From IMG/VR virus record IMGVR_UViG_3300040801_003693, positions 71,939 through 135,938 of that record: a DNA stretch of 64,000 nt. One strand, 5' to 3'. Below are positions 1 through 64,000 of the stretch, in pieces; the stretch's first letter is position 1, and each line of letters opens with the position of its first letter. The position numbers were made by a program, and so were the translations under genes. Under the pieces are notes generated by a model. It was not told the DNA's origin, ran no database searches, and was given only the letters and a program-made list of their open reading frames with translations. Origin of the DNA: a virus.

Positions 1-189
1 CTCATAATTAGCTTCGTATACTGTTTTTTTCTCCATGAGTGTTGTATGCACTTCAATTTCTATTTCTTCTGAATACATACTACTTCCATTTAAAAACACA
101 TCTGGACAGTCGGGTAAAGCGAGTGCGATGGATATCGTAGGAGGAATTTCCTCACCCCAGCTTTGTTTAATCAAATTAGTTATTTGCAT
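1..189 (-). CDS. Partner (candidate immunity) protein type A, truncated by window edge
   Basis: Not in ORF track; ATG at 189, 2 nt after the stop of 192..647; open to position 1: MQITNLIKQSWGEEIPPTISIAL...KKTVYEANYE; resembles 33185..33538 (IAVEWGKNIPDYISFNL...EKVFEAGF). Confidence 0.65.
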   Translation of the reverse strand, partial: MQITNLIKQSWGEEIPPTISIALALPDCPDVFLNGSSMYSEEIEIEVHTTLMEKKTVYEANYE

Positions 190-191
190 GA

Positions 192-647
192 TTAATCTAG
201 TAAAGCGTCTATGTCTAACTCTTGAGAAACATCAATGAAATCACATTGATATTTTCCTTTTCTTATTTTTGTAACTTGTACTATTGTTCCGGGTGGTTTT
301 ATTTTATCGCATTCTCTTTTCGCTTTTATTGCGCTAGACGCATTAACTATTTTATAGTTATGTCCTCCGCTCCCACTTTTAATTATTCTATTTAAGCTTG
401 TGACTTTCTTACCGTTTATGCGTAACAAATAGTTAACCTGATTTTCCTTGTTATAAGTTTGATAGTATTTTATCCCTCCTATCATTACTATTCCTAATAC
501 TACACAAGCAGGTAATTGAGGACCACTACAAAAAGGAGCAAAAGGAGCTAGAGCAGCTCCCCCTTTTGCTGTCGGCGTGTTGATGGTTAATGTGATACCT
601 GTACTGAGAATAGCGATCGCACGGGTACAGATGAGAGAAAGCTTCAC
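192..647 (-). CDS. Secreted/membrane small Cys-containing protein, paralog 1 of a four-member family
   Basis: Signal-like N-terminus, hydrophobic Cys-containing segment (FCSGPQLPACVVLGIVMIGG), C-terminal A-x-x-x-C...G-x-Y-x-C domain shared with 873..1343, 21380..21772 and 32833..33204. Confidence 0.7.
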   Translation of the reverse strand: MKLSLICTRAIAILSTGITLTINTPTAKGGAALAPFAPFCSGPQLPACVVLGIVMIGGIKYYQTYNKENQVNYLLRINGKKVTSLNRIIKSGSGGHNYKIVNASSAIKAKRECDKIKPPGTIVQVTKIRKGKYQCDFIDVSQELDIDALLD

Positions 648-872
648 TATAAAACCTTAATTTCTTTTTTCATAAAATTTATACCATGACATACATTTAA
701 CTGCAAAACTATTTATTTTTATAATTGGGATAGATAAGGTATAGATACTGAAAGCAAGCAGGGGCAAACATATTGCGGAATATAAGCCCCATCTAATTTT
801 GCTTGCAGTTGTATAAAATTCTATCGTATGATATTAGTTGTATTAAGTTCTACTATAAAGAGAGTACGGTAC

Positions 873-1343
873 GTGAGTTTAAAGCAGTCTATAGCAGCAA
901 GTTTAGGTTTGGCACTTGCGATAAATGCATCAAGCGTATTTATAAAAGTGGATGATACATCAAATTCTTCCCCAATCTCTTTCTCCGGGGAGAAAGCAAA
1001 CGGTGCAGTATTAACTCTTACTGCTTTATGTGCAGTGGGCTGTAAACTAATTGGTGGAGCAGTTATTGTAGTAGCAGGAAAAGCAATTGAAACTGTAGTA
1101 TACAAGGCTACTAAAGGGGGTCTTTATTACATAAAGAATCCGACTAGTAGTAAAAAGAATCAATATGTTCAGGCTATTTATTATGTCAATTATGGTTCAA
1201 TAAAAGCAGGGAGTTTGTTGGAAGCAGTTGAAGAATGTAAAAAATTAGCAAGGGAAAGAGGAGTTCAGTATCGTATGGTTGTAGATAGAAATAAAGCGGG
1301 GCGGTCGGATGGTAGGTATGACTGCATGGGAGCTTGGGAATAA
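873..1343 (+). CDS. Secreted/membrane small Cys-containing protein, paralog 2
   Basis: Likely GTG start at 873 inside ORF 828..1343; signal-like SLKQSIAASLGLALAINA, LCAVGCKLIGG segment, EAVEECKK...DGRYDCMG C-terminus. Confidence 0.7.
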   Translation: MSLKQSIAASLGLALAINASSVFIKVDDTSNSSPISFSGEKANGAVLTLTALCAVGCKLIGGAVIVVAGKAIETVVYKATKGGLYYIKNPTSSKKNQYVQAIYYVNYGSIKAGSLLEAVEECKKLARERGVQYRMVVDRNKAGRSDGRYDCMGAWE

Positions 1344-1344
1344 A

Positions 1345-1731
1345 ATGAATGCGAATAGAATTGAAGATTGCATAAGAGCTTATATAAATGGAAAGCCTTT
1401 TGAACTTATTGTTTATCAGAAAAAGGATAGAATTAATCATGCATTAACAGTAGACTTAAGCCATTTCTCTAAATCAATGCAGGGTGTTCCAGAACGAACT
1501 CTTTCTTCTTATCTAAAAAAAGAATTTGCTAAAGGAGAATTATTTGAAAATAAAAATAATGTTTTTCCTTACCTAATTTTCTTAACCCAATTAGATAAAA
1601 TTCCTACTGTTCTTAACTACACTGTAGGAGTCAATAGCTTTCAGTTAATTAATGATTCAAAAGTTAATCCCTATTTAACTCAACGTTATCGCAATGCAAA
1701 GTATAATATAGCGGTTAACTTTTATTTGTAA
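1345..1731 (+). CDS. Partner (candidate immunity) protein type B
   Basis: ATG 1 nt after upstream TAA; similar to 33706..34110 (PFELIV/PFQLII, GELFENKNNVFPYLI/GEYFYNPKNIFPYLI). Confidence 0.7.
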   Translation: MNANRIEDCIRAYINGKPFELIVYQKKDRINHALTVDLSHFSKSMQGVPERTLSSYLKKEFAKGELFENKNNVFPYLIFLTQLDKIPTVLNYTVGVNSFQLINDSKVNPYLTQRYRNAKYNIAVNFYL

Positions 1732-1760
1732 CAAAATGTTGTAATCCTGTAATTGCAGGA

Positions 1761-1979
1761 TTACTTCTTCGATTTTAATATTTCTTCTTTTATATCAATA
1801 TAAAAATCATTACTTTCTAAATCAGCCATAGAGTTGATAATAGAAGTTGTTACTATTAATGCATTCCTTTCTGTTAAACAATATTTAGATTGGATATACT
1901 CAACTAAATTTAATCCTGCTGCTGCAAGTTCTAATTTTAAACTTAGATGATTAATATGATCTGATATTTGTTTATTCAT
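1761..1979 (-). CDS. Hypothetical protein
   Basis: ORF overlapping the upstream gene in a - strand operon. Confidence 0.55.
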   Translation of the reverse strand: MNKQISDHINHLSLKLELAAAGLNLVEYIQSKYCLTERNALIVTTSIINSMADLESNDFYIDIKEEILKSKK

Positions 1980-2418
1980 CTTTATAATATTTTCTTTCTA
2001 CTTTATAATTTGCAACTCTGCTTTGAAATAATAATAACCAATCCCTAAAAACTAAATGCTTACATTTGCCTTTATAATTACCAATTGACTTACAAGTACA
2101 AGTATTGCTTTCAATTTGGTATTCCTCCCCGGAGGGAGATGCAACTATCCATCCTTCTAAAATAGGAAAGATTATATATCCCTGCATTAACATATTAGCT
2201 GCAACATAAGTATGCCACACTACATCGACCTTATCCCAGAAATAATTAGCTAATTTTGTTTTATACTTCCGGTTAGGTGAGAATTCTTTTACTTCAAATC
2301 TCAACCACAAATCTTTTTCTTCTTTTTCTCCTTTTGAATAAATCGAAAGATTTGTAATGTGCTTTAATATTTGTCTTTTTACAAAAATATGAGCGATGTA
2401 TTCTTCTAGAAATTTCAT
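1972..2418 (-). CDS. SWIM zinc-finger protein
   Basis: CTCKS...KCKH matches the SWIM CxC-xn-CxH motif. Confidence 0.7.
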   Translation of the reverse strand: MKFLEEYIAHIFVKRQILKHITNLSIYSKGEKEEKDLWLRFEVKEFSPNRKYKTKLANYFWDKVDVVWHTYVAANMLMQGYIIFPILEGWIVASPSGEEYQIESNTCTCKSIGNYKGKCKHLVFRDWLLLFQSRVANYKVERKYYKDE

Positions 2419-3359
2419 AATGTTATTAATTCTGATAAATTTTTAATGCTACATCCCGAAGCATTTTTATGTCCCCCTCCACCATACTTAGCCGCAATTT
2501 GTTTAACATTAAAGTCTTTACCCACAAATGAATTTAAACTTCTTAGACTTAAGTTGTAACTGTTATCTTCATAGTAGTATACCGCAGCATAATCTACTTC
2601 GGCATACTTTGGATTCATAAGTAATTCTTCAGCTAAATTAGAACGTAGATAAATTTTTTCTATTGGATACTCACAGAGTAAAACCTTGTTGTTGTGTACT
2701 GAGTCATAAACTTTAGCATTAGGTTCCAACTGGGAAATTTCTTTAAGAGTTTCTTTTCTAACGATTTTACCTTTCTCTTTAAAAATTGCTTTCAAATCTT
2801 GGTCATAACTATACTTGATCGAATCAAATAATTGAAAATAATCTGTTAGTGTATTTAATGGTCTATCAAATATCCCTAAGTAAATTTCTTTTGTTTCTTC
2901 TTTAAACCATTCCTTTGTGCGGATATCTGCTGCTTTAATATATTTTAAAAACGGATAAGGGTTTATATCTTTATATAAATAATTAAAGGTAAGAGTAGAG
3001 CCACATTCATCTACTTTATATGCTACTTCTTTTACCCAATTAGTAATTTCAAACATCCTATCCCACATACTCAAATGATGATCGATAAACACCATCTCAC
3101 AATTGAGTCCAGATAGTATTTGTATTTCTCTAGAAGATAAACTATAATCAACTACATAGACTAAACTATTACTTTTAACTAAAGAATTTAAACTATTAGA
3201 AAGATCACTGTACCAACAAGGAATAAAAATTATTTCTGCTTGCGAATTAAGATAGTTTTGATAATGATTATAAAGCAACCAAGCTGAAGCTGCTCCATCT
3301 ATACAAAAACTATTAGGATGGGTTTTATGAAAAATAATATAGACTGATTGCTGTGACAT
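2415..3359 (-). CDS. DHH/DHHA1 family phosphoesterase
   Basis: IDG, VVDYS, IDHH, LSLRS and GGGGHKNASG motifs. Confidence 0.88.
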   Translation of the reverse strand: MSQQSVYIIFHKTHPNSFCIDGAASAWLLYNHYQNYLNSQAEIIFIPCWYSDLSNSLNSLVKSNSLVYVVDYSLSSREIQILSGLNCEMVFIDHHLSMWDRMFEITNWVKEVAYKVDECGSTLTFNYLYKDINPYPFLKYIKAADIRTKEWFKEETKEIYLGIFDRPLNTLTDYFQLFDSIKYSYDQDLKAIFKEKGKIVRKETLKEISQLEPNAKVYDSVHNNKVLLCEYPIEKIYLRSNLAEELLMNPKYAEVDYAAVYYYEDNSYNLSLRSLNSFVGKDFNVKQIAAKYGGGGHKNASGCSIKNLSELITL

Positions 3360-3375
3360 AATAAAATTGTCCTTA

Positions 3376-4377
3376 TTAAGAAATTAAATGACTGAACTTA
3401 GGCAATATTTGATTTTCGTAAAACCATAACCCCTGCGAAGCATTCACATTATAATCCAGTTTGATAAAATTTAATACACTCTCTACAAATTCTGATAGTT
3501 TAATAAAACTTATATCTTCCATACAACTGATAAGTCTACTAGCATCTTCTGTAATACCTTTAGGAGAAAGGAAGATTAATTTTACACTTTTATTCTTATA
3601 TTTATTTTTAGCTAAATTTAAATAACCTTTCTCTCCCAGGGTGGAAGAGACATGATTGATATTAATTTGATCCTTTTTAATTTCGTATATTTCAACCCGT
3701 GGTTGTTCTAAAGCGGGTTTGAATAAAGTTAAATCAAATCTGCGGCTTTTACAGTTATCTTTACAAACAAGAAGATTGTTAACTGCATCTTCTTGTTTGA
3801 AATGATAATTAGAATAAGAGAGAAGTTCAACTAAACAAGAATGAATGTCTGCTTCGCTAAAGCAATTATTAGTTTTTATAGGTGGGATAACTATTTTAGA
3901 TTGAAGTTTTTGAGCAGAAGGGGATACGAATTGTTTTAAGATTAACGAATCTTTTTTGTTACAGCTATACTTATTTAGATTTCTGTCAATATAATCAAGA
4001 CAAGTTTTCCAATCTCCTATCCATAAGACCTTTTTATTACCTAAATAAATATTGTATTTTAAATAATAGTTTTTAACAAAATTATCTAAACTCTCTGAGT
4101 GCAGTCTAAAATGTCTTCCATACAAAGGAGACATATTTTCTTTGCGTTTATTATTCCTTTTTAGAATAGCGGCATTTGTCCAATGTTTTCTAAAGTTGCA
4201 GGCGTTATATCCTATCGAGGAAGAAACCTCTGACATTACAAAATAAGCACCGCTTTTAGTTTTAGGACTAGATATCCATTTTAAATCATACTGGACACAA
4301 TACTCTTTTAACTTTTCTATACTTCTTAAATTTGAAGAGCTATCTTCTTTTAGTATTGCGTTATTCAAATTAATCAT
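3376..4377 (-). CDS. Protein with C-terminal PD-(D/E)XK nuclease-like domain
   Basis: SEADIH...RRFDL...IYEIKK pattern; likely start MINLNN at 4377 (ORF extends to 4491). Confidence 0.55.
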   Translation of the reverse strand: MINLNNAILKEDSSSNLRSIEKLKEYCVQYDLKWISSPKTKSGAYFVMSEVSSSIGYNACNFRKHWTNAAILKRNNKRKENMSPLYGRHFRLHSESLDNFVKNYYLKYNIYLGNKKVLWIGDWKTCLDYIDRNLNKYSCNKKDSLILKQFVSPSAQKLQSKIVIPPIKTNNCFSEADIHSCLVELLSYSNYHFKQEDAVNNLLVCKDNCKSRRFDLTLFKPALEQPRVEIYEIKKDQININHVSSTLGEKGYLNLAKNKYKNKSVKLIFLSPKGITEDASRLISCMEDISFIKLSEFVESVLNFIKLDYNVNASQGLWFYENQILPKFSHLIS

Positions 4378-4540
4378 ACAGCTATAATAATTAATAAACA
4401 ATAAAAAATAAACAATAAACACAGTTACTAATAGTTTATTGTCCATCATATTAATAACTATTGTAAGCAATAAATAAAAGATTGACCACAATTAATTGCG
4501 TAATTCTTGTTAGTTGTAAATAAATATAATAAATAACTAT

Positions 4541-4933
4541 ATGGAAAATCCAACACAAGATGAGAAGTATTGGAGTCAGAAGCAGGCTTTATACGTAAAG
4601 CAGGCTCCAGAATTATTTATAGAAAGAAATACGGTATGTCAAAGCTGTGCCTTTTACCATGAAAAAAGTTGTGAAATAGTTAATGGGATTATTTCTAATA
4701 CTGGATATTGTAGATTTTGGGAACAGTTAGAGGAAGTGACTGAACCATCTGAATCCTTAGAAAATTTAGCCCAAGAGGGTAAAGAGATAGTATTAGAACA
4801 GTTTTCTATATCTTCAGTTGTAAAGGAGCAAGGAGAACTATTTGAAAAGATTGAAGAGTTTAAAACTAAACAGTTTGCTGACTCCGAGGAGGAAGAAAAA
4901 AGTATTGAAATCTTATTTGATTATACTCAATAA
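4541..4933 (+). CDS. Head-region protein with HiPIP-like four-Cys motif
   Basis: ALYVKQAP...CQSCAFY...CEIVNGIISNTGYCRFW resembles the HiPIP 4Fe-4S ligand pattern; stop overlaps the start of the protease gene. Confidence 0.6.
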   Translation: MENPTQDEKYWSQKQALYVKQAPELFIERNTVCQSCAFYHEKSCEIVNGIISNTGYCRFWEQLEEVTEPSESLENLAQEGKEIVLEQFSISSVVKEQGELFEKIEEFKTKQFADSEEEEKSIEILFDYTQ

Positions 4934-6666
4934 TGTCATCTGAAAAAAATGTTTCCTTAAAAATAGGAAAGCACAAAGACCGTAATGGTGGTCTAACCAA
5001 ATCTGGAATAGAAAAGTATAACAAAGAAACCGGAAGTAATTTAAAAATGGGAGTAAAAGGAAAACCTAAAACCCCAGAAGATTATCGCCGTAAGGGTTCT
5101 TTTTTAACTAGATTTTATAATCGTAAAGACATACCACCTTTAGTTAAACCTAGTGGGAAACCTACCCGGTTTGCATTAGCTGCTGCCGCTTGGGGAGAAT
5201 CTGTACCTACAAGTAAGGCTGCTGTTAAAAGGTTAGCAAACAAAGGCAAGTCTTTATTATCTCAATATCAAAGTATGAAAGAAAAAGAGAAAAAAAGTAA
5301 AAAACAAAATTTATCTAATAGTGGAAATCCTTACGTAGAATTGCTTTCTGATAATTTGTTGAAGATTCCTTTAGCAATGAAAGGAGAGTTTCAGCATAAT
5401 CTATATCCAGAAGTAAAATTTGATGATGAAGATTTCGGTTCTATCGTAAATAATTTTAATAATAAAGTTTTAGGTTTTACGCCTTATATAACTTATGGTC
5501 ATTTAAAAGATAATAATTTATCAATTGATGCTGAATTAAAAAAAGGTGACTGTATCAAAATAGAAGCAGATACAGATATCCTTTATGGTTATTTTAAATC
5601 TTCTCCAGAGGCTTATGAGTATGTTTCTAAAGGAGAGTATGAATATAATTCAGGAGAATTTATTCGTAATTATAAAGACAAGAAAACAGGAGAGAACTTA
5701 GGAACAGTTTTAGCAAGAACTGCTTTAACTAACTCTCCGTTCCTTCCTTTTGAAAATCATAAAGTAGAAGCTCTTTCTCAAAGTACTACAGAAGTGTATA
5801 GCATCAACCAGAGTATTCCAGTTGATATTAAACACAAAGTAAATAATGATTACTTATTACCCGACAATTCTAATATAAATAATAATAATAGTGAAAATAT
5901 AAATAATCCTATGCCACAAGAATTAGAAGATACAAAATTAGATGAAACAGCTTCAACAATAGTAGAAGCTGAATCGGATAGTTCTTCTTCAACAAAAACT
6001 GAATCTCAAAATATTGATGAGATTGTTAAATCTGTTTTAGAAAAGATTCAGGGTCAAATTCCAGCACCATATAAATCTACAGAACCAGAGAAAGTAGTAG
6101 AGCCTGTTGTTGAAGAGCTTACTCCTGTTGTTGAAACAAAAAAAGAAAAGAAAGAAGAATATAAAAATATTTCTGACATTATTAGTAGCGTTACCAATTC
6201 TTTAACTGAATCATTTAAAGTTCAGGTTGCAGAGATTAAAAGTCAACAGAAAGCTGTTATAGACAATTTAGAAAATAAAATTAACGAATTAAGTAGTAAG
6301 TTAGGTCAGCAAGAACAAGTATCTCAAGCTTTTTCTAACTCCCTTTCTCAACAACAAAAGAAAGAAAGATATTCTGCTTTAGCAAAGTCAGGTATGTCTC
6401 CAGCATTTATTCAAAAGTTTTCTACTATTGAAAATGCAATTGAGACTGGTAACAATGTTATCAAACTTTCTAATAGCGAAGGCAAAGAAGTTGATACTGC
6501 CGTTACTGATATGATTGCAGAAACAATCCTTGAAGCACTATCTTCCGAAGCTGTAGAAGTACAGCAGTTTGGTAATAGTAATAATCAAGGTACGGGTATT
6601 GTTGCAGATATTAAAAGCCTAATTACAGCGAATAAAGAAAAGGCTAAAAAAACTTCTATTAATTAA
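4933..6666 (+). CDS. Head maturation protease/scaffold (Mu I-like) with basic N-terminal DUF6321-like domain
   Basis: ITYGH, GEYEYNSGEF...DKKTGENLGTVLARTALTNSPF protease motifs; acidic coiled-coil C-terminus; directly upstream of the capsid gene. Confidence 0.75.
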   Translation: MSSEKNVSLKIGKHKDRNGGLTKSGIEKYNKETGSNLKMGVKGKPKTPEDYRRKGSFLTRFYNRKDIPPLVKPSGKPTRFALAAAAWGESVPTSKAAVKRLANKGKSLLSQYQSMKEKEKKSKKQNLSNSGNPYVELLSDNLLKIPLAMKGEFQHNLYPEVKFDDEDFGSIVNNFNNKVLGFTPYITYGHLKDNNLSIDAELKKGDCIKIEADTDILYGYFKSSPEAYEYVSKGEYEYNSGEFIRNYKDKKTGENLGTVLARTALTNSPFLPFENHKVEALSQSTTEVYSINQSIPVDIKHKVNNDYLLPDNSNINNNNSENINNPMPQELEDTKLDETASTIVEAESDSSSSTKTESQNIDEIVKSVLEKIQGQIPAPYKSTEPEKVVEPVVEELTPVVETKKEKKEEYKNISDIISSVTNSLTESFKVQVAEIKSQQKAVIDNLENKINELSSKLGQQEQVSQAFSNSLSQQQKKERYSALAKSGMSPAFIQKFSTIENAIETGNNVIKLSNSEGKEVDTAVTDMIAETILEALSSEAVEVQQFGNSNNQGTGIVADIKSLITANKEKAKKTSIN

Positions 6667-6689
6667 TTAATATAAAAATTCTATAATAA

Positions 6690-7997
6690 ATGGTTACACC
6701 AAATTTTGGACCTTACGTAAGTGAGGCGGTTACTGTTGCTAATTATGAAATGCAGGGCGAGCCTGTATTCACTGAATTAGCTAAATCTTTAGCTCCCCTT
6801 GTAGGAAATACTCCTTTATCCGAATTATTTCCTGAAGAAAATATATTAGAACGTCATGTTCGCATTCATCAAAAGTATGATGGCATGGATACCATTTTTC
6901 CAATGGTTGAAATGGGTAAGCCTGATGTGGTACTAAGTTCAGGTCATGGAACTATGACAGAACGAATTGTACAACCTTTGTACATTCGTCGCTCTACGTT
7001 TCTATCTTACGGCGAAATTAACTCTAAGATTAAGCCCGGTACTTTTAATGAACGTTGGAGTCCTGCTGAACAGATCCAAGAAGCAATGACTCGGATGATG
7101 CGCGAGCAAGCTCTTACTTGGGATGTCTTTAGAGCAATGATGCTCCTGGGAGGAATCAACTATACTGACCCCCGTACAGGTGTAGGCGCTCAAGTATCTG
7201 CTAGAATCCCTGCTCAAAACTTATGGCATTACAATGTGACTTCTGGATTTAGAGGTCGTGCGGAACATTCTTTATTCCGCAATATTGTTGATAGTAATGT
7301 AGAACGTCCCGCTGATGCTTTAGGTGGTATTCCTTGGACTCATCCTGATGCGGCGATCGCAGAAGGTGTGATGAAGTTTGCCAACTGGTTCTTAGATACC
7401 AACAAGAGTAAAATCTCTGCAATGTACATGGGTCCAGAACTACGCAACGTTTTATCTATGAATAATGAGATTAAGCTTGCGTTAGGTGGATTTATTCCTC
7501 GCTTTGGTGCAGTTGCTGGAGACAGTACTACAGTGAGTGGAAGCGGAGTATTAATTCCGTCGGGTGGAGTAATGAATCGTGCTATGAACGGTTCTATTGG
7601 TCTTGATGGCGGCGGTCAACTAGCAAGTATTGGTGGAATTCCAATTCGTGTTATAGAAACTCAATATAAAGACCCTGTTGATGGAATTGTAAAAAGAGTA
7701 ATTCCAAAGAACAAAGTAGTATTTGTTTCCGAAAGCGATTCTCAAGGCATGAGTGAATCTCCAGGTAGAACTCAGTACTGTGTATCAGAAGAGTCTGGTG
7801 GACAACCAGGTGTATGGACTCGTACTCAAACTCAAACTCAAATTCCTGCTGCTCCAGGGATGTATGTACAGATGGGTAATGCAGGTATGCCTTATCTTAA
7901 ATATCCTTATCGCGTTGCACACATGACTGTATGTGAGGTTGCGGATATTGAAAATCGGATGGGTGTACTAGGCGATTTAGGTTTTGGCTTATTCTAA
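6690..7997 (+). CDS. Major capsid protein (lambda gpE-like, HK97 fold)
   Basis: 435 aa after protease/scaffold; LSELFPEE, AMMLLGGINY, KRVIPKNKVVF, AGMPYL pattern typical of gpE-like capsids. Confidence 0.8.
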   Translation: MVTPNFGPYVSEAVTVANYEMQGEPVFTELAKSLAPLVGNTPLSELFPEENILERHVRIHQKYDGMDTIFPMVEMGKPDVVLSSGHGTMTERIVQPLYIRRSTFLSYGEINSKIKPGTFNERWSPAEQIQEAMTRMMREQALTWDVFRAMMLLGGINYTDPRTGVGAQVSARIPAQNLWHYNVTSGFRGRAEHSLFRNIVDSNVERPADALGGIPWTHPDAAIAEGVMKFANWFLDTNKSKISAMYMGPELRNVLSMNNEIKLALGGFIPRFGAVAGDSTTVSGSGVLIPSGGVMNRAMNGSIGLDGGGQLASIGGIPIRVIETQYKDPVDGIVKRVIPKNKVVFVSESDSQGMSESPGRTQYCVSEESGGQPGVWTRTQTQTQIPAAPGMYVQMGNAGMPYLKYPYRVAHMTVCEVADIENRMGVLGDLGFGLF

Positions 7998-8000
7998 AAT

Positions 8001-8113
8001 CAATAAACAATTAGCGATTAACAATTAACAATGAATATCATTATTTATTAGTTATTGTTAGTTGATTATTAGTTATTGATTATTGATTATTGTTTATTGT
8101 TTATTGTTTATTG
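8001..8113. repeat. Heptamer tandem repeats in inverted arrangement (STRR-like)
   Basis: CAATAAA/CAATTAA units followed by TTATTGA/TTATTGT units downstream of the capsid stop. Confidence 0.7.
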
Positions 8114-8116
8114 AAT

Positions 8117-9253
8117 ATGGGAATATTAAATTCAAATCAAGTATTAGCTGGAGCAAGAACTGCGGGTGGTTATAAAACTTATGCCCAAGTGTTTACAAAG
8201 AAAGCTCCAGAGGTAAGAAAGAGTGGAAGTACTATTACAGTTGAGGGTGGTATTTTTGAAGTAGAGGGTAATTTAGTATCAGAGGATCTTAGTTTAAATC
8301 TAAACTCAATAAAAGATTTGCTGATGGATGATACTGAATATACTTTAGGATTGGTTCCTAAATATTTAGAACCAATGAGTAAAATGGATGCAGTTAGCAA
8401 CAATGTTTCTTATTACGTTGGGATGGAAACTTCTTTGATGGGTAATGATAGTGTTGCTTATCAATTTATCAATCCAGATGTTGAAGAAGCTTTAAAAGCA
8501 AAAGGCGGTTATACTAAGCTATCACAAAAAGTTTATGATGGAACTGCAACACCAGGAGACATTACTGTATTTAATTCTTATGAAGAAGAATTAGAAAAGT
8601 TAAGAGATCCCCGTTATGTTATATCTCCTTTATTCCCTATTGGAGTAGAACTAGTATTAATGCAAACTGTTTATCTAGATAATTCCAGTAAGGCAAACGC
8701 TTTATGGTATAAAGATGAAGCAGGGTTTAAAAATACTATTGCTCGCTTAGGAGAAGTACCCGCTTTCCGTAAAGTAATGACTACTTCCTCTGCAAACTCT
8801 ATGTATTTATCTGGAAATAAAAAGTATTTAGTTAAATCAGCAATGAGTTATAGCTCTCAAGCAGACGCTATGGAAAATGAAAATGGAAATCAAATTGATA
8901 TGGAATCTATTACTACTTCCTTCGGCGGTAGCTATGTAGCAATTTATGAGTACAACCTTCCTTCTCATATGCCTTACGGGCAAACTCGTAAAGTAGATGG
9001 GTTAGTTGAATACATTTCTAAAAAGCATTCTATGCTCTTAGGCAGAATTGATCCCATATACTTAGCTCGTCCCACTTTTCACAACTATACTCCACAAGAA
9101 GTTGCAATGTCCCCATTGACTCATTACGCAGACCCAGAACCTGTAGCTAAAGTTGCAGTTAGTATCTCTGGTCTTGGTGCATTGACTTTAGACAATTTGG
9201 AAGTAGTTAACGGTCAAGGATTTATGAATCCTTTGAACCCTGACGTAGCATAA
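8117..9253 (+). CDS. Putative virion head protein
   Basis: Long ORF after the capsid gene; start at ATG 8117. Confidence 0.55.
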   Translation: MGILNSNQVLAGARTAGGYKTYAQVFTKKAPEVRKSGSTITVEGGIFEVEGNLVSEDLSLNLNSIKDLLMDDTEYTLGLVPKYLEPMSKMDAVSNNVSYYVGMETSLMGNDSVAYQFINPDVEEALKAKGGYTKLSQKVYDGTATPGDITVFNSYEEELEKLRDPRYVISPLFPIGVELVLMQTVYLDNSSKANALWYKDEAGFKNTIARLGEVPAFRKVMTTSSANSMYLSGNKKYLVKSAMSYSSQADAMENENGNQIDMESITTSFGGSYVAIYEYNLPSHMPYGQTRKVDGLVEYISKKHSMLLGRIDPIYLARPTFHNYTPQEVAMSPLTHYADPEPVAKVAVSISGLGALTLDNLEVVNGQGFMNPLNPDVA

Positions 9254-9313
9254 AAACTGAAATTGCATTATAAAAAATGCAATTTCAATTCTATATTATT
9301 TACTATAAAAATT

Positions 9314-9805
9314 ATGTTAGCTAGAGTTCTAATACTTTCTCCTTTTAAATACATTTATAAGAATAAACAACTTAACTGTAGAACTGGAGAAAGTTTTTAT
9401 TTAAATTTAGATATTCCTCAAGAGAAAGAAGAGATTAATTATCTACTTAATTCCGAATATTCTGAGTTGGTTTATATAGAGAATAAACCCACTGTAGTAA
9501 GTAAACTACAAATAGATTCTTCACCCTCGGAGAAAGAGAATGAAGAAACAAATATTGATACGGATACAGTAGCAAAGGAAACATCTTTTATTGCAGAGCA
9601 AGTAAAGTTAAGAACTGAAGAATTAATGAGAATGCATTGGAGAGAAATTAAAGATGTAGCTGAAACTTTTGGTGTTAAGTATATTCAAAAAGAAGAAACA
9701 ATTAAAAAAATTATTGAATTGGAATTTAGTGCAATAGACGTGAAGTCTGCCGAACAGAGTACTCTACCCGGCGAACTTCATGAAGACTCAACTACCGAGG
9801 AATAA
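9314..9805 (+). CDS. Hypothetical protein with Rho-N/HeH-like helical C-terminal motif
   Basis: LMRMHWREIKDVAETFGV...KEETIKKIIE; position in the head module. Confidence 0.45.
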   Translation: MLARVLILSPFKYIYKNKQLNCRTGESFYLNLDIPQEKEEINYLLNSEYSELVYIENKPTVVSKLQIDSSPSEKENEETNIDTDTVAKETSFIAEQVKLRTEELMRMHWREIKDVAETFGVKYIQKEETIKKIIELEFSAIDVKSAEQSTLPGELHEDSTTEE

Positions 9806-9810
9806 AATAA

Positions 9811-12006
9811 ATGTCATCCCAATTTGGAGGGGGTGCGCCTGGAGTAGGACATTTCCAAGGACATAATATTATTAAAGATTTCTTGAGAGCTAATATGTTG
9901 GATTTTTCCGACATGGTAATTTCTCATTCAGTAATTTTAAAAGCTTATGAAAGGAAGATGGAGGAGGTAATCCGTGTGGGTTATTCTCAGGTCTATCCTA
10001 GAATTGGTTTAATATTGTGTGCGGCGAAGAATTTAGATAACACTTTATTGTTTGGAGTGGGTCCCTCCTCTCCTCAATTACAAAGTGGTACGGGATACAC
10101 TGCTGCAAGTTACAGTTCGGTTGAATTAAGCTTTCAGTTATTAAGGGATAACGTTCTTAATTTTATTACTTCGGATAGTTCCCCTTTTGCTGAGGGTATC
10201 ACTAATGTTGCAGCCGCTCTTACTGCTTCTATTCTTATTCGACAACTACCTATTAATGCTGATGTAAAGAATGTAGATTTAGGTAATCGCATTGAAGAGC
10301 AGGCAATCGCAGACTTGGATAGAATTATCTTTTTATATCAACAAGGTAGAGCGGTAGAAGAAGGGAGTTTAACTCTTCCTGCTCCTAGTCGTAGCAAGCA
10401 AACTATTTATATCGCTATGGATATAGATAGATCGACTTTACCGCCAGCTATGTTTAATGACGGAGATTTAAAAACTCCTAAGAGATTAGATGAAACAGAC
10501 CCTGAGTATACGGTTAGAACCGAACGATCTTTAAGTATTGACGATTCACAGTTAGCCTGGTGTTATTATTACATATCTCCTATGGAAGGGCAGCCTTTAG
10601 TGGTAGTAAATGCAAATGCCCTTACAGATCCTATATACCAGATTAATCCAGGTGTTAGCGTTCCTCCTCCCAAAGAAGGAATTTTTTTTATTGAAGATGG
10701 TTGGGATGCTAATAATATTATTGAAGTCTTAGCAGATGAAATAAATGCAGCTTGTTTAAATCCCCGCGATCCGAAACACGCTACGAATATTATTCTCTCT
10801 CCCAATCATGGAGAAACTTTACTGAGTAATGTTGTTACTCCTAAGAAAAAAATATACCCAGATATTATTGACGACCCTTACGAACGTAAAATACTCGCGT
10901 TCCGAATGATTCATCAAGTTAATTATTTAACCTTTGCTGCTAGAAGAAGAAGTAATATAGTTGATCGTGAATTGATTATTGTTAAATTCTACTCTGCAAA
11001 CAAAACTGATTTGGCTTTAGATTTAATTCCAAATTTAGATAATTATACTTATCGTGGTAGATATAGAGAAGACTTTACTTATAATGCTGGAAACATTGTA
11101 GATGTTTCTAGCGGCTCTCAATCAGTTAGTTACATAGCTAAGACAAATAATGTTAAAGGTGAAACTCCAGCATCTAGTTCTCCCAACTGGAAATTATTAT
11201 TTAGTGATTCATCTGATTTTAAATCTTTAAGAAAGAATCCTTCGGTAAATCCTTATATCAATGGTTTGGTTTACGGACTCTCCCCCACATATGCTTATTT
11301 AGAAAAACAAGGTCCTGTTTCCATTACTCTAGAAGTTCGAGATGGTGATGTCAAAGCTATTACCGCTAAGCAAGATTTACCCTCAGAGCTTACTCCAGAA
11401 GGTGAAGATGTTAATGATTATGTTATTGATTGCTTTTGGTTCAGACTCAGTGGTGGTAATGTCACTGGCACTTTAAAATTAAATATCTCTTCTTTTGATG
11501 TAACTCAGTTTCCTAACATTCTCTCCGGAGGAAACATTAATCCCGACGGAACTATAGACGTTAGCTTTACTGCCGCCGATGCAGAAGAAGTGGCGATCGC
11601 TGTACTACTCTCTTTGTATCCTTTGTCACAGGCTACTGATGTCTTAGCTGCTTTGGTTCACAGTAGTACTGAATTTGGTGCAGCATTACAATTTACTGCT
11701 TTCAAGAAAACTCCTTTAGAAATTAAAGAAGTTATTGATATTTTAAATGAAGTTGCGGGTTTGGAAGTAGCAACTGGCACTTGGTATCGCCCAATCACAC
11801 CTTTCCGAATTAAACCCAGAAGTTTGATTATTGATGCTACTACTATTGATAAGTTAACTGCTACACAAACTCCAAATAATTCAGAACTAATTAATGAAGG
11901 CTATAACCCAGGAGTAACAAGCGTTAGTCATATTCCTTTATCTAGCCGCATTCAACACGTTTACGACAAGATAAGTTTTTTAAATAGGTTTAAAAATAAT
12001 TGTTAA
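9811..12006 (+). CDS. Virion structural protein (head-tail region) with a carbohydrate-binding-like insert
   Basis: YRGRY...YNAGNIV...SYIAK...P...SPNWKLL resembles CBM5/12-like repeats; structural operon context. Confidence 0.5.
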   Translation: MSSQFGGGAPGVGHFQGHNIIKDFLRANMLDFSDMVISHSVILKAYERKMEEVIRVGYSQVYPRIGLILCAAKNLDNTLLFGVGPSSPQLQSGTGYTAASYSSVELSFQLLRDNVLNFITSDSSPFAEGITNVAAALTASILIRQLPINADVKNVDLGNRIEEQAIADLDRIIFLYQQGRAVEEGSLTLPAPSRSKQTIYIAMDIDRSTLPPAMFNDGDLKTPKRLDETDPEYTVRTERSLSIDDSQLAWCYYYISPMEGQPLVVVNANALTDPIYQINPGVSVPPPKEGIFFIEDGWDANNIIEVLADEINAACLNPRDPKHATNIILSPNHGETLLSNVVTPKKKIYPDIIDDPYERKILAFRMIHQVNYLTFAARRRSNIVDRELIIVKFYSANKTDLALDLIPNLDNYTYRGRYREDFTYNAGNIVDVSSGSQSVSYIAKTNNVKGETPASSSPNWKLLFSDSSDFKSLRKNPSVNPYINGLVYGLSPTYAYLEKQGPVSITLEVRDGDVKAITAKQDLPSELTPEGEDVNDYVIDCFWFRLSGGNVTGTLKLNISSFDVTQFPNILSGGNINPDGTIDVSFTAADAEEVAIAVLLSLYPLSQATDVLAALVHSSTEFGAALQFTAFKKTPLEIKEVIDILNEVAGLEVATGTWYRPITPFRIKPRSLIIDATTIDKLTATQTPNNSELINEGYNPGVTSVSHIPLSSRIQHVYDKISFLNRFKNNC

Positions 12007-12009
12007 GTT

Positions 12010-12795
12010 ATGTTACTAACTCCGGTTGTCCCTTCTCTTTGCCAGCTTCAGTATTCTTTACTTAAGTACATTAGTAGCCATCCTTTGATGCAGGCTCCTT
12101 TAGTATTTCATCCAGTAACAAAACTTCATATTCCTGTCAATAGCTATAGATTTCAACGAGGCATTCCTCTTACTGATGGATTAAGTTGTGCAATTATTCC
12201 GGCTTATTATCAAAGCGATCCGAGTAGTGGATTTCCCAGTCCAGCTTCTATTAATACTTCTGTATTATATAAACCTTATGAACTAGGTAGACATAATGAA
12301 GAAGCTTTATATCAATTCTATATTGAATTTACTTATAGAGAAGTCAGTATTGAATCAATGGATTTGTTAGAGGACCCTTATTTTACAGAAGTTTTTGAAG
12401 ATGCTCCTATGCATCCTAATGAAATCATGCTTAAGGGATTAGAGACAAAGAATATTGAAGTTAGCATTAATCCTCCCCTGGAGATAATATCTAATTACTT
12501 AGAATTGGTTAGATTAATTATGTACGACAAAGTTCATATGCAGCAACAGCCTTTAAATCCATTGTTTCCCGGACAGATCGAAGGAATAGAGTGCGTACAC
12601 TTAAATTATTCTACTTCCAATTGGTCGGAGAATACCAATCCTGTATTCCATCAAGGACACCTTTGCTTGCGTCTACAAGTACATATTAATATGGGATGGA
12701 GAGATAAGTTTACTCCTATTCTAAATCAAATTAATACAGAGTATCAAAGAAAGATTAACATTACTGTTGAACAACAAAAAATAACTTTTGATTAA
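12010..12795 (+). CDS. Putative neck/tail-completion protein
   Basis: Position and size only. Confidence 0.4.
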   Translation: MLLTPVVPSLCQLQYSLLKYISSHPLMQAPLVFHPVTKLHIPVNSYRFQRGIPLTDGLSCAIIPAYYQSDPSSGFPSPASINTSVLYKPYELGRHNEEALYQFYIEFTYREVSIESMDLLEDPYFTEVFEDAPMHPNEIMLKGLETKNIEVSINPPLEIISNYLELVRLIMYDKVHMQQQPLNPLFPGQIEGIECVHLNYSTSNWSENTNPVFHQGHLCLRLQVHINMGWRDKFTPILNQINTEYQRKINITVEQQKITFD

Positions 12796-12896
12796 TTCAA
12801 ACACTAGCTTTTTACAATAATTAATATTAAGATAAAAAAATAACTTTTAATAAACTAATGATAAAAAAATATGTTGTCTCATTAAGGAGACAGTAG

Positions 12897-13862
12897 ATGA
12901 AGAAATTTATATTCTTTCCTGCGGGATTATCAGGAGAATATTTACCGTTTTTTATTAATCCAAATCCAATTTCTTATTTCTGTTTAGATGTTCCGTTATT
13001 GATTGATAATGTAAAAAAACATGGAACAGCAAATGTACTGTGGGAACAAATTGGTGGACCAATAATTGAAATTCAAAATGAAGCAACTTTAACTCCTACA
13101 ATTATTTTCAATGACCAAGTTCAAGGACAGAAAATAACTATTAGATTAAAGTATATAGATAAGCCAAATATATTTACTGATGTAGAAATAGATCCTTTTG
13201 TATTTAGTTTAATATTGTCTCAATTTACTTCAGATTCAAAAGCTATACCAGATGTATATGATATTAGAACATTAGATATTACTTTTCCGCCACCCCAGTT
13301 TAATTTAATAGAGTCTTTCTGCTTTAATTCAGATTCGGAAGACATTTATATTAAATGGTTAAATCCGTCGAGCGACTCGAATAAAATATTTGATTCAACT
13401 TTAATTAGAAGAAATGATGATGGAGAATATTCTGTAAAGGCATCTGTAGATAGTTCCGCTTTCCCCGGAGCATATACAAAGAATAACAGAAATCATAAGA
13501 TCATTTCGGTATACAAGGATAAATTAGGAAATACTTTTTTCTATCAAGGTAAGACAAGAAGAATTAAATTAGATTATGTTATTAGTGGAGTCAACGATTT
13601 AGTCTTATCAAGATTTTATTCTGATACTAAAAGAGTAAGTCATGAATACCCTTTCATATTAAGACTTAAAAATCAGATTGGCAAATCTACAGTTAATAAT
13701 AACTTTAACTCTAAGTCATCTAGAGAAAGTTTTGTATATCCTTTTAGAGCTACTGTTACAGAGCAGAATGTAAGTTCTTCTGTTTCAAACAGTTTCGATT
13801 CACAAACTATAAGAAATAACGTTACATATATATTTATTGCCGGAGGTATAACCGTTGGATAA
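12897..13862 (+). CDS. Virion protein with PKD/Ig-like segment
   Basis: VLWEQIGGP...PTIIF motif. Confidence 0.45.
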   Translation: MKKFIFFPAGLSGEYLPFFINPNPISYFCLDVPLLIDNVKKHGTANVLWEQIGGPIIEIQNEATLTPTIIFNDQVQGQKITIRLKYIDKPNIFTDVEIDPFVFSLILSQFTSDSKAIPDVYDIRTLDITFPPPQFNLIESFCFNSDSEDIYIKWLNPSSDSNKIFDSTLIRRNDDGEYSVKASVDSSAFPGAYTKNNRNHKIISVYKDKLGNTFFYQGKTRRIKLDYVISGVNDLVLSRFYSDTKRVSHEYPFILRLKNQIGKSTVNNNFNSKSSRESFVYPFRATVTEQNVSSSVSNSFDSQTIRNNVTYIFIAGGITVG

Positions 13863-16800
13863 AAATTTAGGTATTACAGGAGAATTTACCATCTCCATTA
13901 AAGATCAAAATACAGATCGAGAGAGAATCAATTTAAAAGTTAAGAATAATATTACAGATGCGTTTTTTAAATCATTAATAGACAGCTTTCAATCTGTAAG
14001 ATATTTCTCTAGTTATGTCATCGACCAAACTCAGCTAGGTTCATTATTGTCTTCTAATATTTCAATATCTACTTCGGATAAAAATTATGGAAAGCATATT
14101 AATATATTAGACCAAATTATAGCTACAGCAGAAACTAACACAGACATACTAGGACCTAAAGTTGGAATTATAGATAGAACGGATAGCTCTCCTTTGTTTA
14201 TAGAATATAAACAAAGGATACTTTCAACAGAAGCAAAGTATGGTTCTGGAAATGGTTTTGATAGATTTTTTAGAACTATTTGTTTAAGTCTTTCTACTTT
14301 AAGATCAAATATAGATCATACAGAAAATGGTGCTGCATCTTTTGCTAAGTCTGTTGTTTATGCCTATGCTGTATTAGATAGTGATTGCGAACAAAAAGCA
14401 AATGAAATAGTAGATGTAACCTATAGATTACAGATTCCAGATGACAATTCTAAATATTTTGCTGATTATTTAGCCTTAAAAATATTTAATAATGAATATA
14501 TAGATTCTGCTTATAAACAAAGATCTATATCTTATTTTCCATCTGAAGATTATAAAAATATTTTTAGGTCTGGTGATGGATATAAAGCGGATAATACAAT
14601 TTCAGTACTTAAATCCCAAAAACAAAAAGCATCTTTTGGAGGATTAAAGACTACTTATATTCAAGACCATGAGGTAATTGATGATAAAAACTATGGTAGA
14701 ATTTTTGGAAGTGTTCAATCTGGAATAGCAAATAATTCCACTTTTGTTACTAGTGTCAATTCTTCTAAAACAAGTCCTATTCAATCTGTTTTTTCTCACA
14801 GCGCAAATGCTTATAAACCTTTACAAGACATTAACACTTTAGCCGGAGCTTACGTTAAACCAGTACTTAGTGGAGATCCAAATCCGACTCTACCCAAATA
14901 TTATAAGATTAATATGACGGTAGCCGGGGAGATTGGAACAAGTGCATATAGTATTTGTAGAAGAAACATTACAGGTTTTACTGATTCAGCTTCTACTGGA
15001 TTTATCAATAATGACGAACATATACCTTTCTTTGCAATAACAGATAATTTAGGGGGAGTAGAAAATAATACTACTCCGGTAATGATTAAACCTTATGATG
15101 ATTATCATGGAGGGGTTAGAAACAATACTAGATTTATAAAAATTAATGAATTTAATATAGTTAGTTGGGATAGAACTGGTGTAACGGTAACTAATATTAT
15201 TACAGGTAAACACGTTAGTTATGAATCAATTAATGGAGTAAATTTAACTGATGTTCGTAACTGCTCTGTTGAAAGGATAGATAGTGATAGCTATAAATTA
15301 TATATCGCTTGTGCAGACAAAGGTTTATTTGTAGTTCAATTTTTTAACATTAATACTAGTTTTGGTTCTGCTGTAATTAATCCTACTAGCACACCTTGTT
15401 TAAGCGTTGATTGTGGAAAGCAGGTCTTTGCTTTATTTAATCAAGGGGGAGAGTTAAAACTTAGAAATTCAGATGACTGGGGTGCAAACTTAAGCTTTAG
15501 TTTACCACTTTCCCAATTAAGTGAAGGTTCAATTGATTCTGTTTATTATATCAAAGCAGATAAAGATGTAACAAATAACGAATCAATTAATTATGTTGCT
15601 ATATGTGCTGTTGATAGTAGCAATACAATAGGTTTGTTTTGGTGGGATGATAATAGTTCAACTACTAGATCAAGTTTATTCTCTGCTTTTTATCGTAGCT
15701 GGGATGGTACAAATGGTATAATCCCAAGTCAATATTGGAATACTCCTTTTGACGTTGCAACAAACGATAATAATTATTATTATGTAAATCCTGTTAACTT
15801 AGCTTGTGATAGTAGAGGAAACTGGTATGCATGGAATAGTAATAGTACCTTCTCCTCCGGGGAGACAAATACTTCAAATATAATTCCGTTACCTTCTTCA
15901 GAAGCTTTTGCTTTTAATATTCCAATGGTTACAGAAGAAGATTATGTCTTAGGGAAAGAAAATATATTCTATTTTGATAATGGAGCTTTCTATAAAGTAG
16001 CTTCAAGAGATAGAACCAGTGTAAGCTGTTCTGGAAGTGGATATTCAAATGCACAAGAAAGAACAAGTTCTAATATTCGTGAAGTAGTTCCAGTTTATTT
16101 ATCTAAAGGATCTATATTTTATAATAACGGTCTTTGTAATCCATACTACAGTGCTATTTCTAATGAAGCTTCAACTATTGGAGAAGGTAGACAGCTAAAC
16201 CAGAGTAACGTAATACTAAATCCTATTGTCTGGGATTATTATAGTTATGATGGTAATGATTGGATTAAAACTAATCCCACATTTAATTCCTCTACTGGTG
16301 TGTGGGATATGCCTGCAATTACAGGTCGGTTAACTCATTCTACAGACCAACAGTTAGAAGGAATTGATTCTCTTTTATCTTTAAGATGGGATGCGCTACA
16401 AGGAGTATCAACTCCATCAGAAATAGGAGAATGGTATTCTTACGTAGTTTGCGTAGGAGAAATGAAGGATGAAACTAATACTCAAACCTACAAAAATTCT
16501 TGGTATTTAGCAAAGTTAATAGACGCGACTTTAACAAGTACTGCTATTCCGACTTCAGGAGAAATGTATGCTCCTGTATCTTTATACGGCGGTAGTTCAC
16601 CCGATGATAAATATCGCTCTTTAGAACCTGATAATATTAGTTATTACGATTTAAATATTCAAGGTTATTCTGTTGCAGCTAATATCATCTTAGACCCAAA
16701 CATTGAACCGGGACTAAATGACATTTTAATTAATACCGCAACTGGTAAGTTAATTTTTAACAGTGCGGATATTGGGAAGAATGTAAGTGGTACATATAAG

Positions 16801-17547
16801 TATGTGCAAACTGATTATTCTTTACCTGTACCTAGTATTAATTCTTTGCCTTCAGAAATAAATACTATTCAAGAGCCTAAATTAATATTAAGTGGAACAG
16901 AAGGTCTTACTTTAGATGGAACAAATGTAGTTTCTTGGGAAGATTCTTCTCCCCGGCAGATAATTTACTCCCAAACTGAAGCTGCAAATAGACCTACCAC
17001 TAAAACCAAGAATGGTAATCCTGTAGTTGCTTTTGACGATATTGTACCTCAGTGGTTAGAAGCAGAAGATTATCCTTTGTTACTAAAAAATGGAATTAGT
17101 TTTGTAACTGCTATTCGTCCGGAAGATGCAGATGGAGGAATTTTATCTATTAATCATGAAATTGATTATCCAGTTTTCGGATTATCTTATGATTCTACTA
17201 AAATAAGAATTAAATTTACTAATTCTGGATTTTATCTTGATATTCCATATACTCTACCTGTAGATAGCTGGTCTTTAATAACCGCTTCTTTAAATTTCAA
17301 TGAACTAAAATTTACCATAAACATAAATGGAAATACAAATTTTACTGGAGATATTCCAAAAGTTCCGTTATTTGATGCAGTAACTAAAGTCACTTTGGGA
17401 AGAGTAATTCGTTTTAACAATAGCACCACATCAGTCAAGAATTTCAAAGGTTGTATTGCATACTTATCTTTATATGATAATTATTTGACAAAACCAGAGT
17501 TAGAAAAAATTCAAAATTATGTAAATTCTTTATATGCAATTTACTAA
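13855..17547 (+). CDS. Large virion fibre/appendage protein with C-terminal LamG-like domain
   Basis: VVSWEDSS...NRPT...VAFD...WSLIT...FKGCIAYLSLYDNYLT..E...I.NY. Confidence 0.65.
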   Translation: MDKNLGITGEFTISIKDQNTDRERINLKVKNNITDAFFKSLIDSFQSVRYFSSYVIDQTQLGSLLSSNISISTSDKNYGKHINILDQIIATAETNTDILGPKVGIIDRTDSSPLFIEYKQRILSTEAKYGSGNGFDRFFRTICLSLSTLRSNIDHTENGAASFAKSVVYAYAVLDSDCEQKANEIVDVTYRLQIPDDNSKYFADYLALKIFNNEYIDSAYKQRSISYFPSEDYKNIFRSGDGYKADNTISVLKSQKQKASFGGLKTTYIQDHEVIDDKNYGRIFGSVQSGIANNSTFVTSVNSSKTSPIQSVFSHSANAYKPLQDINTLAGAYVKPVLSGDPNPTLPKYYKINMTVAGEIGTSAYSICRRNITGFTDSASTGFINNDEHIPFFAITDNLGGVENNTTPVMIKPYDDYHGGVRNNTRFIKINEFNIVSWDRTGVTVTNIITGKHVSYESINGVNLTDVRNCSVERIDSDSYKLYIACADKGLFVVQFFNINTSFGSAVINPTSTPCLSVDCGKQVFALFNQGGELKLRNSDDWGANLSFSLPLSQLSEGSIDSVYYIKADKDVTNNESINYVAICAVDSSNTIGLFWWDDNSSTTRSSLFSAFYRSWDGTNGIIPSQYWNTPFDVATNDNNYYYVNPVNLACDSRGNWYAWNSNSTFSSGETNTSNIIPLPSSEAFAFNIPMVTEEDYVLGKENIFYFDNGAFYKVASRDRTSVSCSGSGYSNAQERTSSNIREVVPVYLSKGSIFYNNGLCNPYYSAISNEASTIGEGRQLNQSNVILNPIVWDYYSYDGNDWIKTNPTFNSSTGVWDMPAITGRLTHSTDQQLEGIDSLLSLRWDALQGVSTPSEIGEWYSYVVCVGEMKDETNTQTYKNSWYLAKLIDATLTSTAIPTSGEMYAPVSLYGGSSPDDKYRSLEPDNISYYDLNIQGYSVAANIILDPNIEPGLNDILINTATGKLIFNSADIGKNVSGTYKYVQTDYSLPVPSINSLPSEINTIQEPKLILSGTEGLTLDGTNVVSWEDSSPRQIIYSQTEAANRPTTKTKNGNPVVAFDDIVPQWLEAEDYPLLLKNGISFVTAIRPEDADGGILSINHEIDYPVFGLSYDSTKIRIKFTNSGFYLDIPYTLPVDSWSLITASLNFNELKFTININGNTNFTGDIPKVPLFDAVTKVTLGRVIRFNNSTTSVKNFKGCIAYLSLYDNYLTKPELEKIQNYVNSLYAIY

Positions 17548-17598
17548 CTGATAAAATCTACCCACAATATATAACAACAAATAATTAATAATTAATAG

Positions 17599-17634
17599 TT
17601 AGAAGAGATCTAAAGTATCTCTTCTAATTTTTTT
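17599..17634 (+). terminator. Rho-independent terminator-like hairpin
   Basis: TTAGAAGAGAT-loop-ATCTCTTCTAA followed by a T run. Confidence 0.55.
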
Positions 17635-17656
17635 ATAAGATATTTTAAAATTTTAA

Positions 17657-19894
17657 ATGTTAATTCCATCCGTTAACTTTGTTGAAAACAATATAGGAAT
17701 AACTCCGATTACGCCGGGGGTAAGAAATAGAATAGGAATAGTAGGTGAGTTTAGTAGGGGACCGGCTAATGTCGCTACTTATATTACTGGCTATACTGAC
17801 TTTTCTACTCGTTATGGTTCTGATACTAATAAAGGTTCATTAGCCTATCAAGCTGCATTCGACCAGGGTGCGGAAGAGTTTATGGCTGTTCGGGTATTAG
17901 GAAGAGGAAAGGTTAGTAAAGGTGCAGTAGTATTTGGTGGGGAAGTAGCTAAGCCAAATAGATTATTAATGAATCTTAAGTTTATTGGTAATGTTGTTGA
18001 CAAAGGCACTATTCCAATGGTGAGTAGTGCTTTTACTACCGGGATGTATACAGGTTCGGTAAGCGGAAGATATTATTTTTATGTTAGTACCGCAGACAGT
18101 ACCAATGCCACTATCAAATGGAAATTCTATAGATTAGGTGCAGAGCCTACAGTTATTGATTGGAGTGAGATAACAGATACTTTAACTATTAATTTAACAA
18201 CTGATAAAGGTTTAGAGAAAGAAGTTGAGAATGGATTAAAAGTAATTTTTGGTACTGCATCTCAAACAGATCCTTTGTATTTAAGTGTAGGAAATAGTTT
18301 CTCTGTAAGGTGTAATTCTTATTTATTAGAAACTGAAATTAATACTGGGGAGTTACCTCCTCAAATGATTACTCAGTTTATTGATAGTGTTGTAGGATTA
18401 TACCCACTAGGAAATATAGTTAGAGACGAATTCCAAACTGGAGCTATTTTTGAATTAGAAGAAGATTTAATTGGTTCTATCGGGAATAAATTTTATTACT
18501 GGTTTGAATTACAAGATGAAGTTGATTCTGGTGTTACAGTTTATCCCCACGGAATAGAAGAAGCATTGACTTTCCAGGGTGGAGAAGACCAGCCAAGAAA
18601 TGCTTTTAGAGACTTTTATACTTTATCTGGAATTCCTTTAATTAGAATAATAGCTTTATCAGAAGGAAGTTGGGGTAATCAACTTAATGTTTCAATCTTC
18701 CCTTTAAATAATAAAAAGTTTAGATTAAGTATTGAAGATTTAAATGCAGAGAATTTTAATCCTCGTTTTGAAGCTGAATCTTATATTATTAATATTAATG
18801 AAGTTGACGCTGATGGTCAACTAAATCAATTATCAAATAGCTCTTTAGTAAGAGGATTCTTTATTCCAAAATTAAATAATCCTGCTGGATTTGATAGCTC
18901 TTTGCTTTTGCAATCTCCTCAAAGAATTGCTCCTATTAATGAATTAATTGTAGACCTTGAAGACCCTACTCATAAAGATCATTTTGGCATTAATTTCTTA
19001 CAGAATATTTCTTTACAAAATGGTTATGATGGACCGGGTATTACTGATGAAGATTATATAAACGGTTTAGAAGTTATTAAAGAGCAACCTGCACATATTA
19101 TTATTTGTCCTGGACAGTATCAATCTACAAATATTAGACAAGCGATGATCTCTCATGCTGAGAATGCTTCTGAACTTGAAGGATTAAGAATCGCAGTACT
19201 AAATGCTCGACCAAGATTAGTCCCTGGTGCTGCCAATCAAGAGACTGTAGGATTAGAATCTACTAGAGCAGTTATGGTTTCTGGTTGGTGTTCCTATAGC
19301 GGACAACCTAATGCCCCTCGGTTCGGAACTTCTCCTGATGCTTTCTATGCAGGTAAGCTAGCTAATACCCCTTTCTTTGCAGGACCTAACAGTAGAAGAA
19401 CTGCTGGCTCTGTTCAAGCTGTTTCTGAATGCGATGCTTCTAAATTCTCTTCTAAAAATTCTTTACAAATTTTTACTGATGCTAAACTAGAGATTTTAAC
19501 TTTAGATCCTTCTACTCAATCTTATGTTTTCACTAACGGCAGAACCTTAAGCGCTAACATTGATTGGGAAAAGGTTTCCTTCCGACGGACTTACGATTAT
19601 ATTAGACAAGACTTATTTGACCTGCTTCAACAGTACAAATCTGAACCTCATACTAATTTGTTACGTACACAAATTGTTACTGCTATTAATGGCTATATGA
19701 ATGAACGTGCTAGAAACAGCGAGATTGCTTCCTACGGCGGAACTATAGCTGACTCTAGTAATAACACTGTTGAAAGTTATATCCGTGGTGAGCTTAATAT
19801 TAGTGTAAGATTTCTTCCAGTTTATGCCCTAGACTACATAAACGTAATCTTAATACGTGATAGCCAAACTGGTTTGGTTAGCTTTGGTAGTTAA
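17657..19894 (+). CDS. Contractile tail sheath protein
   Basis: IGIVGEFSRGP, ALSEGSWGNQLNV, LQNGYDG, VSFRRTYDYI, NNT...I.GEL.I.V.F.PVYALDYI. Confidence 0.92.
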   Translation: MLIPSVNFVENNIGITPITPGVRNRIGIVGEFSRGPANVATYITGYTDFSTRYGSDTNKGSLAYQAAFDQGAEEFMAVRVLGRGKVSKGAVVFGGEVAKPNRLLMNLKFIGNVVDKGTIPMVSSAFTTGMYTGSVSGRYYFYVSTADSTNATIKWKFYRLGAEPTVIDWSEITDTLTINLTTDKGLEKEVENGLKVIFGTASQTDPLYLSVGNSFSVRCNSYLLETEINTGELPPQMITQFIDSVVGLYPLGNIVRDEFQTGAIFELEEDLIGSIGNKFYYWFELQDEVDSGVTVYPHGIEEALTFQGGEDQPRNAFRDFYTLSGIPLIRIIALSEGSWGNQLNVSIFPLNNKKFRLSIEDLNAENFNPRFEAESYIININEVDADGQLNQLSNSSLVRGFFIPKLNNPAGFDSSLLLQSPQRIAPINELIVDLEDPTHKDHFGINFLQNISLQNGYDGPGITDEDYINGLEVIKEQPAHIIICPGQYQSTNIRQAMISHAENASELEGLRIAVLNARPRLVPGAANQETVGLESTRAVMVSGWCSYSGQPNAPRFGTSPDAFYAGKLANTPFFAGPNSRRTAGSVQAVSECDASKFSSKNSLQIFTDAKLEILTLDPSTQSYVFTNGRTLSANIDWEKVSFRRTYDYIRQDLFDLLQQYKSEPHTNLLRTQIVTAINGYMNERARNSEIASYGGTIADSSNNTVESYIRGELNISVRFLPVYALDYINVILIRDSQTGLVSFGS

Positions 19895-20093
19895 TCAAAA
19901 AACGATTTAAAGCGGGGGTTAAAACAGATACTACTTCTGGATTGTTTTTAATAATCTCAGCATCTCTTGCACAATTACTACAACCACAATCGCAGCCATG
20001 CTCTTTTAAATTTATAGCTGCTTCTATTACAAGTTGCGTTATTTTTTTATTCATAAGAAAATTTCTGCTTACAAAACTATATAAGTTTGCCAT
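19878..20093 (-). CDS. Small Cys-rich hypothetical protein
   Basis: HGCDCGCSNC motif. Confidence 0.45.
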   Translation of the reverse strand: MANLYSFVSRNFLMNKKITQLVIEAAINLKEHGCDCGCSNCARDAEIIKNNPEVVSVLTPALNRFLINYQS

Positions 20094-20130
20094 ATGATTA
20101 TATAATCATATTCTAAACTTATACAAAAAT

Positions 20131-20274
20131 ATGCTTGATAAATTTTTAGGGAAGTTAGAACAAAACATAAAACTACCTACTATTGGAGCAGTTATTGGTT
20201 CCGCTTTTGGAATCCCAGGTTCTGTTCTAGGATTACTTATTGTAATTGGTTATTTCACTATTTCGGAAGAGTAA
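20131..20274 (+). CDS. 47-aa glycine-zipper membrane peptide
   Basis: Below the ORF track cutoff: MLDKFLGKLEQNIKLPTIGAVIGSAFGIPGSVLGLLIVIGYFTISEE; followed by a terminator hairpin. Confidence 0.55.
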   Translation: MLDKFLGKLEQNIKLPTIGAVIGSAFGIPGSVLGLLIVIGYFTISEE

Positions 20275-20290
20275 ATTAATTGTTAATTAT

Positions 20291-20319
20291 GAAGTCACGT
20301 TCTATAAAAACGTGACTTC
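20291..20319. terminator. Bidirectional terminator-like hairpin
   Basis: GAAGTCACGTT-loop-AACGTGACTTC between convergent genes. Confidence 0.65.
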
Positions 20320-20331
20320 TTCTAATTCTAT

Positions 20332-20811
20332 TTAAGTATTAATTAATTCTAAATTAAATATTTCAGCACAAATATTACCAAGATATACTGGAGCATTTGG
20401 AGCTAATTCATATCTAAAGTATTTAGGATTAGTCTCAATCTTTCCATTCTTATTAAAGATTAAAGGCTTCCATACCACTTGATTTAATTGTGGTTGTTTA
20501 TTCTTGATTGTAATCTTGTCGTATTCAATAATATCAAATGAATGTGGATAGTCCCTTTCTCCTGGGAGATAAGGATAGTGATGAATCCATTTAGTATTAA
20601 GTGGATTTAGATTAAAATCATGAATAATTAAAGGTGTAATAAATTCTACTGAATTAGTAATGCTAGTTCCAGTATTTGAATCTGTCATAATAACAATTGT
20701 TTCAGATTCAAATTCTACTAGTTTTAATTGACAATAAGAATCCCAATTACCAAATCCATTTCCAAATCCTTTCCAATTATATTTTGTATTAACTAAAATG
20801 TTATATTCCAT
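20332..20811 (-). CDS. Hypothetical protein immediately downstream of the solitary CRISPR repeat
   Basis: 159-aa ORF with GTSITNSVE motif; ATG 38 nt after the repeat. Confidence 0.65.
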   Translation of the reverse strand: MEYNILVNTKYNWKGFGNGFGNWDSYCQLKLVEFESETIVIMTDSNTGTSITNSVEFITPLIIHDFNLNPLNTKWIHHYPYLPGERDYPHSFDIIEYDKITIKNKQPQLNQVVWKPLIFNKNGKIETNPKYFRYELAPNAPVYLGNICAEIFNLELINT

Positions 20812-20849
20812 TGCGGTTTTATCCTACTTGAAAATTTAATTAAATAGCA

Positions 20850-20886
20850 GTTTCAATCCCTGATAGGGATTAGAATTAATTTCCAC
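20850..20886 (-). CRISPR. Solitary 37-nt cyanobacterial-type CRISPR repeat (no array)
   Basis: GTGGAAATTAATTCTAATCCCTATCAGGGATTGAAAC: AATCCCT/AGGGATT stem and ATTGAAAC 3' end; no second copy seen in the window. Confidence 0.8.
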
Positions 20887-20945
20887 GGGTAGTACTCGAT
20901 ATGAGAACATTGACCGAGCTTTGAAGCCGTGCGCCCCACGGACTT
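20887..20945 (-). promoter_or_regulatory. Putative repeat-proximal CRISPR leader
   Basis: On the leader side of the repeat; AGCTTTGAAG and CCACGGA at about 30 and 50 nt recall motifs of cyanobacterial leaders (from memory, not aligned). Confidence 0.35.
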
Positions 20946-21003
20946 TTTATCAAATTGTTTTTTGAAGTTGCAGGCTGCATTTCTGCATTTAATTGGATTA
21001 CAT

Positions 21004-21068
21004 TTCATCTCACACTTTTCATTTCGGGTAGGGTGTGAGACTTCCCGCCGAGAAAGTTAAAGTTTCAT
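21004..21068 (+). repeat. 65-nt hairpin repeat, copy 1 (IS200/IS605-family 3' end-like)
   Basis: TTCATCTCACAC...GTGTGAGACTTC...GAAAGTTAAAGTTTCAT; about 75% identical to 21897..21961. Confidence 0.7.
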
Positions 21069-21383
21069 CATTTTTTCAAAGTACCTCATCTTATAAATCA
21101 ACATAACCAAAGATGGAAGTTCTGGATTTATTGGTTTATAAATCTCAAAGTCCTGGTAATCCCATATATGATTAGGATTACCTTGACAGCCTACAGTGTA
21201 AGCGTGCAAAAACTTATAGCCTTTAATTTTCTTTTGACTACTTAGGTATTTTTTGACTGCTTCTTCCGGACTTATTTCGCAGCACAAACGTGGTGTTGTA
21301 GGAAGACTAAAGTATGAATTAGTTTCAGGACAGGCGGTTAGCATAAAAATAGTTTTTACGCCTTCTAAAATTTCTGATTTCAT
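21057..21383 (-). CDS. Partner (candidate immunity) protein type C
   Basis: ATGA overlap with paralog 3; stop codon lies inside hairpin repeat copy 1. Confidence 0.65.
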   Translation of the reverse strand: MKSEILEGVKTIFMLTACPETNSYFSLPTTPRLCCEISPEEAVKKYLSSQKKIKGYKFLHAYTVGCQGNPNHIWDYQDFEIYKPINPELPSLVMLIYKMRYFEKMMKL

Positions 21384-21772
21384 TTAGCAATACATCTCCA
21401 ACTTCCATTTGATTTTTGTTCAACACGGACAAATTCTAATCCATGCATATCACTTTCTCTTTGACATCTTTCTTCTGCTTGTTCTTGGGTTAATTCTTTC
21501 CCATATATATTGATAACCTGCTCTTCCTCAAAAGCGTCTGGTTCATCAATCATCTTGCGTACATTACCTTTCTCGTCTGCAAAGTATTTCTTCTTTGCAG
21601 TGCGGTTATGCCAAACATAAGAAGTCACTCCACCAATAATAGTAGTGCCCAACAAAACACAAACCTTCGCGCAAACCAAAGGCGCAATAACTATCGGCAC
21701 TGCCTCAACTTTACGAGGCATATTTAAACTAACTGCTAATCCAACAGCCAGCATTTCTGATAAAATCTTCAT
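21380..21772 (-). CDS. Secreted/membrane small Cys-containing protein, paralog 3
   Basis: Likely start MKILSEM at 21772; VEAVPIVIAPLVCAKVCVLLGTTIIGG...YVWHN closely matches 32833..33204. Confidence 0.75.
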   Translation of the reverse strand: MKILSEMLAVGLAVSLNMPRKVEAVPIVIAPLVCAKVCVLLGTTIIGGVTSYVWHNRTAKKKYFADEKGNVRKMIDEPDAFEEEQVINIYGKELTQEQAEERCQRESDMHGLEFVRVEQKSNGSWRCIAK

Positions 21773-21896
21773 ATTGAGTAACCCGCCTCTAACGGGTGAA
21801 AGATTGCCGCGATAATACCAACGTGTCCAGCGTTGGTTGCGGTATATTTTTTTACCATTCAAAATACTTCCACGGCAATCAATATCCGGTTCGTAA

Positions 21897-21961
21897 TTCA
21901 TCCCAACACTTCTCTTACGGGTAAGTGTGGGACTTCTTACGATTGAAAGTTAAATTTTCAT
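21897..21961 (+). repeat. 65-nt hairpin repeat, copy 2 (IS200/IS605-family 3' end-like)
   Basis: TTCATCCCAACAC...GTGTGGGACTTC...GAAAGTTAAATTTTCAT; compensatory stem change relative to copy 1. Confidence 0.7.
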
Positions 21962-22029
21962 GGTGCTTTTCAATATTATATAGGTATAAAAAATAATAAT
22001 CAGAAAAAGATACAAAATGTAATATTTAA

Positions 22030-22190
22030 TCAGCCCCTAAGTATTTTTATTCCACTATCAAGTATAAAAATTCAGCATAAAATTCGCGGAGGGTTTTTAT
22101 TGCTTGATAGCTTAAATCCTTTCTCTATATACATTTGAGCCTCAACTCATAACAACTACGACTTAATACTTGCTCTTCCGCGAATTTGTT
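22030..22190 (-). promoter_or_regulatory. CRISPR leader-like region with 11-bp inverted repeat
   Basis: AAATTCGCGGA (22080..22090) and TCCGCGAATTT (22177..22187) directly downstream of the cas1-like gene. Confidence 0.45.
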
Positions 22191-22191
22191 T

Positions 22192-23163
22192 TTATCTTAA
22201 ATAAAAAGGATTGTACATTTGAGAGCCATCCTCACAAATATTTTTTATTTGCTGCACCCGGATAGAAATTGCATCAGAATAATTTACTTCCATCTTTGTA
22301 TTGGGATATTTAAATTTGTATTTTAATTTGTTGCTAAAAGATTGTGCTAATTTCTTTTGAATAATTTCAGGAAGTACATCCTCAGTGTATTCATTAAAAT
22401 CAGAAGCGCATATAGTTTTCAGATTGAATACTTTAATTAATATAGGATCGATTAGATAAGGCGACATTTCAAATTTAAGATCGGCAACTAATGCTCCACA
22501 TTTGTGCTTCTCACTATGCCTAAATAAGGATATTTCTTCACTGACATTATTAGCAATCAAAGTAATTCTTATTTGCTTTTCTAATAAACTTTCTAGAAAG
22601 ACAATACACATTTGTGCTATCGAATCTTTTCTCTTACCGTAATATTCGATATCATCTATAAAGAATTTTCCTAGTAAAGCATAATATTTTGCATGAATTA
22701 ATCCTAAGTACCCGTTGATTGAATCTATCCCTTTGCTTAATTGAATTTGCTGTAAACTGTAATTATAAAATATTTTAAATTGTTTTAATTCCTCTTCGCT
22801 AATAGAATTTCTATCACGATACTGTCTTCTTAAAAAGTTGTACCTTCTTTTCGTAACTAAAATTGATTGTTGCTTCACAATGTCTAATCGTAAAGCATTA
22901 TAGTTAATAGCATAACTATTAATTGCTTTTCCAAACTTATATATCCCCCCAGGAGAAGAGATAATTACAGTAATGTTCTTATCAATTAAAAGCTGTAATA
23001 CTCCAGAGCTAATACTTATATCTGAAGTATTTATACATAAGCAAACATTGTTTAAGTCTTCAATTGTTTCTAATATATATTCAGGATTAACATAGCCTGT
23101 TTCTAGTTCTGTACTGTCAAGAGATATTATTTTAGAGAATGGATAATGATTACTGCTATTCAA
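22192..23163 (-). CDS. cas1: Divergent Cas1 homologue, probably catalytically inactive
   Basis: Colinear with cyanobacterial Cas1: ISSGVLQLL, RLDIVK, SINGYLGL (EG becomes LG), FRH, ALVADLKFE, SDF, KLKYKFKYP, YSDAI, YNPFYLR. Confidence 0.75.
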   Translation of the reverse strand: MNSSNHYPFSKIISLDSTELETGYVNPEYILETIEDLNNVCLCINTSDISISSGVLQLLIDKNITVIISSPGGIYKFGKAINSYAINYNALRLDIVKQQSILVTKRRYNFLRRQYRDRNSISEEELKQFKIFYNYSLQQIQLSKGIDSINGYLGLIHAKYYALLGKFFIDDIEYYGKRKDSIAQMCIVFLESLLEKQIRITLIANNVSEEISLFRHSEKHKCGALVADLKFEMSPYLIDPILIKVFNLKTICASDFNEYTEDVLPEIIQKKLAQSFSNKLKYKFKYPNTKMEVNYSDAISIRVQQIKNICEDGSQMYNPFYLR

Positions 23164-23172
23164 ATTAATTTC

Positions 23173-23493
23173 CTAATTAACTATTTGAAACACTGCTGAA
23201 TAATTTAGAAGAAATTGCATTAAAGAATCTTGAGAACCAGCATAAAGATAGTTTCTATGTCCGGCTCTAGAAGGAACTTGTTTGGAAAAGATTATAAATT
23301 CATTAATTAAACCTAACTTTTGTTTATCTAATATATTTGAAATTAATACATGAGTAAAAGAATCTTCTCTTGTTTGATGTTCTCTACCAATGGCTATACC
23401 TTTATTATTATTTAACCAAGGTTCTGCATCTGTATAGTTGATAAACTTATATACTTTAATTTTATTGTTCATTTTTATAAACTGCTTTTCCAA
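23173..23493 (-). CDS. Hypothetical protein
   Basis: About 100-aa ORF just upstream of the cas1-like gene; no Cas2 YD motif evident. Confidence 0.5.
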   Translation of the reverse strand: MEKQFIKMNNKIKVYKFINYTDAEPWLNNNKGIAIGREHQTREDSFTHVLISNILDKQKLGLINEFIIFSKQVPSRAGHRNYLYAGSQDSLMQFLLNYSAVFQIVN

Positions 23494-23548
23494 ATTTATT
23501 ATTGTTAGTAAACAAGCTGATTTTAAAATGAAACATATAATTAATTTC

Positions 23549-23995
23549 TTAACTCCACGGATTGTTTTCTTCTAAATATCTTTCTATCTTAGTTTCTATT
23601 TCAGATTCCATTACATCCATGTGTCCATCAACATCTGCATACCATCCATGTTCGTTTAGTGTTTTTATTAATGCTTGAACTGCACGTGCCTTTGCTAATT
23701 TTACTCTTCCTTGAGGAGTTTTAAAATACTCCTCACGCTTCTTAGCTCTTTCTCTTTTTGCTCTCTCTGCTTCTTCTAATAATTGTTTAACCTTCTCTAC
23801 ATCACATAAGTAACCTGGGTCGTATCCCGCTCCTATTTCTTTTCCTTGTGCAGTATAACGTTTTCCGTTAGATAACTTCACCTGTCCTGACTTGGTTATA
23901 TTACTCACTATTCCTATCTTTGCTTTTATTCCTCTTCTATCGTTGTAGTAATAAATCCCTATCTCTTGTCCTAGTTTTAAGTTTGATGTGTTCAT
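23549..23995 (-). CDS. Hypothetical protein (N-terminal small beta-barrel-like domain)
   Basis: LKLGQEIGI...IVSNITKSGQVKL then a charged helix. Confidence 0.6.
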   Translation of the reverse strand: MNTSNLKLGQEIGIYYYNDRRGIKAKIGIVSNITKSGQVKLSNGKRYTAQGKEIGAGYDPGYLCDVEKVKQLLEEAERAKRERAKKREEYFKTPQGRVKLAKARAVQALIKTLNEHGWYADVDGHMDVMESEIETKIERYLEENNPWS

Positions 23996-24374
23996 AGTTT
24001 ACTTTTAATTCTGTTGATTGAATATCAGTTTAGTACATTCTCTCTCCGGAGAGAAGAGTCGTACATTAGCCTTATTGAAAGGTTTATTTTAGGTTGTACA
24101 AGGTTCTTGTACAAGGTTTTTAGCACCAGAAAAACTTTTGCAATGATTCTAAGAGATAAGTCTTATATTTCTTTAATTCATTTATATAAACTCTACAGAT
24201 GATTATTTTAAGTATATAGTCTTTATTTATTAATATTTTATAACTCTGTATGCCTTATAGTATAAGCTTTGCAGCTATTCTCAAGTGTAGTCTATTTCAA
24301 GAAGGTTGACTAGTTTATATGTAATAAAGATTGTTATATTGAGTTATAATAATATTAGGAGAAACTCACGTAGT

Positions 24375-25049
24375 ATGCAATTATACCAAGCCCCGGTAAA
24401 CAATGTGGGACTCGACCCTTTGCAGGGTTTTGATTTCGAGTGTTGGTGTCAAGATGTAGCTTCTGGAAAAATTGCTTGGTTTGGAAAGTTTCAATCTTTG
24501 ACGCTTTCTGTACGGGACGCAACGGAAACATATCTAGAATTAGGACAACGTATACCTATTTACCTTAATGGTGAAATTCAAGTAGCGTGGGTTTTAGAAC
24601 AAGGACTTGTTGATATGTCTTTTATTAAGAGAACCTTTGGTGCAGATGAATTATCACGTCAACAGTTCATTACTAGAGGACCGCGTTTTCAAGTTACCTT
24701 TGATGCGAATGCAGCAGAACTCAATGGAGTTCCTGATAGACCAATAAATAGTACTAATGGTAATGTACTCAGACAAGGAACTACAGAATACTCTGTGCTT
24801 AAGGATGATTTATTTATCGGGTCTTCAGCACAAAGAGCAAAAGGAAGATACGAATTGTTAAGATGTAAAGTAGACTCAGTATCTTTAGGTATCATGCCAG
24901 GTCGTCGTGTCGCGGCGGTTCGTTGGGAAGGTGTAGCAGAAGGTTTGAGATTTAGAGAGAATCAAACCGTTCAGGAATTTAAGACTACTAGAAATAATGT
25001 CGGTAGAAACTTTGGTGGTTTCGATCCCGGTTCTCAAGAAATTGCTTAA
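24375..25049 (+). CDS. Tail tube protein
   Basis: DPLQGFDF, FGKFQSLTLSV...ETYLELG.RIP.YL.G, YELLRCKV...V..EGVAE; start at ATG 24375. Confidence 0.72.
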   Translation: MQLYQAPVNNVGLDPLQGFDFECWCQDVASGKIAWFGKFQSLTLSVRDATETYLELGQRIPIYLNGEIQVAWVLEQGLVDMSFIKRTFGADELSRQQFITRGPRFQVTFDANAAELNGVPDRPINSTNGNVLRQGTTEYSVLKDDLFIGSSAQRAKGRYELLRCKVDSVSLGIMPGRRVAAVRWEGVAEGLRFRENQTVQEFKTTRNNVGRNFGGFDPGSQEIA

Positions 25050-25057
25050 TTGAAAAA

Positions 25058-25411
25058 ATGATTTTTTCAGTCTTTAAAGTTAATGGTAAGTTTTGTGTTT
25101 GTAATACAAGTGGTACTTTTATTTTTAATTTAATTAATAGAAATATTATTAAAGGGGAGAATATTTGCCTCGATTTCGATCGGGTCAAAATATTCTCCGC
25201 TGTCTTTTTTAATGCAGCAATAGGTAGATTATTTAAATTTCATTCTTCTGAAGTAATTGAAGACCGACTTAGCATTATTAATTTAGATGAGGATGCAATC
25301 CGTCTTTTGAATTTAGTTAAAAGAAATTCACAAAGATATTACACCGATGCTGAATATAGAGCAGCGGTAGATAAAGCCATAAATAATCATATACATGAAA
25401 CCTCAGAATGA
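25058..25411 (+). CDS. STAS-like DUF4325 protein
   Basis: GENICLDFDRVKIFSAVFFNAAIGRL motif. Confidence 0.75.
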   Translation: MIFSVFKVNGKFCVCNTSGTFIFNLINRNIIKGENICLDFDRVKIFSAVFFNAAIGRLFKFHSSEVIEDRLSIINLDEDAIRLLNLVKRNSQRYYTDAEYRAAVDKAINNHIHETSE

Positions 25412-25438
25412 AGCTATTAGAGTAAATGTGCAAGTATG

Positions 25439-26386
25439 TTATTTATATAATCCTTCCCTTGGGAGAGGATTGTACTTTAGAAGAATCTTTGCCCACTCTT
25501 TATTCAATTTAGCTCTAAGATATCTTTGAGGTCTAAGCTGAATATGCTCTTCAGAAATATAGTAGATATTAGTATAAGGTTTGAATGCCAAATCTTTAAA
25601 TTTATTATTAGTAAAGATTGGTTTACAATTTTCTCCTTCTGAATTTAGAAAACGAGTTTCATGAAATTCATTACGAACATCTTCTTTGTCTAATCGTATA
25701 CATTGCTGCTTTTTAATTACAGGTTTTAAGCCACGAGCTTTTCTGTAATTATTATCCAATCTTCTTTGAATGGTGGATGTGGAATATCCTGAATGCTTTG
25801 CAATATATTCTTGTGATGCTCCATATAGAAGGTTAGAAGAATTAACGTAAATAAATCTATCTGATAAAAAAAGTATCCGCTTGGATTTGCAGCAGAGTTT
25901 TTCAGCAGATAAAGTTTTTCGTATTAAATCTTTCTTCCCAACTGTCGCAGCATACAAACTTTTATCTTGCGCTCTAATAGCGTCAGCTTCAGTTGCTTTA
26001 AACTTTATATCTTTTAGTTCATCTACTCCTATTTCTGTTACTGCACCCAAGTTTTTAATTCCGTATCTAAGGCAGAGTTTGATTACGGAACAATAATAAA
26101 ATCTGTAATAACCTTTTCTTAACTTTATTACATTTCTAAATAGACCTAACCTTTCTGCAAATCTTATCCACCTACGAATTACCGAACACGATCTATCAAA
26201 TATTCTAGCTGCTTCATTAATCTTAATATCCGCATATCCACTTCCTGCTTCATCTAAAGCTTTCGTTAAATAGAATAGTTTAATTGCACTATGCCCTTCT
26301 AATTGGCTGTTGTAGGTGTTACAGCCAGACCATAAAGCTTGATTAACGAGAGAACTGTGGATATGTATATAAAGCAAAGCAACCAA
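25439..26386 (-). CDS. Basic protein with two HTH-like motifs (possible replication/regulatory protein)
   Basis: EAARIFDRSCSVIRRWI and QEYIAKHSGYSTSTIQRRL. Confidence 0.5.
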   Translation of the reverse strand: MVALLYIHIHSSLVNQALWSGCNTYNSQLEGHSAIKLFYLTKALDEAGSGYADIKINEAARIFDRSCSVIRRWIRFAERLGLFRNVIKLRKGYYRFYYCSVIKLCLRYGIKNLGAVTEIGVDELKDIKFKATEADAIRAQDKSLYAATVGKKDLIRKTLSAEKLCCKSKRILFLSDRFIYVNSSNLLYGASQEYIAKHSGYSTSTIQRRLDNNYRKARGLKPVIKKQQCIRLDKEDVRNEFHETRFLNSEGENCKPIFTNNKFKDLAFKPYTNIYYISEEHIQLRPQRYLRAKLNKEWAKILLKYNPLPREGLYK

Positions 26387-26539
26387 CCTTTTTTAAAGCT
26401 GTTTGCCCACACACACAAAATAAGTATTATAATGAATCTATCTTTTGTTGTTTGTTCTCTTGTGTTTGATAACAAAGAAACTTTTGTTACAGATGTGAGG
26501 TGTGTGGACAAACATTTTCTTATTTAACTATTCAGAATA

Positions 26540-26722
26540 TCACCTTTTCGCAAAAGGATTAATGTCAGGCTTATTTTTCTCTACATAATCTTTCACAATC
26601 CCGTTTGCAATAGTGGACATTGATTCTTCTTTGATAGCGCAAATAAGTTTAAACTGTTGTTTTAAGTCTTTATCTATGTACACTGCTAGTTCCGCACTTC
26701 CTGGCGGGATATATTTTGGCAT
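26540..26722 (-). CDS. Ribbon-helix-helix (CopG/ParG-like) DNA-binding protein
   Basis: LAVYIDKDLKQQFKLICA...SMSTIANGIVKDYV. Confidence 0.7.
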   Translation of the reverse strand: MPKYIPPGSAELAVYIDKDLKQQFKLICAIKEESMSTIANGIVKDYVEKNKPDINPFAKR

Positions 26723-26887
26723 GATATCTATCGTATATACTGATTACCCGGCTCTAATAATATAACATTGTCAGGGTACAGATTGCATCTCTTTAAAATT
26801 CTGTAAATAAATTGAAGATATAATAAGAATATTAAAAGTATTTTAAATATATTTTAATTAGTTAAAACATATATAAATTTTTATTAC

Positions 26888-28735
26888 ATGAAAACTTGGA
26901 CTGAGACTGCTTCAATACCTGCTGCGGCAATTACTTACGCCGGGGGAAATACCAATAATCAACCAATTGTATTTACAACCCAATACGACACTAAAGGATA
27001 CATATCGTCAGAGACAGAAGTAAAAGATGTAGAGTTGAAGTGGACTATTAAGAGTATATCCGTAACCCTTACGAGAGATTGGAATACATCTCAGTGTCTT
27101 ATTTCTCTTACGTGCAATTTACCTAGTGTAGATAGTCCTATACCTAGCTTACCAGATGTATCAATTATTCGTGGTGGTAGTTATCCTTATCTTTCTAGTG
27201 AGGATGAGATTAGAGTATATGCAGGATATGTAGAGTCCAGTTCGGTTTGTATTACTCCAGATTTATTAGATGAGATTCCCTTTGACTTTGAGGATTTAGA
27301 TGAAGTGGAATATAAGCAAGACCCAACCAAACCTTTAGCTCCAATCTTCTGGGGGTTTATAGATAAAATAGATTTCTCTGGAAATGACAAAGGAGTGCAT
27401 ATGCTGATCTCTTGTCGCGATCGCACTAGAATATTTGCAGATACCCGGTTGTTGTCTATCCCTGCTTTTAGTGGAAGTTCTAAAGGAGAAGCAATTGGGG
27501 ATAATGCGGAGTTGGATAATACAGGAATATCAAAAGGCGATCGCCATAAAATATTATTAGGTATAGCAAACGGAGCGGCTGGAAGTCCTTTAGGAGAGGA
27601 GGAGTTTGGAAAGAAAGACGACTGCGCTCGTTGTTGGAAACCAATACTAGAAGGAGACAAAGTTGTAGGATTTAGTTACGACAATGACGGGAACCCAAAA
27701 AGAATTGTACCTCAGATGGACCCTTCAAGATGGGTAAGAAGCACATCTTTTAAACTACACGCAGATAAATCTGAACCAAGATTTCATATATGGTCAGAAA
27801 GACCTCCCATTAAAAAAGGAGAAGCCAACGCTACTCTACAGATAGTTAACAAAACTCCAATGGAGATTATTAACTACTTAGCAAAGACAGAAGAAAGACC
27901 AATGGATTTCTTCGCTTCTCACGTTAATGGAGATTTTACATTCGGACCTAGAGCTATAGACTTTTCAGGTAGCTTAGACCCCGATCGATATTACCGCACT
28001 TACTTCTTTAAAACTTATCCTAAAGAAAAAGTAACCTGCCCTCCCCTACCCAATCAAATGATTCTTAGTATTAGAGCAGTAACCTCTACTTTGGCTACTT
28101 ACAATAATTTTATAATTGTTGATAGTTCAAGTAGAGGTGGTAGTGGGGGATTACTCAATCAAGTCCGACAAGGAGTATTTGCATTACCCGCTCAGTTAGA
28201 AGGGCGATCGCCTACTCCTCCTTGTAGAACTCAGATTGTTTATGATGGTGCAGTGGCTACTTATGGAAGTGGCGCTCAACAGGAATATGGAACATTGATG
28301 CTTTCCCTGGCGGCAGCAAGAATCTTAGCCCGTGATGTAAACGGAGTTCAGGTAGAGTTATTGGGAGATCCTACTCTGTATCCGGGAGAAGCAATTAGAA
28401 TTTATAATACTGTAGTGCATGACAATTCTACTGTTGTAACTGTGAATGAAAAGGAATCAGAACAACGCACTAGAGATATTCAAGAAAAAGCTGAAGAGAT
28501 AGCTGTTCGCACTGAGAAAGTAGATAAAAAAGATAAACTTGATAGGTGTAAAAATACTGAAGCAAGTGAGTTAATTAAAGAAGTTTTTCAAGCAACACCC
28601 GGTAGTGGTAAGGTTTCCACTGATTATAGTAAACTTATACTGCCGACGTATAAGATCCGCACAATTCAACACGTCCTCAAGGCAACGGGCAAAAGAGGAT
28701 TTACTTCTACTGTTGCTGCTGTTGCTGATTATTGA
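26888..28735 (+). CDS. Baseplate hub protein (gp27/late control D-like)
   Basis: DEIRVYAGY, IFWGFIDKI, ISCRD, VELLGDPTLYPGEAIRI, YKIRTIQH...GFTS. Confidence 0.75.
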   Translation: MKTWTETASIPAAAITYAGGNTNNQPIVFTTQYDTKGYISSETEVKDVELKWTIKSISVTLTRDWNTSQCLISLTCNLPSVDSPIPSLPDVSIIRGGSYPYLSSEDEIRVYAGYVESSSVCITPDLLDEIPFDFEDLDEVEYKQDPTKPLAPIFWGFIDKIDFSGNDKGVHMLISCRDRTRIFADTRLLSIPAFSGSSKGEAIGDNAELDNTGISKGDRHKILLGIANGAAGSPLGEEEFGKKDDCARCWKPILEGDKVVGFSYDNDGNPKRIVPQMDPSRWVRSTSFKLHADKSEPRFHIWSERPPIKKGEANATLQIVNKTPMEIINYLAKTEERPMDFFASHVNGDFTFGPRAIDFSGSLDPDRYYRTYFFKTYPKEKVTCPPLPNQMILSIRAVTSTLATYNNFIIVDSSSRGGSGGLLNQVRQGVFALPAQLEGRSPTPPCRTQIVYDGAVATYGSGAQQEYGTLMLSLAAARILARDVNGVQVELLGDPTLYPGEAIRIYNTVVHDNSTVVTVNEKESEQRTRDIQEKAEEIAVRTEKVDKKDKLDRCKNTEASELIKEVFQATPGSGKVSTDYSKLILPTYKIRTIQHVLKATGKRGFTSTVAAVADY

Positions 28736-29262
28736 AAATTTAATTTAGATTTAAATGTAACAAATTTTACTTCTAAAAAACGAATAGCTTGTAGCAGAAA
28801 TCTTTTTATAGGGTTGACTTCCGCATCTAATTGCAAAGTCAAACTAATCAGTTGATCCGTAACATAGTTAATGTCTTTGAAGGAAACATTGTTTGAAACA
28901 TGGATTTTAGACTGAATTAATATAGCCTGATGGATTTTAGACTGAATTAATATAGCCTGTGCTTCTTTCAAATATTCCTTTTCAATTAAATCTAAATCTG
29001 GTAAATCGTTGTAATGACCGCAATCAAAACCAATCCACCATTTATGACTTAACAATTCATCCACTCCGGTGAACGTAATCCCACCGTGACAAATGTAATT
29101 TAACTCAAAATCATCTTTAGCATAAGCACTATACAGATTATCAATTCTGAGATAACCACAGAGATATCCCATCTCATTTTTACAGATGACATACTTAAAG
29201 CCACGGATAAATCCAGACTTAATTACTTTCGATGGCAAATAAACTTGGTGATACAGACACAT
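28729..29262 (-). CDS. Conserved phage hypothetical protein
   Basis: GYLCGY, HGGITF, WWIGFDCGH motifs. Confidence 0.65.
   Translation of the reverse strand: MCLYHQVYLPSKVIKSGFIRGFKYVICKNEMGYLCGYLRIDNLYSAYAKDDFELNYICHGGITFTGVDELLSHKWWIGFDCGHYNDLPDLDLIEKEYLKEAQAILIQSKIHQAILIQSKIHVSNNVSFKDINYVTDQLISLTLQLDAEVNPIKRFLLQAIRFLEVKFVTFKSKLNFQ
28900..28959. repeat. Perfect 30-bp tandem duplication, in frame
   Basis: ATGGATTTTAGACTGAATTAATATAGCCTG x2 (QAILIQSKIH x2). Confidence 0.9.
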
Positions 29263-29263
29263 A

Positions 29264-30379
29264 TTATGTAATTAAAGATATTTCATAACCATCCCAGTGA
29301 ATCAAATTCTTCTCAACCAATTTCTCTAGAACAACATTCATTTCCATGAACGTTCTAAAGAAATTTCTTATTTCAGAAGCAATTGAAGTATCGAGAATAG
29401 TTTCTCCCTTCTCTTTTATATAATGTAAAATAGTTTGTTCCTTTTCAGTTATAATCAATGGTTTGTTATTAGATTCGATACATATTTCACTTTGTTCTTC
29501 ATTGTAATCTTCTGCAAATAATTCTATCCCCTCCGGAGAGAAAAGTTCTTTAGAAAGACTCAATGACATTTCTAATTGTTCAATATGCTGTTCTTTTTGC
29601 AATAGCTGTAGCTGCAAGTCTTTTCTTGCCTGTTCTATAATTTCCTTTTCCTCAACTGCATCTAGAAGCTCTTGGAAGAACAATACGGGCGGTACTTTTC
29701 TTTCATTGAGTCTAGACTGTAATTGCATTGCAGTGTCTTCACAGGGGATAGTTATATGCATCTCCCGGTGCCCCCAAGCATTACGGGTGATTTGAATAGC
29801 TTTTTTATATAAAGGTTTTTCTGTCTGTGAAGGTTCTATTTCTGCTTCTGGTTCAGGTTCAAGTTCTACTTCTGGTTCGGGTTCAGGAGGTGATACTGAT
29901 ATTGGCTCAGGTTCAACAATAGATTGTTCTTGCGGAGCTTCTAAAGAAAGTCTTTTCTGTTCTTTCGCTTCTGCTGCCCGCCGCTTCTTATCTTTATCTA
30001 TTTGTCTCATCCAAACAGCAACTTTGTCCATCCCTAAATTCGTAGTTAAAAGCTTCTCTCTAATACATAAGTATTTCTCCTTGTGAAGATTTAGGATTAT
30101 GAACAAATTTAAATTTTTAAGATTTTCTATGGGAATATGTACCCAAGTACCAAAGTGTTTAACTATTGTCCCTAGTCCTTTGGTTGTAAATCCATTCAAA
30201 GCAGCGTATTCTTTTATCTTCTCTTTGTCATAGGTCGTAAAGGCGAGTACATGATTTTCTAGTAACGAAATCAATAATCCTATAATCTGCTTTAGAATAA
30301 TTTCATTATGCTCAGTAAGCCTTTGAACACAATTTTTGTCTTCGGGGTTGAAATGTGCGGGAGAAGTTGTTATAGTCAT
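29264..30379 (-). CDS. Hypothetical protein with Pro/Glu linker and coiled coil
   Basis: Long ORF; likely start MTITT at 30379. Confidence 0.6.
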   Translation of the reverse strand: MTITTSPAHFNPEDKNCVQRLTEHNEIILKQIIGLLISLLENHVLAFTTYDKEKIKEYAALNGFTTKGLGTIVKHFGTWVHIPIENLKNLNLFIILNLHKEKYLCIREKLLTTNLGMDKVAVWMRQIDKDKKRRAAEAKEQKRLSLEAPQEQSIVEPEPISVSPPEPEPEVELEPEPEAEIEPSQTEKPLYKKAIQITRNAWGHREMHITIPCEDTAMQLQSRLNERKVPPVLFFQELLDAVEEKEIIEQARKDLQLQLLQKEQHIEQLEMSLSLSKELFSPEGIELFAEDYNEEQSEICIESNNKPLIITEKEQTILHYIKEKGETILDTSIASEIRNFFRTFMEMNVVLEKLVEKNLIHWDGYEISLIT

Positions 30380-30411
30380 AACTAATTTAATATTATCAAC
30401 ATTAAATTTAC

Positions 30412-30448
30412 AAAGGTTAGAGGTCTTCAATACCTCTAACCTTTTTTT
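30412..30448. terminator. Terminator-like hairpin
   Basis: AAAGGTTAGAGGT-loop-ACCTCTAACCTTT plus T run. Confidence 0.5.
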
Positions 30449-30604
30449 ATTTATGCACGACGACTAACTGTATGTCAAACTACATCCGGATAAAATACAT
30501 TGAAATTAGTTATAGCAGTAGGAGCTACTTATAATCAATACTAATCCATTTAGTTATATTTTGCTTGTAGAATAATTTTGAGTTGTACATATACAGGTAT
30601 AGAC

Positions 30605-31147
30605 ATGAAGGGAATACTTAAAGAGATAAAAAAATTAGGATCTCAAGGAAAACATAAGGAAGAAGAATTAATAAAAAGGTATATAGATAATATTAAAGAG
30701 GAATCAGAAGAAATATATATACAAAGTTTTAATAGTATTTATGATAATTATCTTGAAGAAGTTGATAATAGTTATAAATATTATATTAAAAATTTAAATT
30801 CTATTGTAGAAACTGAGCGATACAAAGAAATAGATAATAAAAGAAAATCTTGTCTTAAAGATATTATTTTGCAAACAGCCGATGCATATGATCTAAGTCC
30901 ATCTTCTATTATCTGTGGAGAATTAATAGAAAGATATATAATAATAAAACCCAACTCAGATGAAAACGTTGAAGAAAATTCTAAAGAAATAGCATTGAAA
31001 TTAATATGTAAACATCTTGACTACATAAAAAATAGTACTGATGAATCTATTTGTAAACTATTAGAGGAGTATCGTACTCGTCTTTTGGAAATAGTTAAAC
31101 ATACTCAAAAAGTAGTTAAAGAAATGAATGCTAATAAAACTAAATAA
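30605..31147 (+). CDS. Hypothetical helical protein
   Basis: ORF, ATG at 30605. Confidence 0.5.
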   Translation: MKGILKEIKKLGSQGKHKEEELIKRYIDNIKEESEEIYIQSFNSIYDNYLEEVDNSYKYYIKNLNSIVETERYKEIDNKRKSCLKDIILQTADAYDLSPSSIICGELIERYIIIKPNSDENVEENSKEIALKLICKHLDYIKNSTDESICKLLEEYRTRLLEIVKHTQKVVKEMNANKTK

Positions 31148-31922
31148 TATAAGCTCTATTTACAATTTCATATATTCTTTTCTGGTACCAAGAAGGCATA
31201 GTCCACTTCTTGTTAAAAACAATATTGTACTTAGAATTGTATCTTCTTAAATTACAATCTTTAAAATGCTTAACTAATATATCTCTTCTTCTGTCGTACC
31301 TCTTTTCTATGTTACTTCCTTTGCTCCTGGGACAGGGATAATAGCCTACATATTTATTCAAACAGTAGTCAGAAAGTAAACTGCATAAAGCTATTTTACT
31401 TAAGTTATGATTTCTAAACAAAGGGACTATCTTAACTTCATCTATATAATAAATCTCTTCAGGTACAGCGCCCTTTTTGTTTAGAGTAGTTTCTATATAG
31501 TGGTTATAGAAATTTCCATTCCCTTCTCCACGCGCACAACCATCTATAGTCCAAAAGGCTCTCTCTAAATCAGAGAGCTTTAAGATTAAAGGTACATTAA
31601 ATTTAATTAAACTTATTTCTCCAACTTTAATTTCTTCACCATGTAAATATTCATAGCATGATTGTTGATTTATTATTGCTTCAGAATCATCTTCATCTAT
31701 TACAAGAGATAATATATTGAATGCTTCTGATTGATCTTTATCAAGGATATTAACTAGCCCTTCTTTGTTTTGTTCAACGTATATATATTCGTATAAGTCT
31801 AAAGCGTTAATCTTTACATCAAAATATATTGGGACTAAGAATTTACCAATCTCTTCTTTTACGTAAGATGTGGAAGACTCTAATGTTAACGAATCAAATT
31901 TGTATATATCCTTTGACTTCAT
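31140..31922 (-). CDS. GNAT-fold-like hypothetical protein
   Basis: IYYIDEVKIVPLFRNHNLS resembles acetyltransferase motif A. Confidence 0.4.
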   Translation of the reverse strand: MKSKDIYKFDSLTLESSTSYVKEEIGKFLVPIYFDVKINALDLYEYIYVEQNKEGLVNILDKDQSEAFNILSLVIDEDDSEAIINQQSCYEYLHGEEIKVGEISLIKFNVPLILKLSDLERAFWTIDGCARGEGNGNFYNHYIETTLNKKGAVPEEIYYIDEVKIVPLFRNHNLSKIALCSLLSDYCLNKYVGYYPCPRSKGSNIEKRYDRRRDILVKHFKDCNLRRYNSKYNIVFNKKWTMPSWYQKRIYEIVNRAYII

Positions 31923-32686
31923 GATTCTGTTGTAGTAACTGCAACTTTATCTTTCACCGCGTCTTTCTCTTTGTTAGTAATTACTTTCTTTTTCTTCTTG
32001 TTTGGATTCTTCTTCTTAGTTTTAAACTTTATAAACCGAGGTATCTCCTCAGTAGGTATTCCAATTAAGCTATCAAATCCAAAAGCATCTTTACTTGGCA
32101 GGAATCTAGCTTTAATTTTTACAAAATAAAGTTTACCTTGTTCTTCCCTTTTCACTTTTGGATTAAATCTAAAAGGATTTACTATTGCATCCTTCCAGAA
32201 TAAAGGTACATGGCTAGCTTTTGCTAATTTTCTTTTACCTTCTACTTCTAGCTCTTTAAAATAATCTACTCTTTCTTTTGAAAAGTTTTTATGGATGGTA
32301 ACTACAGGAGTTTTGCAGCAAGGAATAAACTGCCACTTGCCAGTTAAAACAAACATATTGTCTTCCAGTTGACTCGTTACCCCATTTGAAGTCTCATTAC
32401 TAAAGCCGACTAATTGAAATGCCAAAAAATAGGGTTTATTTCTATCGGGGAAATGGATTACTTTTGGGTATACTATTAATCTTAATTCTTCCCTAGGATT
32501 ATTTTTCATCTCTAACTTCAACGCTAAAAAACTTTTGTAGTTTCTTTTGCTATAGAATACTCTGTATTTCTTTTCTTCCCCCTTGTCTTTAATTTCTATA
32601 TATAACTCCTCCTTCTCTTCAGTTTTCTCCAAAGAAACTTTTCCACGAATTACTCCAATAGCCTGATATATATTTTCTTCTGTCAT
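31919..32686 (-). CDS. Basic hypothetical protein
   Basis: YQAIGVIRG, LIVYP, GKWQFIP motifs; Lys-rich tail. Confidence 0.6.
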   Translation of the reverse strand: MTEENIYQAIGVIRGKVSLEKTEEKEELYIEIKDKGEEKKYRVFYSKRNYKSFLALKLEMKNNPREELRLIVYPKVIHFPDRNKPYFLAFQLVGFSNETSNGVTSQLEDNMFVLTGKWQFIPCCKTPVVTIHKNFSKERVDYFKELEVEGKRKLAKASHVPLFWKDAIVNPFRFNPKVKREEQGKLYFVKIKARFLPSKDAFGFDSLIGIPTEEIPRFIKFKTKKKNPNKKKKKVITNKEKDAVKDKVAVTTTES

Positions 32687-32832
32687 TTTTAATAATTAAA
32701 ATAAACTACTTTGCGTTACTTAATTTAAATTTTTACCTTGAAATGCTAGAGTTATATTTCTGCCGCAACAAGCATCTATAGCGTTGGTTTTAACAGCAGC
32801 ATATTTTTTTACCTGCAAGGACAGACTAATCG

Positions 32833-33204
32833 ATGAAATTCATTATATCCTTTTTATGTATGGCTAGTGTTACGGTTAGTCCTTTTAATTTTGTAAAGAA
32901 CAATAAAGCAATACCATTGGCGATCGCAGCACCTGTAGTTTGTGCTAAGTACTGCGTGTTAATTGGAACAGCAATTCTGGGTGGAAGCACTACTGTATAT
33001 ATATGGCATAACAAAAAGACAAACCAAAGATATATCAGTACTAATAATGGTAATATTATTGAGAGTAAAGGTGTGTATGCTAAAGATTTAGAGGAGGCTA
33101 CCAAAAGGTGCTTAAAAATAAAACCCAGAAATAAGAAATTGAAGAATGTTGTCAAAAGAAAAGATGTAAGTGGTGGATTTTACTATGAATGTGAATATAG
33201 ATAA
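32833..33204 (+). CDS. Secreted/membrane small Cys-containing protein, paralog 4
   Basis: AIPLAIAAPVVCAKYCVLIGTAILGG...YIWHN; C-terminus EATKRCLKIKP...GFYYEC. Confidence 0.75.
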   Translation: MKFIISFLCMASVTVSPFNFVKNNKAIPLAIAAPVVCAKYCVLIGTAILGGSTTVYIWHNKKTNQRYISTNNGNIIESKGVYAKDLEEATKRCLKIKPRNKKLKNVVKRKDVSGGFYYECEYR

Positions 33205-33538
33205 GATAGCAGTTGAATGGGGCAAAAACATTCCAGATTATATTTCATTTAATTTGCCCAGTCCCAAATCTTTTGATGCTGACTTAGAAGCAGGAGGTTG
33301 GGGATGGTTAGATAAACAAGAAATATATATCCCGGACGAAAAAGTATTTGAAGCTGGTTTTGCAAATATTCTATTATGTGAATGGGAAATAGTTCAAACT
33401 TATATTCTTGAAGGGGGAGATTCTTGTTACAAGAAAGTAATTTTAAATTATTACAAACCCTTGCATCCAGAATATTACGAACAGAAATGGAACAAGTTTA
33501 AAGAAACGCTCTGTAATACTTTTGAATCTACACAATAA
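33185..33538 (+). CDS. Partner (candidate immunity) protein type A
   Basis: Overlaps the end of paralog 4; homologous to 1..189. Confidence 0.65.
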   Translation: MNVNIDKIAVEWGKNIPDYISFNLPSPKSFDADLEAGGWGWLDKQEIYIPDEKVFEAGFANILLCEWEIVQTYILEGGDSCYKKVILNYYKPLHPEYYEQKWNKFKETLCNTFESTQ

Positions 33539-33567
33539 ATAAATAATCATTACATTATTACCCTCCT

Positions 33568-33609
33568 GCGAAGTTTGCGACGGGGAGTACTCCCTGTCGC
33601 AAACTTCGC
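33568..33609. repeat. 42-bp near-perfect palindrome (REP-like)
   Basis: GCGAAGTTTGCGACGGGGAGT/ACTCCCTGTCGCAAACTTCGC, one mismatch. Confidence 0.8.
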
Positions 33610-33705
33610 GTTTGTTGTACATTTGTGCTGCAACCATTTCTGCAATACATTTTAAATTTTGTTATAGAATATATGTATAATTTAGTTCAGGCATGAATGT
33701 AAAAA

Positions 33706-34110
33706 ATGAGTTCAATACAGTTAGAATCAAAAATAGTTGAATACTTAACGGCAGCACCTTTTCAATTAATTATTCAAGTTAACAGGTTGGGGATAGATGT
33801 TTTAGAAACCAATTCTTTAGATGTAGAAGACAATAAGATGTCAGATATTTGTAAGTTCTACCTCAAGCAAAATTTGAAAAGTGGAAAATATATTTATGGA
33901 GAATATTTTTATAATCCTAAAAATATATTTCCTTACCTGATAATTATTAGTAAGAAAGTTTTGTTAAGTAATAAAGAGTTTTATTATTTTAATAACGAAT
34001 TTTTATCTAGAGTCGCTGTTACTTTAGATAACAACAAACAAATTGTTAAAACAGAAACTTACAAAAAAGCAGGTAGTTCAGTAACTATCAACTTTGTTGA
34101 AATTAAATGA
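33706..34110 (+). CDS. Orphan partner protein type B
   Basis: Homologous over its length to 1345..1731 but with no cognate Cys protein directly upstream. Confidence 0.7.
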   Translation: MSSIQLESKIVEYLTAAPFQLIIQVNRLGIDVLETNSLDVEDNKMSDICKFYLKQNLKSGKYIYGEYFYNPKNIFPYLIIISKKVLLSNKEFYYFNNEFLSRVAVTLDNNKQIVKTETYKKAGSSVTINFVEIK

Positions 34111-34157
34111 ACCAAATAATCCATCTAAAATCTAATATCTCCGAGGGGAAGTCCTCT

Positions 34158-34487
34158 TTATGAGATAAATTGAGATAAATAATGATCATAACTATTTCCA
34201 AACAAATAGTTTTGGAATTCATATCTACTAATGCTTGGTACTTCTTTATAGAGTTCAGTTACTTCTATAGCATTTAACCAAGTAGGATTATAGATTAATT
34301 CAGATTTATATCTGTCGTAAGTAATTCTAGTCAAACCAGAGATTTTATCTGGAAGTCCTTTAAACTTGACTTTATTCTTTTCAAGAAAATCTCTAACGTT
34401 AGATGTTTGGAGTATAGTGGCATGGTTGTAGAATAACCATTGTTCTTTTACTTTTAATTCTACACAGCAAACAATATCTAATCCCAT
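34158..34487 (-). CDS. Hypothetical phage protein
   Basis: MGLDI start, GLPD motif. Confidence 0.55.
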   Translation of the reverse strand: MGLDIVCCVELKVKEQWLFYNHATILQTSNVRDFLEKNKVKFKGLPDKISGLTRITYDRYKSELIYNPTWLNAIEVTELYKEVPSISRYEFQNYLFGNSYDHYLSQFIS

Positions 34488-34539
34488 TTTTCAATCTTTT
34501 TCTGAATTTATATTAATACTATCTTAACTATTTAACTAA

Positions 34540-36072
34540 ATGAACATTATAAATAATTCTAATGACAAATATTTATGGGGGCATGGGTATGAGACATATC
34601 AATCGGAGAATAAATTAAAAGAAGCAAGAGTAATAAATGTAGGTTATAGAAATCATTTATTGCTTTCTTACGATGTGGTTCTATTAGATACTGGAATTGA
34701 AGTACCGGGATGTAGAGTAGCATTAGGTAGTGGTGGGTTTAACGGTAACGGAGAAGCTATAACTTTAGAAGAAGGTACACCTGTACTTGTTTCTTTTAAA
34801 GATGGAATGATGCAGGATGGTTATATAGTAGGGACTTTCAATACTCCTGGAATTTATAAAGAGATATTAGAGCAAGGCAATTTACAAAAGCCTGGAGAAT
34901 TAGCAGAAGATTCTGAATTCAATCAGCCGAGCGGGCATCCTAATCGGATTACTCAGATTGATGCTTTATTCAAATCAATGGGAAGCAAAATATTAAATAC
35001 TGCTTATGATTCTCCAGAGTACCATTCAGAAAAAGAGAATATTTCTGCTTCTAGAGGAGTTCCGGGTTCTATTGAAATTCGTAATTCCCTTGGGGATATA
35101 GTTCAGTATTCTACTGGAGCTTCTGTTACTTATTCCGATGGCAACATTATCCAGGTTGCTGGAGGCGATCGCGAAGAGAAAACTACTAAATTATTACGTA
35201 TAGCGGCGATGCATGAAAAGCGTGCGGAGTTAATGGAGAAAAAGAATGGCATTGAGCCAGATACAAATCCGGTTGTAGGAGAGGATGGAATTAGACCAAT
35301 ATTCAAAAACGTTTCAGAGAATAATCCTTTTGTTCTTACTGCTAGTTACCGCGCTCAGGAAGAAAGGAAATTAGCAAAGCTTTATAGAGAAGCTGCAAAA
35401 CATCAGTCTCAACAAGCTTCTATGCGATTATCACAAGCGAATTCAATGCAACAGCAGTTTAGTTCGGAAATTAATCCTACTCCTACTAACGGAACGGCAG
35501 TACCTGCTAATTACAAACCTAAAATTTCCAAGGTTCCTCCTGCTAAAAATAACTATGGCAACCGCAGACCTACTCCTTATGCTCCTATAGTAGTGCTTCA
35601 TGAAACAGCAGTCTCAGGTCAGAAGACTCTTGAAATTATGAAGAACCCTAAAAGTGAAGTCTCTTATCATGCTATAGTTTTACGTAATGGGGAAGTAATT
35701 AATTTAGCTCCTTCTCAAAACAGAGCTTATGGTGCAGGCAGATCGGAGTTTAAAGGTGAAAAATATTTAAATTCAGTTAATGATTTTGCCTATCAAATAT
35801 CACTAGTATCTCCTGAAGATGGATACTGGGTTCCTAATAAACCTACTATTAGAAAACATAGTGGATATACTGAAGAACAATATCTAAGTTTAGCTTATAT
35901 GGTTGCTAAAACAGGAGTGCCTAATGAAAGAATTACAACTCATGAAGCAGTATTTAGAGACACTAGCACCACTCGTTATGACCCCGTTAGTTTTGACTTT
36001 AATAAGTTTTTTAATTTACTAGCTAAATTTCCTAGAGTAGCAGAGATTGATTTAGGTATTGCTAATAAATAA
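34540..36072 (+). CDS. Baseplate spike-like protein (gpV/gp5 OB fold) fused to N-acetylmuramoyl-L-alanine amidase
   Basis: EEGTPVLVSFKDG...GYIVG OB-fold motif; IVVLHET, VSYH, RAYGAG.S, ITTH, DP amidase_2 motifs. Confidence 0.8.
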   Translation: MNIINNSNDKYLWGHGYETYQSENKLKEARVINVGYRNHLLLSYDVVLLDTGIEVPGCRVALGSGGFNGNGEAITLEEGTPVLVSFKDGMMQDGYIVGTFNTPGIYKEILEQGNLQKPGELAEDSEFNQPSGHPNRITQIDALFKSMGSKILNTAYDSPEYHSEKENISASRGVPGSIEIRNSLGDIVQYSTGASVTYSDGNIIQVAGGDREEKTTKLLRIAAMHEKRAELMEKKNGIEPDTNPVVGEDGIRPIFKNVSENNPFVLTASYRAQEERKLAKLYREAAKHQSQQASMRLSQANSMQQQFSSEINPTPTNGTAVPANYKPKISKVPPAKNNYGNRRPTPYAPIVVLHETAVSGQKTLEIMKNPKSEVSYHAIVLRNGEVINLAPSQNRAYGAGRSEFKGEKYLNSVNDFAYQISLVSPEDGYWVPNKPTIRKHSGYTEEQYLSLAYMVAKTGVPNERITTHEAVFRDTSTTRYDPVSFDFNKFFNLLAKFPRVAEIDLGIANK

Positions 36073-36079
36073 TTATATT

Positions 36080-36310
36080 TTATTGTTTTTTGTTCCCCAT
36101 TTTAGACCTATTATTTTTTCTTCTTAAGATTAATTCTTTTTCAATAATCTCTTTTTGAGTGGGGTCGTTCCAGTCTTCTAGCAGTCTAGATATAGCTACA
36201 TTAACTACGTTAACGGAAGTTGGAACATCTTTTAAATCGACTACTTCTATACTGTTTATGATTGTTTTTATCTGAGAGTAAGTTTCTGTTGATATTCTAA
36301 TTGTATTCAT
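36080..36310 (-). CDS. Small RHH-like DNA-binding protein
   Basis: MNTIRISTETYSQIK...SVNVVNVAI. Confidence 0.45.
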   Translation of the reverse strand: MNTIRISTETYSQIKTIINSIEVVDLKDVPTSVNVVNVAISRLLEDWNDPTQKEIIEKELILRRKNNRSKMGNKKQ

Positions 36311-36455
36311 TTTATATTATTTACTAGTCTTTGAATAACATCTTGAATGCTATAGATTGTTAAAGTTTTCATAACTACTGTTTTTGTTTTAGTTAAAGAG
36401 TTTAAATTAAATATTTATTATATAATAAGTTTAACTAATTAATATTAATAAATAT

Positions 36456-37832
36456 ATGGGAGAACTGTTAGAAAAAGCTTTAGACCACTCAGAGAAGAAA
36501 GGTTATTTTGCTAAACATCCTCCGGGGGAGAAAGATAGAACAAGAGCGGCAGTACAGCAGGTTGCAGCATCAATTGGTCTGCCAGAAGAGTGGGTCGTGA
36601 AGATGGTAATGATAGAAGCAGGAGGGTTTAATTCGTTTAAAGATTCAGGTAGATGTACTGGGATTGTTCAAGTATGTAGGGGTGAATCTACTATGGATGA
36701 TACTGGGTACATAAGAAGAGTGGGAGGTCATGAAACATGGAAAAAATTAGGTCCAGCAAAACAATTATTGGCTTGGGAAAAAGAACATTATGATTATTGG
36801 TTAAAAATAAATAAACATAAACCAGAAAATTTAGGACAGTTTTATTCTGTAAATTTATATCCAGCTTATGTTGGATATTTTGGTAAGAAGTCCAAGGGCA
36901 TTACTTCAAACGATGCTAAAATCCCAGCGGGTAAACAGGCTCATATTCTTTATGATACTTGGGATAATAACAAGCGACGTAAAGGTCCTGGTGGAAAATT
37001 AACTTTTAATTCCATGACTAGGGGATTAAATTACCATGCAGAGAATATGTTAGGGATCAAAAGTACAGATAGTGTTGTTAGTAATTCTCCTACAGGTTCA
37101 TTACCGGGAGACGTAAATAATTTACCCAACATAACTGGAAATGCGAGCGTAGCTAAATCTGCCATTATTAATGCAGAGAATTGTCCTCCTCCACCTTTTA
37201 CAATTCAAGATAGGATTATATATGCGGGATGTCAACCTAAAATACAGTCAGCAGTTGCTGCGGCGGGAATGTCTTTAGGTAGTGCTGCTCCGGGTATGGC
37301 TAGTGTAAATGGGGAGGCTGGTTCTAGCGGTGGTGCTGCGGTAATTGAAGGAACGATAAACCCAGGTGGGTTTATATATCCTTGTACAGGAACTCTTACT
37401 TCTATGTGGAGACGACAGAAAGGAGCATTTCATGGAGCATGGGATATAGCTAAGCCTCGCAATACTCCTATTTATGCTGTAGCAGATGGAGTAGTAGTTG
37501 CAACTTATAACAAATGCGTTGTGGGTCCTAAAAGATGTGGATTACCCCCCGGCGCAATTAAAGGACAACCTGGATTTGAAGGTTATGGCAATATAGTTTA
37601 CATTGATCACGGAGGTGGATTGTTTACACTCTATGCTCATAATACTTCTGTAATTGCAAATGTTGGGGATAAGGTTAAGCAGGGTCAGAAGATTTCTTTG
37701 ATGGGTGATACAGGACATTCTTATGGTTCCCATCTTCATTTTGAAGTTAGAAGAAATGGGAAGAAGGTAGATCCTCAAACCTTTTTCCCTAAGTTATATT
37801 TTAATTACAAAATTACTAGTTTAAAACCATAA
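36456..37832 (+). CDS. Virion-associated muralytic enzyme: lysozyme-like N-terminus plus M23 peptidase
   Basis: MIEAGG...TGIVQ; HGAWD, YGN.V.IDH, TLYAH, MGDTG.S.GSHLHFEV. Confidence 0.85.
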   Translation: MGELLEKALDHSEKKGYFAKHPPGEKDRTRAAVQQVAASIGLPEEWVVKMVMIEAGGFNSFKDSGRCTGIVQVCRGESTMDDTGYIRRVGGHETWKKLGPAKQLLAWEKEHYDYWLKINKHKPENLGQFYSVNLYPAYVGYFGKKSKGITSNDAKIPAGKQAHILYDTWDNNKRRKGPGGKLTFNSMTRGLNYHAENMLGIKSTDSVVSNSPTGSLPGDVNNLPNITGNASVAKSAIINAENCPPPPFTIQDRIIYAGCQPKIQSAVAAAGMSLGSAAPGMASVNGEAGSSGGAAVIEGTINPGGFIYPCTGTLTSMWRRQKGAFHGAWDIAKPRNTPIYAVADGVVVATYNKCVVGPKRCGLPPGAIKGQPGFEGYGNIVYIDHGGGLFTLYAHNTSVIANVGDKVKQGQKISLMGDTGHSYGSHLHFEVRRNGKKVDPQTFFPKLYFNYKITSLKP

Positions 37833-37835
37833 ACA

Positions 37836-38498
37836 ATGACTGCAATATTAAGAAATAAGAATAAGAATTCTAAGTCTTTAATTAAATCTGCATTATGTCA
37901 CAGTGATGCCAGTCTTAATGAGTCTGTTTTGTTTAGCTATTTATTATCAAATAGTATCACCGCAGTTAAAGATAATCAGCTAATTAATATTTTTGACTAC
38001 AGAAGTTCTGCTTGTTTATTAATTAACTTTACTTTCGATCTGCAAGCTATACTTGCATACATTATATATAAAGAAGAATCTTTTATTTATCAAGCTAAAG
38101 TTGATTCTAATTACTATACTAAAGTTAATAATTACATATTAAAACCAGATGAAATTATTAAAATTAATTATAGAATATTAAATGTTAATCCTTCAGCTTT
38201 TATTGAAGAGATATTTGAAACTGTATCTTTCTCCTCGGAGGTAAGGAAATACTTTAATGTTAATTTAGATATGGGTTTAATTGAAGCTGACATTCCAATT
38301 AGAGAGAAGATGGAATATGCTTTTGATTTATGTAAATTTAAGAATAAAGAGTTTAGAGAACTATTTTTAAATATAACCAGCGTTAACAATAGGTATGCAG
38401 CAGCTAGGGTGTTAGTAGAATACTTTGGTTACAAGCAACAGACAATTGATATTATTTTAGGAGAAGTAGAGAAATGGGTAGCGAACAGTTTTATTTAG
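37836..38498 (+). CDS. Hypothetical protein (tail/baseplate operon)
   Basis: ORF in operon. Confidence 0.5.
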   Translation: MTAILRNKNKNSKSLIKSALCHSDASLNESVLFSYLLSNSITAVKDNQLINIFDYRSSACLLINFTFDLQAILAYIIYKEESFIYQAKVDSNYYTKVNNYILKPDEIIKINYRILNVNPSAFIEEIFETVSFSSEVRKYFNVNLDMGLIEADIPIREKMEYAFDLCKFKNKEFRELFLNITSVNNRYAAARVLVEYFGYKQQTIDIILGEVEKWVANSFI

Positions 38499-39808
38499 AC
38501 TCTGTTCCTTTGGAGGAGGAGTTATTATCTGTTAAAAGTTCTGACTTGGAAAGACGTTTAGATTATAGAAAGCAGTTAAATTTTGGGATGGTAATTAATA
38601 ATGCTGAGAATCAATCGGCAGAACTTATTAATACTACCCGTAGAAATTTAGATTCAACTATAACTTTTACTCAATATAATCAGTTAATTGAGTCTTACTT
38701 ATATACATTAATGCAAACTTCTTTTCTCGGAGAGATAGATCAATCTAGTTTAAGTTCTCATTATTCTAGAAAGAAAAAGTTATTTAATACCAAACGAATT
38801 ATTCCCTCTTCTCAATATTTAGAAGAATTGCTTTATGGTAATCAGCTTGTATGGGGAGGTAAGTATGGTAGCATTGCTTATTATAATTATATAACAGAGG
38901 ATAAAAATAATTATCAAAATCCTTCGCAAATACTTTATAGATCAATTAGTGAAATTATTAATCAAACTTCGATTATAAATAATGATTCAACAAAGGTATT
39001 GAGTTATTTAGAAAGGTTTAAGAATTTAATATTAGAAGATTCCATAGCAGCGGATACAGAATTGTACGATTTAAGTTTTGATTTTATTAGAGTGTGGGAT
39101 TTAACTTCTTCTGTAGAGCTAACTGAATTCTTGCCTCAATGGTTAATAGGTTTAATTGATGATTATAAACAAGGTAGATTAAATCAAGCTTCAGAAAACA
39201 ATCAAATTAATGCACTAAATAGTTTAAGAGAAATAGTTAATTTAACTTTTAGATTAGGATTAGATGATGCTAATTTAGATACTAATTTAACCTATAGTTT
39301 TTTGCATCAAAGTATTTCTCCAATATATTTTTCTTTAGTAGAAGACATTTATTCAATTAGAAAGAGAACTTTATTTAGAACTTCAGATAATAGATTTAGT
39401 TATGTTGAGGAAAAGTTAAAAGAGCTTACTGACTTTTTAAAATTAGATAATTCTGATGGGATTATTAGAGAAAAATCCTATAAAATTTTAACTAATTTAT
39501 TTCCCATTGGGGGATTAAACGAATTGCTTTTAAGTTTATCATTAAGTTTATTGTTAAGAGTTTATATTATTACTCATGTAACTAATAATGTTTATAGAGA
39601 TTTAGAAGTATATCCTTTTAAAGCATCTCTGCCGGGGGGAACAGAACTAAAAGGAAGGTGTAATAAATTAGTTTATATGTCTGGTTATTTATTAAAGAAG
39701 TGTAATTTAAATTATTTAAATAATATAGGGAATAATTTAATTGCGTTAAGTAATTTATATGAAGAGTCAGAGTTAGAAATAGAAAGAGTATTAGATTTAA
39801 CAAGATAA
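38474..39808 (+). CDS. Hypothetical protein (tail/baseplate operon)
   Basis: ORF in operon. Confidence 0.5.
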   Translation: MGSEQFYLDSVPLEEELLSVKSSDLERRLDYRKQLNFGMVINNAENQSAELINTTRRNLDSTITFTQYNQLIESYLYTLMQTSFLGEIDQSSLSSHYSRKKKLFNTKRIIPSSQYLEELLYGNQLVWGGKYGSIAYYNYITEDKNNYQNPSQILYRSISEIINQTSIINNDSTKVLSYLERFKNLILEDSIAADTELYDLSFDFIRVWDLTSSVELTEFLPQWLIGLIDDYKQGRLNQASENNQINALNSLREIVNLTFRLGLDDANLDTNLTYSFLHQSISPIYFSLVEDIYSIRKRTLFRTSDNRFSYVEEKLKELTDFLKLDNSDGIIREKSYKILTNLFPIGGLNELLLSLSLSLLLRVYIITHVTNNVYRDLEVYPFKASLPGGTELKGRCNKLVYMSGYLLKKCNLNYLNNIGNNLIALSNLYEESELEIERVLDLTR

Positions 39809-39812
39809 TAGT

Positions 39813-42800
39813 ATGTCGATAGAAAAAGTAAAAGAGATAAAATCTGAAGCTGCGGGGAATATTCTTTTTCAAAACAAGAGTACTTTCTTAGCAAGTTTTT
39901 TTAATAACGATACGATGGCGACGTTTAATGCTGCTTTAAGTTTAGAGAGTTTACAAGCGAGCAGTGCTTCAACCGATAATTCGCTTGCTAAGAAAGAGAT
40001 TTCTCATCAGATATTATTAGAGCCTGCCAAAGCAATTTCTGCTAATACCATGTCTAATCAAGTCATTGAAAATAATACTACGGCAGCGAATTCTTTTTTA
40101 AAAGAAGTTCCGGATAAATTAGAAAAAGCAGGAGAACTATCTCAAAACAAACCCGCAGTAGACAATAAAGTTATTAAAGACTGTGTAAAATCAGCAGCAA
40201 AGAAATGTTCTACAGTAGTTGAGAACGAAGCTGTGAGTGGAGAGTTAGCTCACGGTAATGTTTTTAGCATTACTCACGGGAATCAGATTACTGCGGCAAA
40301 TAGCATCAAGGTTCATTCTGATACCAACTATAGTTTGCGATCGCCTGCTGCTAGCGTCAATACTCAAGACTACATAATACAAGCTAACAACAGCAGTACT
40401 ACAATTACTGATACATTGATTTCGCAGACCAAGAACAGCGTTGAGTTTGCAGAGAATTCAAAGATTACTCAAAGTTCTGATAGTTTGAATGTTGCGACGA
40501 ATGCTTCTGATTACGTATCTAAACATTTTAGAACAATAGGAGTAGAACAGAATACTTCTATGGGGAAGACTAATCAGATAGTTGCTGATGAGAAAATGCT
40601 TCAGGTGTCTGGGAATAGTTTTTCTCAAGCTTCTTATGGGGACTTTTCTACTCAGTCCAATGGAAATATAAATATAATTGCAAGTAAAGGAAGTAAAGAA
40701 GTCGGAACTATTTTTGCTTTGGGGCACGATCATGGAGCAGTAGATTTTGATGAAGTAGCTGAAACTTTTAACTCCATCAATATTATTAATGATAACATAA
40801 GCAGTAATAATATATTTTCATTAAGTAATAAAGGGAACTTATTTACTACTACAGGGAACAGTACTATATCAGCAAGTGGTTCTGCGGTGGTATCTGGAGA
40901 TAAAGGTGTAGTAAATTATTCTAATAAAGTAGTTTATTTAGGAGGTCCGAGTGGAGGGGTAATAGTAAAAGGGAATAAATTATTTCTTAATTCTATTCCT
41001 TTACCTATAGGAAATTTCTCTCCTCCTAAAGTTTTAGAGCTACCTCCTCTGCCTGAGTTTCCAGATTTGCCATCACAAGAATTAGAGAATTGTATTCCGG
41101 ATAAATTTAAGCCAAAAGGATTAAAGCGTTCGGAACCTGGCAAAGAAATATTTTCTGGAAGGATAGAAGATTTTGAAGACGGATTATTTAACGGGGATAA
41201 AACGACTCCTCCATTTATTGAAGAAGGTAGTCTTCCCACAGTATCAGATGATATAGAAGGGCAACTAAGAAGAGCGGGGGTTAACAATGATATCCCTTCA
41301 GATAGTTTACCTACGGTATCAGATGATATACAGGGGCAGTTAGATCGAGCAGGAGTAGAAAGAGAAGAGAATTCTAATAAAGTTATTCTTAATCCTACTC
41401 CAGAAGATATTGTTACCTCTCGTAATAATAAAAAGAAATCTTCAATTGTTTTAACCAAACCGGGTAATGTTGCCTCTGAAAATCAAGTAGATAGAAAACT
41501 ACCAGGAGTAACGGTAAAGAAAGATGATGCAGTAGGAGCATCTAATTTTACAAAGATAGATGCCTCTGCAATGACTGGAGGTGGTTTTAATATTTACATG
41601 GATAAAATCAATACTGATTCTTATAACAATGTATTTAAACTTATGCAAAAAGGTATCTTTGCCGAAGGTGCTAGTTTATATAAAGTATTAGAATCAGAAG
41701 AAGAGTTAGAACTTTTTGCTGCTGATTTTAAGAATTCAGAGAATCAAGTTAATGAACTTATTATTTACAATAATTTACAAAGCTTTCTTCCTAATTCAGT
41801 TATAGAGAAATATTCCGATCCTGCTATATACATTGCCTTATCTACCCTTTCTCCGGAGGAAGTAAAGAGCTTTAAGATTACTAAAGATTCTTTTGGTAAA
41901 GATGTATCGGAAGAAGTAGTAAAAAAAGCATTAGATTTAATTAAGCTTTATCCTCAATCATATCCGGGGATAAAAAATATTATTAATATTATTAATTCTA
42001 TTCCCGCGATAGGATTTCTTAGTTTAGCTTCGAGTTTATTAGGTGGATTTGGGGGTTTAAATATTTCAGAAAGTTTGTTTGGAAATATTAATGGGATTAT
42101 AAACATACCTAATTTCGTGAGCAACGAAGACTATTCGTCTATTTACAGTTTAACAAAGCCCGTACTTAGCGATATATTCTCCGGTAGTATTGTTGGTGAC
42201 ATTATTGACAACCCTACCTTGAATAACATTGGCAAAGAAATATTATCGGGAGAAGATGCAAGTACTGTTCTAGAAAAAAATATCCGCAATACTATTGAAT
42301 CAGAACTCCTTAAAAGACTTCCTGGGAATTTAAAATCTACCATACCCACGTTAAAGAATTTAATTATAAATATTCAATCAAATAAACCTTTAGACGAAAC
42401 ACAATTAATTCAAGATATATCTTCAGCTTTAGGGAATATAACTGGTATTGAAGATTTAAAATTAGCAAATAAAGTTTATAGTCAAATTAAAGATGTAATA
42501 AAAGTTGTAAATGGAGGAGACTTATTAAAATTAATTACAGGTACTTCTTTAGAAGGGTTAGTATCAACTTTGGGTGGGAATAAAAATAAAAGTTTTATTA
42601 CTGATATATTTGGATTATTAAGGGATACAGTTGGAACTGTAGAGGCTATCAAACTGCTTCCAGAATTAATTGATTTAATGAATCAATATAATATTCCGGG
42701 GTTAGAGCAAATTAATATTGCCTTATCTTGTTTAGATTTATTTAATAAAATTAGAAACTTGTTAGATAGAGTAAAAGGATTAACTAGCAAAAATAAATCT

Positions 42801-43373
42801 GCGGCTAGTTTAATTGAACAGTCTCCTAGAATAATTCAAGGGATAAATAGTATTAACGATTCACAAAAAGATTCTCAATTAAACGATCTAATTAAAAGTG
42901 AGAGTGGAGATAGAATTAGTTTAGAGGAAATATCTACACTGGAGATTCCTTTGAGCTTAGACCTTTGTTTTAAAGTTCCAGTATTAACTTTGTCTCAAGC
43001 AGATGTTGAGATTATATCTGTAGAGAAAGGAGTGGTTCAATTCTCCATGAAGAATTCTGATTTCTTTCTTAGTAATAATAATTATATTCCAAAGTTAAAT
43101 GATGTGTTACAAATTAGAGTAGAGTCTTATTATAAAAATATAGATTATAGTTTCCTTACTCCTTATCAAACTGAATTTCAATATACCCCTTCGATTTTAA
43201 ATTTTATAATTGCTAACTACGACCTTAATAATAATTTAGGTATTGCAGTTTTTGACGCTTCTAACGGATCGTTAATTTTAGAAGCAGATGATGGAATTCT
43301 TTATGAATTCAACAGCGCAGATTTAGGAAGTAGTTTGGAATTAAACATAGATAGTGCCTATTTATTAGCTTAA
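39813..43373 (+). CDS. Large virion protein with gp5-C-like beta-repeat region and helical region
   Basis: Ser/Thr/Asn-rich beta repeats, internal duplication SLPTVSDDI(E/Q)GQL(R/D)RAGV. Confidence 0.5.
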   Translation: MSIEKVKEIKSEAAGNILFQNKSTFLASFFNNDTMATFNAALSLESLQASSASTDNSLAKKEISHQILLEPAKAISANTMSNQVIENNTTAANSFLKEVPDKLEKAGELSQNKPAVDNKVIKDCVKSAAKKCSTVVENEAVSGELAHGNVFSITHGNQITAANSIKVHSDTNYSLRSPAASVNTQDYIIQANNSSTTITDTLISQTKNSVEFAENSKITQSSDSLNVATNASDYVSKHFRTIGVEQNTSMGKTNQIVADEKMLQVSGNSFSQASYGDFSTQSNGNINIIASKGSKEVGTIFALGHDHGAVDFDEVAETFNSINIINDNISSNNIFSLSNKGNLFTTTGNSTISASGSAVVSGDKGVVNYSNKVVYLGGPSGGVIVKGNKLFLNSIPLPIGNFSPPKVLELPPLPEFPDLPSQELENCIPDKFKPKGLKRSEPGKEIFSGRIEDFEDGLFNGDKTTPPFIEEGSLPTVSDDIEGQLRRAGVNNDIPSDSLPTVSDDIQGQLDRAGVEREENSNKVILNPTPEDIVTSRNNKKKSSIVLTKPGNVASENQVDRKLPGVTVKKDDAVGASNFTKIDASAMTGGGFNIYMDKINTDSYNNVFKLMQKGIFAEGASLYKVLESEEELELFAADFKNSENQVNELIIYNNLQSFLPNSVIEKYSDPAIYIALSTLSPEEVKSFKITKDSFGKDVSEEVVKKALDLIKLYPQSYPGIKNIINIINSIPAIGFLSLASSLLGGFGGLNISESLFGNINGIINIPNFVSNEDYSSIYSLTKPVLSDIFSGSIVGDIIDNPTLNNIGKEILSGEDASTVLEKNIRNTIESELLKRLPGNLKSTIPTLKNLIINIQSNKPLDETQLIQDISSALGNITGIEDLKLANKVYSQIKDVIKVVNGGDLLKLITGTSLEGLVSTLGGNKNKSFITDIFGLLRDTVGTVEAIKLLPELIDLMNQYNIPGLEQINIALSCLDLFNKIRNLLDRVKGLTSKNKSAASLIEQSPRIIQGINSINDSQKDSQLNDLIKSESGDRISLEEISTLEIPLSLDLCFKVPVLTLSQADVEIISVEKGVVQFSMKNSDFFLSNNNYIPKLNDVLQIRVESYYKNIDYSFLTPYQTEFQYTPSILNFIIANYDLNNNLGIAVFDASNGSLILEADDGILYEFNSADLGSSLELNIDSAYLLA

Positions 43374-43374
43374 G

Positions 43375-43746
43375 ATGAAATTAATTAATCCTTTAGAAAT
43401 AACCAAATACGGAATAGTTGTATATCAACAAGCAGTTAATAACAAAAACATTATTAATTTAAAAATCTTTTTTACAAAAGTTAATCCATTATTCAACTGG
43501 TTAACTTGCGATAATGGTGAAAGATTAATTTGGGACAAAACTATTTCTGACAGCACGGACGGAACTATTTTTATTTATGAGACTAGAAATAGTTTAGAAG
43601 AGGGTTTTTATAGGATAGTAGTAGAGAGTTACAGCTACAACGGGCAATCAAAATTAGGAGAGAAAACAATTGGAGTATTGGAAGAGACAGATAAAATAAT
43701 TATAGGGCTTCCTTATTCCATATACGATCCTATTACGCTTTCATAA
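43375..43746 (+). CDS. Hypothetical protein (baseplate operon)
   Basis: ORF in operon. Confidence 0.5.
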   Translation: MKLINPLEITKYGIVVYQQAVNNKNIINLKIFFTKVNPLFNWLTCDNGERLIWDKTISDSTDGTIFIYETRNSLEEGFYRIVVESYSYNGQSKLGEKTIGVLEETDKIIIGLPYSIYDPITLS

Positions 43747-43756
43747 GAATAAATAT

Positions 43757-44182
43757 ATGGATATAAAAAAAACGACAAGAGGAGACATTGGAATTAAGCA
43801 TTCTGATGAAGACAATGATGGCAACAAATTATATGACCTAATAACTATTTCAGACTACATAAATGTTTTAGTAAGAAGGGCTGTAGAAACACCATTAAGA
43901 TACATTGCAATGTGGTCTTATTCCTCCGAGGGGTTGGATTATATTGATGAGAAGTATGGTAATGGAATTTATTTTAAGTTATCAGAACCAGGAACTAACG
44001 TTTTAATATCTGGGATGAGACAGGATGTTATTAATGCACTAGTTTCGGTTGAGGATTATATTACAGATGTGTCTGTTGAGACTAATCTTTCTAATTTAAA
44101 AACTCTATATATTTATGTAAATTATAAAGAGAAAGAGACAGATACAGAAAAACAAACTGTAGTAGATATAGAGGTGACTTAG
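43757..44182 (+). CDS. Baseplate wedge gp25/gpW-like protein
   Basis: RRAVETP...YG..I pattern; directly upstream of baseplate J. Confidence 0.6.
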   Translation: MDIKKTTRGDIGIKHSDEDNDGNKLYDLITISDYINVLVRRAVETPLRYIAMWSYSSEGLDYIDEKYGNGIYFKLSEPGTNVLISGMRQDVINALVSVEDYITDVSVETNLSNLKTLYIYVNYKEKETDTEKQTVVDIEVT

Positions 44183-45246
44183 TGAGAAATGTAGCGGATG
44201 TATTAAAATCTATACAGAATAATTTAGCAAAACTAAATTCTCCTTTAGCGGATTTTAAAGAGTTCAGTAATATTTACATTATATTAAGAGGATTAGCAAA
44301 TCTTTTTGTTGAGCAGTCAAATGATTTAGTGACAGAAAGAGACAACAAATTTTTAATGACAGCAAAAGGGATTGAATTAGATAGAATAGGATTGCTTTAT
44401 GGTCAAACTAGGGCTACAGGTGAGTTTGCTAGGGGTTATGTTTTAGTTAAAAGTTTGCTAGCAAATACAAGATTAGAAGAAGGATTAATTTTAACTACAG
44501 CAGATGGTTCAAATCAGTATAGATTATCAACCAGCATTGTATTAAATTCTGATTTTGAATTACCAGTAGAGATTGTAGCTACAGCAAAAAAGACTGAAAG
44601 TAATTTAAATGCGGGCACCAGATTATACTCTAGCTTTTATCCTAATGTAGAATTTACTATTGGTAAATATCGCAATTCATTATCAGTTCCGGTGTTAGGA
44701 TTAATAGGAGGAAGAGAGAGTGAGGCAGATGATTCTTTTCGAGATAGATTAAGGCTTTACATTGGCTCTTTAGAAAAAGGTACTCTTGACTCTATTAAAA
44801 GTACGATTCTCTCTCAGGAGTTTAAGAAAGTTTACATATTAGAACAGGCTCCTGTTACAGGCTATATTACTATATATGTTTCAAGTAACAATCAAGAAAA
44901 GATTGATGATCTATACTTTTTAATAGATAAAGTAAAACCAGTTGGATTATCTTATGAAATTCAACCCATTCCTTTACTCTCAACTGATATAAGATTAAAC
45001 GTTACGCTAACAGATAATGTTGATATTGATGATACTTTAAATTTAATCAGAAGCAGCATTTATAATTCAGTTGACGATTTAGAGCTAGGTGATTCTTTAT
45101 CTATAAACTTACTTTTAAGTTTAATATTAAATGTAGATGGAGTTAGAACAGCAACTATTATTAATCCTACTAATGATGTCATAGCTAATTTTAATGAATT
45201 AATTAGTATAAGTGATATTTTTATAAATGTGCTTCAAGGATTGTAA
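44182..45246 (+). CDS. Baseplate J/gp47 protein
   Basis: TAKGIELDRIG, GGRESEADDSFRDR, KGTLDSIK, KVKPVG, NVDGV. Confidence 0.9.
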   Translation: MRNVADVLKSIQNNLAKLNSPLADFKEFSNIYIILRGLANLFVEQSNDLVTERDNKFLMTAKGIELDRIGLLYGQTRATGEFARGYVLVKSLLANTRLEEGLILTTADGSNQYRLSTSIVLNSDFELPVEIVATAKKTESNLNAGTRLYSSFYPNVEFTIGKYRNSLSVPVLGLIGGRESEADDSFRDRLRLYIGSLEKGTLDSIKSTILSQEFKKVYILEQAPVTGYITIYVSSNNQEKIDDLYFLIDKVKPVGLSYEIQPIPLLSTDIRLNVTLTDNVDIDDTLNLIRSSIYNSVDDLELGDSLSINLLLSLILNVDGVRTATIINPTNDVIANFNELISISDIFINVLQGL

Positions 45247-48002
45247 TGAATTTATATTATAAGTTATTAAAAAGTTTACATAATAATAACGGTTCTACTC
45301 TTTACAATAACAAATTAGTCACGGGTTGTTTTGTTAAAGGTCAGCAGGAAGATTATGAAGGTATAGTTAAAGTTAAAGTTAACAATTTAACTTTAACTGG
45401 AGGTGCAGTTACCGACCATGATTGCTTTACTGATGATTGTTTGTATGGTTCGGGAATTTACCAGTCTGCTATTCCAACAGATATACAAGATCCTTTATCT
45501 AAATTATATTTTCTTAAAGGTTTAGTAGACACTAATGGCAATGTATGGACGGTTGATTTTGTTTCTTTATGTCCTAGTAGTTCTAGCTATAATTATTTAG
45601 AAAGAAATATTCCTCTTGACGTAAGAGGATATGCTAATTCTTCTGTAATTATTTCTTCTAAATTAAAAATTGCTCTTATTCGTAAGACTAGTGTAGATAA
45701 ATCTGAAATTGCTTTGACGCTTTACGGAGATTATCCTTTATCAGAACAGCCCTTTTTAACTCAACCTTTCTGCCAGGGAGAAAGGAACTATACTGCGAAC
45801 AATCAAGTAATAGATATTGAGGAGATATCGTTTACAATTATATCATTAATTCTAAACAACTATCATCATGTAGAAGATTTTGAATTAAAGTTTCCTATTC
45901 AAGGAGAAGTAGATAAATTATTTACTTCTATAATAGATGATAATTATACTAGGCTATATAACCTAGTAGATTTAGATTCTACTAGTAATAGATTTGGTTC
46001 TATTCCCAGATACATAGCTAGTTACAGTACTAATAAAAATCTTTATAGTAGTGCAGATGAGAGGTATAATAATTCGGATATTAATTTTCATAACGATAAT
46101 TGTTTTGATAATGGTTGTTTTGCAGTAACTGATGTTTCTAGTCTTTTAGTTTCTAGGTATGTTTCAACAAGAGCGATTGCCTGGTTACTTTATTCACTAT
46201 GTTTGCATAAAGAATATTTTAATGAGACTAAGTATGATAGATTAATTAACTATTTAAGTTCTTATATTACTTCTCAAATTGATAAGAATTACTTAGTAAC
46301 AGAAGGATGGGAACATCACAATACTCTTGCATTATCTGCAAGGATAGAGTCACATTCTTTGTCTACAAATGTAATAAGTTGCTTAGCATTATTCAAGCTA
46401 TTCGATCTAACAAGCAGAGCTTACTATCATGAGTTAGCGATTGGAATTTATCAATCTATTTTTGATAATTTTTATTCTTACAAATTAAATAAATTTAACA
46501 GTAAGAATGATTCGGACTTAGCGACAGTTACTTACGGAATGTTGTTTGCAACTGCTATAAAAAGAGAAGACATAATAGAAGTATTGTTAAATAACTTATC
46601 TAAAAGTTTAGTTAAGACTAATTATGGTAATAAGCTTTATGAATATGATGAGACTTATTCTTCTTATGAAGCGATCGATTATTTAAATAAAGATTATTTG
46701 GATTCAGATAACTATAACTATTTAAAAAGTTTAAGCTTTATAAATTTAAATTCTGTAATAAATACCAGAGACTTTTTTAAAGAGTTATATTTGTTAAGGG
46801 AATTAATTGAATCGAATGTTAATAATGGGTTTAGCATTTCTTCCGAAGTATTAAATAGAAATATAGAATTATTTGATAGCTACATAGAGAATTATTTTAA
46901 GTGTTATTCTAGTTTTATAATTGCGGACAAGATAAATTTTCCATTAAGGAATTATGTAGAGGAATTGTTCTCAGTAAATATAACTTATACAGATACAAGT
47001 GTTTTTTATCGTAATTTTTTAACAGAGAAATTAAAGAAATGGATACCAATTAATTTTGGTTGGTTTTCAGATAACTCTCTTCTTCCTCAAAGTCAGTTAA
47101 ACAAGTTTTTAAAAAGTATTTCTTTAGTCATTGCTACATTTAACGTACTTAAATCTAGAGCATTTAATGCGGATATTTATACATTAGGATACTTAGAGTT
47201 AAAATTAACTGCTAGAGAGTTAAGTACTGATAGGTTAATTCAGGAAACAACAAAGAGATTTATAGATTATTTAATATCTTTTTATAATGAAGTAGATAAT
47301 AGTCTAACCGAATCTGGGCTTAAGCTTCAGACAAGAAGATATAACTATGAGATATGTATTGAGGATAAATGGAATGAAATTATATCTACTAATGGATTCT
47401 ATTCAAGAAGGTTTACACCTTTCATAGGACTTGGATACCTCTCCGGGGAAGAGATGTATAGTGCGGGGTTAATCAAGGTAACAGTTTTTAGACCATTAAG
47501 AGAAGTAATAGACAAAGTAATTCATAGGTTTAAACCAGCGGGAACAAAAGTTGTATATGAAGAGGTACTGACAGTATCACCGGATATATCAATATTTAGT
47601 AATAGTAGTTGTATGCTAATTAAATCTATTAGTATACCACCAGAATGTGTAGTACTGCTAGAAAACGGAAACTATATGCTTACAGAATTAGAAGAGTATG
47701 TAGGGTTAGAAACCTGTTTACCTGTAGAAGGATGTGGGATATTAACAGAATTAGGAGAGTTAATAATTTCAGAGATAGGTGTTGATTTAAGATTAGAAGA
47801 TGCGGATTGTGATTCGGAGATAGCTTTAATTGAATGTGGAATATTAACAGAGTTAGGTGAATATGTTTTATCAGAAATTGAGAATAATTTAGTACAAGAG
47901 AATAGTAGCTGTATATTTATAAATCAAAATAGCTACATTATTCAAGAAGATTCTAATAGGATAAATACAGAAGTAAATGATTTTAATTTAATACTAGAAT
48001 AA
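45246..48002 (+). CDS. Baseplate wedge (gpI-like C-region) protein with large helical insert and ILTELGE repeats
   Basis: LIQETTKRF, IHRFKPAGTK; follows baseplate J. Confidence 0.55.
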   Translation: MNLYYKLLKSLHNNNGSTLYNNKLVTGCFVKGQQEDYEGIVKVKVNNLTLTGGAVTDHDCFTDDCLYGSGIYQSAIPTDIQDPLSKLYFLKGLVDTNGNVWTVDFVSLCPSSSSYNYLERNIPLDVRGYANSSVIISSKLKIALIRKTSVDKSEIALTLYGDYPLSEQPFLTQPFCQGERNYTANNQVIDIEEISFTIISLILNNYHHVEDFELKFPIQGEVDKLFTSIIDDNYTRLYNLVDLDSTSNRFGSIPRYIASYSTNKNLYSSADERYNNSDINFHNDNCFDNGCFAVTDVSSLLVSRYVSTRAIAWLLYSLCLHKEYFNETKYDRLINYLSSYITSQIDKNYLVTEGWEHHNTLALSARIESHSLSTNVISCLALFKLFDLTSRAYYHELAIGIYQSIFDNFYSYKLNKFNSKNDSDLATVTYGMLFATAIKREDIIEVLLNNLSKSLVKTNYGNKLYEYDETYSSYEAIDYLNKDYLDSDNYNYLKSLSFINLNSVINTRDFFKELYLLRELIESNVNNGFSISSEVLNRNIELFDSYIENYFKCYSSFIIADKINFPLRNYVEELFSVNITYTDTSVFYRNFLTEKLKKWIPINFGWFSDNSLLPQSQLNKFLKSISLVIATFNVLKSRAFNADIYTLGYLELKLTARELSTDRLIQETTKRFIDYLISFYNEVDNSLTESGLKLQTRRYNYEICIEDKWNEIISTNGFYSRRFTPFIGLGYLSGEEMYSAGLIKVTVFRPLREVIDKVIHRFKPAGTKVVYEEVLTVSPDISIFSNSSCMLIKSISIPPECVVLLENGNYMLTELEEYVGLETCLPVEGCGILTELGELIISEIGVDLRLEDADCDSEIALIECGILTELGEYVLSEIENNLVQENSSCIFINQNSYIIQEDSNRINTEVNDFNLILE

Positions 48003-48014
48003 AGATTAAGAATT

Positions 48015-48902
48015 ATGGCGCAAAGTGATAAAAAGATTTCTGAATTTACGGATGCAATAGCCGCAGATATATCAGATTTAACAATTATTCCGGCTATTAC
48101 ATTAGATGGATCGCAGGGATATAAAAACGTTAAAGCAAGTTTAGGACAGATATTAAAGGATGCAACTTCAAGTGCTAAAGGTAGAATTCAACTGACAGGT
48201 GATTTGGGAGGTACTGCTGAATCTCCAACGGTTCCAGGATTAGGAGATAAAGCCCCTATTGCAAATCCTACATTTACGGGTACTGTATCCGTTCCAGATG
48301 CTGTCAGTGGAGATAGTAGTAATATTGCGGCTAATACTCGGTTTGTAACTGAGGCTTTAAGTAATGTAAGTGCGGGGGATACTCCAGACGCTACCAATAT
48401 TATTAAAGGTAAACTACAAATATCTCAAGACTTAAGTGGTACTGCGGATGCTCCTACTGTAGTAGGATTAAATGGAGTCGCTATTGACTTTTCTAATTTA
48501 ACTAATAATTCTTACCTGAATTATAACGGTACTAGTTATGAATTCTCTCCTCTAACCAAAGTTATTACAGAAACTATTTCCTCTCAGATTGAAATACCTT
48601 TAGCTAAAGAATACACCTTAGAACTTAAAGCTCCCGTAGCATTTAAAGTAGATGCAATTACGATTAAAAGTGTAATAGGTGGCGGAGAATATTGGTTGGC
48701 AGTAGACGGAGTTCCAGTACAGGGTGGAATTAAGGATGCTTCTAATTATACTGGTATTGTTACTACTACTGAATCCACAATTACCTTTACAGGAACAGCT
48801 AAGGAGGTAGCGATAGGACAAGACTTAGTATTGGAATTTGCTAGTATTGTAGAAAACACTACTGATATTATATTAACAGTTCAAACAAGTCGTATAATTT
48901 GA
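48015..48902 (+). CDS. Tail fibre-like protein
   Basis: KKISEF start; DAT...KG.(I/L)Q...DL.GTA..PTV repeat x2. Confidence 0.7.
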   Translation: MAQSDKKISEFTDAIAADISDLTIIPAITLDGSQGYKNVKASLGQILKDATSSAKGRIQLTGDLGGTAESPTVPGLGDKAPIANPTFTGTVSVPDAVSGDSSNIAANTRFVTEALSNVSAGDTPDATNIIKGKLQISQDLSGTADAPTVVGLNGVAIDFSNLTNNSYLNYNGTSYEFSPLTKVITETISSQIEIPLAKEYTLELKAPVAFKVDAITIKSVIGGGEYWLAVDGVPVQGGIKDASNYTGIVTTTESTITFTGTAKEVAIGQDLVLEFASIVENTTDIILTVQTSRII

Positions 48903-48907
48903 GTTAA

Positions 48908-50047
48908 ATGGAAATTCATATATTAGGTGCTGGACCTAGAGGATTAAGTGTAGCAATACTTGCATTATCAAAAGGACTTTCTGTAACTTTAATAGATAAA
49001 GATCCTCTATCTTCTTGGCACCAAGATAATTTAATATCTGATATAGAAATGCGCTCCCCGGCAAGTTTTGATCTTGTAAGTTTTCTTCCGAAATACTCCC
49101 AGTTTAGTTTGACTAATTATTTAGGATATGATCTACAGTTCTCTTCTCAAAAAGAAGTAGAAGAATGTAATATTAAAGTTAAGCGCTCCCAATTTTATGG
49201 TTATATAGAATTTATTTTTAATAAATTATTGGAACATCCTTCATTTACTTTTGTATCAGAAGAAGTTAAAGGTATTAGTCAAGAGCATATTTTTACTTCT
49301 AAAGATATTATTGGTTATCAGCATTTAGTTTTAGCTTTAGGAAATAAATTTAATGATATAAAAATTCCTTTATGGATTAAAAATAGGGATTTAAAGTTTA
49401 AATTAAAATCTGCTTCTGAAGTATTGAATTCTTCTTCAGAAGTTCGGGATGTTTTAGTTGTCGGTTCGGGTCAGGGAGCAGCAGAAGTAGCAGCTTATTT
49501 ACAAAGTCATGATTATAACGTTGATTGGGTAGTAAATAAATACCCTTTAATTAATAAATATCCATTACCCACTTATAAAGAGTGGGGAATGAGAAGTGGT
49601 TTGTCAAACTATTATAAAAAATATTTAAGTAATTGGAATTTAAAAGCAAACTATTTAAAAAAGATAAAAGGCTGGCAGCCTTCAATTACTCCTAAAATAA
49701 AAGAGGAGTTGGATATTTATAAACCAAATAGGATTTTAGTAAAGAGTTTTTCCGATTTAGATAAATTAAAATCTAACTATGACGCAGTAATTTGTTTGAG
49801 TGGATTTTATTTGAACAAAGAGAAGCTATCTAATTTTGGGAAGGTTAGTACAGAGATTGATTTGCATCCTTACTTTAATAATTTTGTTAACATCTCATCT
49901 AATTTTAAATTAAAAGGTAAAAGATTAAAGGGAGTATATACCACTGGAATATTAGCAACTGGTTACGATGGTCCCAGACAAAACTCTTTAATCAGTGCCG
50001 GAATTACTGCTGATATAATTATTGAAGATGTGATAAATAATATATAA
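48908..50047 (+). CDS. FAD/NAD(P)H-dependent oxidoreductase, lysine/ornithine N-hydroxylase-like
   Basis: ILGAGPRGL, SSWH...MRS, LVLALG, VVGSGQGAAE, CLSGF. Confidence 0.75.
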   Translation: MEIHILGAGPRGLSVAILALSKGLSVTLIDKDPLSSWHQDNLISDIEMRSPASFDLVSFLPKYSQFSLTNYLGYDLQFSSQKEVEECNIKVKRSQFYGYIEFIFNKLLEHPSFTFVSEEVKGISQEHIFTSKDIIGYQHLVLALGNKFNDIKIPLWIKNRDLKFKLKSASEVLNSSSEVRDVLVVGSGQGAAEVAAYLQSHDYNVDWVVNKYPLINKYPLPTYKEWGMRSGLSNYYKKYLSNWNLKANYLKKIKGWQPSITPKIKEELDIYKPNRILVKSFSDLDKLKSNYDAVICLSGFYLNKEKLSNFGKVSTEIDLHPYFNNFVNISSNFKLKGKRLKGVYTTGILATGYDGPRQNSLISAGITADIIIEDVINNI

Positions 50048-50053
50048 TAAACT

Positions 50054-50614
50054 ATGACAGATGTTATTAAATATCAAGTTCCAATAGTGGGAAAAGTAGA
50101 TAGGCTATTAAATTTAATTAACAATAATATATTCTATTTTGTATTAGGAAAATCTACTCAATGGGAAGATGATTCAGAACCACCATCACCCTCTGAAGAA
50201 ATTGAATTAGTAGCAGAGCCAATTATTATAAAACAGGCTAAGTTTGTAAATCCTGCGGTACTTTCTGATTGTGGAGATATAGATTTTAGAGATTGTGGAT
50301 TTACTAATCTTGATGGTCAGAAGTTAACTTTAGTAGATTTGGAAAATACTTCTATTTCTAATCTTAAAAAATTAAATCCTCAGTATTTATATGTTAGCGT
50401 TGAAATAACTCCTGCCGATTTACCAGTAGACAGTTGGAGAATTGTAGGTTTGTTTAATGATGTTATTTTTAAAAGCGATGTAAACCCTAATAAAGTATTT
50501 TTTCTTCCGGAAGAAGTACAAGAATATGGCTCTCTTTATTGGGCATCTTATTCTACTCCTCTGTTTAAGCAAGTAAACAAAATAACAGTACTAGAAGTAC
50601 TTTTAAATATATAG
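50054..50614 (+). CDS. Baseplate wedge protein (T4 gp8-like)
   Basis: YFVLGKSTQWEDD..PP.P, YLYVSVEI, WRIVGL. Confidence 0.65.
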   Translation: MTDVIKYQVPIVGKVDRLLNLINNNIFYFVLGKSTQWEDDSEPPSPSEEIELVAEPIIIKQAKFVNPAVLSDCGDIDFRDCGFTNLDGQKLTLVDLENTSISNLKKLNPQYLYVSVEITPADLPVDSWRIVGLFNDVIFKSDVNPNKVFFLPEEVQEYGSLYWASYSTPLFKQVNKITVLEVLLNI

Positions 50615-50624
50615 GTTAACGTTT

Positions 50625-53600
50625 ATGGCAATTGATGATTTTTACAAACAGGACCCTCTTTTTCCAGACAGATATAATAAAGATTCTCGATGGCAGAAAA
50701 TATTATTTAGAAGCGGCGCTCCTTTACAATCTGCGGAACTAATAGAAATTCAGAGTATGCTTCAAGATAAATTGAAGCAAGGTTTAGATTTACTTTATTA
50801 TGATGGAGGAATAGTTGAAGGGTTAAGGTTAAATATTATCTCAAAAAATGTAGATAGTATAGAATGTTCTGTATCATCAGGTCGAATTTACGTTGAGGGT
50901 AGAATAATATCTGTTGACTCAAGTACTGTTGTTGTTCCAATTGTGGGTGAATTTGATATTGGAATTAATTTAAATCCTAATATAGTTACAGAATATGAAG
51001 ATCCCAATTTAAGAGATCCAATAAAGGGCGGTTCTAGATATGGTTTAGAAGGAGCTTATAGATTAACTATATCACCTACAATTGAAATTAATAATAACAA
51101 TGCTTATTGTATAGGTAAAGTAAAAGATGGTAATCTAATAACTCTTAATAACTCTACCTTTAAAAAGATTGATGAATTATTAGCTCAAACTACATATGAA
51201 CAATCGGGAAACTTTTGTGTAGATGGGCTTACTGTTTCCTCCCTCCCCGTGGAGGAAAGAATTGTTTTAGATAGAGCCAAGTATGACAACTTATTAGAGG
51301 CTCAAAGTAATGCCGAAGAACAATATAATACGGTTATTAATAGTGTTGCGGAGTCGCAATCTAGATTAGATAATTTAACTAATTTACTTTCTGAGGCTAT
51401 AGAGAAAGCAAGACTTACTCCAACAAATGCTAATTTAATAGCTGTTAGCGAATTAGAATCTTTAATATTGAAAGAACAATCTTTTAATCAGAATCAATTA
51501 AGTGTATTAGCAAGTAAGCAGAGAAATTTAACTGAGGAGAATGAAAATTTAAATTCTTCTAAAAGTTTATTAGCGGACAAAGCTATTCTAAATGTAGAGC
51601 CAGGAATAGCATACGTATTGGGATATAGAATTGTTAAGAGCAGCCCCAGTAAAATAGTTATTCCAATTGAAAGGGCGACTTCGATAGTTCGTAGCGCTCA
51701 GTTTAGTTATTCAGGAAGAGTTGCAGCTACTCTACGAACTTTTACAATTAATGGGTTGTATAGTAGCTTAATTCCAGACAATATAATTATTGGAATTAAA
51801 TTTGATAATCTACTTTACAATGAAGCAAGAATCTCCGCTACTTTAAATATTGAGATAAGTAAACTTAATACAAATACACTCACAGAATTATTAAATTTAA
51901 TAGTAGCAGAATTGAATAAAAAATCTCCTAACGTTTCTGCTGTAGGGATTAATTTTATTTCTAAGGAACAGATAGACGTACAAGAGATAAGAAGAATTAT
52001 AAAAAATAATATTAACGTATCTCTAAATACAAATGATTCATTATTATTTGAGTCAGTGTCTTTAAATGAATCTGCAAATCAGTTAAAAGTTAGTTTAGAT
52101 ATTTTTAAAAGAGATAGTAATAATAATATAATTGAACGTTCTCAATTATTAGAAGTGGATTTAATCGAAGCATACTTGTCAGGTGCTGGAACTTATAACG
52201 ATTATAGATTAGGATTTAGACCAGTAGCAGACGTACTAAGAATAGTAGCTGAAGTAGAAGCTAATTCAGTCCCTGTTGTTAGAGGAGTAGTTCCTGGAAC
52301 TAGTGATAATTTAGGTGATGACTCTATTATAAAAATAAAGACGGTATCTCAAGGAGAGACTTTATATGTTGAAGATGTTGATTATAAATTAATTAATCAA
52401 TCTCAAATCGACTGGTCCGTAACTTCAGTTGGAGAAGAAGGACGGGAACCTGCTCCGGGTACAACTTACTATGTATCTTTTATTTATACTCAGCCTTTAG
52501 CCAAAGACATTGATTATAAATTAAATACAAATACTGATTCTATTGAATTTATTGGAAATACTCCAGGCACTAATTTAAATTTTACAGTTGATTATAGCTA
52601 TTACTTAGGAGTTGGAGGAGTTCTTTATTTAGATTATAAAGGAGATATTCTTTATAGTCTTGGCAATCCTGCTGTTAATCCTGTTTCTCCATCGGTGGAA
52701 GAAGATGTTTTAGTTTTGGCTACATTCAAATTGTTTTTAGACCGGGTTGAGATTGTTAATAAAGAATGTAAAGTTATTAAATTTAAAGAAATTAATCAGA
52801 TTGTAAATCAAGTTAATACCAATGTAAATCTTTTAGGAGAATTAGAGTTAGACAATAAAGCTACTTCTATTGCCTATCAAGAGATTCAAGATTTACCTTT
52901 AGGGCTATTCACAGATTCTTTAAAAAGCTTAAAAAAAATAGATATTGAGAATAGTACTGCAACTATTAGTGTTGCTTCCCAAGGTATAACTGCGGGTTAT
53001 TTACATAAAGACGTTGGATTAAAATATGTAGAGGGAGGAGTTATTAATAATAATTTATATATTACTTTACCTTTTTCTTCTACTAGTTTTAAATCAAACG
53101 AACGTGCTACTAAAACTAGAAGGGTTAAAGCGTCTCCTAATTATATTAAAGCAGGAAGGATGAATCTTTCTTGTAATCAAATGTTTCTCAATAAAAACAT
53201 TAAAGTTTTAAATCCTTGTGATTACTTAGCTAACATTACTTCACTGCTTGCAAGAATTAGTAATAATAAAACTAAATTGTTATCTGAAGTATCTCAAAAC
53301 AATCAATCCTTATTTTCTTCTATTGCTGATAAAATTGTAAGTTCGATTAGAAATGGTGTACCTGCCAATTTTACAAACGATAACAATAGTAATACTTTTC
53401 TTAACTTTATCTCTTCTCAACCAAGAGCAAGCAATATTGAAATTGAAGTAAGAGTCTCTGGACTCAAGCCTAAAAGTGACGGGTATGAACTGTTTTTCTC
53501 AGGTCAAAAGATTCCAGATTTTACTTTACTTGAAAATACTCAGTTAAGTTTAACTACTTTTGGGACTCTTAAAGCTTCTGATAGGGGAGAGATTGCAGTC

Positions 53601-54920
53601 AAGTTTGATCTTTTAAGTAAAAATTTAAAGGGAGATATTAGAGTTGGTACTCATCTTATTGAACTAAAAAGCTCTGTGTCTCAAGGATATGCGGCAAGTA
53701 ACTTTTATGTTAATAATAATTTAGCTACTCAAATAGTTATCTCTGCACTTCGTAATTGGAATATAGAATATTCGAGTAACGTTACTGAGAAATTTAATAT
53801 TCCTTTTCATGTAGAAAACGAAGCTTTCTCTCAATCTGAATATCAAAATTATTACGATTCTATCAATCAAGTCTTTACGGTTCTTGACTATACCTATTTA
53901 ACCTCTATTGATTTAAAATTAAAGTCAATGGATATTAATTATCCTTTAGTAGTTAAAGTTAGAACAGCTTCTTTATTCTCCCCAGAGTTTGACATATATA
54001 GTTTAGGATATACAAACAACTATAATCCTAGTAATTCGGGTTTAATCAGAACTCGCTTTAATTTATTAAATCCAATTCTACTCTCTCCGGGGAAGAAATA
54101 CTGTATATCTTTAGAATCATTAGGAGAAGGTTTTGAAATATTTACTTCTGAATTAGGAGAAGAAGATTTATTTACTGGAGGTAAAGTAGGTTCTCAAATA
54201 TTTAATAGCGATACTCTTTATTTAAGTGAGGATGGGAAGAGTTTGAATGCTAGCGATAAGGAAGATATTAATTATCAATTGAACAAAGCTATTTTCCCTA
54301 TTGATACTTCTGAAGAAATAAATTTAGGAACCTACGGAGTTAGTGATGGGTTTTCTTTCATTACTTCTTTTTGTCTTAATTTGCGAGATATTATTATTCC
54401 TTCAACCTCTATTATTTATAAATACAAAATAGATGATAATGAATGGGTTGACTTCTCTCCTAACCAAGTATATTGTTTGTCTTCAGAAGGTCAAAGGTTA
54501 TATATTAAAGCAATTCTTAGTTCAAGCAATGTTAATTTAAGCCCCGCTATTATTTCTAAAGGAGCTTCTATATCTCTTTATCAAAATAATAAGAGTAGTT
54601 ATATTACATCAAAAATAGTAGATTATAAAGAAGAGTATAACAATATTACAATTAATTTTGAATATGTTGAGAACAATAATAATATTAAAGTTTATTATAA
54701 CAACGGTCAAAATGATTTATGGTATGCCTTAACAAAAGATGCAGCGAGTATAAAAGCAATAGATGAAGGAAACAAAATATTCAGTAGTAGTTGGAAAGGA
54801 GTTGTAAATCAGAATAATTTAAATCCTTCTACTCAATTCAGATATAAAATAGAATTTACAAATCAGGATTCTGCGGTGAGTAGCACTACGTTGCGTAATA
54901 TTATCAGTTATGTATATTAA
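50625..54920 (+). CDS. DUF4815-like large virion protein
   Basis: DRY...WQKILFR.G.PLQSAELIEIQ, LRDP..G, YEQSGNF.V.G, VEPG.AYV.GY. Confidence 0.75.
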   Translation: MAIDDFYKQDPLFPDRYNKDSRWQKILFRSGAPLQSAELIEIQSMLQDKLKQGLDLLYYDGGIVEGLRLNIISKNVDSIECSVSSGRIYVEGRIISVDSSTVVVPIVGEFDIGINLNPNIVTEYEDPNLRDPIKGGSRYGLEGAYRLTISPTIEINNNNAYCIGKVKDGNLITLNNSTFKKIDELLAQTTYEQSGNFCVDGLTVSSLPVEERIVLDRAKYDNLLEAQSNAEEQYNTVINSVAESQSRLDNLTNLLSEAIEKARLTPTNANLIAVSELESLILKEQSFNQNQLSVLASKQRNLTEENENLNSSKSLLADKAILNVEPGIAYVLGYRIVKSSPSKIVIPIERATSIVRSAQFSYSGRVAATLRTFTINGLYSSLIPDNIIIGIKFDNLLYNEARISATLNIEISKLNTNTLTELLNLIVAELNKKSPNVSAVGINFISKEQIDVQEIRRIIKNNINVSLNTNDSLLFESVSLNESANQLKVSLDIFKRDSNNNIIERSQLLEVDLIEAYLSGAGTYNDYRLGFRPVADVLRIVAEVEANSVPVVRGVVPGTSDNLGDDSIIKIKTVSQGETLYVEDVDYKLINQSQIDWSVTSVGEEGREPAPGTTYYVSFIYTQPLAKDIDYKLNTNTDSIEFIGNTPGTNLNFTVDYSYYLGVGGVLYLDYKGDILYSLGNPAVNPVSPSVEEDVLVLATFKLFLDRVEIVNKECKVIKFKEINQIVNQVNTNVNLLGELELDNKATSIAYQEIQDLPLGLFTDSLKSLKKIDIENSTATISVASQGITAGYLHKDVGLKYVEGGVINNNLYITLPFSSTSFKSNERATKTRRVKASPNYIKAGRMNLSCNQMFLNKNIKVLNPCDYLANITSLLARISNNKTKLLSEVSQNNQSLFSSIADKIVSSIRNGVPANFTNDNNSNTFLNFISSQPRASNIEIEVRVSGLKPKSDGYELFFSGQKIPDFTLLENTQLSLTTFGTLKASDRGEIAVKFDLLSKNLKGDIRVGTHLIELKSSVSQGYAASNFYVNNNLATQIVISALRNWNIEYSSNVTEKFNIPFHVENEAFSQSEYQNYYDSINQVFTVLDYTYLTSIDLKLKSMDINYPLVVKVRTASLFSPEFDIYSLGYTNNYNPSNSGLIRTRFNLLNPILLSPGKKYCISLESLGEGFEIFTSELGEEDLFTGGKVGSQIFNSDTLYLSEDGKSLNASDKEDINYQLNKAIFPIDTSEEINLGTYGVSDGFSFITSFCLNLRDIIIPSTSIIYKYKIDDNEWVDFSPNQVYCLSSEGQRLYIKAILSSSNVNLSPAIISKGASISLYQNNKSSYITSKIVDYKEEYNNITINFEYVENNNNIKVYYNNGQNDLWYALTKDAASIKAIDEGNKIFSSSWKGVVNQNNLNPSTQFRYKIEFTNQDSAVSSTTLRNIISYVY

Positions 54921-54938
54921 AATTAAGGATAAATATAG

Positions 54939-57737
54939 ATGAGATTTGATAAGAAAGAGCCTTGGGATAAGCTATTGTTTATTCCCGACCGCAGACTTCA
55001 ATCCGCTGAGTTAGAAGAGATTCAAGATGTAGTCAGTCATGTTTATGAAAACAGTTTTAACTATCTTTATTATTATTATTATGTAACTAAATTATTTAGT
55101 GTTACGATTTTAGAGGCAGACAGCAATAAGATAAAAATTAAACTTAGTTCTGGACAGGTTTATATTAATGATAAAGATTTTGGCTCTACTTTTGTTGACG
55201 TTGAGGAGCAAACATTTCTTTTGCAACCTGACATTGCTTCTCAAATTGGAATCAAATTTAGCAGTGAAATTTATAGAAGTAATTCTTTGCGAGATCCGTT
55301 GACTGGAGGTATATATTTTGGGGATATAGGAGCAGACAGATTAGTTGTTAATTACCAAATTACAATTAATGAAGATAGTTATCCTATTGTTTGTGTTATT
55401 CCTCAAGGAGAGGCGAGACTACCAGAAATAAATTATTATAATAATCAAAAGTTTTATAAAGATAGTGACTACTATTATTCTAATTTTCCTCAAGAAATAT
55501 TAGACTATATTTACTTACGAAGATTTGAGGAGAAAGGTAATTACATATCTTCCGGATTAAACATATATCAGCTTACGGCAGATTCCATAGGTATTTCTGC
55601 TGGAAAATGTTATTTAAATGGTAAACCAAAAGAGGTCAAAAATGTTTATGTTTCTAAAATAAATATTTATCAAGAAGGTATATATAATTTTTATATAGAT
55701 AGTAATGCTAAAATAGTTCAGGATGAAAATACATTTATAAAACAGAGTAATGAACTGTTTTTATTAGGTACGGTAATTGTGACAACAGAAAGAAAAATAG
55801 AAATTAATCCTTCTTCTTCACGAGCTATTTCTCAATTAAGCTTGCTAAGTGCTTATGAAAAGTCCTTTTTAAATACAAATAAGTTAAGTGAACTTTATTT
55901 AATTAAGAATACTATCAATGCTAAATTGGGACTGCAAAGTATAGTTGATAAAATTATTGTGGATAATTTTGATAATTTAGAAGGAAGCAATATTTATCAT
56001 ACTTTGTTTAATGCTTCTCTAGATTTAGAACAGAAAAGGCTTTATCCCGGACAAATTAAAACTTCTGTTCAGTTAAATAAATCTGGGGTTAAGGTTAACC
56101 AAAATGTAGAAATAAATAGCATTAATAATTTTGATGATAATGCTGCAACAATAAAAACTATTGCTCCTTTAAGCAGTACGACCTCTCATATATTTCAACA
56201 AGAAGTAACTGACGTATTAAAAGTAACAGATACAAGAAGCAGTATATTCGTTACAGTTTCTCCTAGTATAAGCCTTCCTAATTTTAAGTCAAAAACTAGT
56301 ACTGTTATTACGAATGTCAAAGACTTAAAAGGAGTTGTGAGTTTAGAAACTGCTACTATCCAAATAGATGCTAGCGGATTTAATGTAGCTGAAGATAATA
56401 TCAAGATTATATTTGGGAATACTCGTATAACAACTGTTTCTCCTAGGGGAGATACACAATTAGGAACATTAGACAATACCCTACGAGCAAACAGTGCTGG
56501 AGTTGTTTCTGCTTTAATTACAGTTCCAAGTAATCTTCCTTTACAGAACTATGTAGTAGAAGTAAGTAGCGACCGTGTATCTGGTAATGGACTTTATACC
56601 TATATTGAAAATGTTAATATAGAGCAAAGAAGAGTACTTAGTAATATAAATGGTTCAGTAGCTCAATCCTTTTGTGTAGAAAAACATATTACAGTAAAAG
56701 GATTAAACTTATTTTTCAGAAAGGTACCAGCCCTTTTTGATTCTTCATTAGTTTTGGGTAAGGTATATTTAGTTCAAATGAAAGGAGCAACACCAGAACG
56801 CTGCGTGCTTTCATGCGGAGATATCAACTATAGCAACATTTTTGTTAGTGAGAATGGAAAAGATAGTAGTGAGATATTATTTGATTATCCTTTAACTTTG
56901 ATCCCTTCTCAATATGCGATTGTTATAGATTTGTATCAATCGTCTGTAGAAATGTTTTATGCCACTTCAGGAAATGCTAGTTTAAATACTCCCTCCTTAT
57001 CTGCAAATAAATTACTCACCAAAGGAGATTTATTAATCTACGAGAACGATAGTTACAAACCAATTTCAGGTAGCGATTTAACCTTTGAATTAATTAGTTC
57101 TACACCTAATAGTTATAGGTCTAGTATTGAATTTGTTGTACCTTCTCAAGAAAATAAGATTAAGAAAGCTCAAAAGTATATATCAGAGATTATTCCTACT
57201 GGCACTGGCATCAAATACTTTTATAAAGATAATAACAACTGGATTGAATGGGATGAAGAAATAGAGTTAAATTATTCTCAAGAAGAATTAGAGATGAAAA
57301 TAGAATTTATCTCAGCTAGAGATAAAACTCCAATAATAAAAAACAACAATTCATTTATTATTCTAAAAAGCTATCGCACTCGTTCTAGCTGGATATCTGT
57401 TAACCGAAAGTTTGAAGAATTTTATAGTAATATAGAAGTAGAATTTAATTCTTATCTACCTCCCTCGACTGAAATATATGTTTTATTTAGCAGCAACTTG
57501 GGAGAAGAATGGAACGCCATATCTTTAACCAACACTGAATTAATAGATAACAATATACCTTTATATAAAAACACTTATGAAATATTAAATTTAAATAGGA
57601 TAGTCAGCTTTACTGATTTGAATGGGAATAAATTTGAAAAGGAAAGAAGAGATTTAACATTAAGAATAGACTTTGAGCTTAATAATGAAATTACTTCTAT
57701 TCCTTATATAAGTAAACTTATAACTAACGTGTATTAA
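54939..57737 (+). CDS. DUF4815-like large virion protein, paralog
   Basis: WDKLLF.PDR.LQSAELEEIQ, LRDPLTG, GADR, FEEKGNY, AQSF. Confidence 0.75.
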   Translation: MRFDKKEPWDKLLFIPDRRLQSAELEEIQDVVSHVYENSFNYLYYYYYVTKLFSVTILEADSNKIKIKLSSGQVYINDKDFGSTFVDVEEQTFLLQPDIASQIGIKFSSEIYRSNSLRDPLTGGIYFGDIGADRLVVNYQITINEDSYPIVCVIPQGEARLPEINYYNNQKFYKDSDYYYSNFPQEILDYIYLRRFEEKGNYISSGLNIYQLTADSIGISAGKCYLNGKPKEVKNVYVSKINIYQEGIYNFYIDSNAKIVQDENTFIKQSNELFLLGTVIVTTERKIEINPSSSRAISQLSLLSAYEKSFLNTNKLSELYLIKNTINAKLGLQSIVDKIIVDNFDNLEGSNIYHTLFNASLDLEQKRLYPGQIKTSVQLNKSGVKVNQNVEINSINNFDDNAATIKTIAPLSSTTSHIFQQEVTDVLKVTDTRSSIFVTVSPSISLPNFKSKTSTVITNVKDLKGVVSLETATIQIDASGFNVAEDNIKIIFGNTRITTVSPRGDTQLGTLDNTLRANSAGVVSALITVPSNLPLQNYVVEVSSDRVSGNGLYTYIENVNIEQRRVLSNINGSVAQSFCVEKHITVKGLNLFFRKVPALFDSSLVLGKVYLVQMKGATPERCVLSCGDINYSNIFVSENGKDSSEILFDYPLTLIPSQYAIVIDLYQSSVEMFYATSGNASLNTPSLSANKLLTKGDLLIYENDSYKPISGSDLTFELISSTPNSYRSSIEFVVPSQENKIKKAQKYISEIIPTGTGIKYFYKDNNNWIEWDEEIELNYSQEELEMKIEFISARDKTPIIKNNNSFIILKSYRTRSSWISVNRKFEEFYSNIEVEFNSYLPPSTEIYVLFSSNLGEEWNAISLTNTELIDNNIPLYKNTYEILNLNRIVSFTDLNGNKFEKERRDLTLRIDFELNNEITSIPYISKLITNVY

Positions 57738-57739
57738 CT

Positions 57740-57934
57740 ATGGATAACTCTTATCTCCCCCACGGAGGGGAATATACCGCAGAAGGAGCAGTAAGATTTA
57801 AACAAGATAAATTTAAACAGGTTCTTGTTAAGTTACAAGAATTGGAAACAAAGATGAGTAAGCTATCATCTGTACTGGATAAATTAGTTGAAGCTTCTAA
57901 CTCTCAATTGTTAGGATCTGATGATAAGCCTTAA
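57740..57934 (+). CDS. Small coiled-coil protein
   Basis: Last ORF of the structural operon. Confidence 0.5.
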   Translation: MDNSYLPHGGEYTAEGAVRFKQDKFKQVLVKLQELETKMSKLSSVLDKLVEASNSQLLGSDDKP

Positions 57935-59266
57935 AACCTCTTCTGGGATTATTTCTATTATCTTTTGTTTTTTTGTTCTTTTAATATTTAGCTTTCCTTC
58001 AACTTCAATTCTAACTCCAACACAAAATGTTTCTAAAGTGCTGACATAATCTTCAATGCTCTGCTTAGAATTGTATTCCATAAATTTGTCGCTTAGAATT
58101 GCTTTATCAATTAACGAACAAGGAATTATCATCCGGGGAGCAGAAGTTTTATGAAGCCAGTTTTCAAACTCAATAACTACCTTTGTTCGGTAGTAGGTTT
58201 TAACTTGCTTAACTACGCCGGTATATTTCACTATGTTATTTGGTATTTGTGCAAGTTCCGCTACCTTAGAATAATCTTTATAAGTGTAAATACTTTTGTA
58301 TTCCCAGACATCTATGCCAGTAGCTATTGCTTTATTACACCAAGCGCAATTAAAACCTTTATACCAATAATGATTGAGAGAAGAGCATTGCTCTAAACTT
58401 TTAATTGTTTTACTTAGGATTTTTCTCCACTGTCTTGCATTGGGTCTTTTGTCTATTGTGTTAAAGGCTAATTTAAATGCGGTTTGTAAATCCGCATCTA
58501 TTAGATTGAAGTTAAGAATTCGTGAAGGAATAAATTCAGGATGCATACCCATCCATGTTCCTTTTTTAATTAATACAGTCGGAGGAGAACCGCTATTATT
58601 TTTAAAATCTTGGTAAGGGTGTTCGCCAAATAATAGATAGAAAACTACTACAGCTAATTTAAATCTATCATGTTGATAGGTATAAATTAGATTCTTATTA
58701 GAAGTATCTATCTCCGGGGGAGACATTGAAAGACTATTAGTAGGGCATCTGTATAAAACTCCACCATGTTCAAATTGAACTGAATCAAAATCAATAATAG
58801 TGGGCATAGCTTTAGCATTGATTAAGATATTTTGCATCTTAATATCTCCTAAAATTATACCTTGCAGATGTAAGTATTCAATTAAAGTAGCTACATTTTT
58901 AGCTACTGTAAAATGAAATTTCCAGTGACTTGTAATTCCATTCTTCTTTCTATATGAGTAGTTAAACAGATGTTCAATAGGTCTAGTATTTACAATCAAC
59001 GGCATCGTATAGCCAACTGGAGAGTTGTTACTATCATAAACAATACTTGATGGTTGAGTCCAGCTTATATGCCCTATCTCTTCATTAGGATCTTCTATTC
59101 CTAATTTGATTAGGGCTTCTAACTTTTTAATTTTGTCTTCACTCAATAATGACTTGTATATTTTTGCTGATTGGAAAGCAGATATTTTCCATACATTTCC
59201 TTCTCCCCCCGAACCAATCTTTTTGATTAACTTTATACAATTACCATTAGTATGATATTTAACCAT
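57911..59266 (-). CDS. Ser/Thr kinase of the TerY-P triad
   Basis: GSGGEG, AKIY, GYTMP, GDIKMQNIL, IDFDS, PPE, HPY, C-terminal Cys/His cluster. Confidence 0.9.
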   Translation of the reverse strand: MVKYHTNGNCIKLIKKIGSGGEGNVWKISAFQSAKIYKSLLSEDKIKKLEALIKLGIEDPNEEIGHISWTQPSSIVYDSNNSPVGYTMPLIVNTRPIEHLFNYSYRKKNGITSHWKFHFTVAKNVATLIEYLHLQGIILGDIKMQNILINAKAMPTIIDFDSVQFEHGGVLYRCPTNSLSMSPPEIDTSNKNLIYTYQHDRFKLAVVVFYLLFGEHPYQDFKNNSGSPPTVLIKKGTWMGMHPEFIPSRILNFNLIDADLQTAFKLAFNTIDKRPNARQWRKILSKTIKSLEQCSSLNHYWYKGFNCAWCNKAIATGIDVWEYKSIYTYKDYSKVAELAQIPNNIVKYTGVVKQVKTYYRTKVVIEFENWLHKTSAPRMIIPCSLIDKAILSDKFMEYNSKQSIEDYVSTLETFCVGVRIEVEGKLNIKRTKKQKIIEIIPEEVLRLIIRS

Positions 59267-60035
59267 TGCACTTAAGTAAGATTAAAGATTTATCATCACC
59301 TGTTTTGGTATTTACTTTTTCGTCTTTATCCAACCATTTCTCAAATGAATTGTAAATAATCGGCTCGTCTTCATCCATACTAAAATTTGCCTCAATACTT
59401 TTGAAAAAAGGTTTGAAAATTTGCCCTTTATATAAAGCTAAATTTTCCATTCCATCAGAACTACAGCATAAAAACTTTATTGGCTGTTTGATAATCTTTA
59501 CTTGAAACTTCTCTTGACGCTGAACTGAATTAGTAAAGTATGTGGAGTTTTTATATTCTCCCTTGGCGGGAATGAAATGTAATTGGTATTCTTCTAAAGT
59601 TCTGCTGACGATAAAACCATCTCCTAGTTGAAAAGTAATAGTCCAATTCGGATGTTTGATAAATCCTAGCAAGGTGCAAGAATAATCTTTAATTGAATGC
59701 TTTCTTCTAACAGAAGAGCAGCGGATTTTATAATAACAGCTTTCAAGAAAATCTCTAAAGCATTGTATTATCGAAGTATCTTGGTATTCAAAATACAAGG
59801 AAAGTTTATTCTGAAAGTATTTAGAAAAGTACAATACTCTTAAATATTTTATTGCGTGATTTACTGTATCTCTAGAAGCAAGACGGGCGTATTTAGCAGA
59901 TCCCGCTCCATCTGATATACATCCAAAATAAATATCTTTTCTATAAACTACTTTGCTACTATCTTGGCAGGGAATATCATTCCTAACATGACTTGACCCT
60001 ATTGAACTATAATAAAAAAGTCTATCTTGATTCAT
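59259..60035 (-). CDS. PP2C-family phosphatase of the TerY-P triad
   Basis: GSSH...PCQD, SDGAGSA, CTLL, QLGDG, GEY.N.T.F, SDG, DDKS. Confidence 0.92.
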   Translation of the reverse strand: MNQDRLFYYSSIGSSHVRNDIPCQDSSKVVYRKDIYFGCISDGAGSAKYARLASRDTVNHAIKYLRVLYFSKYFQNKLSLYFEYQDTSIIQCFRDFLESCYYKIRCSSVRRKHSIKDYSCTLLGFIKHPNWTITFQLGDGFIVSRTLEEYQLHFIPAKGEYKNSTYFTNSVQRQEKFQVKIIKQPIKFLCCSSDGMENLALYKGQIFKPFFKSIEANFSMDEDEPIIYNSFEKWLDKDEKVNTKTGDDKSLILLKCNG

Positions 60036-60095
60036 CTGTTTTGTTCAAATAATAAGAGAAATTTTTAAAGGGGAAATAAAATTCCCCCTCCTGCT

Positions 60096-64000: not shown

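Follow-up and report, generated by a model that had tools for sequence, protein, structure and literature searches.

Organization of the locus

The analysis covered a 64,000-nucleotide stretch of viral DNA, called the window in the following, which corresponds to positions 71,939 to 135,938 of the record IMGVR_UViG_3300040801_003693; several searches were extended to the whole record of 135,938 bp, which is 78% complete. Within the window, two genes and their leader are bracketed by two direct repeats, rep1 and rep2, each containing a hairpin (Table 1). As the initial annotation had stated, the repeats lie 893 bp apart, measured from start to start, and enclose exactly one gene pair with its leader. 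The second gene was also confirmed to end, with TAA at 21059..21057, within the conserved GTTAAA.

Table 1. Features of the repeat-flanked locus and of the IscB element end used for comparison
Feature	Position	Strand	Remarks
Solitary CRISPR repeat	20850..20886	minus	Rfam CRISPR-DR5; 45.3 bits, gathering score 40
Putative PATE body, derived from tnpB 3' end/omega-RNA	20900..21002	minus	80-84% identity to host elements
rep1, putative left end (LE) of PATE-type miniature IS605-family element	21003..21055	minus	hairpin 21008-21040; aligns with host PATEs
rep1 repeat as first described	21004-21068		GTTAAA 21056-21061 inside
Target motif TTTAAC at rep1	21056..21061	minus	contains stop codon of 108-aa gene
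Cargo gene 2, partner, orphan	21057..21383	minus	108 aa; stop codon inside TTTAAC of rep1
Cargo gene 1	21380..21772	minus	130 aa; signal-peptide-like start, hydrophobic segment, variable two-cysteine C-terminal part
Structured leader of small membrane protein gene	21773..21861	minus	part of phage gene module, not of transposon
tnpA (Y1 transposase) remnant	21862..21896	plus	last ~12 codons; TAA stop 21894-21896
rep2, putative LE of IS605-group element	21897..21948	minus	hairpin 21901-21932; 16-nt linker to boundary
rep2 repeat as first described	21897-21961
Target motif (TAM) TTTAAC at rep2	21949..21954	minus (top strand)	GTTAAA on plus strand; host matches all stop at 21954
IscB element, TAM-proximal end	63942..64000	minus	boundary 63995|63996; ATGAA is the reverse complement of TTCAT

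Eleven relatives of cargo gene 1 were detected, of which a single 59.7-kb contig carries six, and four paralogues are present in the phage record. The homologues are about 130 aa long and start at the MKI... methionine; for two paralogues on another contig, the called ORFs extend through a similar leader. Sequences from other runs match the leader from 21792 to 21853 and then diverge, and no match to it was found in four host genomes. Its fold is of moderate stability (z -1.9). Protein searches with the 108-aa partner returned just the protein itself, and neither cargo protein could be assigned to a family in Pfam, NCBIfam or PHROG. With an alignment of the cargo protein family, nothing was obtained from viral_contigs, metagenome_contigs, the four host genomes (0/4) or 'phages' (tblastn), and a search for exact matches to 25 nt of the 108-aa gene was negative in metagenome_contigs and viral_contigs. 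Close relatives of the locus were found neither by blastn against 'phages' nor in viral_contigs with the Cas1-like, 173-aa and 108-aa proteins. Searches of the ESM Atlas with both cargo proteins gave scores of at most 0.78 and a low-confidence model, and provided no lead.

Contigs of the metagenome runs X3 and X5 are 97-99% identical to the 108-aa gene, with the similarity ending at 21059. These runs match 20900-21955, but not the flanking phage genes; stretches without read cover were not counted as absence. Cargo similarity that stops at the end of the gene fits a mobile module as well as phage mosaicism.

The two hairpin repeats

Alignment of rep1 and rep2 yielded 46 identical positions in 66 columns (70%) and 47 in the 61-column core (77%); the identity given before was about 75%. 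An nhmmer search of the complete record detected two repeat matches at E<=1e-15, the next one having an E of 4, and a covariance model did not reveal a third copy at E<0.05. The covariance-model search for repeat arrays, which had been suggested as a check, thus yielded just rep1 and rep2 in this record. With the hairpin core as part of the pattern, no match was obtained in viral_contigs. A looser pattern picked up at least 108 stretches from viral_contigs; in a profile check, these resembled solely the pattern itself and were therefore regarded as chance matches.

Each repeat can form a hairpin of 12-13 bp. Compared with shuffled sequences, the fold of rep2 is clearly more stable (z -3.26, none of 200 shuffles as good), but that of rep1 is not exceptional by energy alone (z -1.04, 32 of 200 shuffles as good). 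The compensatory change noticed initially, TCTCA/TGAGA in one copy and TCCCA/TGGGA in the other, is a true one and corresponds to alignment columns 11/42. In an alignment of 24 copies, which was fitted to the covariance model, both sides are changed in nine of the 13 base pairs, and 91.7% of the cells are paired. The covariation score of 0.428 was not reached by any of 500 shuffles (0.241 +/- 0.017), and slid controls attained 0.113 at most. In a plain MAFFT alignment of 10 sequences, five of the 13 pairs covary.

Irrespective of their origin, the position of the hairpins could suggest a present role for the phage at the RNA level, with rep2 acting in the operon's 5' leader and rep1 stabilising the transcript at its 3' side or marking a processing site. 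rep2 is indeed located between a promoter-like TATAAT region, recognised by eye, and the operon, and rep1 lies directly 3' of the last stop codon. However, the TATAAT site is not listed by the promoter scan, and both repeats fold better on the plus strand, antisense to the cargo genes (-14.6 and -17.6 kcal/mol versus -13.3 and -14.3 kcal/mol on the minus strand). In addition, three paralogous operons do without such hairpins. The terminator scan lists neither repeat and no T-run follows on either strand, so that intrinsic terminators are not indicated and the hairpins also lack a U-tract at their 3' side. Taken together, we regard a function as RNA elements as unlikely.

Homologues of the repeats in cyanobacterial genomes

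Matches to this region were detected in all four Calothrix/Rivularia/Plectonema genomes (4/4), and the homology to the phage repeats held when full host elements were aligned. A covariance model built from 21 host copies alone, without the phage copies (R3), recovered rep2 with 71.1 bits (E 1.7e-14) and rep1 with 36.3 bits (E 5.4e-6) from the 64-kb window, with the next-best match at an E of 0.9. Twenty-three of 24 aligned copies terminate in G(T/C)TAAA, and the flanks past this boundary differ. The properties of an IS200/IS605 left end were thus found: homologues linked to Y1 TnpA, a conserved hairpin, a sharp boundary with a TAM, and asymmetric linkers. Judged from sequence, rep1 and rep2 are probably left ends that stem from IS200/IS605-family elements of cyanobacteria of the Calothrix/Rivularia type. 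TTTAAC precedes both of them, and cleavage by TnpA is predicted at TTTAAC|LE on the top strand.

Many of the host elements are palindrome-associated transposable elements (PATEs), gene-less miniatures of IS200/IS605 elements, whose name and concept are adopted from what Meers et al. say of them. Among 22 host LE copies, one is associated with tnpA and tnpB, three with tnpB, 15 are PATE-like and three are neither, in a sample biased by the fact that about 14 of the 22 loci were retrieved with a PATE-body query. As their ends, ordinary IS or PATE elements hence account for 19 of the 22 copies; the remaining three have no recognisable partner within 1.6 kb. rep1 and rep2 are probably the left ends of tnpA/tnpB elements of the IS605 group and of their PATE-type miniatures. 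The host PATEs are about 270 nt long and consist of the LE, a short spacer, a part derived from the tnpB 3' end/omega-RNA and the right-end (RE) hairpin, with no ORF. Their LE and RE hairpins are near-identical and located on the same strand.

Several characters are shared with the IS605 group, for which IS608 and ISDra2 serve as models. Shared are an imperfect hairpin in subterminal position, recognised on a single strand, a conserved target motif that immediately precedes the LE on its 5' side, a linker that is long at the LE and short at the RE, similar LE and RE hairpins, and Y1_Tnp and OrfB_IS605 genes in host copies. Differences are found in the target motif, which is TTTA(A/G)C here rather than TTAC, the motif of IS608, and in the state of the phage copies, which are remnants without right end, transposase or tnpB gene. 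In host PATEs, the LE has a linker of 15-16 nt, while that of the RE, where the hairpin is followed by TACGTCAC, measures 8 nt; IS608 shows the same asymmetry, with 19 nt and 10 nt, respectively (PMC3597680).

In the phage record, as far as it is complete (78%), no match to Y1_Tnp was obtained at E<=1, the Calothrix TnpA as a tblastn query yielded no match with an E below 1.5, and the TNB domain of TnpB was not found. An autonomous element with tnpA in cis was therefore not detected, and any activity of the ends would need TnpA in trans. On both points, an origin from transposons of the HUH/Y1 TnpA type and a transposase supplied in trans, the first reading of the sequence is supported, the former by the host tnpA/tnpB elements and PATEs. 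At both copies, an LE is present and an RE is absent, so that neither represents a complete, mobilisable IS200/IS605 element or PATE or could be excised by the normal reaction between LE and RE. Both pieces are probably inactive at present.

Two truncated elements from different sub-lineages

The identity between rep2 and a Calothrix copy amounts to 91-93%, with 93% over 69 nt for G002:C16 (Calothrix sp. CCY 0018). Homology of rep2 to host copies spans ~21862 to 21954, which means that the repeat extends further on one side than described originally. The Calothrix copy (locus L131) begins 2 nt past the stop codon of a 137-aa Y1_Tnp ORF (Pfam 1e-44, 152 bits), which is accompanied by a divergent TnpB (OrfB_IS605 8e-22). 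Next to rep2, the window sequence can be aligned both to the 3' end of tnpA in L131 and to the equivalent remnant in L135, a tnpB-only derivative with the same end as L131. Translated on the plus strand, the remnant ends in ...KILPRQSISGS before the stop codon, its host counterpart in ...KYIEGQSKPGS. Past rep2, the homology ceases near 21862, and neither an RE hairpin nor a TACGTCAC end is present there.

rep1 aligns with the LE of the host PATEs L178, L191, L179 and L133, and together with 20900-21002 it is colinear with host PATEs. The 80-84% identity of the body to host elements extends over about 100 nt, and such elements occurred in 14 of the 401 genomes sampled. The body is also colinear with the 3' end of tnpB in L135, and run X3 contains an 82-nt contig identical to it. 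Relative to L133 and X3, the window copy is short by 37-41 nt at 21002|21003. A 51-aa ORF (20853-21008) overlaps the body, and two terminator-like plus-strand hairpins (20927-20941 and 20969-20987) are situated inside it. In BLASTP, this ORF aligned with TnpB at the right place (residues 361-376), but the E value of 0.39 is not significant, and the assignment of the region to tnpB is therefore based on DNA homology. Similarity to PATEs stops near 20900, just short of a CRISPR repeat which occupies the place of the missing right-end hairpin and TACGTCAC end. Thus, the window copy resembles the ~270-nt host PATEs but differs from them by the internal deletion and by carrying a CRISPR repeat instead of the RE.

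The CRISPR repeat is present in a single copy in the record and is 86-92% identical to array repeats in the host genomes G002, G003 and G004; contigs with repeat-spacer-repeat units occur in runs X1, X2 and X5. With permissive thresholds, Rfam searches of 20700-22300 identified this repeat alone, all other matches having E values of 0.95 or higher. A degenerate second CRISPR repeat past rep2 was considered and dismissed, as only about 13 of 37 positions matched by eye and no further copy was found in the record within 10 mismatches.

The two repeats come from different sub-lineages, as their identities show (see below), and they are attached to different transposon remnants, a tnpA 3' end in the case of rep2 and a part of the tnpB 3' end/omega-RNA in that of rep1. 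A local duplication within the phage could also have produced direct repeats, and ATGAAAnTTTAAC is found on the outer side of both. Yet rep2 shares far more with the Calothrix copy (53 of 58 positions) than with rep1 (47 of 61), and the inner neighbours, tnpA remnant and PATE body, are not the same. We consider such a duplication extremely improbable.

The pair could alternatively be a passenger of one composite IS605-type transposon, reaching from the LE of rep2 to a right end beyond 20900 that has since been lost. LE, tnpA 3' remnant, cargo and tnpB 3'/omega-RNA part are colinear with a full element, and the restriction of the X3 and X5 matches to 20900-21955 would be in agreement. However, rep1 and the tnpB 3' part reproduce the layout of stand-alone host PATEs and hence point to a separate element. 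Where X3 and X5 match the repeats and 20900-21002, the sequences resemble IS or PATE copies of the host with many different flanks. In addition, the cargo protein family was found in none of the four host genomes, the leader and gene family recur in other paralogues which diverge from the window before the LE is reached, and a right end is absent. One composite element is thus distinctly unlikely.

Comparison with the end of the IscB element

The repeats had initially been compared to the 3' end of an IscB element located at the far end of the window. In architecture, this likeness is real: hairpin, linker of ~16-20 nt, sharp boundary and target motif follow each other in the same layout and orientation, the top strand being the window minus strand for all three pieces, and the elements belong to the same transposon superfamily. 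Homology was not detected. IscB loci are conserved up to ...TAGATGA(A) and divergent past that, and a covariance model from 10 of these loci (R1) scored the window IscB end at 66.1 bits. The same model gave no match to rep1 or rep2 at E<=10 with filters off. In the opposite direction, the repeat model did not match the window IscB end at E<=5, nor did the repeat model R2 match nine IscB loci at E<=0.01. Since neither model finds the other element, the repeats and the IscB end are not demonstrably homologous, and rep1 and rep2 do not qualify as ends of an IscB/IsrB (HEARO) element. The target motifs also differ, TTCAT for the IscB end versus TTTAAC for the repeats. In the passages of Meers et al. 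dealing with IscB, the omega-RNA side is designated RE and TTCAT is the TAM of a Geobacillus IscB. By that convention, the iscB 3' end in the window is an LE, not a 3' or right end.

Do the repeats delimit a mobile cassette?

The initial annotation had proposed integron-like cassette arrays built by single-ended mobilisation. In such a model, a host TnpA would cut at both TTTAAC|LE junctions and rejoin LE to LE. The excised circle would be made up of the gene pair with its leader, the LE of rep2 and TTTAAC, and could re-enter at any resident LE, giving rise to integron-like arrays. Some features of the locus are compatible with it. Two LEs in the same orientation, with intact hairpins, linkers and target motifs, are placed exactly at the borders of one pair; the pair is a member of a family that is polymorphic and present in several copies, with four pairs in the record and the six paralogues on another contig; and the nearly identical cargo of other runs is similar just up to the gene end. 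The chemistry is conceivable by inference, because both cleavages would leave a 3'-OH on the motif side.

Nevertheless, other observations speak against this model. No array was found, neither in the phage record, where the two repeats are the only copies and the three other paralogous gene pairs have no such repeat, nor in host genomes. Scoring 150 candidates per genome in five host genomes resulted in 46 matches, among which there were no tandem copies; the nearest copies in the same orientation are 18.7 kb apart. Tandem units with different cargo at the same site, as in integrons, are therefore missing from the record and from these five genomes. Most host copies form the termini of ordinary IS or PATE elements, the two LEs belong to different sub-lineages, each with its own transposon remnant, and a single-repeat joint in run X5 (21002 to 21918) represents the normal PATE structure, as in L178. 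As an outcome at odds with its proposal, the annotation had named a repeat confined to ends of ordinary IscB/IsrB elements, and essentially this was observed, with tnpA/tnpB elements and PATEs in their stead. The evidence supports an HUH origin and a requirement for TnpA in trans but not integron-like mobilisation, and we judge rejoining of LE to LE to be very improbable.

The resemblance to integron cassettes with attC sites is superficial. It consists of a folded single-strand site which ends in GTTAAA and borders a promoterless-looking gene unit; the consensus of the integron core site is GTTRRRY. A paired RYYYAAC core was not recognised by eye, and arrays were not found. That IS605 ends could serve phages as attC-like sites for shuffling a polymorphic module of membrane protein and partner is accordingly very doubtful. 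PeSL-type mobile regulatory cassettes of T4-like phages also have hairpins at the joints of accessory phage genes, but the repeats described here differ from them by their host IS homologues, and in sequence from the gene joints at 42-52 kb of the contig.

Origin of the repeats

The repeats are quite probably debris of host IS200/IS605 elements whose insertion sites flank a phage gene pair. The elements would be 'peel-and-paste' single-strand insertion sequences of Calothrix/Rivularia-type cyanobacteria, and phage DNA, single-stranded while it was being replicated, would have been the substrate of a host Y1 TnpA acting in trans. Two different family members would have inserted 3' of two TTTAAC motifs. 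On the top strand, the order in each copy is TTTAAC, predicted cleavage point, 15-16-nt linker and imperfect hairpin. One insertion would have occurred upstream of the gene-pair leader, and of this element just the LE and some 12 codons from the 3' end of tnpA would be left (rep2). In another, presumably independent event, a PATE-type miniature would have entered at the TTTAAC holding the stop codon of the second gene, leaving rep1 and 20900-21002; its right-end hairpin would later have been lost and replaced by a CRISPR repeat of the host type. That the gene pair is bracketed would then be incidental, two elements having landed in a stretch that tolerates insertions. Tolerance of this accessory stretch to insertions and an orientation bias of the family are assumptions.

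Some observations should be mentioned as counter-points. The sole two copies in 136 kb are 893 bp apart in the same orientation around exactly one pair, and under a uniform random model the chance of such a placement is about 1% (estimated as 2 x 1 kb/136 kb, halved for orientation). Moreover, the outer flanks of rep1 and rep2 have ATGAAA in common, one base past TTTAAC, and this sequence is absent from the host flanks.

Implications

The main value of the analysis is a clean negative: what looked like a cassette bracketed by covarying hairpins resolves to debris of ordinary IS605-family elements. Rejoining of LE to LE, improbable as it is, would give HUH transposases a novel route to the construction of gene cassettes. 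For this IS lineage, TTTA(A/G)C was defined as the target motif, and it should also be the TAM of the TnpB nucleases of the lineage. Finally, the locus documents traffic of IS605, PATE and IscB elements from host to phage in an Ma-LMM01-like phage. The identities, 91-93% to a Calothrix copy for the IS end, 86-87% for the IscB protein and 92% for the CRISPR repeat, point to a host of the Calothrix/Rivularia type, and such cyanobacteria are likely to be the hosts of this Ma-LMM01-like myophage.

Two hairpin repeats and the genes around them

The window forms the final 64 kb of a virus record of 135,938 bp. The virus record encodes a major capsid protein, a tail sheath, baseplate J, tail-fibre proteins and lysis enzymes, and its tail sheath is 40-43% identical to the sheaths of Microcystis phage Ma-LMM01 and Microcoleus phage My-WqHQDG. 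The minus strand carries every gene around the two repeats, which were found where the initial annotation had placed them, 893 bp apart, and are the only copies in the full record. They are identical in 46 of 66 aligned columns (47/61 in the core), and a hairpin of 12-13 bp is predicted in both; by folding energy alone, rep2 stands out (z -3.26), whereas rep1 does not (z -1.04). The exchange of TCTCA/TGAGA for TCCCA/TGGGA is a genuine compensatory pair, and GTTAAA does contain the stop codon of the 108-aa gene, both as previously described. An ORF starting within rep2 would yield 173 aa, which is too long, since relatives begin at the internal MKI... methionine and are only about 130 aa long. 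Therefore, the stretch 21773-21896 is non-coding, as had been assumed. In an alignment of 24 copies fitted to the model, 9 of 13 hairpin pairs were changed on both sides; none of 500 shuffles attained the covariation score, and slid controls were far lower; a plain alignment of 10 copies still gave covariation in five of 13 pairs. The hairpin is under structural selection.

Features around the repeats, in transcription order, followed by paralogous pairs and the IscB element (window coordinates unless marked contig)
Feature	Position	Strand	Remarks
Divergent Cas1-like gene	23163..22192	-	Pfam Cas_Cas1 2e-11, TIGR00287 1.8e-14
rep2	21897-21961		
Structured leader			
130-aa membrane-type protein	21772..21380	-	
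108-aa partner	21383..21057	-	
rep1	21004-21068		followed by 117 nt non-coding
Single CRISPR-DR5 repeat	20886..20850	-	Rfam, 45.3 bits
159-aa gene			
Paralogous pair	contig 68020-68418	-	with next ORF
Paralogous pair	192-647	-	with next ORF
Paralogous pair	21380-21772	-	with next ORF
Paralogous pair	32833-33204	+	with next ORF
IscB element	62406-64000		protein 82-87% identical to Calothrix/Rivularia copies
HEARO/omega-RNA	62406-62621		
iscB	62638-63915		

The Cas1-like gene, 230 nt upstream of rep2, is very divergent: among 1.84 billion representatives, only 59 proteins were at E<=1e-3, and one relative is 39% identical. Aligned weakly (E 0.0015) with Cas1 chain 7cr6_A, it seems to keep the His and Asp positions, but has Leu opposite the first catalytic Glu. 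No cas2 gene was recognised beside it. In the source-sample runs X1 and X2, one contig each (depth 15-17) runs directly from 25897 to 26269 and so omits 371 nt within a 315-aa HTH-containing ORF (25439-26386, minus strand); they may represent a deletion variant or a relative.

The repeats as left ends of IS200/IS605 elements

Relatives of the window IscB protein occur in Calothrix, Rivularia and Plectonema genomes (82-87% identity), and four of these genomes were searched for the repeat region, which was matched in all four. The top match to rep2, 93% identical over 69 nt, is in Calothrix sp. CCY 0018 and starts 2 nt past the stop codon of a 137-aa ORF specifying a Y1 transposase (Pfam Y1_Tnp, 1e-44), which is adjoined by a divergently transcribed TnpB gene (OrfB_IS605, 8e-22). 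A second host copy terminates a tnpB-only derivative retaining just the final tnpA codons, and the same tnpA remnant is present in the window at 21862-21896 on the plus strand (...SISGS-stop versus ...SKPGS-stop in the host). In all copies, similarity ends at one common point, after GTTAAA or GCTAAA in 23 of 24. On the top (tnpB-sense) strand, TTTA(A/G)C is followed by the predicted cleavage point, a linker of 15-16 nt and the hairpin; left ends in the IS200/IS605 family have this geometry relative to their target motif. The IS608 linkers mentioned in PMC3597680 are 19 nt at the left and 10 nt at the right end. The corresponding right end is seen in host miniature elements, where the same strand carries a near-identical hairpin and then 8 nt (TACGTCAC). 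For a model from 21 host copies alone, the best match in the window was rep2 (E 1.7e-14) and the second best rep1 (E 5.4e-6), the next having E 0.9. The proposed IS200/IS605 (HUH) nature of the repeats is upheld. Neither Y1 TnpA nor TnpB was found in the virus record, so that the transposase would indeed be required in trans.

rep1 belongs to a gene-less miniature element

The 3' region of tnpB yields omega-RNA in the IS605-type family. For the 103 nt to the left of rep1 (20900-21002, plus strand), similar sequences (80-84% identity) occur in 14 of 401 sampled same-order genomes. There they form gene-less elements of about 270 nt, in which TTTAAC and the left end are followed by about 40 nt of spacer, by sequence colinear with the tnpB 3' end, and by the right-end hairpin and end. 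These elements resemble the PATEs, gene-less IS200/IS605 miniatures, as mentioned by Meers et al. Compared with a host PATE locus and a contig of metagenome run X3, 37-41 nt are missing from the window copy at 21002/21003; more importantly, the right-end hairpin and end are also missing, and a solitary CRISPR repeat occupies their place. A 51-aa 'Cys' ORF (20853-21008) overlaps the tnpB-derived DNA; its similarity to TnpB protein is at the right position and not significant (E 0.39).

Inside the PATE body, the plus strand has two terminator-like hairpins with T-runs (20927-20941 and 20969-20987), probably structural components of omega-RNA-derived sequence viewed from the opposite strand. An identical 82-nt contig across 20916-20997 was present in X3. 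The CRISPR repeat, the sole copy in the record, is fused to the truncated PATE, with the 159-aa gene 38 nt downstream. It is 86-92% identical to repeats in the arrays of three candidate host genomes, and X1, X2 and another run, X5, also contain it in repeat-spacer-repeat contigs. Solitary repeats on phages have been proposed as RNA anti-CRISPRs.

Comparison with the IscB element

Meers et al. state that the right end of IscB elements is the omega-RNA side and that the TAM of Geobacillus IscB is TTCAT. The sequence past iscB is therefore also a left end, in bottom-strand reading. The window IscB end reads ...TTTTAG, then ATGAA (= TTCAT), and related loci diverge directly beyond. The layout of the repeats resembles this end because both are the same kind of object in the same orientation. 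Homology was not found: a model of the IscB end (10 loci) matched neither repeat at E<=10, and the repeat model matched neither the window IscB end at E<=5 nor nine IscB loci at E<=0.01. The resemblance originally noted thus holds in layout, but the repeats and the IscB end are not detectably homologous.

The top strand of the IscB element, rep1 and rep2 is the window minus strand in all three cases. That the record stops 5 nt beyond the IscB element boundary suggests that assembly broke off at a multi-copy repeat. The left-end model also gave a marginal match (E 0.052, 17.9 bits; 61639-61697, minus strand) some 700 nt to the left of the element: a hairpin with ...TTTAGATGTAAA after it, which could be a further decayed transposon end or chance. 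Outside the window, downstream of paralogue pair A (contig 67.8-67.9 kb), lies a hairpin (CCCCGGTCTAAAGACACGGGG) resembling in loop and stem the element-end hairpin of two IscB loci, L007 and L008; the left-end model had no match on it.

The enclosed gene pair

In the 130-aa protein, the N-terminal two-thirds are conserved, with a signal-peptide-like start, a hydrophobic segment and a basic stretch; the C-terminal part of about 50 aa is variable, with two conserved cysteines. Partners vary from one pair to the next; C and D have mutually related partners. Pfam, NCBIfam, PHROG and the ESM Atlas gave no family, structure or atlas lead for either gene, and the pair reads like a polymorphic two-gene module. 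Six further paralogues of the 130-aa protein are located on one 59.7-kb contig elsewhere.

X3 and X5 match 20900-21955 only. Where they match the repeats or 20900-21002, the flanks are of many kinds, among them a tnpA 3' end similar to the one in the Calothrix tnpA-tnpB locus, and these matches appear to be host IS and PATE copies. At 21910/21924, T-A is replaced by C-G in the X5 copies, as in Calothrix copies; an apparent joint from 21002 to 21918 in X5 was ordinary PATE structure. The 108-aa gene is found at 97-99% identity in X3 and X5, with similarity ending where the gene ends, which shows the module in another context in these runs.

Origin of the bracketing repeats

For the cassette arrays initially suggested, nothing was found in support in the record, in five host genomes or among the host copies. 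Repeats accompany only one of the four paralogous pairs in the record, that at 21057-21772. In the five host genomes (150 candidates scored in each), 46 matches were obtained; the closest neighbours, at distances of 5.2 and 6.3 kb, are oppositely oriented, and no two in the same orientation are closer than 18.7 kb. In a sample of 22 host copies, biased to PATEs by the mode of locus fetching, one was beside tnpA and tnpB, three beside tnpB, 15 were PATE-like, and three had no recognisable partner.

Duplication of one site as the source of both copies is contradicted: rep2 is closer to the Calothrix copy (53/58) than to rep1 (47/61), and the inner sides of the repeats bear different transposon remnants, therefore indicating two acquisitions. 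In the favoured reading, an IS605-group element and a PATE from the host inserted at TTTAAC motifs, and both, now without right ends, are remnants. Against such an origin speak the closeness of the two copies, which neatly bracket one pair, the ATGAAA common to both one base past the target motif, and the searches of viral and metagenome contigs and phages, which recovered no other context of the gene pair. A TnpA-mediated exchange between two left ends is chemically conceivable and is kept as a possible, though very improbable, case. The explanation of the bracketing repeats is an ordinary one, remnants of a host IS605-group element and a PATE.

Follow-up and report, generated by a model that had tools for sequence, protein, structure and literature searches.

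A full-length Cas1-fold protein without the canonical metal site in a cyanobacterial phage, and its probable place in a non-catalytic, array-linked Cas1 clade

Natural Cas1 homologues without a full catalytic set have been described from Methanomicrobiales, where the Cas1-solo group 1 is reported to be vertically inherited, conserved, not associated with CRISPR and of unknown function (Makarova 2013; Krupovic 2014, PMC4046053). The phage protein considered here resembles that group in being a natural Cas1 homologue with an incomplete catalytic set, but the group as published is archaeal, whereas the clade treated below comes from cyanobacteria, is rare and patchily distributed (9 of 389 genomes), lies partly on plasmids and mostly abuts CRISPR arrays; it is the published description that sets the two apart. 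Casposases also carry the Cas1 fold without Cas2, and a casposase (6opm) is the second-best Foldseek match of the phage protein, but as described they keep all four catalytic residues (PMC4046053), two of which are missing in the phage. The type I-D protein Cas1d of Synechocystis (PDB 7cr6/7cr8) has the same fold and is colinear with the phage protein over approximately 280 residues. The phage protein keeps the His and the first Asp of Cas1d, and both occur with DR5-type repeats, in the phage a solitary one; unlike Cas1d, it has no Cas2 or Cas4 partner, has a shortened N-terminal domain and is borne by a phage.

Viral Cas4 homologues keep the nuclease fold and its motifs. Viral Cas4 is said to inhibit spacer acquisition (cited in bioRxiv 10.1101/2023.06.24.545427), and it is thus a virus-borne protein of the adaptation module thought to disturb adaptation, as the phage protein might be, although it belongs to another protein family. 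More generally, orphan viral cas genes are reported to act as anti-CRISPRs, for example AcrIB3, AcrIB4 and AcrVIA2/2.1, and 358 orphan cas genes were counted in IMG/VR (Katz et al., bioRxiv 10.1101/2023.06.24.545427). Our gene is likewise a viral cas homologue that lacks a neighbouring cas operon or array, and its record also comes from IMG/VR; the tested cases in that account, in contrast, derive from interference proteins (Cas5/Cas8-type subunits, Cas3), and no Cas1 case was found in the text of the survey. The survey is described as using tblastn at 1e-4 (bioRxiv 10.1101/2023.06.24.545427), and since tblastn of one Cas1d against our virus record gave nothing even at 1e-3, the phage gene may have been missed there. 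Solitary repeat units, finally, have been described as RNA anti-CRISPRs, or Racr (PMC10651486). The phage has one spacer-less CRISPR-like repeat near candidate anti-defence genes, but Racr concerns the repeat and not a protein, and the available text of that account mentions no Cas1-like partner (PMC10651486). No anti-CRISPR acting through Cas1 was found in the literature searched.

The virus record (IMGVR_UViG_3300040801_003693) comprises 135,938 bases, with a CheckV completeness of 78%, and all coordinates below refer to the window, i.e., the stretch of 64,000 nucleotides from position 71,939 to 135,938 of that record. The record is read as a large phage of cyanobacteria; its phage nature is given by the IMG/VR record itself and by a tail sheath gene (607 bits) just upstream. 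The Cas1-like gene (22192..23163, minus strand) encodes 323 amino acids from a TTG start, with an AGGA 8 nt upstream, inside a stop-free frame of 326 codons. Its product matches Pfam Cas_Cas1 (PF01867) over residues 43-263 with 44 bits against a cut-off of 22.3. The generic cas1 model of NCBIfam gives 53.6 bits, under its cut-off of 71.7, and the top subtype models are those of cyanobacterial Cas1d (NCBIfam 49.7 bits, PADLOC 55.7 bits), the NCBIfam model TIGR04093 having a cut-off of 385 bits that the phage protein misses. In an AF2 model (pLDDT 77.5) a short N-terminal beta domain precedes a well-modelled C-terminal alpha domain, and among the matches listed in a Foldseek search of the PDB all are Cas1 or casposase, with a best E of 1.4e-10; comparison with the ESM Atlas also returned a Cas1 fold (TM 0.79-0.81). 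The weak part is the N-terminal domain (residues 1-85), which is shortened and poorly modelled (pLDDT 32-63). In Cas1 this domain is the site of the dimer and Cas2 contacts. A sequence-only reading of the window had described an intact ORF colinear with Cas1, for which it proposed a structural check; the open frame, the Pfam match, the alignment to 7cr6 and the predicted fold all agree with that description.

The former active site can be followed residue by residue in the alignment to Synechocystis Cas1 (7cr6). Specifically, GYLG of the phage protein lies opposite GIEG, so that Leu153 (codon 22705..22707, minus strand) replaces the catalytic Glu of G-x-E-G, which is E141 in E. coli numbering (PMC4046053). 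H216 is aligned with the His, D228 with the Asp, and F231 takes the place of a Glu. Two of the four canonical catalytic residues are therefore kept (His216, Asp228) and two are replaced (Leu153, Phe231), and the block of residues 214-234 (FRHSEKHKCGALVADLKFEMS; 22462..22524, minus strand) holds both kept residues together with the Phe that stands for the second acid. Further on, GKRKDSIAQMC lies opposite RRPPTDPVNAL, and the basic RRPPxDPxN loop is deleted. Mutagenesis is reported to have identified E141, H208, D218 and D221 of E. coli Cas1 as essential (PMC4046053). The substitutions and the lost loop had already been noted from the letters alone, as had the kept His, and the alignment reproduces each of them. 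The phage gene encodes a full-length Cas1-fold protein that is unable to use the canonical Cas1 metal site.

A metal site could in principle have been rebuilt from His216, Glu218, His220, Asp228 and Glu232, which would make the protein a cryptic active enzyme. All five residues are common to the phage protein and P0002, its closest relative (39% identity, and the sole such relative among approximately 15 billion proteins), and the RHSEKH...DLKFE block is the best-conserved part between the two: identity peaks at 21 of 30 residues in window 211-240, around the His and Asp, compared with 6-9 of 30 at the N-terminus. However, Glu218 and His220 are not common to the other clade members, some of which also lack the His, and hydrophobic residues stand where the canonical Glu and the second acid would be, which makes a rebuilt enzyme extremely improbable.

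To place the protein among its relatives we used a phmmer search of 1.84 billion representatives, which gave 59 matches. The catalytic Glu is absent in 16 of these and present in 40, while 3 are fragments that do not cover the region; among the nine best matches after self, eight lack it. In a careful ML tree of 53 rows (16 Glu-less representatives, 6 of the 10 host clade genes introduced below, 19 of the 40 canonical representatives and 12 other loci), all 22 Glu-less rows fall on one side of a branch with support 100/99. The phage protein and P0002 pair with support 100/100 and are nested in a 19-row subset at 95/91, and the same picture emerges from a quick tree of 74 rows; neither tree includes P0060 or the fragments P0014, P0015 and P0055. 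The phage protein shows the traits of the clade, with no Glu in G-x-E-G, no acid three residues past the Asp and a shortened RRPPxDPxN loop. It is likely, then, that it belongs to this dead, array-linked Cas1 clade, although its identity to members other than P0002 is 19-24% and the branches of both proteins are long, so that part of the grouping could reflect convergent loss. The clade is a small group of Cas1 paralogues from filamentous cyanobacteria and is apparently undescribed. Its proteins are named simply "Cas1 endonuclease" at NCBI, and no earlier account of a naturally dead Cas1 from cyanobacteria or from phages was found in the literature, on which the supplements to the Katz and Krupovic papers may bear.

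A profile search of 389 genomes from a single cyanobacterial family was used to collect the cellular members of the clade. Nine of these genomes carry full-length genes, ten in all, not counting three partial matches and another four at around 208 bits. The catalytic Glu and the RRPPxDPxN loop are absent in all ten. DR5-type repeats lie within approximately 330 nt of eight of them, a linkage count that rests on these ten family-genome loci, the contexts of 14 other representative clade members lying outside it. Array placement at the eight loci is immediately upstream and co-oriented in five cases, downstream past a leader-sized gap in one and convergent in two, and the eight represent only three sequence lineages. 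The two loci without an array are a 20-kb region and a 3.9-kb contig. At one locus a complete type I-D operon, in which Cas1d and Cas2 are both encoded, precedes a leader, three repeats and the dead Cas1, in this order; on TIGR04093 the host Cas1d scores 441.5 bits and the host dead paralogue 139.5. No conserved protein neighbour of the clade genes was seen across the examined loci. With dN/dS of 0.13-0.27 (8 pairs, dS 0.18-0.26), the host clade genes are under purifying selection. Three plasmid copies were also found, two of which are fragments, showing that the clade does decay; the plasmid matches and the NCBI-named proteins may overlap the genome-sample loci and were not added to the counts.

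The nesting of the phage gene in a clade that lacks the same residues in every examined member argues against a loss of the active site within the phage, and the sequence-only reading has to be revised on this point. It is accordingly very unlikely that the phage took up an active host Cas1 and inactivated it afterwards, turning it into a dominant-negative poison against the Cas1-Cas2 integrase of the host. Such a history would fit the Cas1d models being the best subtype models and the removal of catalytic residues from a kept fold, and Cas-derived anti-CRISPRs are a known route. Against it, the examined cellular members of the clade already lack both the residues and the loop, the clade is only 26-30% identical to neighbouring Cas1d, and conservation within the protein is lowest in the domain that would be expected to touch Cas2 and the second Cas1 subunit.

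A different question is whether the gene serves the phage at all, as it could have been carried in with a piece of a CRISPR locus from a host and now be an open but useless passenger heading for decay. Several observations are of the kind that a passenger would leave: a single relative at 39% identity and none in GenBank phages or the IMG/VR scans, a weak TTG start, an N-terminal domain that is shortened and of low confidence, and the fragmentation of two of the three plasmid copies in the clade. However, none of 20,000 shuffles of the gene was stop-free at such AT content (mean 28.7 stops each), and the five remaining frames contain 16-40 stops. The GC3 of the gene (0.228) is fully phage-like, the phage mean being 0.233 +/- 0.042 and the host clade genes lying at 0.34-0.39, which implies a long residence in the phage with the frame kept open. 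The conservation shared with P0002 is patterned and peaks in what was the active-site block, the gene is preceded by a Shine-Dalgarno sequence, and its arrangement with the ORF upstream suggests that the two are coupled. We therefore regard a passenger as unlikely; if it is one, the phage gene is ordinary and the host clade is still worth a look. That the kept frame argues for selection had been proposed before and is borne out by the approximately 29 stops expected and by the phage-like base composition, and the Cas1-like gene is very probably a real protein under selection.

Cas2 (PF09827) and Cas4 (PF01930) have no match at E<=1 across the whole 135,938-base record, and tblastn with eight type I-D Cas proteins, Cas2 among them, found no match in it either, so that the earlier remark on a Cas1 without Cas2 holds over a record that is 78% complete. 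Directly upstream, a 106-aa ORF (23173..23493, minus strand) lies in the same frame, with one TAG and three codons between, and because its stop overlaps the AGGA of the Cas1-like gene translational coupling is likely. This ORF was considered as a Cas2 and rejected, having no Pfam, PHROG or PADLOC match and only unrelated Atlas look-alikes below 0.85. A single gene read through the TAG was also rejected, as the start of P0002 coincides with that of the phage protein; a shared frame is expected by chance in one case of three, and TAG is the stop of 12 of the 96 long frames in the record. The minus-strand run begins with a 148-aa ORF (23549..23995, minus strand) that has a weak match to a PHROG of unknown function.

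After the Cas1-like gene comes a non-coding gap of 290 nt (21902..22191, minus strand) with a long-range inverted repeat, ATTCGCGGA...TCCGCGAAT, and then a U run. The sequence-only reading had spoken of leader-like DNA. This part is not supported: the gap shows no similarity to the leaders or gene-array gaps of ten host loci, with which only the repeat matches, and its folding is no better than that of shuffles (z -0.31). Promoter-like sites are not in excess (22 compared with 23.3 in shuffles), and terminator-like sites number six where 1.9 are expected, none of them directly after the Cas1-like gene. The sequencing runs containing the stretch are four DNA runs in two studies, with no RNA run among those listed.

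The lone CRISPR repeat of the earlier reading, on the other hand, was recovered as a solitary CRISPR-DR5 repeat (20850..20886, minus strand) with 45.3 bits against a gathering score of 40. It is on the same strand as the Cas1-like gene and 1.3 kb downstream of it, with two unrelated genes between. No second copy of the 37-nt repeat occurs in the virus record at <=10/37 mismatches, and there is no spacer. Over its 3' 24-25 nt it matches, without a mismatch, repeats of the arrays flanking host clade members; a genome scan with the exact 37-nt repeat gave 0 matches, and one with a relaxed pattern gave one Rivularia contig. The 475 spacers of the host arrays have only chance matches of 13-17 nt to the phage and so provide no host link. 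A small ORF overlaps the repeat with its end, and another gene follows after 38 nt, which suggests a different, RNA-level use of the repeat. The protein might also serve a CRISPR element of the phage itself, be it the solitary repeat or a mini-array that once existed or could yet form, for instance by stabilising the element or marking it for the host integrase, much as may happen at host arrays. In favour of this, clade members in hosts sit next to arrays, the phage gene and repeat share a strand, and cyanophage N-1 is reported to carry a cas-less array processed by host Cas6 (bioRxiv 10.1101/2020.04.14.041012). But there is one repeat only and no spacer, the two intervening genes are unrelated, and the RNA-level placement speaks for another use, so that we find this idea quite doubtful.

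About equally doubtful is a role outside CRISPR, with the Cas1 fold acting as a structure-specific DNA binder in replication, recombination or repair, or as a scaffold. The dead Cas1-solo group 1 of methanogens, published as having no CRISPR link (PMC4046053), provides a precedent, two of the host loci have no array, and the phage gene sits in a minus-strand accessory island of genes of unknown function. The array linkage of the other eight host loci and the matching repeat in the same phage island point the other way.

The reading we prefer, and hold tentatively as somewhat short of an even chance, is that the phage captured a ready-made non-catalytic Cas1 and uses a Cas1 activity other than catalysis against host CRISPR. 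A phage lineage would have taken up a non-catalytic, array-linked Cas1, perhaps along with a repeat, long enough ago for the base composition to turn phage-like, and would have kept the gene since. A dominant-negative or leader-binding action, as the sequence-only reading had it, is speculative. The retained activity might consist in recognising the DNA of CRISPR leaders or repeats, or in docking to the host's Cas1, Cas2 or Cas4, through which the phage could interfere with spacer uptake or with the use of host DR5-type arrays, while the solitary repeat may serve as an RNA decoy. Taken by itself, a CRISPR-directed function that serves the phage is possible at a similar or slightly lower level of confidence. 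The distance of 1.3 kb to the repeat, the missing leader similarity, the shortened N-terminal domain, the single relative at 39% identity, the low identity to the rest of the clade and the small number of array-linked lineages count against this reading. Its boldest form is unlikely: that filamentous cyanobacteria keep a dedicated dead paralogue, which either caps the integrase or recognises the DNA of leaders or repeats and so manages their many cas-less arrays, and that the phage stole it to serve, next to a repeat acting as RNA decoy, as the first inhibitor of spacer acquisition derived from Cas1.

For the way in which multicellular cyanobacteria maintain and load their many CRISPR arrays without cas genes nearby, a conserved, selected, dead Cas1 directly at arrays is a concrete candidate factor. 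In the phage, a dead Cas1 in an island with a solitary repeat makes the idea of an anti-CRISPR acting through Cas1 open to direct test in Anabaena/Nostoc, in which both Cas6 processing and type I-D adaptation can be assayed.

Further searches were made for relatives in phages, metagenomes and cyanobacterial genomes. Among 50,697 GenBank phage records there was no relative of the phage Cas1-like protein and no close DNA relative; a search of GenBank phages with P0004 gave three human-gut phage contigs at 23-27% identity. IMG/VR scans with A3 patterns matched 98 stretches, none a relative, those with P0013 and P0007 found no relative, and the sole IMG/VR locus from A4 (L037) proved irrelevant, being a canonical, active-type Cas1 beside tail genes at a contig end. 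Metagenome scans found no relatives. In 401 order-level genomes, A4 gave 0 at E<=1e-68 and A3 gave 8 genomes (best 70.9 bits), all canonical. In 401 phylum-level cyanobacterial genomes, P0001 gave 28 genomes with a best score of 50.6 bits, where all 30 loci, with 31 ORFs between them, proved canonical, and profile A2 gave 135 genomes at E<=1e-20. Of the 34 ORFs examined from the A2 search 33 are canonical, and the remaining one, L006, is a dead Cas1 of independent origin in a cyanobacterial genome, indicating that loss of the Cas1 active site recurs.

The 323-aa ORF at 22192..23163 (minus strand), which the sequence-only reading took for an intact but dead Cas1, belongs to the Cas1 superfamily by both profile and fold. 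It scores 44 bits against Pfam Cas_Cas1 (cut-off 22.3) and its best subtype models are those of cyanobacterial Cas1d, though by score it falls outside Cas1d. The AF2 model has a mean pLDDT of 77.5, and the Foldseek PDB matches listed are all Cas1 or casposase, with ESM Atlas in agreement; the protein itself is neither a casposase nor an active Cas1. Aligned to Synechocystis Cas1, it has Leu153 at the Glu of G-x-E-G, Phe231 at the second acid position and a shorter GKRKDSIAQ in place of the RRPPxDPxN stretch, with His216 and Asp228 retained; the catalytic losses claimed earlier are thus borne out. Because alanine at any one of E141, H208, D218 or D221 abolishes the nuclease activity of E. coli Cas1, according to Krupovic et al. 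(PMC4046053), the window protein is dead by the known Cas1 mechanism. That the active site has been rebuilt, with His216 and Asp228 still in place, strikes us as scarcely credible. In line with the sequence-only reading, no Cas2 was found, and also no Cas4, in the 135,938-base record (78% complete by CheckV). Nor is the uninterrupted frame due to chance: shuffling the gene 20,000 times never yielded a stop-free sequence (28.7 stops on average), and its five alternative frames contain 16-40 stops.

Among 5.8 billion proteins, a word-index search matched the window protein to itself alone, while phmmer, run exhaustively against 1.84 billion representatives, returned 59 matches. The best of these, P0002 (39% identity), comes from a cyanobacterial MAG, on a contig of 2.2 kb, and eight of the nine best matches after the protein itself have the same defects. 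Across all 59, the Glu is absent in 16 and present in 40, the remaining 3 being fragments without the region. Two trees were built, one quickly from 74 rows and one carefully by maximum likelihood from 53 rows; in both, the Glu-less sequences fall on one side of a branch (100/99 in the careful tree), and the window protein with P0002 (100/100) is nested among them. The path proposed from sequence alone, inactivation inside the phage, seems very unlikely to us. Loss of Cas1 residues can recur, since a separately degenerate Cas1 from a Rivularia-type genome (L006, G001:C14:55747-59739), with no G-x-E-G and an altered loop, is placed elsewhere in the tree, as sister to the RT-associated Cas1 fusion about 1.3 kb away; convergence is therefore conceivable for the long window/P0002 branch, and some chance of it must be conceded. 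Profile searches found no member of the window/P0002 subclade in any sampled cellular genome.

In cyanobacterial genomes the profile searches return predominantly canonical Cas1 genes. When 389 genomes of one family were searched with the core-clade profile, 9 of them proved to carry full-length members, 10 in all; on plasmids, Nostocales megaplasmids yielded one intact copy and two fragments. Named clade proteins belong to Anabaena, Scytonema, Nostoc and Okeania, and their source names read just "CRISPR-associated endonuclease Cas1". Glu and loop are absent in all ten full-length host members. Purifying selection acts on the host genes: eight pairs at dS 0.18-0.26 give dN/dS of 0.13-0.27, the other pairs being saturated or nearly identical. 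Dead Cas1 is already known from Cas1-solo group 1 of methanogens, described in PMC4046053 as stand-alone, vertically inherited and unlinked to CRISPR; the more surprising part here is the position of the host clade at arrays. In the literature searched, no naturally dead Cas1 turned up that had been reported from cyanobacteria, from the side of an array or from a phage.

A CRISPR array, with a repeat ending ...TCCCTNNNAGGGATTGAAAC, lies within about 330 nt in 8 of the 10 host loci. In five, a co-oriented array stands immediately upstream of the dead Cas1 gene, whose likely start codon is some 44-90 nt past the last repeat; in one, a leader-sized gap after the gene is followed by a 36-repeat array; and in two the array is convergent with the gene. 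One host locus carries a full type I-D operon (Csc2, Csc1, Cas3', Cas6, Cas4, Cas1d at 441.5 bits, and Cas2), and downstream of it the dead Cas1 lies beyond a leader and three repeats. Besides arrays, comparison of the host loci revealed no conserved neighbours. Because the eight array-linked loci represent only three sequence lineages, the association is suggestive, not proven. Group II intron reverse transcriptases (RVT_1, RVT_N, GIIM) occur in or beside arrays flanking dead Cas1 (minus strand, L094 7721-9235 and L092 11849-13363), and the motif ACCTTGAAAACCAAATA, absent from the phage, is common to two host leaders, just 5' of the first repeat (L092 9560-9760, L089 10780-10860).

The record, of which the window makes up bases 71,939-135,938, is AT-rich (G+C 27-38% in 2-kb windows). 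Since GC3 of the window gene, at 0.228, is that of the phage as a whole (mean 0.233 +/- 0.042, 52 long frames) and is far from that of host clade genes (0.34-0.39), the gene is an old phage resident whose frame has been kept open. Its protein is least identical to P0002 in the N-terminal domain (6-9/30), which lacks about 15-25 residues relative to its relatives and is poorly modelled; identity peaks at 21/30 in residues 211-240, where the His/Asp pocket used to be, a pattern that decay would not produce. A passenger relic, for all the divergence of that domain, is an unlikely explanation.

The gene lies in a minus-strand island at 20.3-24.0 kb between plus-strand tail genes, with a tail sheath gene (PHROG 30392, 607 bits) directly upstream of the region. 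In minus-strand reading order come a 148-aa ORF, a 106-aa ORF, the Cas1-like ORF, a 290-nt gap, two small genes and a 51-aa Cys-rich ORF (20853-21008), preceded by a hairpin-plus-RBS element and ending inside a single CRISPR repeat (20850..20886). This ORF may be a gene or merely the transcribed lead-in of the repeat. Two alike hairpins, GAAGTC(C/T)CACAC...GTGTG(A/G)G, stand immediately 5' of ATG starts on this strand (about 21010-21050 and 21905-21945). A 159-aa ORF (20332-20811, minus strand) starts 38 nt past the repeat and could be a truncated defence-protein mimic with the repeat as its mRNA leader; it weakly matches the N-terminal part of Shedu SduA in PADLOC (E 1.5e-6, profile positions 18-94 of 360). 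The lone repeat reported earlier is real, and its 3' 24-25 nt are common to the arrays beside host clade genes; apart from this, 20.2-24.4 kb shows no resemblance to the host clade loci, so the accompanying claim of leader-like DNA is unsupported.

The window protein thus has a Cas1 fold without catalysis and is under selection, and its relatives in cells are linked to DR5-type arrays. We tentatively favour a protein that would keep a Cas1 binding function, for leader/repeat DNA or for adaptation partners, and that the phage would turn against host CRISPR, most plausibly spacer uptake, with the repeat possibly serving as an RNA decoy. Precedents are viral cas homologues acting as anti-CRISPRs (Katz et al. 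preprint), a viral Cas4 reported to curb spacer acquisition (cited there), and RNA anti-CRISPRs from solitary repeats (PMC10651486). We give little credit to service of the phage's own repeat, present as it is in the same island, and equally little to a DNA role outside CRISPR, the cellular kin being array-linked.

Flanking the island are genes for a DUF4325 STAS-like protein (25058-25411, plus strand), a 315-aa protein whose helix-turn-helix matches do not reach the cut-off (25439-26386, minus strand) and a 60-aa ribbon-helix-helix-like ORF (26540-26722, minus strand), possibly regulators of accessory genes. Further on, a 30-nt unit is duplicated in perfect tandem at 28900-28959, and at 62406-63915 a HEARO (OMEGA-type) RNA (128.8 bits) stands immediately before the gene of a 425-aa RRXRR+HNH protein, the two forming an IscB-type RNA-guided nuclease pair in the phage.
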